Position numbers and translations under genes: made by a program | Shown here: positions 1-28,155 of the stretch, one piece after another | Layout of the letters: the number at the start of each line of letters is the position of its first letter | How positions within the stretch are numbered: position 1 is the first letter of the stretch | Source of the DNA: a virus | Lineage: Duplodnaviria > Caudoviricetes | Strand: one strand, 5' to 3' | Virus record (IMG/VR): IMGVR_UViG_3300042923_001013 | Coordinates: 1 to 28,155 of that record | DNA length: 28,155 nucleotides | The notes under the pieces: generated by a model | What the model saw: the letters and a program-made list of their open reading frames with translations, nothing else | Databases searched by the model: none | What the model was told of the DNA's origin: nothing

Positions 1-130
1 GTCGCGCCGAGCCATGCCGAGTCCAGCCGGGTTACGTGCGTTAATCGAAAGCGTGTTCTATGGTGGCGGCATATGCCCTGCACAACGGCGCGTAACGGGG
101 AGGTCGCGCGCCGCCAAGTTCGAGCCAGTG

Positions 131-173
131 CTTCTACTTTTACTTGCGAAAAGTAGAAGACGACGGGCACTCT
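131..173 (+). promoter_or_regulatory. Repressor promoter with overlapping operator palindrome
   Basis: Perfect 11-bp inverted repeat CTTCTACTTTT-N7-AAAAGTAGAAG (131-159) overlaps TTGCGA(144-149)-N18-CACTCT(168-173). The GTG start lies 7 nt further on with no SD, suggesting a leaderless mRNA. Confidence 0.65.
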
Positions 174-180
174 TGCCTGC

Positions 181-552
181 GTGGAGACTCCCGAGCCCGA
201 CGCCCCCACCGGCGAGACCTTCGCGCAGGCACTCGCTGCGCTCAAGGACGACTACCGCATCAGCGAGAACAAGATCGCTGAGCGCATCGGCGTCCACGTC
301 TCCACCGTGAACAACTGGGCCCACGGCAAGGCCAACCCGCGGCCGGCCGCCATCCGCTCTCTGGCGCAGGCCTTCCCCCGCTTCACCGAGGCGCGCCTAT
401 TCGCAGCTGTCGGAAAGAGGGCGCCCGCCCCGCTTCCGCCTGACCGTCGTGACGCTGTGCTCCAGGTCTTCGACCGCCTCACCGAGGAGCAGCAGAACAT
501 GCTCCTTATCCAGGCCAGCGCAGTGGCCGACAGCAACGACCAGTCAGGCTGA
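181..552 (+). CDS. XRE-family HTH phage immunity repressor
   Basis: HTH_XRE pattern ISENKIAERIGVHVSTVNNWAHGKANP; located upstream of the integrase. Confidence 0.85.
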   Translation: METPEPDAPTGETFAQALAALKDDYRISENKIAERIGVHVSTVNNWAHGKANPRPAAIRSLAQAFPRFTEARLFAAVGKRAPAPLPPDRRDAVLQVFDRLTEEQQNMLLIQASAVADSNDQSG

Positions 553-753
553 CGCCGCATCAACAAGAGGCGTACAACCCTCCCGTCTCCCTAGCGGTCT
601 CAGCTACTTGGGCTTGGTCACGCTCCGTCAGGCTCCGTTGCAAAATCCATACCGGACGGTCGCAGATTCCACTTTCAACGGGTACCGTCGAGCGCACGGC
701 CGATGCTCCCCCATTGGTCCACCTCAGCCACACGTGCAACCCGGGGGAGCCCT

Positions 754-1005
754 ATGTGCATCCGCGTCCAGTACGTACCTCGCCACCTGCTCGAGGACCC
801 GTACGACGCCTCACACCAGGTCGTCACTCTGCCTGACACCCTGCGAGAGCAGTACGCCCTGCGAGCCCTCCGGACCGTACTTGGCGAACTCGGCATCCCC
901 CAGGCGCGCTTCGGTGCACGCTGCTGGTGCGGAGAGCAGATAGGCCTGCTCCCGCTCATCCCTCAGCAGCGAAGGAGTAACGAGGTGAGCAACCTTGGCG
1001 CGTAG
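754..1005 (+). CDS. Small hypothetical protein with CWCG motif
   Basis: ATG 754 follows GGGGGAG; 83 aa; the 3' end overlaps the integrase start. Confidence 0.65.
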   Translation: MCIRVQYVPRHLLEDPYDASHQVVTLPDTLREQYALRALRTVLGELGIPQARFGARCWCGEQIGLLPLIPQQRRSNEVSNLGA

Positions 1006-2302
1006 GGCTACCAACAACCCACGACAGCTCAAGTCCAAGTCATGCGGGTGCGAGCTGTGCATGGACGCCTTCCCGCCGGAACAGCACGGTGAGCGCCGGC
1101 GCCGCCGTGACTGCATCGGATCCTGGCAGGCCCGCTACCGGGACGCTGACGGGCAGCAGAAGGCCAAGAACTACCCGAAGAAGAAGGACGCTGACGCCTT
1201 CCTGGACAGGACCCGGGAGGCGGTCCGCTCCGGTACCTACCTTGACCCCAAGCGCGGCGAGGTCACCCTCTCCGCATGGTGGGCGGAATGGTGGCCGGGC
1301 CACGAGCCCGAGCGGCCGACCACCCGCAACCGCAAGCTGTCCTCCTGGACTTGCCACATCGAGCCCAAGTGGGGGAAGCGCAAGCTGGTCTCCATCCGTC
1401 ACACCGAGGTCCAGGCCTGGATGCGCACGGAGGTGAAGGGCCACGCCACGCAGATCAAGGTCCGCGAGCTGTTCCGCGCGCTGATGCGGGACGCGGTGGT
1501 GGACGAACGGATCCCGAAGAACCCGTTGGACGCCGTCACCATCACCGCCGCGGCCCCGACGAAGCACCCCGACGAACTGCGGCCCCCCACGGAGGAGCAG
1601 TACGCCGCGATCCGCGAGGCCATCCCCCTCTGGTACCAGCCTCTCGTCGACTTCGCGCACGAGACCGGGATGCGCTGGGGCGAGATCGTCGGCCTGCGCG
1701 CCTGCTACCTCGACCTCGAGGAGTGCGCCGCCGAGGTGCGGCACATCCTGGTGGACGACCGCGGGACCATCGTCCGCCAGCGGATGCCGAAGACCCTGGC
1801 CGGCTACCGCACCGTGCCTCTCACGGCCGCCGGGGTGGAGGCAGCGAAGCTGGCTCTGGAGCGGCTGCCCGCCTCGAGCACAGTGACTGACGTCCAAGCC
1901 GGCCTGTGCCCCGAGGAACTGGTGTTCCGTGGGCCGATGGCGGGCGAGGCCCGGCTCATGAAGGGCGAGCGGACCACGCTTGACGGCGTGCTGCGCGGCA
2001 ACAACTTCCGCCGGCGGATCTGGATTCCCGCGATCAAGGAAGTGGGATTGGCACGGCTCATCAAGGACCCGGACACGGGGCGCGAGGAGTACTGGCCTCG
2101 CTTCCACGACTACCGGCACGCATTGGCGAGCCGCCTGCACGCCCGCGGGGTGAGCGAGAAAGACGTCCAGCTCGTGCTTGGACAGGAGCGGGGCGGCCGG
2201 GTCACCTGGCTATACACGCACGGCACCGAGGGTGCGGCCGACCGGGTGCGCCAGGCGCTCGAGGGCGGCGGCGACGCTCGCCACCTGCGAGCCGTCTCGT
2301 GA
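995..2302 (+). CDS. int: Tyrosine recombinase/integrase
   Basis: Arm-binding WQARYRD motif, SAM-like core, catalytic motifs GMRWGE, PKT, HDYRH, LYTH; TTG start after GAGGTG; attP immediately downstream. Confidence 0.95.
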   Translation: MARRATNNPRQLKSKSCGCELCMDAFPPEQHGERRRRRDCIGSWQARYRDADGQQKAKNYPKKKDADAFLDRTREAVRSGTYLDPKRGEVTLSAWWAEWWPGHEPERPTTRNRKLSSWTCHIEPKWGKRKLVSIRHTEVQAWMRTEVKGHATQIKVRELFRALMRDAVVDERIPKNPLDAVTITAAAPTKHPDELRPPTEEQYAAIREAIPLWYQPLVDFAHETGMRWGEIVGLRACYLDLEECAAEVRHILVDDRGTIVRQRMPKTLAGYRTVPLTAAGVEAAKLALERLPASSTVTDVQAGLCPEELVFRGPMAGEARLMKGERTTLDGVLRGNNFRRRIWIPAIKEVGLARLIKDPDTGREEYWPRFHDYRHALASRLHARGVSEKDVQLVLGQERGGRVTWLYTHGTEGAADRVRQALEGGGDARHLRAVS

Positions 2303-2461
2303 CCGCAGACAGGGCGGGAGTCCACAACGATTCCACAAAACCCCCTCGGAGCCACTCGGCACGACTCGGCGTGACCGGGGTTCTCGGTGACGCGAGCCGT
2401 TGACCTGCGCTCGGAGCCACTCGGCGAGGCTCGGCGAAAGCCGGATCTAGGTGCATGTGAT

Positions 2462-2503
2462 TTTGCATGGCAGATGTCAGGGGTTCGACTCCCCTAGGCT
2501 CCA
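2462..2503 (+). other. attP core = 3' half of tRNA-Ala(UGC), not a complete tRNA
   Basis: TTTGCAT anticodon loop, GGCAG stem strand, T-arm AGGGG-TTCGACT-CCCCT, acceptor strand AGGCTCC-A. No D-arm or 5' half upstream. Confidence 0.9.
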
Positions 2504-2517
2504 CAGCAGGTCAACCG

Positions 2518-2541
2518 CCCTCCGAGGTCATCCTCGGAGGG
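2518..2541 (+). terminator. Hairpin after att core (would terminate the reconstituted tRNA after integration)
   Basis: Perfect 10-bp stem CCCTCCGAGG-TCAT-CCTCGGAGGG. Confidence 0.65.
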
Positions 2542-2651
2542 CGCTTCCATGATCAGAGTCCGCATAGAGTCCACATCCCCAGGCGCAGCCCGCCTTTGGA
2601 CTCACCCGTCCGGGGGACTGGACTACCTGCACAGGGAACGTAGAGTGTCGC

Positions 2652-2782
2652 GGACGAGGAGGGCAGGTTGTGTCTCCCCACGCACGCCTGAGACGCGCTC
2701 CTCGTGATCCTGTGCGGAGTTGACGGGGAAGGTCAGCCCCACAGGCGAGGGCCCCCACCGGTTATGTCGGTGGGGGCCTTCT
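2652..2782 (+). ncRNA. Candidate structured small RNA
   Basis: Promoter-like TGGACT(2619)-N16-TAGAGT(2641), two stem-loops (2654-2705, 2709-2745), then a terminator-like hairpin (2748-2780); no credible ORF. Confidence 0.4.
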
Positions 2783-2797
2783 GGCGTACAAGGTAGA

Positions 2798-2827
2798 CCG
2801 CCCCGGAGGCAGACGCCTCCGGGGCGG
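2798..2827. terminator. Strong hairpin
   Basis: 13-bp perfect stem CCGCCCCGGAGGC-AGAC-GCCTCCGGGGCGG. Confidence 0.55.
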
Positions 2828-3022
2828 GACGCCTTGACCGAGTCTTAGCGTCTAACGGCCGGAACGGTGGAGACGCGTACACCGTCCGGCCGCTTCGGGT
2901 ACCGCACAGCGGCCCGACGGCGTGGGCGCTGAGGCGGTGGTAAGCGGATTCCCCCGCCCGAGATCATTAAATTTGCCTGGCCATGCAAAGACAAGGGGTC
3001 ATGATCACGCAAGCGTGAGCAC

Positions 3023-3253
3023 GTGCTCGATCCCATGCCCGACTGGGTTTTATCCCGCCGCCGGCAGATCGGGGAGCGCATCCGTAGCGCGCGCCGCACG
3101 GCGGGTCTGTCTCAGCTGGAGCTGGCCATCCGCGTCGGCCGCGACCATCGCACCGTCCACCGGTGGGAGTACGCGACCGCCGACCCGTCACTGTCCGACC
3201 TGCTGCTGCTTGCAGCCGCGCTCGGCGTACCGCTGCCCGAGCTGGTGAAGTGA
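3023..3253 (+). CDS. Small XRE-family HTH regulator containing a TTA codon
   Basis: IGERIRSARRTAGLSQLELAIRVGRDHRTVHRWE; alternative start ATG 3035; in-frame TTA at 3050-3052. Confidence 0.85.
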   Translation: MLDPMPDWVLSRRRQIGERIRSARRTAGLSQLELAIRVGRDHRTVHRWEYATADPSLSDLLLLAAALGVPLPELVK

Positions 3254-3289
3254 GCGGCCGCCCCCGACGGGGGTGGCGGGGACGGCCGC
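3254..3289. terminator. Hairpin between convergent genes
   Basis: GCGGCCG.CCCCG ... CGGGG.CGGCCGC directly after the stop codon. Confidence 0.55.
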
Positions 3290-3335
3290 CGTCTGGCCCG
3301 CTACCGGCGCCGTCGGAACTTCCGGTAGCGGGGGC

Positions 3336-3548
3336 TCATTCAGACCACTCCACGCCCTTGACGGACGTGGGCTTGGCCCGGCCGGTGTAGTAGTCGACGT
3401 GCTCGGAGTCGGTGTGCGGCTGCCGAGTGCAACGGCCGAGGCCCTTGGGGTGCTCCAGCCAGCAGTAGCCGGCCGCGCGGCCACCGGACTGCTGAGCACG
3501 CAGCGCGCGCGCCAGCAGGCTCATGTCCTTGTCGGTGGTCCGGGTCAT
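3336..3548 (-). CDS. Small hypothetical protein, putative C2H2-type Zn binder
   Basis: ATG overlaps the upstream stop (ATGA); C-x10-C-x4-H-x4-H motif; 70 aa. Confidence 0.65.
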   Translation of the reverse strand: MTRTTDKDMSLLARALRAQQSGGRAAGYCWLEHPKGLGRCTRQPHTDSEHVDYYTGRAKPTSVKGVEWSE

Positions 3549-3886
3549 CGCCACTCCTGCCGGACGAGGCGGAACAGGGCGCGGTGGACGTCGCAGGCGG
3601 CGGCGTCGTCGGCGCACTGCGTGCAGGTCGCGGCGTGCACGAACAGGGCATCATGTGCCCGGCTGGCCGCGCAGGTCCGGCAGGACCGGGGGAACCACCG
3701 CTCGTCTCCGTCGCGCTGCTCGTCCATGCTCAGGGACGACTCGCCCGTCAGCGGGGCTCGGCACCAGACACAGCACGCGCCGCGCTGCTGAGCGTCGGGC
3801 AGATCCTCGCGCTGCGGCAGAGCCAGCACAGCGAGTACTTCCTGGGGGATCGCGTCTACGGACGTATGGGCGGTACCGTGCGCCAT
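3545..3886 (-). CDS. Cys/His-rich hypothetical protein (putative Zn fingers)
   Basis: CVWC...CRTC...HAATCTQC...CDVH; SD GGAG upstream. Confidence 0.75.
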   Translation of the reverse strand: MAHGTAHTSVDAIPQEVLAVLALPQREDLPDAQQRGACCVWCRAPLTGESSLSMDEQRDGDERWFPRSCRTCAASRAHDALFVHAATCTQCADDAAACDVHRALFRLVRQEWR

Positions 3887-3952
3887 GTCGACTCCAGTCA
3901 GTCGGCCACGCCCCGGGCCGTGTCAGCGGCCGCGGGGGCTTTCCATGTGGTG

Positions 3953-4025
3953 ACCGTACGCCGCTTGTCAGGTGTTGTCATGTGACGTCAGCCGACGAGA
4001 GGCATCGACGTAGCACACCTACGGT
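3953..4025. promoter_or_regulatory. Divergent promoter region with phased GTCA repeats
   Basis: TACGGT -10 boxes on the - strand (3953-3958) and + strand (4020-4025, 6 nt before the GntR ATG); TTGTCA/TTGTCA/ACGTCA at 3965, 3975 and 3985. Confidence 0.55.
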
Positions 4026-4031
4026 CGATAT

Positions 4032-4274
4032 ATGACCGTGGACCTCGACGGACCCGAGCCGCTGTACGAACAGATCGCCACGATCCTCGCTGCCCGCATC
4101 ACCGACGGCACGTACCTGCCGCGCCGCCGGATCCCCTCGGAGGCGGACATCGTCGCTGAGTTCTCGGTGTCGAGGCCGACCGCACGGGCGGCCGTGCAGC
4201 TGCTCATCGAGCGCGGCCTGGTCCACACAGTGCGCGGCAAGGGCTCGTTCGTGGTGGACTCCCCCCGGACATGA
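4032..4274 (+). CDS. Stand-alone GntR-family winged-HTH regulator
   Basis: PLYEQIA...IPSEADIVAEFSVSRPTARAAVQLLIERGLVHTVRGKGSFV; no effector domain. Confidence 0.92.
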   Translation: MTVDLDGPEPLYEQIATILAARITDGTYLPRRRIPSEADIVAEFSVSRPTARAAVQLLIERGLVHTVRGKGSFVVDSPRT

Positions 4275-4280
4275 CGAAGC

Positions 4281-4310
4281 GGCCCCGCCCTCCCGAAGGA
4301 GAACGGGGCC
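4281..4310. terminator. Hairpin between GntR and the end of the late operon
   Basis: GGCCCCG...CGGGGCC with inner CTCC-CGAA-GGAG, between convergent stops. Confidence 0.6.
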
Positions 4311-4314
4311 AACA

Positions 4315-4989
4315 TCACGGGTACTGACGGCGCGTGGGGTCGAGGCCGGCGGAGAGAAGACCGCCCCCGCCCCCGTTGCCGGGCTGTGGATCGGGTGCTC
4401 CGTCGCGGCGGCACACGAGGGCGTCCGGATCGTCGGCTGGGGGCTGGAGGCTGTAGCCGTCGGGGCAGGCAGGGCCGGGTGCCCCGGGTTCGCCGCGAGG
4501 CCCCTGCTCCCCGCGTTCTCCCTGTGGGCCTGGCGGCCCGGTCACGGTGTCGCCCGGCGGTCCCTGCGGTCCCACAGGTCCTGGCACGGTGGAGTCGTCG
4601 CCGTCCCGGCCGGGCGCTCCGGACGCGCCGGGTGACGGGGTGATGGTGGGCGCCGGCCGTCCAGGTTCTCCCTGCGGACCGCGGGGACCCGGGATCGGCA
4701 CCGGCACCTCGGCGCGGGCAGGCAGGTCATCGACCGCGTCGGACGGATCCGGCGCGACCGGCGTCTCACCCTCACTCCTCACCTGCGTCCTCAGCTCACG
4801 TACGTCTGTGGCCAGCGTCGTCACGGCCTGGCCGCGCCGGTCCGCCTCGGCCGCGAGCTGGTCGGCGCGGCTGGTCTCGGCGTCGATACGCCCCCAGACG
4901 ATGACGACCGCGCCGGACAGGGCGACCAGCCAGCACAGCAGCGCCAGCGGGCGCCAGCGGCGGGCCAGCGCCCGCTCTGTCCGGGTCAC
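4315..4989 (-). CDS. Membrane-anchored collagen-like protein (lysis cassette)
   Basis: N-terminal TM helix, coiled coil, Gly-X-Y repeats, C-terminal Cys pair; start overlaps the upstream stop. Confidence 0.8.
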
Positions 4990-5249
4990 GATGGTCCTCC
5001 GGGTGGGATGAGTGCGCGGAGCCGGGCAATCTCCGCCTGGTCTGCGGCCCGCAGCGCCGACTGTTCGGCAAGCTTGGCGTTCAGCTCGGTGCGCTCGGCC
5101 TTGAGGGCGTCACGCTCCTCCTGCAGATCGTTGGTGAGCGAGCTGTAGCCGGTCAGGGCGTTTTCGCCGCGCTTCCCGAGGTACGCCACCACGCCGCCGA
5201 CGACCGCTCCTACGCCCACGAGCAGGCTGCCGAGGGTGGTGGCGTCCAA
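4986..5249 (-). CDS. Single-TM coiled-coil protein (lysis accessory/holin-associated)
   Basis: TTG start after AGGAG; [18 protein letters not shown] followed by a heptad coil. Confidence 0.75.
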
Positions 5250-5257
5250 GGTGGCTC

Positions 5258-5449
5258 CTACTGCTGGCGCGCGGTGCTGGCCGGCCGGTTGGGCACGGCC
5301 CACGTGATGCCCCAGGCGGCGAGTACGGCGAGCGCGATGGTGACGCCCTCACCGGTGGTCAGGACGCTGTCCTGCGCGGCCGTGGCGAGGGCTGCCGAGC
5401 CTGCGGCGATGCCGGACACGGCAGCCTTGGCGACGCTGCTGATCTTCAT
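5258..5449 (-). CDS. Putative holin
   Basis: 63 aa, two hydrophobic segments ending in WAVPN; directly downstream of the endolysin. Confidence 0.75.
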   Translation of the reverse strand: MKISSVAKAAVSGIAAGSAALATAAQDSVLTTGEGVTIALAVLAAWGITWAVPNRPASTARQQ

Positions 5450-5490
5450 GACGATCCGTTCTTCGAGTTGGGATGGGCATGCGGTGCCGG

Positions 5491-6414
5491 TCAGGAAAAG
5501 AGCCGACGCCAGGTCTCGGGGCCGGGGTATCCGTCAGCGCCCGCGCCGGTCCACGTCTGGGCGCGTTGGAAGGCGGCGACAGCGCGACGGTCGGACTCGG
5601 TCCAGCGGGGGCCGGGGCCGACGGAGTAGTACTTGCCGTAGCCGCGCTTCACCAGCTGCTTGCCCAGCTGGGTGACGTAGTTGTTGGACTGCCCCAGCGC
5701 GAAGTGCTTTCGGCCGGGGAAGGCGGGGATGGCCGCCGCGGGCGGGTTCGTTGGCTTGGGCAGGTTGAGCGCGGCCCGTGCCAGAGCGAGCAGCTCGGGG
5801 AAGTCGATGGCGCCCGGGTCGCCGTGGTCGTTCTCCGGAACGTGCATGTGCCCGCACACGCCCTTGAACGCGGGCCACGTGGTGGCGGACATGCGCTGGC
5901 CCGCGCCGTTGGCGTACGACGACGGGTAGGCCGGCCACCTCGAGGGCCCGGACAGCGGGACACCGTGCTCCTCGTGCAGCCAGGCCAGGAAGTCAGCCAG
6001 ATCTCTCTTCGCCCAGTCGGGAGCCTCAGGCCAGTAGATGTGCTGGTAGCCAGCCTTGACCCACTTGGCATGGGTGGCGGGGTCGCAGGTACCGACCAGC
6101 TCCGCCTGGACCACGTTGAGCGTGTTCGTCTCGACGCCGCCGTACCGGTTGGCCAGGGCCCGCGCCGAGGAGTCGATGCGGAAATGCTGGTACCAGCGCA
6201 GCCTGCGGCTGGCGAAGTCGGGGATGGCGGTCAAGTTGGGGGCGCTCGCGCCCTTCCTGCCCTGGCTGTCGACGTAGTTCGGGACCGTCCGGCCCTCGGT
6301 CGTGTGCAGGCACGCGACGTTGACCTCCATCGCGGTGGCGTCGAAGTCGTCCTCGTACCAGTACGAGACGTGGTCGGCGCCGGGGTAGTACTGGGGGCCG
6401 GTTCTGGTCGTCAT
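5491..6414 (-). CDS. Endolysin: N-acetylmuramoyl-L-alanine amidase-like domain plus C-terminal peptidoglycan-binding domain
   Basis: HTTEG...E...GHMHVPENDHGDPG Zn-amidase motifs; C-terminal AVAAFQRAQ...ADGYPGPETW; start by TGATG overlap. Confidence 0.9.
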   Translation of the reverse strand: MTTRTGPQYYPGADHVSYWYEDDFDATAMEVNVACLHTTEGRTVPNYVDSQGRKGASAPNLTAIPDFASRRLRWYQHFRIDSSARALANRYGGVETNTLNVVQAELVGTCDPATHAKWVKAGYQHIYWPEAPDWAKRDLADFLAWLHEEHGVPLSGPSRWPAYPSSYANGAGQRMSATTWPAFKGVCGHMHVPENDHGDPGAIDFPELLALARAALNLPKPTNPPAAAIPAFPGRKHFALGQSNNYVTQLGKQLVKRGYGKYYSVGPGPRWTESDRRAVAAFQRAQTWTGAGADGYPGPETWRRLFS

Positions 6415-6653
6415 CACACACGCTCCGGCCAGGTCCACACCGCAGGCGTGCCCTCGATGCCGTCGAGGTTCTCGCGGAGCACGACGGACGTGCGCCAGGT
6501 GATGGACTCGCTGTCGTGCAGGACGCGAACGTTGACCGTGGTCTCGGACCACACGCGCGTGATGACGGCCGGGGCGACGGTGGCGCCGTTGTTGGTGGCC
6601 GGGTCCATGGGGACGTGGACGATCCGCCCAACGGACGGAAGTTGCTGCGACAC
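6414..6653 (-). CDS. Small phage hypothetical protein
   Basis: PSVGRIVH...PAVITRVW...VNVRV...WTWPERV; SD GGAGG; coupled to the endolysin. Confidence 0.75.
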   Translation of the reverse strand: MSQQLPSVGRIVHVPMDPATNNGATVAPAVITRVWSETTVNVRVLHDSESITWRTSVVLRENLDGIEGTPAVWTWPERV

Positions 6654-6673
6654 GGGACCTCCAGAGGCATGAG

Positions 6674-6699
6674 AAAACCCCGGCCATTTCGGCTCGGGG
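6674..6699 (-). terminator. Intrinsic terminator before the lysis cassette
   Basis: CCCCG/CGGGG stem followed by TTTT on the - strand. Confidence 0.5.
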
Positions 6700-6718
6700 C
6701 GTCAGAGGGAACGAGGGT

Positions 6719-7807
6719 TCAGCGGCAGGCGTAGGAGACAGGCGGGACCCAGACACGTCCGTCCCCTGGCGCACCCGTCGTGGGCGAGTAGGAGAGCGGG
6801 GACAGCAGGGTCCCGGCACCGGTCTCGTTGCGCTGGCCGATCCACAGGTCCGTGCCCTGATACGGGACACCGTCCACCACGCTCACCGTGCGAGCCTGGC
6901 CGCCGCAGCCGAGGCTGACGTCCCGGCGTCCGCCGGGCGGCGCGGACCAACCCAGGTTTGCGGGCGCGGTCCACGGCCCGGTCAGGGACGGGGCGGTGGC
7001 GTAGCCGGTCGGGGTGCCGCTGCAGTAGCCGCACTTCTCGGAGTACGTCATCACCCACGTGCCGGTCGCCTGGTCCTGCCACGCCCCGACGCCCTCAACC
7101 TCGGTGAGCCCCGCCAGCGCAGCCGACCCTTGGCCTGTGCTGTTGGCCCAGTTCCAGTCCAGGCGGTCGACGGCGAGGGTGCCGCCGTAGCTACAGATGA
7201 TCGCCGCGCCGACCCCGTCGGGGACGAGGGCGAAATCGCCGTTCTCGCCGTTGCACTGGGTGAGGCGCGGCTTGTAGGTGGAGCCGTGGGGCGCGCCCGC
7301 CCCCGTGCCGCACGGGCCGGCCGGGCCGTTGCAGCCCATCAGCCAGTACGCGTGCGTGGTCGTGCTGGTACGGGCGTCGGGCATGTTGAAGTACAGGATC
7401 CATACGCCGTCGTGGCGTTGGACGAGACGTGGGTTGAAGCAGCCGTGGCCGTTCGTCAGCGCGCACTCGGCGGCGAAGGTCCGACCGGTGTAGGGGTTGA
7501 CCTCGCTCACCGGGAACAGCGTCTGCGGGGTGGACCAGGGTCCGGCGAGGGAGGGTGCGGTGGAGACTCCGAATCCGCACCAGGGCGAGGGCTGGTACCA
7601 CTGGAATCCGCAGCTGTAGCGGGACCCGACGAGGTAGTACGTGCTGCCGTCCTCGTAGACCATGCCGTCGTGCAGGTCGAGCCCGTCGATGGCGACCGGC
7701 TGGGGCCCGGTGGCGGGCTCGCCGTCGGAGACTGCTGGGGTGCCCGCGCCGAGCAGCGCGGCGGCGGTGAGAACTAGAGCGGCCAGGAGGACGTAGGCAC
7801 GGCGCAC
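6719..7807 (-). CDS. Secreted beta-propeller protein, GH43/GH-F-like glycoside hydrolase
   Basis: Sec-type signal (MRR + hydrophobic core + AxS), LHDG...YYLVG, GDFALVPDG, EVEG, repeated LxGPW blades; strong SD AAAGGAGG. Confidence 0.65.
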   Translation of the reverse strand: MRRAYVLLAALVLTAAALLGAGTPAVSDGEPATGPQPVAIDGLDLHDGMVYEDGSTYYLVGSRYSCGFQWYQPSPWCGFGVSTAPSLAGPWSTPQTLFPVSEVNPYTGRTFAAECALTNGHGCFNPRLVQRHDGVWILYFNMPDARTSTTTHAYWLMGCNGPAGPCGTGAGAPHGSTYKPRLTQCNGENGDFALVPDGVGAAIICSYGGTLAVDRLDWNWANSTGQGSAALAGLTEVEGVGAWQDQATGTWVMTYSEKCGYCSGTPTGYATAPSLTGPWTAPANLGWSAPPGGRRDVSLGCGGQARTVSVVDGVPYQGTDLWIGQRNETGAGTLLSPLSYSPTTGAPGDGRVWVPPVSYACR

Positions 7808-7870
7808 GCTGGCCTCCTTTCAGGTAGGCGAGCGTTGCGGGTTGCGACGCGAATGGCCGGCGTCGGCGGC

Positions 7871-8377
7871 TTACACGAGGCCCCAGGCGGCGATGTGCCG
7901 GTAGTCGAACGTTGCGGTGCTGGCGGAGTTGACCCTGTGCTTCGTGGTGATCGTCAGCGTCTCCCCGGCGACGAGCCCGGTCAGGCGCTTCGTCAGGCAC
8001 AGCGACAGGTTCGTCGTGCCGGAGCCACTCCAGATCAGAGCGGCGCCGTCGTTCGCCGAGTACACAGTCCCGGAGGTCGATCCGACCGCCTGCCAGCTGG
8101 TGATCGTGTTGAGGGACCCGCTGTTGCGTTGCGTCGAGCGGACGGAGATCATCACTGATCCCGACGGTGGGACGGTGATCGCCAGGCTGAAGGCGCCACC
8201 GCTGGCGTCCGTGAACGTGGTGGATGCGGTGGTGCGTGTCGTGGTGTCCTCGGCCTCCCCGTTGGCCACGGTGATGAGGTCGTTCACGTCCTCGGCCAGG
8301 GTCTGCCAGTGTTCCCAGGTCCGGGTGTGGTCTGTGCTCTCCGGGTACGTGATGCCCTTGGCGGTCTGCTGGGTCAT
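7871..8377 (-). CDS. Minor tail protein
   Basis: Position at the end of the tail cluster; GITYP N-terminus; Thr/Ser-rich beta domain. Confidence 0.7.
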   Translation of the reverse strand: MTQQTAKGITYPESTDHTRTWEHWQTLAEDVNDLITVANGEAEDTTTRTTASTTFTDASGGAFSLAITVPPSGSVMISVRSTQRNSGSLNTITSWQAVGSTSGTVYSANDGAALIWSGSGTTNLSLCLTKRLTGLVAGETLTITTKHRVNSASTATFDYRHIAAWGLV

Positions 8378-8378
8378 C

Positions 8379-9182
8379 TCATCGTCTCCAGTTGATCGTC
8401 AGCGACCACGCGGCGGACCAGGAGGCGCGTCCGGCGAGTCGGAGGTAGGGGGTGTCGGCCGTGAGGCTGATGGCGAGTCCGCCGCGGGTTCCGTCGACCA
8501 TGGCCTGCGCCCAGCTGACGGGGATGGCGAACGCGTTGTTCGTCGAGTTCACCGCGAGGCTCGGCCCGCTGGTGGTCTCGTTGAGGGTGGGCGCGCCGGC
8601 GGGCCGGGTCGGCTGGGACACCAGCCGCAGCGTGGCTGTGCGGGCCGCGAAGTCTCCGCCGCCCAGGCGCCGTACCTGGATGCTGGCGCTGGTGACGGTG
8701 GCTCCGGCAAGGGTCCGGGGTGTGGTGCCGTAGAAAGCACAGCCCGTCATCCGGCCGTACGACGATCCGGCGTAGCGGCCCTGGTAGGTGTCGAAGCTGT
8801 TGATGGATCCGCCGTCGGAGCGCCAGCTCCCGTCACGGTAGGTCGAGGTGGCGACCGGCGCGCACACCAGCCGGCCGGTCTTGACGATGGGCTTGGGGTC
8901 GGGTGAGACGTCGCCGCCGTCCGGACCGCTCCCGGCGGCCGGAGGCGTCGGCGGCAAGGACGGCGCCGCGGGGACTTTCGCGATCGCCCAGTAGGTGGCG
9001 CCGCGCCGGATCAGCAGCAGCTGGTCGTTGGCGGCGACGGTCAGGCCGGTCACGACCCGGGCGGTGATCTCGATGCCGCCGATCCGTGCGATGCAGGCGC
9101 CGGACGCGGACGCGGTGAGGGCCACGCCCTGCAGCGCGCCGAGCCCGGCTGTGGTGACGCGGGTGTCTGCTAGGTCGGCCAT
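8379..9182 (-). CDS. Minor tail protein
   Basis: OB-like N-terminus, Pro linker, beta-rich C-terminal domain; coupled to neighbours. Confidence 0.75.
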   Translation of the reverse strand: MADLADTRVTTAGLGALQGVALTASASGACIARIGGIEITARVVTGLTVAANDQLLLIRRGATYWAIAKVPAAPSLPPTPPAAGSGPDGGDVSPDPKPIVKTGRLVCAPVATSTYRDGSWRSDGGSINSFDTYQGRYAGSSYGRMTGCAFYGTTPRTLAGATVTSASIQVRRLGGGDFAARTATLRLVSQPTRPAGAPTLNETTSGPSLAVNSTNNAFAIPVSWAQAMVDGTRGGLAISLTADTPYLRLAGRASWSAAWSLTINWRR

Positions 9183-10261
9183 CAGATCACCCTCACGGTC
9201 AGCGTCATCGCGCCGGGCGAGTACGGCAGCGACAGCGACTCAATGACACACGGCTGCGCGATCAGCCCCGCCCCGGTCACCGACACCACGTCCCCGGGCA
9301 TCAGCCCCGGGTGAGGCACCAGCGTCACCGTCAGCGTCCGTGCCGCCGTTCGCCGCAGCCGCAACAGCGTGGTCGCGGCCGCGGTCCGGCATTCGGTGAT
9401 GGTGCGCAGCAGCGGCGACTGCATGCGGTACGGGACAGGCAGCGGGTTGAAATTGCCGCCGGCGCGCAGGGGGCTGCCGGCCTGCTGGTCGTAGGCGACG
9501 CCTTGGATCTGGTTGCCGGAGGAGTCCTCGCCCTGCGCGACGACGGCGGTGTACGCGCCGTCACGGCTGGCCGATCCCTTCCACTGGACCACGGTGCCGC
9601 CGACACCGTCCGTCAGGTTCAGGACGGGAGTCCCGCCGTCGACCAGCGGTGCCACGTGCAGATAGCCGTCCTCGGTCACCGTGGCATCGGCGGGCCAGGC
9701 GTCGAGCAGCTCGCCGAGCGCGCCGAGGCGTTCGGTGTCCCACTGCATACCCAGCGGCACGGACCGGTCAGTGAGACTGCTGTCGATGGATACGGTGAGC
9801 GCGGGCTCGACCAGGGCGCGCGCGGTGCTGGCGAACGTGTCGGTGCTGGCCGGCTGGAAGGGGGCCACGAAGTCGGCCTCTTGGATGAGGGAGAGGAGCC
9901 CGGACGCGGTGACGGTGACGGTGTCGCCGTCCATGTCGGTGTCGGTGATCAAAAACCAACCCCGGTTGATCCACTCGGTGTGAGTGCCGACGTCTACGCC
10001 GTAGTCGATGCGGAGCGTCTGCCCGTAGGCGGCGAGCGGATGGTCAGTCTCGATCGGCTCCCAGCTGGTGCCACGGTCAACGCTCGGGACAGAGAGCGTG
10101 ATCCGTTCCGGTACGGCCAGGGACCGGTCCCGGGTCTCGCTGCCGTCGGCGATGGGGATGTCGTCGGCGATGAGCCGGCCGCCGAACCAGGACTCGGCCC
10201 TGACCCGCATGGTGAAACTGCGCTGCACTACGGCGAGCGCCTCGTCGGACATATCGAGCAC
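9182..10261 (-). CDS. Minor tail/baseplate hub-like protein
   Basis: Second gene after the tape measure; C-terminal PHPGLMPGDVVSV hub-type motif. Confidence 0.8.
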   Translation of the reverse strand: MLDMSDEALAVVQRSFTMRVRAESWFGGRLIADDIPIADGSETRDRSLAVPERITLSVPSVDRGTSWEPIETDHPLAAYGQTLRIDYGVDVGTHTEWINRGWFLITDTDMDGDTVTVTASGLLSLIQEADFVAPFQPASTDTFASTARALVEPALTVSIDSSLTDRSVPLGMQWDTERLGALGELLDAWPADATVTEDGYLHVAPLVDGGTPVLNLTDGVGGTVVQWKGSASRDGAYTAVVAQGEDSSGNQIQGVAYDQQAGSPLRAGGNFNPLPVPYRMQSPLLRTITECRTAAATTLLRLRRTAARTLTVTLVPHPGLMPGDVVSVTGAGLIAQPCVIESLSLPYSPGAMTLTVRVI

Positions 10262-10264
10262 GGC

Positions 10265-11734
10265 TCACGCCCCAAAATCAAACATGGCGATGTCGAGCAG
10301 GGTGCCTGTGAAGTCGTCCGCCAGGTCCTGCAGCGAGCTGTAGTTGTCGGCGATGTCCTGGAGAGTGAATCCCGCCGCCTCGAGAACGTCAGGCCACGGC
10401 TCCGTCTCATAGGTCTCCAACTGCCAGTAGCGCAGCCCGTCGTACCAAGTGCGGTCCTCCGTGTCGGAGACGACCGCCAGATGGTTGTCGACACCCGCCA
10501 TCGTGACCTGCTTGCGGATGAGGAGGACGCCCTCGGTGGCCGCGGCCAGCACAGCCTGTAGCGCGTCGCCGTCCGCCTCGGTCAGGGTCCGCACGGTCAC
10601 CGTGGCCTGAGCCCCTGAGCGCGGCTTGCTGACGGCGACGATCCTGCCGCCCACGTTGAACACCGTGCTCTCGCGTGAGCGTTTCTTGCTGGGCCAGGAC
10701 TGGATGACGACGGCGGCACCGATGCCGCGGACCGCGTCGGAGATGACGTCGGAGGCGACCGTCGAGGTGATCGGGCTGGAGTAGATGTTCCAGTGCAGGC
10801 CGTTGACGTCGGTGAGCACTGCCAGGTAATCGAGCTCGACGCCGAGCGGCTGCTCGGCGTCGATGCGCAGCAGCGCGTCCAGGCCGGCCACGCTGACGTC
10901 GGTGGCCGCCCGCACTGGGGTGAGCGTGGTGCCGACCTGCCGGTACAGGGTGACGGCCGCGATGTTGTCGGCGAGGAGGCCGGTCGTGGTGAGCAGGTTG
11001 CGGGGAGGGAACACCGACTGCGCGAAGGCCTCCATGTCGGCGGCGGCCTCCCGGATCCGCAGCACGCCGGCCACGCCGGTGGAAGCGGCGGACAGCGTGG
11101 CCGCCATGGTCGGCGCCTGCGTGCCAGTGCCGGAGGACACGGAACAGGTGGCGCAGACGAGGCGGGCATCGTGTCCGTCTGTGACCGCGTCGTCGGCCCG
11201 CTCTGTGACTGCACCGAATGTGACGCCCGTCGCGGTGATGGCCTCCGCGCTGACCGTGGCCGTCGACAGGGGGATGCCGTAGCCGATGACAGCGAAGTCG
11301 CCGACGGCCCACGTGAGGGCCGTGCCGGACACGGCGGAGAAGCCGGTGCCGCTGGAGGTGTCCTCGGCGAACCCGAACGCCCACCGCCAGCCCGTGCCCG
11401 CACTGCGGGCCAGGATGCTGATGCGCCCGGCGATCAGTGATCCCGTCGACCCGGACGGGATGTGCGTGGTCGGGGTGGCGTCCGCGCCGAGCAGTACGCG
11501 GGTGAAGAACGTGACGCGACGCGGGCCAGCCGCAGCCCCGAACACGCCCCCGCCGCCGGAGAGGGAACCTGCGTAGTTCCACCCCGACGGCGTGCTGGGT
11601 ACCGATTCGTCGGTGTGCGCGGACACGACCTGGAGGACGGCGAGGCGGTCGACGGTCGCGCCCGCCGGGTAGGCGGGCGTGATCGTGTCCGCGTGCGTGG
11701 ACAGCGCACCGATGCCGATGTACGAGACAGTCAC
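10265..11734 (-). CDS. Distal tail-like protein with added N-terminal beta domain
   Basis: Immediately follows the tape measure; C-terminal TLQDIADNYSSLQDLA repeat. Confidence 0.75.
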   Translation of the reverse strand: MTVSYIGIGALSTHADTITPAYPAGATVDRLAVLQVVSAHTDESVPSTPSGWNYAGSLSGGGGVFGAAAGPRRVTFFTRVLLGADATPTTHIPSGSTGSLIAGRISILARSAGTGWRWAFGFAEDTSSGTGFSAVSGTALTWAVGDFAVIGYGIPLSTATVSAEAITATGVTFGAVTERADDAVTDGHDARLVCATCSVSSGTGTQAPTMAATLSAASTGVAGVLRIREAAADMEAFAQSVFPPRNLLTTTGLLADNIAAVTLYRQVGTTLTPVRAATDVSVAGLDALLRIDAEQPLGVELDYLAVLTDVNGLHWNIYSSPITSTVASDVISDAVRGIGAAVVIQSWPSKKRSRESTVFNVGGRIVAVSKPRSGAQATVTVRTLTEADGDALQAVLAAATEGVLLIRKQVTMAGVDNHLAVVSDTEDRTWYDGLRYWQLETYETEPWPDVLEAAGFTLQDIADNYSSLQDLADDFTGTLLDIAMFDFGA

Positions 11735-14527
11735 TCAGCGCCTCCCCACTTTCGCCCGGTACGCCTGACGCTGCTCGGACTCGCGGATCATCGGCGTCGT
11801 CTCGACGCGGACGATGTCCCGGATCTCCTGATCCCCGATGAACACCCGCACCTCGACATCTCCGCTCCCGCCCCGGCTGGTGGCGGCAGTTGCCGCCGCG
11901 GCGGGCAGGCCGGGCTGGGCTGTGTCCCGTCCGACGGGCAATCTGCCTTCGTTCACGGCGTCCATGAAGTTCCGCCCGTACTTCGCGACGGACGCCGCCT
12001 TGATCATGTACTCGCCGTCAGAGCCCCACAGCAGGATCGAGTCCGACGTCGACGTGCCCGGCCCGCTCAGCAGCCCGCCGCCCGGGTAACCCGGGATGGG
12101 ACCGCCCTGGGCGCGCCGGACGACCGGGCCGCCCCGCGCCAGCAGGCCGGCCTGCGCCAGCCGTTTGTCCATGTTCGCCGCAACGTGGATGGACAGGGTC
12201 CGGCCGTGCATGCGGTCGACCGCGGCCTGAGCCGCTGCGACCTTCTTCGTCAGGTCCGAGATCTCGCCCTTGATCCGCGCGGTTTTCGACGACGGCGCCG
12301 CTGCCAGCCGCCGTTTCGCGTCGGCCAGCTTCGCCTTCAGGTCCTCGAGGTCGCCCTTCAGACTCGCGGTCTTGTCCGGGGTCTTGAGGATCTGGGCGGC
12401 CAGCGCTGCGGCCTCCTGTCGGGTGAGGCCCATCTGCATCGCGTTCTTGATGAGTTGCTGCCGGCCGCGCTCGTAGATCCCGCTGACCTCAGCCCAGGTA
12501 CCGCCCGACTCCCGGGTGGCCGCAGCCGCGGAATCGGTTTTCGCCGCGAGGTCGTTGAGTGCCTGGGCCGCCGTGCGCTGCTTCTCGGTGTTGAGGACGA
12601 GCTGGCCGCCCTGCATATCGAGGACGCCGGCATTCTCCTGCGCGGCTTTCGTCGCCGCATCGATCGCGGCTTCGAAGCCGATCATCCCGCTGAGTCCCTG
12701 CTGGTTGACGTCGTTCAGCGCCTGGATGCTCTGCCGCAGCCCATCAGCGCTGGCCTTCTGGGCATCGAGCTGGACCTGCACCTCCTGCGCCTGCACCCCG
12801 AACAGGCCCATGCTTTCGGCCGCCAGCTGCTGCTCGAGGGCCTGACCGGCGAGCGCCGCCTTGTAGTCGTCGAGCTGGGCCTCTACCTCCTTGGCGGTGA
12901 AGCCCTGTTCCTTCAGCGAGGCCTCGACTTGGGCGAGGGCGGCCGCAGCGAGATCTGCCTTCCCGCCGGAGACGAGACCAGCCAGGGCCTCGTCCAGAGC
13001 GCCGATGTCTTCCTTGGCGTTCTTGACCGGAGTGCTGTCCCAGTTGCCTAGGCCTCCCAGGGTCACGACCCACTGCTGGACCTGGTCCAGGCCCTGCGGG
13101 TCGGTCACCTTCTGCAGGCTGTCCGCGAGCCCGGACAGGTCTCCGCCATACGCGCGCAGTGCCTCGCCGCCGACCTTGCCCGACCGGCCCAACTCCATGA
13201 GCGACGTCGACAGCTTGTCGACGTCCGGCGTCGGCTTCTGGCTGCCGGAGGACAGCATGTCCAGGCCGATCAGCAACAGCCCGATACCCGTCCCCGCCAT
13301 GGCCAGCTTGGCGCCGCGGGAGAGACCGCCGATCGCGGCGGTGACGCCGCCGATCGCGCCGGGCGCACCGGCGGCCGCCGCGCGCATGGCCCCTACCTGG
13401 ATGCCGAGCGCGAGGAGGGCGGCCCGGGCCGCGTCGGTGCCCACGGCGGCCAGACGCACGACCTTGATGGCGATGGCCAGTTGCAACAGAGTGGCGATCG
13501 CCTCAGGTGGCACCGCCGACACAACCCCCGACAGGGCGTTGATGACCTCGAGCATGCCGACACCGACACCAGAGCCTGCCTCCAGAACGTGCAGCAGGGA
13601 GTCGGCGACGTTCTCCAGCGTGTCGAAGACGATGGGCCCGCTCGCCTGGGCAAAGTCCCAGAACTCCCGCAGCGCTCCGCCGTCGAACTCGTCGCTGTTG
13701 AGCTTGGCCAGGAAGATGGTCAGCTCGTCGACAGCGTGGTCGAGGGTGCGGTCCGCGAAGGTCGTCACCCGAGTGTTCAGGGCGTCGAAGCCGGGAGTGG
13801 AGATGGCCCCGCCGACCATGGTGATCAGCCGGTCGAACTGCGTACTCGCACCCTTTACGAGCCCTGTGGTGTGGGGCAGCAGGGCGTTGGCGACGGCGAC
13901 GCCCTTGGTGAAGGGGCCCATGACGTCGCCGGACAGCTCGTCGGACCACTCCTTGAAATTGTCCTTCAGCAGACCCACAGCGACGGCGGCCTCGCGCGTC
14001 TCGGGCGGCAGGGCGGCGAGCGCCTTCTGGTAGGCGACCTGGGCCTTGGCCGCTTCCTCGGACGCGGCGCCCGAGGTGCGCACGGCTTCCTCGTACTTGT
14101 CCTGCGCGGCGGTGGCCTCGCCGATGGCAGCGATCTGCGGACCCAGGGCGAGACCGTAGGCGGCAGCGGACAGCGCGACCGCGCCGAACTGGACGGCGAG
14201 CGTGCCAGCCGCGCCGGCGAGGCCGGCCACCGCCGGGATGGCCGCTGGGGCAAGACTGATCAGGCTGGCCTTGACGGCCTCGCCGAGCTTCCCTGCCGAG
14301 TCCGAAAGATCACGGAAGGCCGCACGAGTGGCGTCCGTGCGGTCGGTGAGGCGCCGCTCGGCGTCGGCCGTCGACAGCATCCGGCCCTGCAGGTCACGCA
14401 GTCGGCCGTCAGCGTCAGCCGTGATGCCGGCCATCCGCAGCCGCAGCCGGTCCGCACTGTCTGCGGTGCCGTTCATGACGCGGGTCAGCTCGTCGCGTCC
14501 GGCCAAAGTGAAGGTAAGACGCTCCAC
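11735..14527 (-). CDS. Tail tape measure protein
   Basis: 930 aa, Ala-rich helical; C-terminal GPGTSTSDSI...SDGEY motif; follows the chaperone genes. Confidence 0.93.
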   Translation of the reverse strand: MERLTFTLAGRDELTRVMNGTADSADRLRLRMAGITADADGRLRDLQGRMLSTADAERRLTDRTDATRAAFRDLSDSAGKLGEAVKASLISLAPAAIPAVAGLAGAAGTLAVQFGAVALSAAAYGLALGPQIAAIGEATAAQDKYEEAVRTSGAASEEAAKAQVAYQKALAALPPETREAAVAVGLLKDNFKEWSDELSGDVMGPFTKGVAVANALLPHTTGLVKGASTQFDRLITMVGGAISTPGFDALNTRVTTFADRTLDHAVDELTIFLAKLNSDEFDGGALREFWDFAQASGPIVFDTLENVADSLLHVLEAGSGVGVGMLEVINALSGVVSAVPPEAIATLLQLAIAIKVVRLAAVGTDAARAALLALGIQVGAMRAAAAGAPGAIGGVTAAIGGLSRGAKLAMAGTGIGLLLIGLDMLSSGSQKPTPDVDKLSTSLMELGRSGKVGGEALRAYGGDLSGLADSLQKVTDPQGLDQVQQWVVTLGGLGNWDSTPVKNAKEDIGALDEALAGLVSGGKADLAAAALAQVEASLKEQGFTAKEVEAQLDDYKAALAGQALEQQLAAESMGLFGVQAQEVQVQLDAQKASADGLRQSIQALNDVNQQGLSGMIGFEAAIDAATKAAQENAGVLDMQGGQLVLNTEKQRTAAQALNDLAAKTDSAAAATRESGGTWAEVSGIYERGRQQLIKNAMQMGLTRQEAAALAAQILKTPDKTASLKGDLEDLKAKLADAKRRLAAAPSSKTARIKGEISDLTKKVAAAQAAVDRMHGRTLSIHVAANMDKRLAQAGLLARGGPVVRRAQGGPIPGYPGGGLLSGPGTSTSDSILLWGSDGEYMIKAASVAKYGRNFMDAVNEGRLPVGRDTAQPGLPAAAATAATSRGGSGDVEVRVFIGDQEIRDIVRVETTPMIRESEQRQAYRAKVGRR

Positions 14528-14545
14528 CGGCTTGCTCCCTCCTGG

Positions 14546-14716
14546 TCAACGGGTGGCGGCGTGCCGGTCGATCCACGCGACGAGGCGCAGGAAGCGGTCG
14601 ACGGACAGCCGGTCGATCTCGGAGGGCTGCATGTGCAGGTAGTGCATGAGCAGCGGCTCGTACTCGCAGATCAGGCCGCGGAGTCCTGGCGGTCGGGAGC
14701 CAGGTGGCCTTTTCCC
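14546..14716 (-). CDS. Tail assembly chaperone -1 frameshift extension (gpGT-like C-terminal part)
   Basis: The -1 frame is open from slippery G GGA AAA to TGA 14546 (...LMHYLHMQPSEIDRLSVDRFLRLVAWID...). Confidence 0.8.
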   Translation of the reverse strand, partial: GKRPPGSRPPGLRGLICEYEPLLMHYLHMQPSEIDRLSVDRFLRLVAWIDRHAATR

Positions 14717-15117
14717 AGATCGTCGAGAGCCCGGTCGACGTCGGCCCGGTCGTGTGCGAGTTTGCGCAGGTGCGGTAGCAGCGCATCGATCGCGCTGTCC
14801 TCGTTCTTGGCGAGGGCCTCGGACATGAGGTTGGCCAGGACCTCGTCGATCTCGAAGCGCTCGATCCCCACCCTCAGCCGTCGCCGCCACCCGGGAACGT
14901 CGAAGTCGGTGAAGGCCAGGTCCTTCTGCTCGCGACGGCGGAACGCCCACAGCAGGGCCCGCATGGCGGTCGGGTCCTGCGCACGCAGGCGGTCCTCGAT
15001 CGCCCGCCACGGCACGCCGTCCATGGCGTCCTCGACGGCGGCCGCCTCGATCGCCGACAGGTCGTCGGTCGAGTGCCTCTGCTCGGTGCCGTCGTCCTGC
15101 TTGTACGTGATGATCAT
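14671..15117 (-). CDS. Tail assembly chaperone (gpG-like)
   Basis: ATG 15117 (MIITYKQDDG...); lies upstream of the tape measure; slippery site near the 3' end. Confidence 0.85.
   Translation of the reverse strand: MIITYKQDDGTEQRHSTDDLSAIEAAAVEDAMDGVPWRAIEDRLRAQDPTAMRALLWAFRRREQKDLAFTDFDVPGWRRRLRVGIERFEIDEVLANLMSEALAKNEDSAIDALLPHLRKLAHDRADVDRALDDLGKGHLAPDRQDSAA
14710..14716 (-). other. Programmed -1 ribosomal frameshift site GGGAAAA
   Basis: In-frame X XXY YYZ heptamer (ctG GGA AAA ggc). Confidence 0.85.
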
Positions 15118-15130
15118 TCGTTGTCTCTTC

Positions 15131-15640
15131 TCACTGAAGGTCGCGGCGGACGTCGGCGAGAACCCGCCCGACTTCGGCCCGCATGCGCGGGGTGCCGGCC
15201 GCAACGGTCTTGGTCCACCAGCCGGTCGGCCGCGCCCACTGGGTCGCCCAGCGCTTTCGGTTGCCGAACGTGGGATGGCGCAGACGGCCCTCGTCGATGC
15301 GGGCGGCCACGCCGGCAGTGATGTCTGCCGGCAGGCGCGAGTGGTCCAGCCACACCCTCGCGCCGGGACTGGCGCCCTGACGCACACTGACCCGCACCGC
15401 CCCGGCCAGGGTCGCGCGCAGCGGCCTGGTGGTCGGCGAAGGTCCGCCCCGGCCTTTGCGTCCCGCGCCGGGTACCTGAACGCTGCGGATCGCGCGCTGC
15501 AGGTCCTTCTGCAGCGGCTCGGCCGCCCGCCGTATCCGGCGGCTGGTGTTCTGCCGCAGCCGCGGGCCGCCCGCCGCACGCATGCGGCGGGACAGCTCGA
15601 TCAGCTGGCCGGTGCCGAGGATCTGTACCGAGACCGGCAT
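15131..15640 (-). CDS. HK97 gp10-like tail completion/neck protein
   Basis: Basic; V.ILGTGQL..L...M N-terminus; G.LRHPTFGNR motif. Confidence 0.7.
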   Translation of the reverse strand: MPVSVQILGTGQLIELSRRMRAAGGPRLRQNTSRRIRRAAEPLQKDLQRAIRSVQVPGAGRKGRGGPSPTTRPLRATLAGAVRVSVRQGASPGARVWLDHSRLPADITAGVAARIDEGRLRHPTFGNRKRWATQWARPTGWWTKTVAAGTPRMRAEVGRVLADVRRDLQ

Positions 15641-15643
15641 GGG

Positions 15644-16126
15644 TCAGGCCGCCGGGATGGTGACGTTCTCGGCGGGCTCGGAGGTGATGGCGAACTGGGC
15701 CATGATCTGGGCCGCGCTGTCGAGTTCGCGGACCTTGGCCTGCGAGGTGACCGTGACGGGGTAGACGTCCATGGTCTGTGCCGGGACGTCGCCCTCGTCC
15801 ATCCACACGATGAAACCGGTGGCCTCACGGATCAGGAGCGACCGCACGTCGTCTCCGTCCGCCGATGCCCAGAACGTCAGCGAGGACTCGGCTGCGGTGA
15901 TCTCGCCGCCGACGACCGGCGTGAACCGGGAGCCGAGCGTCGGGGTGGGCACGGTGCTGGACGTGGTCTGCCAGCCCGCCATGGCGCCCGTCTCGCCCTC
16001 CAGCGCCGTGCCCGCGTTGATCTCGGGCCGGGTCACCGCGGACTTGTTCGCGATCGACGGCAGCCACAGAACCTTCGTGGTGCCGCGCCGGTAGTAGCGG
16101 ACCGACGTGTTGATCGGAGTCGACAT
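15644..16126 (-). CDS. Major tail (tube) protein
   Basis: 160 aa, RYYRRGTTKVLW...EINAG; typical actinophage tube-like sequence and position. Confidence 0.85.
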   Translation of the reverse strand: MSTPINTSVRYYRRGTTKVLWLPSIANKSAVTRPEINAGTALEGETGAMAGWQTTSSTVPTPTLGSRFTPVVGGEITAAESSLTFWASADGDDVRSLLIREATGFIVWMDEGDVPAQTMDVYPVTVTSQAKVRELDSAAQIMAQFAITSEPAENVTIPAA

Positions 16127-16296
16127 CAGTTCTCATCTCCACTCTTGGTCGGCCGGCGGCGCCTGGCCGCGGCCTGCGTTGTGCTCTTTGCCTCGTCCGC
16201 CCGCTGCCAGCCCGACGCCTGGTAATGCGGCACCGACACCTCGTCCACCTCGATCCGCTCGCTCAGCTCGGGGTGGCACATCGTCACCCGGCTCAC
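16126..16296 (-). CDS. Small hypothetical virion-cluster protein
   Basis: GTGA/TGATG coupling at both ends; HP...I.V....V.HY..SGW pattern. Confidence 0.65.
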   Translation of the reverse strand: MSRVTMCHPELSERIEVDEVSVPHYQASGWQRADEAKSTTQAAARRRRPTKSGDEN

Positions 16297-16625
16297 TGCG
16301 GCACCCGGATGACGCACACCGTCACCGACGTGACCGCGTCGTAGGTGATCGCAGCTCGGCCGGTGCTCGGGTCGCGGTACCGAGACGTGACAGGGATCGC
16401 CTTCTCAGCGCCCGCCGGTACGGCGACCGCCCGGTCCGCGACGGCCAGGTCACCGTCGACGACGCTGGGCGTCGCCAGCGTCACCGTGTGGCTGGAGGCG
16501 TCGCCGTTCTTCACCAGGAGCACCACGCCCGCCCCCGTCTCGCAGGTGTCCCCGCCGCCCGCGGCCGCCGCGAACGTCACGGTCCCGCCGGTCAGTCCCA
16601 GCACAGTTGTCGTCAGCGCAGCCAT
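16293..16625 (-). CDS. Small beta-rich structural protein
   Basis: ATG 16625 after GAGAGGG; MAALTTT...GDT...LLVKNGD. Confidence 0.7.
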   Translation of the reverse strand: MAALTTTVLGLTGGTVTFAAAAGGGDTCETGAGVVLLVKNGDASSHTVTLATPSVVDGDLAVADRAVAVPAGAEKAIPVTSRYRDPSTGRAAITYDAVTSVTVCVIRVPQ

Positions 16626-16642
16626 AGCTCGCCGCCCTCTCG

Positions 16643-17095
16643 TTAGATGAATCCACGGCCAGCCACAGTCAGCAGCAGCCGCGCCTGGGCCCCGTCCTCG
16701 GTCTGGTCCTGCACCAGCCGCGTCCCGGTGATCGCCGCCTCGAGAGACGGCAGGCCGAGGCTGGGCTGCTCGTTCAGCCATGCCACGACCCGGGCACTGA
16801 TCTCGTACACGCGGTTGCGGGCGGCCACGATGTCGGTGTCACCCCGGTTGGCGATCGCGGCGACCGTGATCTCGAACGCTTCTTCGCGGCCGACGCCGAG
16901 GCCGGCGAAGTCGGCGAGGGACTGGGCTGCTTCGAAGTCGCCGGACGGGTCGCCGTCGAACCCGACTACCAGCCAGTCCGGGGCTTCGGTGTCCGAGACC
17001 TGGGGGCCGTCGCAGACCTCGACGCCGGCCAGGCCGCTGTCGGTCTGGCCGAGCGCGACCAGGGCCTCGATCACAGCGGGAATGCGGGAGTTCAT
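16643..17095 (-). CDS. Putative tail terminator/head-tail joining protein
   Basis: TGATG-coupled to the adaptor; V.DGP...WLVVG pattern; position. Confidence 0.7.
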   Translation of the reverse strand: MNSRIPAVIEALVALGQTDSGLAGVEVCDGPQVSDTEAPDWLVVGFDGDPSGDFEAAQSLADFAGLGVGREEAFEITVAAIANRGDTDIVAARNRVYEISARVVAWLNEQPSLGLPSLEAAITGTRLVQDQTEDGAQARLLLTVAGRGFI

Positions 17096-17919
17096 CAGGC
17101 GATACCTCCAGGGTCGCGGTTGGCCTGCAGCAATTGCAGGGCCCGGTTCGGGATCGCATAGCCCAGCCCCGGAATCTGCTCGGAGACGCTGTAGTCGTCG
17201 CCGCCGCCCGGGAGGGCGCCGCTGCGGCTGGGGTGCTTGGTACGCCACAGGTGCTGGAGGATCAGCTTTCCGGCCAGCGCGATGTTCGCCGTCACCGCCT
17301 GGCGGCCCGCCTGGTAGACGACGCGGTACGGGCCCGGCCAGAACGCCAGTCCGTCGTTGCGGCGCAGCACGCCGGAGTCCGGGTCAATGTCGAGGGCAGA
17401 GGACGGGATGGCCTGTTGCCACGGCTCCACGCCGGTGATCGAGGTGACGGACAGCACCGGCGTGGTGTGCAGCAGCATCCGCCCCGTGCCGCCGTTGGTG
17501 ACCTCGGTAACGGCGCGCGCAACGACCGGGCCGGTGAAGAACTCCACAGCGGTGGTCGTGGCTTCCACATAGGTGCGCAGTTCCTCGTCGGTGCCAGGAG
17601 TGGTGATCCTCAGCTGTGTCTTGGCGTCGGCGAGAGAGAACAGCAGCGGTGGCATCGCGTCGCGGACGTCGAGGACATCGGTGTAGGCGCAGGCGGGTGA
17701 GGTGAACACCCAGCGGACCGTGTGGCGTCCGGCCTGAGTGGTGGTGTAGTCGCTCGTGTACTGCCCGGTGAATGCCGGAGGGTTGGTCACGGCCGGGGTG
17801 ACGGTCGTGCCGTCCGGCAGCGTGATGGTCAGGGTGACGCCGACGGCGTCGGTAGCCGTGCCCCCCGGTTCGGTACAGGTCGCAGTCAGACGCGCGGTGT
17901 CGCCGAGGTCGAACGGCAC
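17095..17919 (-). CDS. Head-tail adaptor (gp6/gp15-like) with N-terminal Ig-like domain
   Basis: SLADAKTQLRI...DEEL..YVEAAT..VE motif preceded by about 85 aa of Thr-rich beta domain. Confidence 0.8.
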   Translation of the reverse strand: MPFDLGDTARLTATCTEPGGTATDAVGVTLTITLPDGTTVTPAVTNPPAFTGQYTSDYTTTQAGRHTVRWVFTSPACAYTDVLDVRDAMPPLLFSLADAKTQLRITTPGTDEELRTYVEATTTAVEFFTGPVVARAVTEVTNGGTGRMLLHTTPVLSVTSITGVEPWQQAIPSSALDIDPDSGVLRRNDGLAFWPGPYRVVYQAGRQAVTANIALAGKLILQHLWRTKHPSRSGALPGGGDDYSVSEQIPGLGYAIPNRALQLLQANRDPGGIA

Positions 17920-17931
17920 GGCTCTCCCCCT

Positions 17932-18402
17932 CTACTGCTGCGGCGGGGCGAAGCGGGCCAGCTGCTCGTCGCGCGCGTTGAGGATGCCGGCGCGCGGTGT
18001 CGGCGCCGCGGCCTCTGCGTCCAGGACCCGCCGCACCTCGTCCTCGTCGCCGCATCCCTCGAGGTAGGCCAGCACCTGCTTGACGTTGTGCTCGTGCGGG
18101 ACGAACGTCGCGGGCTCCTGCTCACACGGCCCGCCCGGGTCCGCCTCCACAAGCGATTCGCGCTCGAGGGCCTGGCGCAGCTCGCGCGCCTGCACGGCGG
18201 CCTGGGCGGCGCGCACGTCCTGGCCCTCGTCCACGTACTCGGCGGACTTGGCCTCGAGGTCCTCGGCCTTGGCCTCGATCTCACCGCGTACGCGGTCGAT
18301 CTCCTCGCGTACGGCGGCCGCGCGTTCGGTGCGCTGGTTGCGGTCCTCGCGCGCGTACTCCGCCTGGTAGCCGGCCAGTTCGGCCAGCAGGTCATGTGCC
18401 AC
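17932..18402 (-). CDS. Hypothetical protein downstream of the capsid
   Basis: GTG start with GAGGGAG; coiled coil plus small helical C-terminal domain. Confidence 0.75.
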   Translation of the reverse strand: MAHDLLAELAGYQAEYAREDRNQRTERAAAVREEIDRVRGEIEAKAEDLEAKSAEYVDEGQDVRAAQAAVQARELRQALERESLVEADPGGPCEQEPATFVPHEHNVKQVLAYLEGCGDEDEVRRVLDAEAAAPTPRAGILNARDEQLARFAPPQQ

Positions 18403-18427
18403 GTCGGTACTCCCTCTCGGGCGCAGG

Positions 18428-18465
18428 ACGGCGCCGGTACGCCCCTGCGGGAGTACCGGCGCCGT
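18428..18465 (-). terminator. Hairpin after the major capsid gene
   Basis: 13-bp perfect stem ACGGCGCCGGTAC/GTACCGGCGCCGT. Confidence 0.65.
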
Positions 18466-18477
18466 GAGGTGGGTGGT

Positions 18478-19959
18478 TCAGAATCCGGCGGTCGGGATCA
18501 TGCCGGTGCCGGACACAACGCTGATCGACTTGGGCAGCCGGTCCGGCATGAACGCCAGGTAGTTGTAGAGCTGGAAGCGGACCTGCAGCGTGCCGGAGAG
18601 AACCTCCTGCAGAACGCGGGTACGCATGGCGCCCTCCCACAGGTACAGGTCCGAGGTGCGCGCGGTGATGATGCGCGTCTCGTTGGTGCCGGCCCCGAGG
18701 TTGGAGGGGATGTTGCCGTCGAGCAGGACCGGGGTGCCCACGGTCAGGCGGCCCACCGGCCCTTCGGCGATCTCGCCGGTCTGCAGCGCGAGCGGGTTGA
18801 AGGGCCCGTTCTGCTCGGGCAGGATCAGCGGCCGGTTGGCCGTGTCGAGCTGGGCGGCCGCCCAGTACCAGACCGACGGCGTCACGAAGGTGGCGAGCGC
18901 CGGCATCTTGCGGTTGGTGAACACCTGGCTGACCGACTGGATCCACGGCACGTGCATCTCGGGCAGCGTCGGAGTGGCGTCGGTGTACGTGATCGCGTTG
19001 ATGCCGGAGGTGTTCAGGACGCCGGTCACCTGGCCGGACGCACCCGAACCCGAGATGAGCTGGCTGTCGACGCGCTGGTTGTAGTCGGCGACCAGGTCGG
19101 CGAACACGATCTCGTCGAACGCGATCGGCGACTGGTCGAGCAGCTGCATCGCCACGTCCTGCTGACCGGCGATCGTTCGCACCGGGGCGGTGACGAACGT
19201 GTCGGTCATGTCCGTGGAGGTGACCGCCGCGGCGTCCGCGGTCTGCATGCCAGTCGCCGTACCGGTGGCGATCTTCGGCAGGTTCACCGAGTCGGTGCCC
19301 GTGGGCAGCGGCATGTTGCGCACGGCGTTGGCGAAGGGGCGGCCGTAGCGCGGCAGGTCGATGTACTCGTCGATCAGCCAGAGCGGCGGCACGAAGTATC
19401 CGCCCTGCCCGTCCGTCCTGTTCGGGTTGACCCGCTTCTCGAACACGGACTCGCGCTGCCGCTCGGACAGGCCGGAGACGGTGCGCAGCTCGCGCTGTGC
19501 GGCCTCCTCGCGCCTGCGCTCGCGGGCGGGCAGCTCCACACGCAGCTCGGTCGCGTGGCGCTGCAGACGGGCCATGGCGGCCCCGTCGTTGCGCAGCTGA
19601 CTGTTGGCCAGGTCCATGAAGTAGGAGTGGCCGTTGCCGCGCTGGTAGGTGAGCGGCTCACTGGTGACGCGGGCGCCGGTGGGCTGCGGGCCCTCCTGCC
19701 CGAACTGGGTGCGCAGTTCCGCCGCGCGGGCGTCGCGTGCCTCGGTCTCCTCGACCTCCTTGATGCGGCCGGACAGGGACTCGATCTCCTCGTCCTTGGC
19801 CTTGAGGGCGGAGCGCGCCTCGTTGAAGGAGGTGGTCTCCTCCTCGTTGAGGTTGCGGTTCTCCTTCGTCGGCGTCTCGATGACGGCGTCGAGCGCGGTC
19901 TTCAGTGCGGTCCGCTCTTCGAGCGCGGCCTGCATCTGCTTCCGCAGGAATGCGAGCAT
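18478..19959 (-). CDS. Major capsid protein, HK97 fold with N-terminal delta domain
   Basis: ATG 19959 after GGAAGGAG; coiled-coil N-terminus; GGYFVPP; GSGASGQVTGVLN. Confidence 0.93.
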   Translation of the reverse strand: MLAFLRKQMQAALEERTALKTALDAVIETPTKENRNLNEEETTSFNEARSALKAKDEEIESLSGRIKEVEETEARDARAAELRTQFGQEGPQPTGARVTSEPLTYQRGNGHSYFMDLANSQLRNDGAAMARLQRHATELRVELPARERRREEAAQRELRTVSGLSERQRESVFEKRVNPNRTDGQGGYFVPPLWLIDEYIDLPRYGRPFANAVRNMPLPTGTDSVNLPKIATGTATGMQTADAAAVTSTDMTDTFVTAPVRTIAGQQDVAMQLLDQSPIAFDEIVFADLVADYNQRVDSQLISGSGASGQVTGVLNTSGINAITYTDATPTLPEMHVPWIQSVSQVFTNRKMPALATFVTPSVWYWAAAQLDTANRPLILPEQNGPFNPLALQTGEIAEGPVGRLTVGTPVLLDGNIPSNLGAGTNETRIITARTSDLYLWEGAMRTRVLQEVLSGTLQVRFQLYNYLAFMPDRLPKSISVVSGTGMIPTAGF

Positions 19960-20098
19960 GTCGGCTCGCTCCTTCCATTTGGATCGGATGGGGTGGTCGC
20001 GCCTGCGGTCCGTCTCGGGTGGTGGCCCAGGTGGTGGCACGCGAAAGCGCGCTCCGGCGTGGGCTCCGGCGCGTCAGGTGGTGCAGGCAGCGGTGCGG

Positions 20099-20773
20099 CT
20101 ACAGGCCGAGAAGAACGGCCTGAGCCTGGTAGAGGGGCATGCCCGCGGGTGCGGGCTGCGGGGCCTCGAAGCGGCGGGCCAGGCGCTCGTACAGCGCGCG
20201 GGCCTCCTGCTCGTCGAGGCGGTCGAAGTCGGCCGAGCGCATCGCCGGCGCGACCGAGGTGGCGGGGTTGGCCCCGAAGTTGACGACGCTGACGTCGCCG
20301 CGGTGGAGGTCGACCTCGAGGATGTCGCGCTGGTCGTAGTCCGGGGACCACATCTGCCGCGTCACCCGGAACGCGAAGCTCATCTCGTCGACGGCGCCGT
20401 CCTCGATGGCGGTGACCATGTCGCGCACGTCGCCGCGGCCGATGTTGACGTCGGCCTCCATGTGCAGGCCGGTGTCGTCCTCGGACAGCCGCAGGCTGCC
20501 GGCCTTGGTGTACGCCATGGCCAGGCCGCCGTGATTGAGGAGCAGCTGCACCTGGGGGTTTTCCCCGAGGGTCTTGGTGAACGCCCCCGCGCGGACGACC
20601 TCGGCGTACGGGCCGAGCCAGTCCCACATTTCGAAAGGCTCCTCGGTCACCGAGGCATAGCCCTCGATGCTCGAGACGCCGGCGGCGCCGGCCTTGGCCC
20701 GTACTTCCAGCTGGACGGGGAAGGCCCGGCGCACAATGCCGGTGACCTTGGCCCGCTGGCTCTTGTCGCTCAT
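20099..20773 (-). CDS. HK97-family prohead protease
   Basis: IEGYASV, E.VRAGAF.KTL, LLNH, L.EDDTGL, MSFAF, DVSVV. Confidence 0.93.
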   Translation of the reverse strand: MSDKSQRAKVTGIVRRAFPVQLEVRAKAGAAGVSSIEGYASVTEEPFEMWDWLGPYAEVVRAGAFTKTLGENPQVQLLLNHGGLAMAYTKAGSLRLSEDDTGLHMEADVNIGRGDVRDMVTAIEDGAVDEMSFAFRVTRQMWSPDYDQRDILEVDLHRGDVSVVNFGANPATSVAPAMRSADFDRLDEQEARALYERLARRFEAPQPAPAGMPLYQAQAVLLGL

Positions 20774-21921
20774 TCGACCTTCTCCTCTGGTCCGGGCTTC
20801 CCCGTCTCCACGGGCTTGTCACCCCACTCGACGGGCTGCCAGTCCTCGGCTTCGCGTACCTCGTTGATGACGCGGAACTGGTTGCGCAGCGCGATGGCGT
20901 GCGCGCGGTAGCGGGTCAGCAGGTCGGTGCGGACCAGCGCGGCCCGGTTGAAGCGGGCCTGCCGCTCCGGCGGCAGCAGGCTCGACAGGGCCCGCTCCGT
21001 ACGCACCAGCCACGGGTCCGCCGCGTACGTCAGAAAGTCGAGCGAGCGCTGCTCGATGTTGCTGTACGTGAGCGAGCCGCCCGTCTCGTACCCGAAGATC
21101 TCGGCGTAGCCGGGCCCGAAGATGCGGCAGCACTCGGCCGCGGTGTACCCGTGCGTCTCGAGGAACTGGGACTCGTTGGCCTTGACCTGGACGGCGGCGA
21201 ACTTCCAGTCGCCGCCCAGGACGACGGGCTCACGCCGGCCGCGGATGGCGGCCATGAAGCGTTGCTTCGCCGTGTTGGCCTGGGCCTGGTTGAGGCTCTG
21301 GGACGTCGACAGGATGCCCGTGGGGTGGGCGCCCTCCTCGAACCACTGCGCACCGAACTGCATCGCGGCGATGCCGGTCCCGATCGTCAGGGCATGCAGG
21401 GCGATCGGGGACATGCCCAGCATCCGGCCGGGCACGGGATGCACCCGCCGATGCCACATCTGCGACTGGTCGGTCAGCGTCTGCCCGTTGACACTCCACT
21501 GTGCGTGGCCGTCGATCTGACTGAGGCGGACCTCGTCGGGGTGCTGCAGCACGATCTGTGTGGGCGTCCCGCGCATCCGGTCGAAGTCGGCGGCCAGCCC
21601 GTAGCTGTTGCCGCGCAGCATCGCCGAGTAGATGTACTGGTTCGTCCAGTCGGGCAGGCCGTGTCCGTCGCCGCCGAGGTCGGCAAGCCACGGCGGCTGC
21701 GGGTACTTCCCGCCCTGGTTGTCGATCACCTGGAGCGGCATGCACTCGGCGATCGTCGCGGTGAGATTCACACACGCCCACACCGCGACCTTCTGCAGGC
21801 TGGCCTCGGTACGGGACAGGTTGACCCGTGCGTAACTGCTGCCGTCGGAGTTGGCGGGGATCGGCGGGTTGGGGAAGGTGAACGCCCGCCGCTCGGGCGC
21901 CGTGCCCAGGAGATAGCTCAC
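20770..21921 (-). CDS. HK97-family portal protein
   Basis: GTG 21921 overlaps the upstream stop; AVWACV, LRGNSY, GMSPI, SNIEQ, INEVR motifs. Confidence 0.93.
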   Translation of the reverse strand: MSYLLGTAPERRAFTFPNPPIPANSDGSSYARVNLSRTEASLQKVAVWACVNLTATIAECMPLQVIDNQGGKYPQPPWLADLGGDGHGLPDWTNQYIYSAMLRGNSYGLAADFDRMRGTPTQIVLQHPDEVRLSQIDGHAQWSVNGQTLTDQSQMWHRRVHPVPGRMLGMSPIALHALTIGTGIAAMQFGAQWFEEGAHPTGILSTSQSLNQAQANTAKQRFMAAIRGRREPVVLGGDWKFAAVQVKANESQFLETHGYTAAECCRIFGPGYAEIFGYETGGSLTYSNIEQRSLDFLTYAADPWLVRTERALSSLLPPERQARFNRAALVRTDLLTRYRAHAIALRNQFRVINEVREAEDWQPVEWGDKPVETGKPGPEEKVE

Positions 21922-22151
21922 TGCTCGCCTCCCTTCTTCGGGGCGCGGCCCGGGTGCCGGGCGGTGACGACGTCGGCGAGGATCAGCGCCCCGGCGGCCA
22001 GGAACCCGGCAGGCCGCCAGGCCAGCCACGCGCCGTACGCCACCAGGCCCAGACCCGCCAGGCCGGGCAGCGCCCGCAGCAGGCCTGCCGTGACGACGCC
22101 CGCGGCACCAGCTGCGGCCAGCTGCCAGCGCCGGACACGGTCGCTGCGCAT
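21918..22151 (-). CDS. Small membrane protein between terminase and portal
   Basis: Hydrophobic GL.LVAYGAWLAW.PAGFLAAG; typical position. Confidence 0.75.
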   Translation of the reverse strand: MRSDRVRRWQLAAAGAAGVVTAGLLRALPGLAGLGLVAYGAWLAWRPAGFLAAGALILADVVTARHPGRAPKKGGEQ

Positions 22152-22161
22152 AAGGATCCCT

Positions 22162-23691
22162 TCACCAGATGTTGTCCATCGGATCGCTGTCCTCCTCGAT
22201 CTCGACGCCCAGGCCCCACTTCGCCAGCGTCACCGCGACAAGCGGGCTGATATCGACGTTCACGCCGCGCCGGGCCCAGGCCCACGCATCGCCGAGCGGG
22301 CGCTTCTGCGCGCCCGCCAGGGCCGCGGCGAGCGGCGCCTGGTCGAGGTGGGACATGGTCTGCTCGGTCGCGGCGTCGTAGAACTGGCCGCATGCAGCGG
22401 CGACCTCGCGCACCTTGGGCGAGACGATCTTCACGCCGAGCCGCGCCGCCAGCTGCTCGATGAGCGAGCCGGCCGGACCGCCCGCGTCGACGACCCAGCA
22501 GCGCGGGCGATGCCGCTCGTGCAGCTCTGCCGCCCGGTCCAGCAGCCAGCCCGTGCCGGGCCGGTGGTCGATCACCTCAACGTGCGTACCGCCCCGCCAG
22601 GGACCGGCCACGCCGATCGCCGCGTGGCTGCGCTCCGGCGTCATGTCGATGGCCATGGCCAGCGAGCCTTCCGGGGCGGAGTCCGCAGCTGCCAGTGCCC
22701 GCCACACAGCCTCACCGAGGACCTGCCAGGTGTCGGCCGTGAGGGCCGGGTAGTCGCCCACGCCGAGCCGCTCGCGGGCGTAGCCGGTCGCACTCAGCGT
22801 GACGCGCTCGTTGGCGACCTTCGCCAGCGTGAGCCGATAGCCGATGGCGGGGTTGGACTTCAGCACCGCTTCGTCGGACGCGGTGTCGTCGTGGGCCGTG
22901 CAGTCGGGCGGGCACTCGTCGACGTGGGGGTCGACCGACCACTCGAAGTAGGCCAGCGAGGGGTCCGGCACGCCGGCCTCGATGGCGGCCAGGGCCCGGT
23001 GCCGCAGCCGGGCGAGCTGGACGGACGGGGCACCGATACCCGCGCTGCCCAGGTACCAGATCTGCGGATCCTCAACGGCCGCCATGGTGGGCAGGAGCGC
23101 GTCCATCTCGTCGTCGCCGAGCACCATGTCCTCGTCGAGCATGTTCGCGTTACCGGTGAAGCCTCGGCCGGAGCCCTTGGAGCGGGCGATGAACTGCAGG
23201 ATCTGCCCGGTGTGCAGCTCGATCAGTTCCTCACCGACCGTATACCGGTACTGCTTGACCCGTTTATGCAGGTCAGGGCATCCACGGATCAGTTTCTCGA
23301 TCCGCTTGAAAGCCTTCTTCGCAGTCTTGAACTCATGGGCACTGTGAAGGATCAGATCCTCGCCACCGAGGAACAGGCCCCACAGCTCCCGCGCTTCGAT
23401 GATCGCGCCCTTGCCGTTCTGCCGTGGCAGGTTGACCGCGACTTCGAACGACGCCCAGGACCCGTCAGGCCTCTCGCCCATGCCGACGCGCAGGACGTGC
23501 TGCTGCCACGGGTCTAGGTGCAGGCCTGCCTTCGCCGCGAGGTCGATCGCCTCCTGTCCCGCGGTGGACACCGATGGGGGCGCGATCTCGATCGGCGGCG
23601 TCTGCCAGCCGTACACACGGCCGTCCTCAGCCTTCTGCGGCCCGCTCACGGGCAGCTGCCCGGCGCTTGGCTCGCTGCTCAGCAAAGTCAT
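22162..23691 (-). CDS. terL: Terminase large subunit
   Basis: LDPWQ, Walker A PRQNGKG, Walker B MLDE, nuclease AIDM...DISPLVA; probable start ATG 23691. Confidence 0.93.
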   Translation of the reverse strand: MTLLSSEPSAGQLPVSGPQKAEDGRVYGWQTPPIEIAPPSVSTAGQEAIDLAAKAGLHLDPWQQHVLRVGMGERPDGSWASFEVAVNLPRQNGKGAIIEARELWGLFLGGEDLILHSAHEFKTAKKAFKRIEKLIRGCPDLHKRVKQYRYTVGEELIELHTGQILQFIARSKGSGRGFTGNANMLDEDMVLGDDEMDALLPTMAAVEDPQIWYLGSAGIGAPSVQLARLRHRALAAIEAGVPDPSLAYFEWSVDPHVDECPPDCTAHDDTASDEAVLKSNPAIGYRLTLAKVANERVTLSATGYARERLGVGDYPALTADTWQVLGEAVWRALAAADSAPEGSLAMAIDMTPERSHAAIGVAGPWRGGTHVEVIDHRPGTGWLLDRAAELHERHRPRCWVVDAGGPAGSLIEQLAARLGVKIVSPKVREVAAACGQFYDAATEQTMSHLDQAPLAAALAGAQKRPLGDAWAWARRGVNVDISPLVAVTLAKWGLGVEIEEDSDPMDNIW

Positions 23692-23914
23692 CAACCATGT
23701 CCCCCTTCCCGGCGACAGGGGCCAGGGCCCGCAACTCGCGCATGACGGCACGCAGTTCCCGGGCAGCGGTGGCCTTGGCCGCAGGATTCTTCGCCGAGGC
23801 GTCGACAGCACGGGCGAGACTGGCCGCGAGCGCGATCATGCCGGGCGCTATTTCGTCGGCGTGAAGGCTGTCGATTTCGATCTTGATGGCGTTGGCGACG
23901 AGCCCCATGATCAC
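23627..23914 (-). CDS. terS: Terminase small subunit (putative)
   Basis: Helical, 95 aa, overlaps the terL 5' end; ALA.SLA.AVD...ELRA...VDDF..RA.RR pattern. Confidence 0.75.
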   Translation of the reverse strand: MIMGLVANAIKIEIDSLHADEIAPGMIALAASLARAVDASAKNPAAKATAARELRAVMRELRALAPVAGKGDMVDDFAEQRAKRRAAARERAAEG

Positions 23915-23919
23915 CCCCG

Positions 23920-24062
23920 GTGGTGACGCAGTGTCACATCACGCAGAGTGACGGCCACTAAAAAGTCGAACTGAGTTCGCGTGAAATGATCTTGATTTTT
24001 TGGGCCGCGCAAAAAACCGGGCGACAAGGGCGTTTGGGTCGCCCGGCCCTGCCATCAAAGAA
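23920..24062. other. Putative cos/packaging region and/or terminator
   Basis: AT-richer gap upstream of terS with GTGAC/GTCAC repeats, palindrome CGAACTGAGTTCG, T6/A6 tracts and IR CCGGGCGAC-N12-GTCGCCCGG (24017-24046). Confidence 0.5.
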
Positions 24063-24089
24063 TGGTCCGGCCCATCTCGATGATCACGC

Positions 24090-24527
24090 TCACCAGGACC
24101 GGGACGCCTGCGGCATCGCTGCCCGTGAGGCCGCCGGCCGCTGCCGGTACCAGCGGGTGACGACCCGCTTCATCTCCGGGTCACGCATCGCCTCGACGCG
24201 GGCCATGACGATCTCCTGCCCAGGGTCCACGGTGACGATCCGGGCGCCGAGGCGCTTGTACTTGGCCATGGCCTTGGCGCTCGGCATGGTGTGGATCAGG
24301 TAGACGTCGACCGTGTCACGCAGCTCGAACGCCGCGTCCATCGCGGCATAGCGGGCGCGGTGGGCGACGCGGAGGATCGTCGGGTCCTGGTTCCACGCAG
24401 GGGCGCCAGGCCCAGCGAGGGCGCGGGTGATGAGGTCCAGGTCGATGACGATGTCACGCGCTGTGGCGTGCGACTGGATCCATGACGACTTGCCCGAGGC
24501 CGGCGGGCCGGTGATCACGTACAGCAC
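24090..24527 (-). CDS. Small P-loop NTPase/kinase-like (AAA_33-like) protein
   Basis: LYVITGPPASGKS Walker A; IVIDLD. Confidence 0.85.
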   Translation of the reverse strand: MLYVITGPPASGKSSWIQSHATARDIVIDLDLITRALAGPGAPAWNQDPTILRVAHRARYAAMDAAFELRDTVDVYLIHTMPSAKAMAKYKRLGARIVTVDPGQEIVMARVEAMRDPEMKRVVTRWYRQRPAASRAAMPQASRSW

Positions 24528-24529
24528 GG

Positions 24530-24736
24530 TCAGTTACCCGCGAGGTCGACGACGTACTGGACGCTGTCCCCGTCGCGTCCGCTCTGCAGCGCGAGCGTGA
24601 TGCCGTCGATCTCGATGTGGTCGGTGCCGTAGGCGCAGAGAGTTACCCCGGTCTGTGCCGTGGTCTCGGCCATGCGGTCGAGAGCGTCGGCGAGGCGACG
24701 GAGTGTCGCCGCACCCATCAGGCTGGCCACGTTCAC
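24530..24736 (-). CDS. Hypothetical protein
   Basis: GTG overlaps the HNH stop, SD GGAGGTG; fills the gap exactly. Confidence 0.6.
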   Translation of the reverse strand: MNVASLMGAATLRRLADALDRMAETTAQTGVTLCAYGTDHIEIDGITLALQSGRDGDSVQYVVDLAGN

Positions 24737-25017
24737 CACCTCCGTGAGGCTCGCTGGGTGGCCGCCCTGGCCGCCTGCGGTGTGCGGTTGCCCTTGCTGC
24801 TGTTGCACCGGCGGTGCGCCGGCCTGGCGTTGGCCGGGTCAAGCAGGTCGCCGCCGCGGGAGAGTGCGATCTCGTGGTCGAGGGTGAAGGACAGCGGATG
24901 GCGTGCGTCGAGCTGGTAGCCGATCTCGTGGCCGCACAGCCAGCAGGGAAGGCGCTGGGCGCGCAGCCAGGCGCAGAGCCGACGGTAGGGGCGCCCGTTG
25001 CGGGGGTTGCCGGGCAC
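24733..25017 (-). CDS. HNH endonuclease (terminase-associated type)
   Basis: CWLCG...DHEIALSRGG...N...AHRRCNSSKG; GTG after AGGGAGG. Confidence 0.9.
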   Translation of the reverse strand: MPGNPRNGRPYRRLCAWLRAQRLPCWLCGHEIGYQLDARHPLSFTLDHEIALSRGGDLLDPANARPAHRRCNSSKGNRTPQAARAATQRASRRW

Positions 25018-25031
25018 GGGCGCCTCCCTTG

Positions 25032-25313
25032 CTACTGCTCGCCGAGCAGCTCGTCCGGGTCGACGTTGCCGTTCTCGTCGATGATGCCGGTGTCCTTGAG
25101 AGCCTCGGACATCCGGAGGGCGTCGTAGTCGTCCTGTGACAGTCCCTTGCAGGCGTCGGGCCAGTCGGTGGCACTGGCCTGCGTACCGGAGGCAAGTGCC
25201 TTCTGGCAGTCGGTGGCGATCTCTTCCTCGGACTTGTCGCTGCTGCAGGCGGCGAGGCCTGTGACGGCTACGAGGGCGAGCAGGGCGGTGCATGCGGCGG
25301 TGCGGGTGTTCAT
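25032..25313 (-). CDS. Small lipoprotein
   Basis: Signal peptide with lipobox LAAC; acidic mature part with two further Cys. Confidence 0.85.
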   Translation of the reverse strand: MNTRTAACTALLALVAVTGLAACSSDKSEEEIATDCQKALASGTQASATDWPDACKGLSQDDYDALRMSEALKDTGIIDENGNVDPDELLGEQ

Positions 25314-25414
25314 GGTCCCCCCAAGGACGTCAGGCGCTGAGGGGGCATCATCCGGCGCGTCGCGCGGGCCTGGTGGCGGTGTGACCGTCTTGTGACGGCT
25401 GGGCTGGTACGACG

Positions 25415-25456
25415 AAGCCCCTGGCCGGTCGGGTGAGCGATCGGGGCCAGGGGCTT
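25415..25456 (-). terminator. Terminator-like hairpin
   Basis: 12-bp stem AAGCCCCTGGCC/GGCCAGGGGCTT. Confidence 0.65.
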
Positions 25457-25495
25457 TGTGTGGCTGTTGTGTCCGGGCACGCCGGACGTGAGGCC

Positions 25496-25524
25496 AGAAT
25501 GCGTCATGATCGCGGCGAGTGCAA
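25496..25524 (-). promoter_or_regulatory. Putative promoter pointing into the late genes
   Basis: TTGCAC-N17-CATTCT on the - strand. Confidence 0.4.
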
Positions 25525-25541
25525 CTACGTACGGTGAGCTG

Positions 25542-26132
25542 CTACGCGATCCGGTGGCGTCGGTTGGTCTCTGACAGGTCGTAGATGATCAGTCCTCCGT
25601 CGGTCCGCTCGACCCGCACCCCCTGTTGGTTGTGTTGTTGTTGCAGGTCAACACCGCCCACAGGGGGCGCAGCAGGGGGCCGGGGGAGGGGCGGTAGGTC
25701 GTCCTTGTGTACGCCTACGCCCGTGCGGGTGCCGCAGCGTACGGCGCGGCGTACGCGGATGCCGAGGGCCTCGAGGAGTGCGCGGGTGACGTCCATGGAC
25801 AGGCCGCGGGCGTCGGCGAGGTCGGCGAGGAAGACGTGCGGGTCGGCAAGCTGGTGCATCGTCTGGGCCAAGGGCTCGCGGTCGTCCTGGGCCTGGTCCT
25901 CGTCGGCGGGGCCGCCGCGGCGCCGGGTGATCCACCGGCGGGCCCGCTGCCATCCGTGTGTGCCGAGGACGCCGGTGATGACGTAGGCGGTCTCGGGCAG
26001 GACGGCGACGATCCCCCACATGGCGCCCAGCGCGACGGCGGCCAGGATGGCGCGGGCGGTGCGGTCGCTCATCCCGTCTCGCTCCCCCGGGCCGTCGGCG
26101 GCCGCGGGCTCGGTCTCCTGCGGCACGCTCAT
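25542..26132 (-). CDS. Membrane protein with soluble C-terminal domain (possible HTH)
   Basis: ATGA-coupled start; 1-2 TM helices; HVFLADLA...TRALLEALGI.VR..VR...GVGVH. Confidence 0.75.
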   Translation of the reverse strand: MSVPQETEPAAADGPGERDGMSDRTARAILAAVALGAMWGIVAVLPETAYVITGVLGTHGWQRARRWITRRRGGPADEDQAQDDREPLAQTMHQLADPHVFLADLADARGLSMDVTRALLEALGIRVRRAVRCGTRTGVGVHKDDLPPLPRPPAAPPVGGVDLQQQHNQQGVRVERTDGGLIIYDLSETNRRHRIA

Positions 26133-26635
26133 CCGAATGCCGCCGTGAACCAGGCGCCGAGCAGGTTGACCGAGGAGCCGAGGGGGACGGCGGCGATGCC
26201 GGCCACGGTGCCGGACAGGGCCACGGAGACGCCCGAGAACGCGCCGGCCGCCAGCTTGCCGTTGGACACCTTCGGAGCCCACTTCCACAGGGCGATCAGC
26301 ACCATGGTCAGCAGGAACACGATGACGTAGCCGCCGGGTGTGAGGGCGAGCTGCTGGGCGCGGGTGACGTCGGGGGCGGTGCCGCCGACGCCCCAGACGA
26401 GGCCGATGTAGCCGGCCACGTTCGCGGCCCACACGGTGGCCCAGGTGGCCATGCCGAGGGCGGAGATCGAGCCGAGGGCGGCCAGGGCGGCGAGCATGCC
26501 GTACAGGTGGGCCAGGACGAAGGGGACGAGGGCGGCGGGCTGGCGCTTCTCCTTGAGGCACCAGCGCAGGACGAAGGTGAGGACGACGCCGACGCCGAGG
26601 GCGACTCCTCCGAGGTTGATGGCCATGTAGGGCAT
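26129..26635 (-). CDS. Multi-pass membrane protein
   Basis: MPYMAINLGG...; at least 4 hydrophobic segments; SD GGAG. Confidence 0.8.
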   Translation of the reverse strand: MPYMAINLGGVALGVGVVLTFVLRWCLKEKRQPAALVPFVLAHLYGMLAALAALGSISALGMATWATVWAANVAGYIGLVWGVGGTAPDVTRAQQLALTPGGYVIVFLLTMVLIALWKWAPKVSNGKLAAGAFSGVSVALSGTVAGIAAVPLGSSVNLLGAWFTAAFG

Positions 26636-26637
26636 GG

Positions 26638-26802
26638 TCAGTGGCTCCAGACGGTGGCGACGTAGGCCGCGGCGAGGGTGAGTACGGCGACGGTGCAGAT
26701 GGCGGGTGCGAGGTAGAGGCCGGGTGCGCGTCGGGGTGCGAGTGCGCGCAGCCCGAGTGCGGCGACGAGTGCGACGGTGGGCCAGACGAGTGCGGTGCCC
26801 AT
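26638..26802 (-). CDS. Small two-TM membrane protein
   Basis: TGATG-coupled to the upstream gene; 54 aa, hydrophobic. Confidence 0.7.
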   Translation of the reverse strand: MGTALVWPTVALVAALGLRALAPRRAPGLYLAPAICTVAVLTLAAAYVATVWSH

Positions 26803-27390
26803 CAGGCGGTCTCGGGCAGGAGCGGCTGGATGCGCTGCGCGCGCTTCTGGCCGATGCGCAGCTCGGTCTGCAGGCGGCGCAGGGATGCGCGCTGGCCGGT
26901 CTCGGCGAGTGCGCGGCGGTTGACCTGGAGTGCGGATGCGAGGAGTGCTGCATCCGCATCCGGGCCGGGCAGTTCGCGTACGACGGATGCGGGTGTGCGG
27001 GGCTCGGGTTGCGGTTGCGGTGCGGGTGCATCCGGGGCCTGAGCTGCGGCGGATGCGGTTGCGCTCTCCTGCGGGTGCGGGTGCGGCGCTGCATCCGCCG
27101 TGGTGGGCTCGGCGACCTCTACGGCCTGTTCGGCTGCGTGCTCGAAGTCGTCGGCGGGGCGCGGGGGTGTGAGGGCGGCTGCGGTCTGGATGCGGTGCAG
27201 CGTGTCGTGCACCTGGCGCATGAGTGCGCCGAATGCGATGAGTGCGGCGGACGGGGGCACGGCTGCGACGACGTACTCCATCGGTTGCGCCCCGTTGCCG
27301 ACGCCGAACACGTTGAGTGCGATGGAGCCGAGGGAGCCGACTGCGGCGAGGGCGTAGGCCCACTTGTCGATTGCGCCTCGCAGGGATGCG
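26704..27390 (+). repeat. Polar array of short (GNN)TGCG repeats embedded in coding sequence
   Basis: About 37 TGCG on the + strand by manual count, mostly GAGTGCG, GGATGCG, GGGTGCG, GGTTGCG, GGCTGCG. Confidence 0.8.
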
Positions 27391-27584
27391 CGCAGCACGA
27401 GCAGCTCGCCCGCGACGATGAACAGGTCGACGGTGGCGGGCCAGGCCCAGGCGCGGGCGCCGGTGAGGCCGTTGCTGCTGGCGATGTCGTGCAGGTGTTC
27501 GTAGGACAGCCAGAAGGCGGCGGCGGTGAGTGCGATGGTGACGGCCGCGGCGCCGGCGGCGAGGCCTGCGGTCGGGTTCTTCAC
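26802..27584 (-). CDS. DUF2637-like membrane protein (plasmid spread-protein-like) with FtsK-gamma-like C-terminal HTH
   Basis: AFWLSYEHL.D.A...G...AWAWPATVD, S.ALNV, AAVPP motifs; Pro/Ala linker; ASLRRLQTELRIGQKRAQRI. Confidence 0.8.
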   Translation of the reverse strand: MKNPTAGLAAGAAAVTIALTAAAFWLSYEHLHDIASSNGLTGARAWAWPATVDLFIVAGELLVLRASLRGAIDKWAYALAAVGSLGSIALNVFGVGNGAQPMEYVVAAVPPSAALIAFGALMRQVHDTLHRIQTAAALTPPRPADDFEHAAEQAVEVAEPTTADAAPHPHPQESATASAAAQAPDAPAPQPQPEPRTPASVVRELPGPDADAALLASALQVNRRALAETGQRASLRRLQTELRIGQKRAQRIQPLLPETA

Positions 27585-27607
27585 GGGGCTCCTCGGAGCG
27601 AAGTGGG

Positions 27608-27643
27608 GGCCGCCCCCGCGGGGGGAATGTCGCGGGGGCGGCC
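27608..27643. terminator. Intergenic hairpin
   Basis: 13-bp perfect stem GGCCGCCCCCGCG/CGCGGGGGCGGCC. Confidence 0.55.
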
Positions 27644-27653
27644 GGTCTGTGGG

Positions 27654-27845
27654 TCAGCGGGAGTAGCGGCCGCTGCGGTAGCGCTCGGCGTCGCGGTCCT
27701 TGGCGTCCCAGTCCTGGCCGGCGCGGTCGGCGGCGCGGGCGCCGTCGGTCTTGGACCGGCGGAAGCGGGAGGCGGAGCCGGTGACGCTGGTGCCGGCGGC
27801 CGGGTAGGCCCGGGTGGACTGCGCGGCGCGGGACAGCCAGCCCAT
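27654..27845 (-). CDS. Small basic hypothetical protein
   Basis: TGATG-coupled; high GC3 codon usage. Confidence 0.7.
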   Translation of the reverse strand: MGWLSRAAQSTRAYPAAGTSVTGSASRFRRSKTDGARAADRAGQDWDAKDRDAERYRSGRYSR

Positions 27846-28129
27846 CAGTGGTCGCCGCCGGGCTCGTTGCCGTGGACGCGGGCCTGGTGGGCGAGCTGGG
27901 CGCGGCTGGCCTGGGCGTGGGCGTAGTCGACGGCGGCGCGGCCGACGATCTGGCCGGCGGTCGCGGTGCGGTCCTCGGTCCAGGGCGTGGGCGCGGGCAG
28001 GTCCGGCTGCGGCAGGGGCTCGGCGGGTCCGGCGATCTCGCGCAGGAGGGCGGCGTAGGCGCTGCGGGTGATCCGCTCGGTGATCTCCGGGGCCTGGTCG
28101 CGCAGGCGGCGGGCCAGCGGCGGGGACAT
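27845..28129 (-). CDS. Hypothetical protein, probably 5'-truncated by the window edge
   Basis: The frame stays open upstream of ATG 28129 to the window end; high GC3. Confidence 0.65.
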   Translation of the reverse strand: MSPPLARRLRDQAPEITERITRSAYAALLREIAGPAEPLPQPDLPAPTPWTEDRTATAGQIVGRAAVDYAHAQASRAQLAHQARVHGNEPGGDH

Positions 28130-28155
28130 CGTGGTGGCCTGGATGAGCGCGGTAC

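Follow-up and report, generated by a model that had tools for sequence, protein, structure and literature searches.

A membrane-protein cassette in temperate actinophages and its likely derivation from a plasmid transfer operon

Can a phage that builds its own virion also cross the compartments of a mycelium without lysis? The question is raised by an operon of four small membrane-protein genes, here called A, B, C and D, in the window, the whole 28,155-nucleotide stretch of viral DNA analysed in this study.

The system with which the operon invites comparison is that of plasmid pSVH1. According to PMC4447253, the pSVH1 operon reads spdB3-spd79-spdB2-orf108-traB and is accompanied by clt. There, spread is driven by spdB3-spd79-spdB2 jointly with TraB, and it requires SpdB2, a pore-forming protein that also binds peptidoglycan. 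The same paper contains one sentence, from 2015, suggesting that the spread of phage DNA is aided by the homologues of SpdB2 in phiC31 and VWB. The phage operon differs from that of pSVH1 in carrying neither a TraB ATPase nor a divergent GntR repressor. It therefore falls outside the Spd/TraB systems, yet by analogy it may work like their membrane part. In the papers reached by a literature search, with subscription papers and supplements beyond its reach, C, D and the DNA core discussed below are undescribed. New here are the identity of C as a plasmid pre-traB protein, the reading of D and its clt-like site as a putative TraB remnant, the frequency of the cassette, and its presence in satellite-like islands.

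Phage genome and operon layout

The window belongs to a temperate actinophage, encoding a tyrosine recombinase (integrase; positions 995-2302, a weak match), lysis, tail, capsid and portal proteins, a terminase (22162-23691) and an HNH protein (24733-25017). The HNH and terminase genes lie 0.5-2 kb downstream of the operon, and no tRNA gene was found. The IMG/VR record L001, 38,202 bp long with direct terminal repeats and 99.98% identical to the window over 4,162 bp, extends it by 8.5 kb upstream, adding early genes, the full length of a 156-aa gene and a divergent gene for a 91-aa protein.

The four tightly coupled membrane genes (260, 54, 168 and 196 aa) described in the original prediction, with flanking hairpins and near the packaging genes, are all present. 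Two small upstream ORFs also exist, one of which had been misjudged in size: the supposed 94-aa frame is the 3' tail of the 156-aa soluble gene, cut by the window end (27845-28155, minus strand), complete in L001 and without any family match. The other encodes a 63-aa basic protein (27654-27845, minus strand) whose family occurs in phage and island loci and also in L097, a locus of plasmid type that contains traB (E 4e-24). A hairpin with a 13-bp G+C stem separates the 63-aa gene from A (27608-27643, minus strand; fold z -4.3), and a second hairpin, inverted repeat I20, closes the operon (25409-25461, minus strand; fold z -4.9), both scored against block shuffles. Neither hairpin has a T-run, a terminator scan returned 0 sites, and a scan of the window found no sigma-70 promoter.

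The junctions A/B, B/C and C/D read TGATG, TGA-CC-ATG and ATGA, the stop/start overlap typical of Spd/TraB operons, and a hydropathy scan places 4, 2, 4 and 1 membrane segments in A, B, C and D, respectively. Upstream in L001, the divergent 91-aa protein occupies the position expected of a repressor and has no Pfam match; a divergent GntR-type TraR/KorA repressor was not found ahead of the operon in that record. An 80-aa GntR-like gene sits remote from the operon (4032-4274).

Relationship to plasmid transfer regions

Protein A (26802-27584, minus strand; 260 aa) combines four transmembrane segments, a Pro/Ala linker and an HTH-like C-terminus, and matches DUF2637 (PF10935) with 57.6 bits against a cut-off of 22.8; DUF2637 is a family that we take to be that of SpdB2. 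The membrane domain is 58-68% identical, over 40% of the length, to genes on three small Streptomyces plasmids, in two of which the relative stands two genes after an FtsK gene. Inside A lies an array of GCATCC/GGATGC repeats (26831-27194, 10 sites in this stretch); the 783-bp gene holds 11 such sites, compared with 33 in the entire window. A PHROG label of excisionase for A was dropped because the match covers the DUF2637 membrane region. The A slot varies among loci: 17 of 54 proteins pass the DUF2637 cut-off, the others being membrane proteins of linked or of separate families, and in several loci the position is taken by a gene for a small soluble HTH protein. Protein B (26638-26802, minus strand; 54 aa) has two transmembrane segments and belongs to what is practically a single family, which includes 50 of 51 B-slot proteins.

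Protein C (26129-26635, minus strand; 168 aa) is a Gly-rich membrane protein under purifying selection, with dN/dS of 0.20-0.54 in all seven pairs; one copy, in genome G057, is frameshifted. Its AlphaFold model has six helices (pLDDT 72), Foldseek returned nothing at E<=0.001, and the best hit of a VIA fold search reached Z 5.0. The connection of C to plasmids emerges only from profiles and from the intermediate L097. Judged by these sequence comparisons, C is a homologue of the gene that immediately precedes traB on large plasmids. A profile built exclusively from close phage sequences, applied to 16 plasmid-type pre-traB genes, scored 48-80 bits in seven, 33 in one and at most 14 in eight, and the reciprocal profile gave the window C 63 bits (E 2.4e-18), the best non-C protein among 2,609 scoring 9.6. 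A tblastn search of 72,556 plasmids with the window C and D and one island C found no match, and the window C likewise matched none of 50,697 phage records, although phages OnionKnight and VWB carry homologues; because these escaped detection, blank searches of plasmid and phage records carry little weight. In a quick tree with a midpoint root, from which duplicates and C proteins shorter than 140 aa were left out and in which the direction of transfer is not readable, five phage C proteins cluster with six plasmid-type ones (support 91). No function for the plasmid C was found in the papers reached by the literature search, and the phage protein draws attention to an uncharacterised membrane protein preceding traB in large plasmids.

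Gene order supplies the second connection. L097 contains two tandem C homologues followed by an 822-aa protein that has both a Walker A and a Walker B motif. Its C matches 10 plasmids, and in all five that were opened the match directly precedes a TraB-like gene of 830-840 aa, annotated FtsK/SpoIIIE in three of them. The L097 ATPase matches 49 plasmid records; among 11 opened plasmids, nine have a membrane gene of 155-172 aa ahead of the L097-type ATPase, with an annotated DUF2637 further upstream in five of these nine, and the other two have DUF2637 and no C-type gene. The homology of C and these neighbourhoods together indicate that A-B-C-D mirrors the order DUF2637-X-C-traB, with D in the traB slot. 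Large Streptomyces and Kitasatospora plasmids (e.g. NZ_OX419521, NZ_CP107888 and NZ_CP134613) share with the phage this gene order, the homologous C and, after the last gene, an identical DNA core with flanking repeats; they differ in that the last gene encodes an ATPase of 720-870 aa, whereas in phages and islands it encodes a protein of 100-330 aa. The gene-neighbourhood survey of phages and plasmids thus matches cassette order to plasmid transfer regions, and the anticipated plasmid link is borne out by the relatives of A on plasmids, the homology of C to the pre-traB protein and the resemblance of D to both ends of TraB. The A-B-C-D cassette is likely a plasmid-derived transfer operon without its TraB motor.

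Protein D (25542-26132, minus strand; 196 aa) consists of a membrane hairpin followed by a winged helix at about residues 88-150, and is a likely remnant of TraB without the ATPase. Its AlphaFold model, built from 24 alignment rows with pLDDT above 90 at residues 91-150, contains a helical hairpin at residues 23-71 and a helix-helix-strand domain; an ATPase domain with Walker motifs is absent, the model comprising the hairpin and winged helix alone. Foldseek gave weak winged-helix matches (best E 0.027), and among low-scoring structural neighbours in the ESM Atlas there is an actinobacterial FtsK cluster (TM 0.36, a lead only). Against the C-termini of 21 TraB proteins, a set whose last five members were added after a match to pFP1 had appeared and which includes the broken gene L127, with a frame ending ahead of the C-terminal domain, hhalign assigned the D winged helix a probability of 83% (E 8.7e-6) and a score of 34.1, the best of 100 decoy families scoring 24.7. 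The probability was 43% with 16 C-termini and 0.2% with subsets of three and five. In the reverse profile search the D family ranked first of 101 families (29.6 vs 19.2), a D family was likewise first of 101 for the TraB N-termini (27.6 vs 23.0), and the D profile matches the end of pFP1 TraB (E 0.007 among 2,636 frames). A TraB profile run against 1,848 single proteins did not single out D, and a search for relatives of D of greater length gave no match. The apparent homology of D and TraB is weak; on balance, D probably descends from TraB, in which case it may represent a domain loss that would have turned a pump for DNA into a tether. Divergent pairs of D show dN/dS of 0.51-0.95. A gene of the D family, as called by our own gene caller and grouped into one family, follows C in 61 of 67 distinct loci, and about a third of D forms lack the winged helix (19 were scored as short).

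The 3' end of D contains a clt-like element (25616-25670) in which GTTG/CAAC repeats surround a GCAGGTCA core (25643-25650). In D genes the element lies just past the winged-helix codons, as GTTG repeats, core and CAAC repeats, and its orientation differs among genes: the window copy is among those that are inverted, and the encoded peptides differ accordingly. Since the core stands in either orientation within D, it is a feature of the DNA and not of the peptide. Counts of the exact 7-base core GACCTGC, which related loci inflate, are 23 among the 40 ends of long D genes (background 0.076), 4 among the 19 ends of short ones (background 0.058) and 10 among the 16 ends of plasmid traB genes (background 0.115), where the flanking repeats are plasmid-specific; five of five further traB-type ends also have it. 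PMC3583192 places clt at the 3' end of tra, where it is read by the C-terminal winged helix. The array in D lies at a position matching that of plasmid clt, next to the 3' end of traB, and shares the core, though the core also occurs elsewhere. The window holds eight GCAGGTCA sites, one of them amid repeats right after the integrase gene, and the core is not specific to clt.

Distribution among phages and islands

Relatives of C numbered 179 at E<=0.001 in a word search and formed 73 clusters in a full profile search; for 10 distant relatives that were looked up, the organism names given were Streptomyces or Kitasatospora. The C profile was found in 39 of 401 sampled Streptomyces genomes, making the cassette common in this genus, and in 3 of 401 genomes of a phylum sample, all three already in the Streptomyces set. 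With about 20 kb inspected per locus, 40 Streptomyces C loci were classed as 28 prophages with a terminase or portal gene nearby, 10 satellite-like islands, one plasmid-type transfer region (L097) and one locus on a 6.7-kb contig. The islands contain primase-type replication genes, and terminase and portal genes are absent from the stretch inspected; an HK97 capsid protein occurs in four and a small terminase subunit in one of the 10, as in phage satellites, suggesting that the cassette islands are PICI-like.

Two isolated phages carry the cassette, its genes annotated merely as hypothetical or membrane proteins. VWB gp24-gp26 correspond to A, C (122 bits) and a D with winged helix (50 bits), the core lying at the end of gp26, and OnionKnight gp57-gp60 represent A-B-C followed by a short D. 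Phages phiC31, phiSASD1 and Dubu match A only (phiC31 weakly, E 0.018), B, C and D giving no match. The cassette offers defined parts for testing, namely the C-D core and the repeat site of D, in two isolated phages.

Possible function of the cassette

The observation that no TraB/FtsK ATPase is visible in the window holds, and it extends to 12 phage records, the 38.2-kb L001 and 11 others, none of which matched a TraB query that recovered three of three plasmid controls. A PF01580 search matched 0 of 16, a weak result because the profile misses L097-type TraB; an FtsK profile made from two sequences gave no hit in the cassette loci and provides no test, since it missed the TraB-bearing L097 as well. 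Among Walker-A proteins of at least 300 aa in the cassette loci, judged by eye, a TraB-like one occurs in L097 alone, and L001 has no Walker-A protein of that size. The suggestion of a phage/plasmid hybrid lifestyle is unsupported, because the phage encodes a tyrosine integrase and TraB was not found in any of the 12 phage records; relatives of the phage are found integrated. The plasmid-phage pZL12, a Streptomyces element that unites virion and plasmid transfer genes, replicates as a plasmid and has tra genes of its own, whereas the phage described here integrates and is without TraB.

The reading we favour, which we place a little short of an even chance, is that A to D form a membrane complex in which A and D hold the excised DNA of the element, and that this complex moves the DNA through cross-walls by means of a motor acting in trans. 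A and D would bind the repeat arrays inside their own genes, and the four proteins would come together at the membranes of cross-walls. Phage circles, either excised or replicating, would then be handed to an FtsK/TraB motor supplied by the host or by a co-resident plasmid, and this hand-over would lead to wider infection or lysogeny along the hypha. No motor is encoded in the phage, so the mechanism needs such a partner in trans. Against it stands the modularity of the cassette, with its variable A slot and a D winged helix that is sometimes lost. A bolder version, possible but rather doubtful, holds that a plasmid conjugation machine has turned adaptor in temperate Streptomyces phages and satellites: a motor-stripped TraB, keeping its membrane anchor, winged helix and own clt, would redirect a pump, either the host FtsK or a plasmid TraB, so that it carries viral DNA through cross-walls. 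If true, viruses would have a way to spread without virions within a multicellular bacterium, and the cassette would provide it in about one in ten Streptomyces species.

A simple tether would equally suit this anatomy, with its membrane anchors, its HTH domains, the repeat arrays within A and D, and the missing motor. On this view A and D would fix the excised element to the membrane so that it is positioned, replicated, or segregated into branches and spores, with no passage across cross-walls. PMC4170104 cites spdB2 as stabilising plasmid SLP2 and describes SpdA2 as binding a site within its own gene and affecting stability, not spread. SLP2 gave no match to the B, C and D profiles. An integrated prophage, however, has no need of a partition system, and tethering leaves unexplained why the channel-like C and B are best kept while the D winged helix can be lost; we consider this account unlikely.

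Unlikely as well is a role in exclusion or interference, in which the complex would block the entry of other phages, jam plasmid transfer with D as a dominant-negative TraB, or, once de-repressed, kill its compartment in the manner of Kil-Kor. Defence cargo is common in prophages and satellite-like islands, and membrane proteins common to both, with a variable first gene, fit such a role, as does the presence, ahead of many cassettes, of a small divergent regulator from one of two families (clusters of 21 and 11). PMC4447253 reports that SpdB3 is toxic in E. coli and that unregulated traB is lethal. PADLOC, however, with its incomplete 2023 library, matched none of nine proteins, and a clt-like site kept in cis fits the handling of own DNA better than the blocking of foreign DNA.

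It is also conceivable, and in our estimate quite improbable, that the clt-like site and D recruit the TraB of a resident plasmid, so that the element would move by conjugation besides its virions. D and its array do resemble the TraB C-terminus and the clt position, distant D genes have CTAC/GTAG repeats similar to the ones that follow pFP1 traB, and satellite-like islands retain the site with a short D. TraB specificity, however, resides in its own winged helix and repeats (Vogelmann et al., as cited in PMC3583192), and the AAC-type repeats of the phage match, as judged by eye, none of the 21 plasmid arrays printed.

That the cassette is a degenerating plasmid relic, functionless in the phage, would accord with the lost motor and the frameshifted C of G057 and is very improbable, given an intact coupled operon across dozens of unrelated phage backbones and the dN/dS of C (0.20-0.54).

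Possible phage-satellite islands

Several integrated islands of 10-15 kb each (L076, L078, L079, L080, L083, L088, L089, L093, L094, L095, and L027) look like undescribed Streptomyces phage satellites. These islands contain replication genes of the primase or AAA_25 type together with DUF6907 genes, and an integrase is visible in most of them. An HK97 capsid gene is present in four, a tape-measure-like gene in two, and a small terminase subunit in one, with no large terminase or FtsK seen in any.

Cassette relatives and their annotation

Distant phage cassettes (L100, L102, L105, L106, and L107) have B replaced by a Pro-rich membrane gene of 180-240 aa, resembling the X slot of plasmids, which lies between DUF2637 and C in the order DUF2637-X-C-traB. 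The repeats 3' of D at these loci are of different types (CTAC/GTAG, CTCTC), and the plasmid pFP1 displays similar CTAC/GTAG repeats after traB. In phage VWB, gp25 (L125 17668-18918) is annotated as 416 aa, with the C homologue confined to its last 170 residues and beginning at an internal Met. For both gp25 and gp26, the start codon has probably been annotated too far upstream. One plasmid group (L097 11027-12040; L109-L112) exhibits two C paralogues in tandem preceding traB.

DUF2637 membrane proteins are labeled 'excisionase' in PHROG (PHROG 733) and RefSeq (NC_014229 gp15, NC_070828 gp38), probably a propagated mis-annotation. Divergent small regulators upstream of the cassette (L001, a near-identical phage record, 7907-8182, and other loci) comprise two families, with 21 and 11 members.

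Candidate attachment site and other genes of the window

Following the integrase, window positions 2340-2515 contain a TGACCTGC core flanked by CTCGG/CCGAG repeats, beyond which a stretch at approximately 2465-2505 resembles a tRNA 3' end. This region is probably attP plus arm sites, in which case the window record would represent the excised form. XRE and GntR-like regulators (3035-4274) lie between the probable att region and the lysis genes, and a collagen-like membrane protein of 224 aa (4315-4989) adjoins the holin-like genes. An AAA_33 ATPase-like gene of 145 aa (24090-24527) precedes the small terminase, and a lipoprotein-like gene of 93 aa (25032-25313) follows the cassette, with genes like these two recurring at matching positions in related phages.

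What the first reader, a model, noticed from the sequence alone, without database searches (positions are those of the whole stretch)
26704..27534. Hidden strand-polar (GNN)TGCG repeat array written into a membrane/DNA-binding gene: candidate cis-acting binding locus
Seen: about 37 TGCG tetramers on the + strand in 26704-27390 (manual count; roughly 4-5 expected at ~72% GC, and only about 7 on the other strand). Most are heptamers: GAGTGCG (26740, 26755, 26767, 26788, 26907, 26928, 27222, 27240, 27315, also 27528), GGATGCG (26828, 26883, 26934, 26985, 27051, 27188, 27384) and GGGTGCG (26704, 26722, 26734, 27073, 27079). On the coding strand the motif falls in all three frames (Ala GCA, Arg-Ile CGC ATC, Pro-His/Gln CCG CAN) and crosses a gene boundary. 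It favours GCA codons, whereas the equally Ala-rich neighbour 26129-26635 uses mostly GCC/GCG. Established: FtsK gamma reads polar 8-mers (KOPS), and Streptomyces TraB reads 8-bp direct repeats in clt. Inference: selection acts at the DNA level, and this is a clt/centromere-like array overlapping the gene of its probable binder.
Basis: partly seen in the sequence, partly recalled or inferred. Interest (0 to 1): 0.9.

Follow-up and report, generated by a model that had tools for sequence, protein, structure and literature searches.

The report
Phage membrane gene holding own docking sites
A temperate Streptomyces-type phage has about 38 copies of one seven-letter DNA word written through the gene for a membrane protein with a predicted DNA-binding tail; across relatives the word changes whenever the tail changes, so the copies are most likely that protein's own docking sites and would tie the phage DNA to the cell membrane.

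Summary
The array is real: 37 TGCG against 6 on the other strand, and all 22 listed heptamers are correct. It survives synonymous-codon nulls. The word is YGCANYC on the coding strand: 33 sense plus 5 reverse copies. It lies in a DUF2637 (SpdB2-like) four-helix membrane gene with a C-terminal helix-turn-helix weakly like FtsK gamma, in a 38-kb temperate phage with no FtsK/TraB.

The word follows the tail. All 19 DUF2637 genes with this tail hold 20-37 copies; 70 with other tails hold 0-9 and often other words. The same tail on three other membrane domains brings the same word. Tail residues track single bases (GCA/GTA/GTG), with exceptions. Plasmid pJV1 and cultured phage VWB have such arrays; pJV1's differs from its clt.

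So it is not a clt, and polarity is clade-specific. The best reading is a self-addressed DNA-to-membrane tether. Binding and function are untested. This scan noted the same design before on other DNA; I found it in no paper searched.

The parts
26704..27534 (.). Array of 38 YGCANYC words (33 reading on the - coding strand, 5 on +), densest in 26704-27390
   Evidence: site list; nulls; single such cluster in the window and in three whole phage records
26802..27584 (-). DUF2637 (SpdB2-like) gene, 260 aa: membrane part, Pro/Ala linker, C-terminal helix-turn-helix
   Evidence: Pfam PF10935 E 1.8e-15, aa 13-137; AlphaFold model
27174..27578 (-). Four predicted membrane helices (aa 3-137); 10 of 24 synonymous openings for the word are used, 0 of 18 reverse openings
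   Evidence: hydropathy
26967..27116 (-). Low-confidence linker (aa 157-206), dense in the word in all frames and both orientations
   Evidence: pLDDT 45-60; sites and frames
26823..26966 (-). Three-helix helix-turn-helix tail (aa 207-254), weakly like FtsK gamma, no wing in the model; predicted reader of the array
   Evidence: covariation
26638..26802 (-). Small hydrophobic gene (54 aa), start overlapping the upstream stop; carries 7 sense copies of the word
   Evidence: 7 vs 0.1 and 2.6 expected; no Pfam or PHROG family
26129..26635 (-). 168-aa membrane protein of the same module, free of the word (1 of 24 openings used)
   Evidence: phrog_16379, unknown function; homologue follows the DUF2637 gene in phage VWB, E 2e-7
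25542..26132 (-). 196-aa membrane-anchored protein closing the module; no array
   Evidence: weak PHROG hits of unknown function

Best explanation
The repeats are most likely docking sites for the predicted helix-turn-helix tail of the membrane protein encoded by the same DNA, and binding would tether this one spot of the phage genome to the cell membrane. Shown: the array, its DNA-level origin, the protein's domain layout, the lack of a phage TraB, and that word and tail change together across four kinds of membrane domain. Inferred: many tails, from a membrane oligomer as reported for SpdB2, each grip a short low-specificity word through a flexible linker, so specificity comes from about 38 sites in 0.8 kb. 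Because site and reader share one gene, each swapped tail brings its own address and related elements do not cross-react. Further inferred: the tether helps the free phage circle be kept, positioned or passed between hyphal compartments, the role known for Spd proteins of Streptomyces plasmids.
For: (1) Codon nulls and context-dependent GCA use. (2) Same membrane domain, other tail: 19 of 19 genes with this tail hold 20-37 words, 70 with other tails 0-9, median 2. In the shared N-terminal part CGCA is 9.4 vs 1.4 expected only in this clade. (3) Same tail, other membrane domain: all 15 such loci looked at carry the word (16-47 copies). Members of those families with other tails lack it and in 6 cases carry the word predicted from the DUF2637 set (CGGAAC in L162, L177, L178; GGTCAC/GTGACC in L164, L168, L170). 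(4) Residue-base tracking among 82 related tails: L30/Q34/Q41 GCA word in 50 of 51; V/I/F/Y30 with K/R34 and Q41 GTA word in 18 of 19; K34/T41 GTG word in 7 of 7. The prediction noted held for 13 of 14 new Q34 loci and 7 of 9 new K34 loci. (5) Several other tail classes have 10.5-11 bp phasing in the disordered linker, also in off-frame pairs. (6) Precedent: SpdA2 binds sites in its own gene and stabilises pIJ101 (PMC4170104, passages); SpdB2 is an oligomeric four-helix membrane protein that binds DNA and has homologues in phages (PMC4447253, passages).
Against: No binding was measured, and pSVH1 SpdB2 was reported to bind dsDNA non-specifically (as cited in PMC4447253). Linker and tail travel together, so part of the covariation is shared descent; in family C the N-terminal 200 codons are not enriched (0-4 vs about 1). 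Loci within a clade are related, so counts are not independent. The position-34 rule fails in L220 and phage VWB (K34 with the GCA word) and L221 shows no word; position 30 fits those two but was chosen afterwards and does not fit L169. Helical phasing is absent from this clade's linker (z 0.2) and weak in this gene (z 1.8). phiSASD1 gp15, Dubu gp38 and pIJ101 spdB show no clear array, nor do L036, L066 and L072. Nothing here tests the biological role of a tether.
Confidence: 0.6

Rival explanations
1. The tail reads the array, but the purpose is regulation: bound protein blocks transcription through its own gene and the downstream membrane genes, giving negative feedback on a potentially harmful membrane protein.
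For: The sites lie inside the transcribed region and run into the next gene. Plasmid transfer genes are known kil functions under tight control (PMC4447253). All covariation evidence fits equally.
Against: The sites start about 200 bp inside the gene and are sparse at and upstream of its start; about 38 weak sites over 0.8 kb is unlike an operator; a membrane anchor is not needed for repression. The promoter scan found nothing but covers sigma-70 consensus only.
Confidence: 0.13
2. The array is a self mark: binding to its own gene keeps a pore-forming SpdB2-like protein quiet or local, or lets it trap incoming DNA of kin phages (exclusion), rather than helping the DNA spread.
For: pSVH1 SpdB2 forms pores and is needed for pock formation (PMC4447253). 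Private, fast-changing word-tail pairs (at least nine words) suggest self versus non-self discrimination.
Against: No toxicity or exclusion data; no toxin or defence domain was found by Pfam or PHROG; array-less homologues exist in cultured phages.
Confidence: 0.14
3. The array is a clt- or KOPS-like polar loading site for a TraB or FtsK motor supplied by the host or another element.
For: Real polarity in this clade after allowing for coding: 183 of 441 sense vs 13 of 326 reverse openings used in the membrane part, 306 of 550 vs 88 of 344 in the rest. The word shares CGCAC with the pJV1 clt repeat CCGCACA[C/G][C/G] (PMC3583192). Other clades have TraB nearby.
Against: No FtsK in 7 of 7 records with this tail, with 3 of 3 TraB-bearing controls found. 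The word follows the tail, not TraB: L020 and L165 have TraBs 85% alike with similar C-termini but different words. pJV1 keeps clt and gene array apart with different words. Polarity is lost in other groups.
Confidence: 0.06
4. No function: the words come from codon bias, tandem duplication in a low-complexity linker or protein repeats, inherited with the tail.
For: Two thirds of copies are Ala codons; 6-bp spacing is the commonest in the pooled set; the linker is low-complexity; linker and tail are inherited together.
Against: GCA use depends on the next codon only in this clade; the word fills synonymous sites of conserved membrane helices and a separate small gene; it occurs in three frames and both orientations; single-base shifts track helix-turn-helix residues; ordinary genes reach log10 p of only -2 to -5 for their best 6-mer, one acidic repeat apart, against -10 to -14. 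RNA folding is unremarkable (z -1.3).
Confidence: 0.04

Closest known systems
SpdB2 spread protein of Streptomyces plasmid pSVH1 and its homologues in pJV1, phiC31 and VWB (PMC4447253, passages read; Tiffert 2007 only as cited there)
   Same: Four predicted membrane helices plus a DNA-binding C-terminus, in an operon with small membrane genes; homologues known in actinophages. Close relatives of the pJV1 371-aa protein are named DUF2637 or SpdB by NCBI; phiC31 gp25 matches it (34%, E 2e-24); VWB gp24 is DUF2637 with the same type of tail and the GCA word.
   Different: SpdB2 was described as a non-specific dsDNA binder working with TraB. Here there is no TraB, no N-terminal coiled coil, and the evidence points to a private word inside the gene. 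Direct similarity to the pJV1 protein was not detected; pSVH1 was not available.
SpdA2 / sps of pIJ101 (PMC4170104, passages read)
   Same: A DNA-binding protein of a Streptomyces mobile element whose sites lie within its own coding region; loss lowers segregational stability.
   Different: sps is a 12-bp palindrome in 1-3 copies, shared between plasmids, read by a protein of 117-163 aa with a putative N-terminal DNA-binding domain. Here there are about 38 degenerate 7-mers, a membrane-anchored reader, and the word differs between tail classes.
clt loci and TraB (pSVH1, pJV1, pWTY27; PMC4447253 and PMC3583192, passages read)
   Same: Short direct repeats, element-specific, read by a C-terminal helix-turn-helix domain of a membrane-anchored protein.
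   Different: clt is a compact, mostly non-coding locus for an ATP-driven pump. This array is spread through coding DNA, the phage has no pump, and the word does not follow TraB.
FtsK gamma domain and KOPS (PMC2680272, passages read)
   Same: The tail profile's four best PDB sequence hits are FtsK gamma entries (E 0.04-0.15); 40 of 74 homologues hit PF09397 at E up to 0.1, best 1e-5; membrane domain, linker, then DNA reader.
   Different: No alpha-beta motor; the model has no wing; fold matches are generic three-helix HTH (best Z 6.3, FtsK gamma Z 4.9-5.0); sites are clustered, not spread along replichores.

Membership tests
DUF2637 (PF10935) | Profile match above the curated cut-off | tested here: met
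   57.6 bits vs cut-off 22.8, E 1.8e-15
SpdB2 spread proteins | Four membrane helices | tested here: met
   Predicted only: helices 3-36, 43-67, 73-92, 100-137; four hydropathy peaks
SpdB2 spread proteins | Sequence homology to a characterised SpdB2 | tested here: inconclusive
   No direct hit to the pJV1 protein (hhalign 0.4%; no Pfam hit); its relatives are labelled DUF2637 and 3 of 120 listed carry PF10935; the spdB2 name for pJV1 666-1781 is recalled, not annotated; pSVH1 record not held
SpdB2 spread proteins | N-terminal coiled coil as in pSVH1 SpdB2 (aa 1-99) | tested here: not met
   The first membrane helix starts at residue 3; the pJV1 protein also starts with its membrane part
SpdB2 spread proteins | Acts with an element-encoded TraB | tested here: not met
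   No PF01580 in the 38,202-bp record that contains the whole window, nor in 6 other records
SpdB2 spread proteins | Oligomer, pore formation, DNA binding, needed for intramycelial spread | not testable with these tools
   Bench properties
clt (TraB loading site) | Clustered short direct repeats | tested here: met
   33 sense, 5 reverse copies
clt (TraB loading site) | Cognate TraB on the element, repeat matching that TraB | tested here: not met
FtsK gamma / KOPS | Gamma-domain sequence and winged-helix fold | tested here: inconclusive
   Weak but top-ranked sequence hits; model is three helices with no wing and ties with many HTH folds
FtsK gamma / KOPS | Attached ATPase motor | tested here: not met
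   260-aa protein with no ATPase domain
SpdA2 / sps | Sites inside the binder's own gene | tested here: inconclusive
   Location shown; the binder is inferred from covariation only
SpdA2 / sps | Conserved 12-bp palindrome shared between elements | tested here: not met
   Degenerate 7-mer, differing between tail classes
Plasmid centromere (par) systems | Partner NTPase and centromere-binding protein | not tested
   No dedicated search; Pfam on 30 window ORFs and PHROG on 23 ORFs named none, but not all ORFs were scanned

The most novel reading that the evidence does not exclude
A motor-less, self-addressed DNA passage system: an SpdB2-like membrane oligomer uses an FtsK-gamma-derived tail to grip a barcode written in its own gene and holds or hands the phage genome across hyphal cross-walls, letting temperate phages spread inside a mycelium without virions. 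The tails form a swappable family with a readable residue-to-base code, and the classic plasmid SpdB2 proteins are sequence-specific readers of overlooked arrays in their own genes.
Probability: 0.22. Interest if true: 0.9.

Novelty: new variant of a known kind. Interest (0 to 1): 0.7.

Why it matters
SpdB2 is the most conserved spread protein of Streptomyces plasmids, yet its DNA target is unknown and its presence in phages is unexplained (PMC4447253). The finding names a target, predicts it for laboratory elements (pJV1: GTGAGC; phage VWB: CGCACCC) and gives residue-level predictions, so the question can be tested with a band shift and a synonymous recoding. It also shows a gene doubling as its own cis element at dozens of synonymous sites, with reader and address swapped as one unit between phages and plasmids. 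PHROGs labels the family 'excisionase' on a match that covers the membrane part, which is probably misleading.

Tried and rejected
Foldseek on the whole model and on the tail: no match at E<=0.001. phmmer of the single tail against PDB: none. RNA structure as the reason: z -1.3. Promoter and terminator scan: nothing. Helical phasing in this clade: an apparent z 7-8 on whole genes vanished in the linker and stayed only in the membrane part, where alpha-helix periodicity and a few shared positions may explain it; rejected for this gene. Fixed dimer geometry: overlapping inverted pairs are common (71 and 35 at two offsets) but that geometry is impossible for the other words, so not adopted. N-terminal tree: quick tree only, 128 columns, 45 of 85 forks open; this tail class needs 2 changes and one origin is not excluded, so it gives little independent support. 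Tail searches in cultured phages with families B and C: no match. phiC31 gp25 CTGAGC 9+0 vs 1.3 is no stronger than the best ordinary genes: not counted. Expression: no RNA holder listed. Rows dropped: 4 of 123 genes (broken or other N-terminus) then 119 to 89 at 90% identity; 14 of 96 tail hits as weak, internal or unmapped, among them L218, L070 and VWB; L232. The 3-fold cut used backgrounds a little below the measured ones (4.5, 2.0, 6.5 vs 5.2, 2.3, 8.1 per kb); L213 would fall just under. No complex prediction was run. Literature searches with no description of such arrays.

Full report
Setting. The window is most of a temperate tailed phage: tyrosine integrase, repressor-like gene, tail, capsid, portal, terminase and HNH genes. 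It matches, at 99.98-100% over its whole length, a 38,202-bp record with direct terminal repeats (G122). Named relatives of the gene are from Streptomyces and close genera, so the host is inferred. The finding lies in a four-gene module on the minus strand: a 260-aa DUF2637 gene (26802-27584; E 1.8e-15), a 54-aa hydrophobic gene, a 168-aa membrane gene and a 196-aa membrane-anchored gene.

Observation. The counts hold: 37 TGCG against 6, and 22 of 22 coordinates exact. Pooling 589 CGCA sites from 19 related genes gives the consensus YGCANYC on the coding strand. The window has 33 sense and 5 reverse copies in 26704-27534, against 2.8 per kb elsewhere. It is the only such cluster in three whole phage records. 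Against 2000 recodings with phage codon usage CGCA is 32 vs 7.6; against shuffles of the gene's own codons 32 vs 22.9 (p 0.001); the longer word is 16 vs 2.6 and 7.6, never reached. None of 22 other ORFs had p under 0.05. The sharpest control is context: in this clade GCA encodes Ala in 378 of 597 cases when the next codon completes the word and in 68 of 577 otherwise (window gene 20 of 30 vs 5 of 29); in the other 70 genes it is 103 of 1152 and 211 of 2325. RNA folding is ordinary. The signal is in the DNA word, not in codon taste or protein repeats.

Protein. AlphaFold on a 74-sequence alignment gives four helices in aa 3-137, a low-confidence linker, and a confident three-helix unit at aa 207-254. 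That tail folds as a generic helix-turn-helix with no wing (best Z 6.3, no significant Foldseek match). Its profile ranks FtsK gamma entries first in the PDB, but weakly (E 0.04-0.15), and 40 of 74 homologues hit PF09397 at E up to 0.1. 'FtsK-gamma-like' is a lead, not membership.

Test one: same membrane domain, different tail. From 122 loci plus the window, 119 genes were intact and 89 remained at 90% identity, in 15 tail clusters. The 19 with this tail hold 20-37 words; the other 70 hold 0-9, although their N-terminal parts are up to 81% identical to the query. In that shared part CGCA is 9.4 vs 1.4 expected only in this cluster. Other clusters have their own words, such as GGTCAY, GGACGS, CGGAAC, CGTTGC, CTGGAG, CGCTAC and GCGCCCC, giving a diagonal table. 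Those words were picked from the same data, so that table alone is circular.

Test two: same tail, different membrane domain. A search with the tail alone returned genes with three other N-terminal families; all 15 examined carry YGCANYC, 16-47 copies. Fetching more members of two of those families gave the reverse control: members with other tails lack the word, and six carry the word already assigned to their tail class. In family B the word also fills the membrane-coding part (14, 7, 8 and 10 vs about 1); in family C it does not (0-4 vs about 1). So part of the pattern may be co-inheritance of linker and tail, but not all.

Test three: residues and bases. Among gamma-like tails three words differ by one base: GCANYC, GTANYC and GTGNYC. 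I noted a rule on positions 34 and 41 and fetched new loci. It held in 13 of 14 new Q34/Q41 loci (the miss is a truncated contig) and 7 of 9 new K34/Q41 loci; L220 has the GCA word, L221 none; no new K34/T41 locus turned up. Many new loci are close to training ones. Over all 82 kept rows (14 dropped): 50 of 51, 18 of 19 and 7 of 7. Phage VWB is a second K34 exception. Position 30 (L/A vs V/I/F/Y) sorts both exceptions but was chosen afterwards and misfits L169. Within the clade, tails with Arg at 42 have a higher GCAGCC share (0.30-0.45, 8 genes) than those with Lys (0.10-0.28, 8 genes; my ratios). These are correlations among relatives, not a proven code.

Not a clt. PF01580 found nothing in 7 of 7 records with this tail, and found TraB in 3 of 3 controls; tblastn with six TraB proteins hit none of 19 loci. 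L020 and L165 have TraBs 85% alike with similar C-termini but different words. In pJV1 the clt repeats CCGCACA sit at 11107-81, while the 371-aa gene after them has GTGAGC 10+6 times vs 1.1 expected. That gene is unnamed in the record; I recall it as spdB2. Its relatives are labelled DUF2637 or SpdB and it matches phiC31 gp25, but it did not match Pfam or my profile directly. Polarity is real in this clade after allowing for coding but not family-wide. Phasing at 10.5-11 bp is clear in linkers of three other classes and absent in this one.

Cultured examples and misses. VWB gp24 is DUF2637 with the same tail type and CGCACCC 14+0 vs 0.9, continuing downstream, followed by a homologue of the 168-aa gene. 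Plasmids p-XQ-29-C and pADI95-16d have their own words. phiSASD1 gp15, Dubu gp38 and pIJ101 spdB show none; phiC31 gp25 is marginal.

Mechanism. Most likely the tail binds the word, and a membrane oligomer grips many weak sites at once, fixing this locus to the membrane. Reader identity is inferred from covariation (about 0.85). The purpose, keeping or moving the phage DNA between hyphal compartments, rests on the known roles of SpdB2 and SpdA2 and is weaker (about 0.6 overall). Autoregulation and a self-mark or exclusion role remain open.

Literature and novelty. I read passages of PMC4447253, PMC3583192, PMC4170104, PMC9239103 and PMC2680272; no supplements. Tiffert 2007 and the phiC31 and VWB genome papers I know only as cited. 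Eight searches found no description of such arrays; the library lacks most subscription journals, where the Streptomyces plasmid work largely sits. This scan's notes hold the same design on other DNA: 2 notes and 18 matching, 8 shown; none matched this sequence. My reading was written before I saw them, and they are not counted as evidence. The parts have known kin, the self-addressed array appears undescribed in print: new variant of a known kind, interest 0.7.

Noticed in passing
L125:666-1781 (plasmid pJV1): The gene after clt carries its own GTGAGC/GCTCAC array (10+6 vs 1.1 expected), distinct from the clt repeat.
   Followed up: partly
L261:16326-18918 (phage VWB gp24-gp25): DUF2637 gene with the same tail type and a CGCACCC array that runs on for about 1 kb; the annotated gp25 looks like an over-long ORF whose last 170 codons are the real membrane gene.
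   Followed up: partly
window:23994-24025: The circular record G122 is opened here, at an inverted T/A run around a GC core just upstream of the terminase genes; a possible cos end, about 2.7 kb from the array. Not tested.
   Followed up: no
L222, L224, L226, L228, L234, L225, L230, L233: Streptomyces genome ORFs with more distant tails carry CCGACT or CCGATC words; a further branch of the same design.
   Followed up: no
CL0, CL3, CL4 linkers; L037: Strong 10.5-11 bp phasing of the words in these tail classes (L037 spaced 11-12 or 23 bp), absent in the gamma-like class.
   Followed up: partly
L020, L022, L037, L048, L165 and others: Several tailed-phage records carry a TraB/FtsK gene just downstream of the DUF2637-type gene.
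   Followed up: partly
window:26802-27584: PHROG 733 is labelled 'excisionase', but the match covers the membrane part and linker (aa 11-200); RefSeq copies that name to phiSASD1 gp15 and Dubu gp38.
   Followed up: no
L160, L097: Genes whose C-terminus looks frameshifted but which keep their array (CGGAAC 14+5 in L160).
   Followed up: no

Follow-up and report, generated by a model that had tools for sequence, protein, structure and literature searches.

A motorless membrane gene cassette in a probable Streptomyces phage, headed by a DUF2637 gene whose in-gene word array co-varies with the protein tail

The stretch of DNA analysed here (the window, 28,155 nucleotides) comes from a tailed phage, in which genes for portal, protease, capsid, terminase, endolysin and integrase were detected with Pfam and PHROG. 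The phage is likely to be temperate since an integrase gene is present, and the host is probably a Streptomyces, as named homologues reach 82% identity. A complete record of 38,202 nucleotides with terminal repeats, G001, is 99.98-99.99% identical to the window and adds about 10 kb that are absent from it. The packaging genes (HNH/terminase) of the window lie downstream of a cassette of membrane genes, and the features are as follows.

26802..27584, minus strand: DUF2637 (SpdB2-like) gene, 260 aa, with a four-TM domain, a Pro/Ala linker and a wingless helix-turn-helix (HTH) (Pfam, hydropathy, AlphaFold)
27174..27548, minus strand: DUF2637 membrane domain, aa 13-137, four hydrophobic helices (Pfam, E=1.8e-15)
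26964..27170, minus strand: Pro/Ala linker, aa 139-207, mostly disordered, where the word array is densest (AlphaFold, composition)
26820..26963, minus strand: three-helix HTH, aa 208-255, no beta wing, gamma-like recognition helix (AlphaFold, fold searches)
26704..27534, unstranded: array of CGCAYYC/GRRTGCG words, 24 in number and 29 when counted as the hexamer GCAYYC, likely bound by the protein encoded here (predicted)
26638..26802, minus strand: 54-aa two-TM protein, start overlapping the DUF2637 stop (hydropathy)
26129..26635, minus strand: 168-aa membrane protein, 4-5 TM (family F3; PHROG 16379), with a homologue in phage VWB (hydropathy, PHROG, profiles)
25542..26132, minus strand: 196-aa F1 protein, N-terminal TM anchor and winged helix, no motor, homologue VWB gp26 (profiles)
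25624..25653, unstranded: GCAGGTCA core near the 3' end of the F1 gene, with TGTTG/CAACA repeats on either side (sequence inspection)
995..2302, plus strand: integrase (PHROG 1, E=5.8e-48)

Two smaller genes on the minus strand lie nearby: a 93-aa lipoprotein-like gene at 25032-25313, with homologues at 2 other loci, sits between the cassette and the HNH gene, and a 145-aa P-loop (AAA_33) gene at 24090-24527 precedes the terminase genes.

The open reading frame at 26802-27584 is a real gene, with a GTG start preceded by GAGGAG and a third-position GC of 0.84. Pfam DUF2637 (PF10935) matches residues 13-137 of the product with 57.6 bits, above the cut-off of 22.8, and also 43 of 43 homologues. 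Hydropathy gives four TM segments at residues 8-26, 50-68, 78-96 and 104-122, the AlphaFold helices of the membrane part run over residues 4-37, 44-68, 74-94 and 101-138, and the linker has 15 prolines and 17 alanines among its 69 residues. A sequence-only reading of this DNA had seen about four TM segments and a Pro/Ala linker, which hydropathy and composition bear out, a C-terminal sequence ASLRRLQTELRIGQKRAQRI, which is found in this reading frame, and no motor domain; an FtsK/TraB motor is indeed absent from the gene, the window and G001, the last searched for a RecA-type ATPase motor with PF01580, a TraB-motor alignment and two local HMMs. It had also let its case depend on a C-terminus that models as a (winged) HTH. 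A three-helix HTH core is modelled with a pLDDT of 93-97, and a separate model of the tail and fold searches agree on an HTH, but there is no wing.

The GAGTGCG and GGATGCG words named in the same reading belong to a real local cluster, written here as GRRTGCG. The count for the whole window is barely over chance (51 matches, 39.6 expected), and 24 of these matches fall within 26704-27534, where 0.8 would be expected (P about 1e-26). All but one of the 24 (23/24) stand on the coding strand, as CGCAYYC, in all three frames, and the array extends past the gene into the next one (26638..26802), which holds 7 words. The words are written into synonymous codons: GCAYYC occurs 22 times in the gene, against 2.5 when synonymous codons are redrawn from phage genes, which is above all 100 draws, and the same test shows enrichment in all 13 loci that have this tail. 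In all ten tail groups the words are densest in the linker, and in the group of the present tail the density is 48.8 per kb there, 17.9 per kb in the next gene, in other frames, and 5.3 per kb in the 400 nt upstream of the gene, which is not an enrichment; the copies in this group are dispersed and not tandem. In the part coding for the TM domain the GCAYYC class reaches 21.4 per kb, against 1.4-7.1 in the nine other groups. Alanine before Leu, Ser, Pro or Phe in that part is written GCA in 68 of 108 cases in the present tail group and in 24 of 253 in the nine others, whose protein is 58-81% identical, so that the pressure acts on the DNA and not on the protein.

The word co-varies with the tail type among the relatives. 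Homologues of the DUF2637 gene make up 1688 of 8000 scored candidates. At least nine interchangeable tail types occur in the relatives, and tails other than the present one go with other words (GTGACC, TGACG, GCGTCC, GTTCCG, GAGCGC, CTCCA and GGACA), these having been picked on the same loci in which they were counted. A held-out set was made of the 80 best among 453 GTDB loci; at a threshold of 30 bits a tail type could be assigned to 58 of them and not to 22. The most enriched of the ten words was the predicted one in 44 of these 58 and failed to be so in 14; after removal of four near-copies of training genes the figure is 41 of 54, where chance would give about 1 in 10, and for loci with the present tail the word was correctly predicted in 9 of 10. 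The counts overstate the independence of the loci, because these are related. For most of the other tail groups the word lies mainly in the linker, and there the pairing could be due to a common origin of linker and tail; only some groups are strand-biased, and several showed no clear word in the loci scanned. One protein, P0268, shares linker and tail (75% identical) joined to a different membrane domain that has no Pfam match, and the tail module thus moves between membrane families.

The DUF2637 gene heads a four-gene membrane cassette without a motor, where three more membrane genes (54, 168 and 196 aa) follow with starts that overlap or abut. It is the last of these, at 25542-26132, and not the DUF2637 protein, that has the TraB-type winged helix. 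The core of F1 aligns with the C-terminus of TraB-type ATPases (hhalign 92.9%, E=3.6e-7), the two are each other's top outside matches in reciprocal HMM searches, and in the ESM Atlas the closest structure cluster with a name belongs to the FtsK family (TM 0.69). F1 is likely a TraB with its motor deleted, and we say only likely because this type of winged helix is also found in the C-terminus of DUF3631 replication proteins and the match of the N-terminus to TraB is weak (E=0.016). A SYWGGTCA core near the stop is found in 23 of 27 F1 genes against 2 of 26 F3 genes, and the GCAGGTCA-type core with its short inverted repeats is possibly a second, putative binding site.

Two arrangements alternate behind the DUF2637 gene of relatives: a TraB-like ATPase, or F3/F11 genes together with F1. 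Among 65 viral loci (those of 74 with at least 3.5 kb downstream) 22 have the motor only, 37 the cassette only, 6 neither and none both, and 71 GTDB loci (out of the best 80 of 453) divide into 35, 31, 5 and none in the same order. A search of whole records, covering 45 of 75 viral records, gave motors in 13, of which 11 had built the query, and no FtsK/TraB motor in the 21 records L001-L021. Packaging genes lie inside the flank in 27 of 39 cassette loci against 6 of 24 motor loci among viruses, and in 15 of 31 against 3 of 37 among the best 80 of 453 GTDB loci, a comparison that is biased by the length of the motor genes. The motorless form looks typical of phages. Nine loci (the viral L024, L025, L028, L033, L035 and L067, and L101, L102 and L105) have a TraB-like FtsK ATPase of 700-800 aa directly behind the DUF2637 gene, HNH/terminase genes nearby and CGAAAC or CTAGC-type repeats at the 3' end of the ATPase gene, and some tailed phages may keep the whole transfer module. 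In the literature searched there was no account of the motorless cassette or of the arrays; PMC3218068, PMC3583192, PMC9239103 and PMC9513070 add context only.

By its sequence the N-terminus belongs to DUF2637, a family of SpdB2-like plasmid spread proteins, and an SpdB2-like way of working is predicted. The nearest plasmid homologues are 58-68% identical across the TM domain, and of 3 small Streptomyces plasmids viewed, 2 have it two genes behind an FtsK/SpoIIIE gene. The 371-aa gene of pJV1 we take to be spdB2, from its position. The pJV1-type family has an HTH-like tail at its end, as the present protein has, one of its nine members is above the DUF2637 cut-off, and its profile finds phiC31 gp25 (2.7e-36), a pJV1-type homologue with a tail unlike the present one, and VWB gp24 (1.9e-7). 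The latter is DUF2637 at 123 bits and bridges the two families. Compared directly, the present subfamily and the pJV1-type family have collinear motifs, but the similarity is weak (hhalign E=0.006-0.012) and the HMM scores are no better than the best of 900 shuffles; a profile comparison with pIJ101 SpdB showed no similarity.

SpdB2 of pSVH1 has four TM helices, forms pores and is required for intramycelial spread (Thoma et al. 2015, PMC4447253), and it is reported to bind double-stranded DNA without sequence specificity (PMC4447253). Oligomerisation, peptidoglycan binding and the formation of pocks are further marks of SpdB2 spread proteins. The SpdB2 proteins of pSVH1 and of the pJV1/pSN22/pWTY27 types share with the DUF2637 protein the four TM helices together with a DNA-binding part, and their systems likewise form an operon of small membrane genes; the close plasmid homologues of the present gene adjoin traB. 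There are also differences. The N-terminal coiled coil of pSVH1 SpdB2 (aa 1-99, PMC4447253) is absent, as the first TM segment begins at aa 8, there is no traB beside the gene or elsewhere on the element, although a motor of this type accompanies the gene in 22 of 65 viral relatives and in 35 of 71 GTDB relatives (best 80 of 453 loci), and specific instead of non-specific binding is predicted. The comparison with pSVH1 SpdB2 follows its published description.

A cultured phage, VWB, shares tail, word and cassette. Its gp24 (AY320035) is likewise a DUF2637 gene, with the same tail (pairwise E=1e-5) and the same GCAYYC array, and homologues of F3 and F1 follow behind it (E=1.4e-30 and 1.6e-14); it differs in its length of 438 aa and in a TM domain from another DUF2637 subfamily. 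GCAYYC occurs 21 times in gp24 against 6.3 with redrawn codons, and reaches 34 per kb at this spot and 12 in the adjacent bin, whereas the 47 remaining kb bins have 0-7. The products gp24-gp26 are all annotated as hypothetical. The F3 match in gp25 (L093:17668-18918) is confined to the last ~165 aa, and the annotated start therefore appears to be too far upstream; the extension overlaps the GCAYYC-rich stretch. For plasmid pIJ101, PMC4170104 describes SpdA2 as binding a palindrome within its own coding region and as affecting plasmid stability, and gives spdB2 as reported to stabilise SLP2. By this description SpdA2 and its site sps are a similar case of a DNA-binding protein with its site in its own coding region and a role in stability, but SpdA2 is soluble and its site is one or two 12-bp palindromes, against two dozen polar heptamers here.

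The best reading of the locus is in our opinion a sequence-specific, cis-acting membrane tether derived from plasmid spread modules, with the binding predicted. The gene is packed with the word and the word changes with the tail, and the protein therefore likely docks on its own gene. We infer that the four-helix DUF2637 part would insert in the membrane and the C-terminal HTH bind the 24 CGCAYYC words in its own gene, loading in cis, so that the bound protein, probably oligomerising as SpdB2 does, would fix the phage DNA to the inner side of the cell membrane in the probable Streptomyces host. The F1 protein would be a second, TraB-type tether, in the slot where relatives keep a whole TraB motor. 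To this reading, in which the tail binds the words of its own gene and so ties phage DNA to the membrane, with F1 as second tether, we give a probability of roughly 60%. The purpose, judged by descent from a plasmid/AICE module, is most likely retention of an extrachromosomal copy and its spread within the mycelium, and for any pumping a motor would have to be supplied by the host or by a co-resident element.

The sequence-only reading had seen in the tail a helix like that of FtsK gamma, and its interpretation stands in part: the protein is a motorless membrane protein with an HTH, but not an FtsK gamma. The resemblance is real and weak. FtsK gamma is the closest match by sequence in fold searches of the tail (30-32% identity), the recognition helices are similar, and Pfam FtsK_gamma (PF09397) has matches at E<=1 in 23 of the 43 homologues aligned, the best with 1.1e-5, but the protein itself scores 12.5 bits (E=0.13), under the cut-off of 30.6. 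In FtsK gamma a beta-hairpin wing comes after the recognition helix, whereas neither model of the tail has a strand and the protein stops five residues past helix 3. FtsK gamma with KOPS and the TraB winged helix with clt/TRS likewise combine polar short repeats with an HTH on a membrane protein, but here ATPase and wing are lacking and the array is inside the gene. A true gamma domain that reads KOPS-like polar words across the whole phage genome is thus hardly credible, as the words are restricted to 0.83 kb and longer proteins sharing the tail amount to one match among 1013 candidates, which is not an FtsK; the missing wing and the local array largely refute it. It is also very unlikely that the array is a by-product of the short-repeat expansion that built the linker, co-inherited with a non-specific HTH. 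The density does peak in the linker, and in P0268 linker and tail travel as one block, but the word is also frequent in the conserved TM-coding part and, in other frames, in the next gene, and its copies are dispersed.

If the cassette were a functional route by which phage DNA crosses hyphal cross-walls, this would extend the tether reading, with the DUF2637 protein as an SpdB2-like pore, tails that hand over the DNA and a borrowed host or plasmid FtsK/TraB motor. SpdB2 pores are needed for intramycelial spread and the phage homologues have been proposed for the same (PMC4447253), and a full TraB occupies the same slot ahead of HNH/terminase genes in 6 of 24 viral motor loci. However, neither the complete record G001 nor any of L001-L021 contains a motor, deletion of TraB abolished the pocks of pSVH1 (PMC4447253), and the coiled coil of pSVH1 SpdB2 is missing, so we regard this as possible but doubtful. 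Regulation, where the protein, tethered to the membrane, would repress or obstruct its own operon or the read-through into the packaging genes, seems quite unlikely; the words do lie in a transcribed region just upstream of the HNH/terminase genes, and in one tail group the word is enriched also upstream of the gene (13.3 per kb), but the region upstream of the present gene is poor in words compared with the linker, an operator would need far fewer than two dozen asymmetric sites, and a separate divergent small gene stands upstream at 33 of 154 loci. Four membrane genes in an accessory slot, tails that vary fast and the fact that SpdB2 makes membranes permeable (PMC4447253) would fit exclusion or defence, with membrane proteins that block or kill on the entry of competing plasmids or phages and an HTH that senses DNA; we find this most improbable, as it is a gene of the element itself, and not a foreign one, that has the matching word, and the cassette descends from a transfer module.

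The family and its presence in actinophages were already known, and in 2015 the homologues in VWB and phiC31 were proposed to spread phage DNA through the mycelium (PMC4447253). New at this locus are the pair of CGCAYYC and tail, the match to VWB, the held-out test and the exclusivity of motor or F1. The strict alternation between a TraB motor and a motorless gene for a TM-winged-helix protein opens the 2015 suggestion to a test, and the tail-word pairs are a natural panel with direct predictions, CGCAYYC for the present tail. As a speculation that goes beyond the tether reading, and that we hold only tentatively, temperate Streptomyces phages could have domesticated a plasmid conjugation-and-spread module, cut the motor from TraB while retaining a pair of membrane tethers, each with an address code of its own written in its gene, which would hand prophage DNA to a borrowed FtsK/TraB motor between hyphal compartments without virions, the swappable HTH-word pairs serving as incompatibility codes.

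The label "excisionase" of PHROG 733 is misleading for the DUF2637 family. As an identity for the present protein it was rejected: the PHROG match covers aa 11-200, with the TM part, and a Xis/MerR-type HTH_17 is not found in the protein and is found in 2 of 43 homologues, both with another tail. The label likely comes from members with a Xis-like tail, and it is carried by the DUF2637 proteins of phages Dubu (NC_070828) and phiSASD1 (NC_014229). In pJV1, the gene after the SpdB2-like one (L083:1778-2221) matches PycTM, a membrane domain of Pycsar effectors (E=1.6e-14). The small divergent gene upstream of the cassette lies outside the window, at L001:4856-5166, and contains a perfect 28-bp palindrome (L001:5139-5166); its homologues, found at 33 of 154 loci by iterated search, also include VWB gp21.
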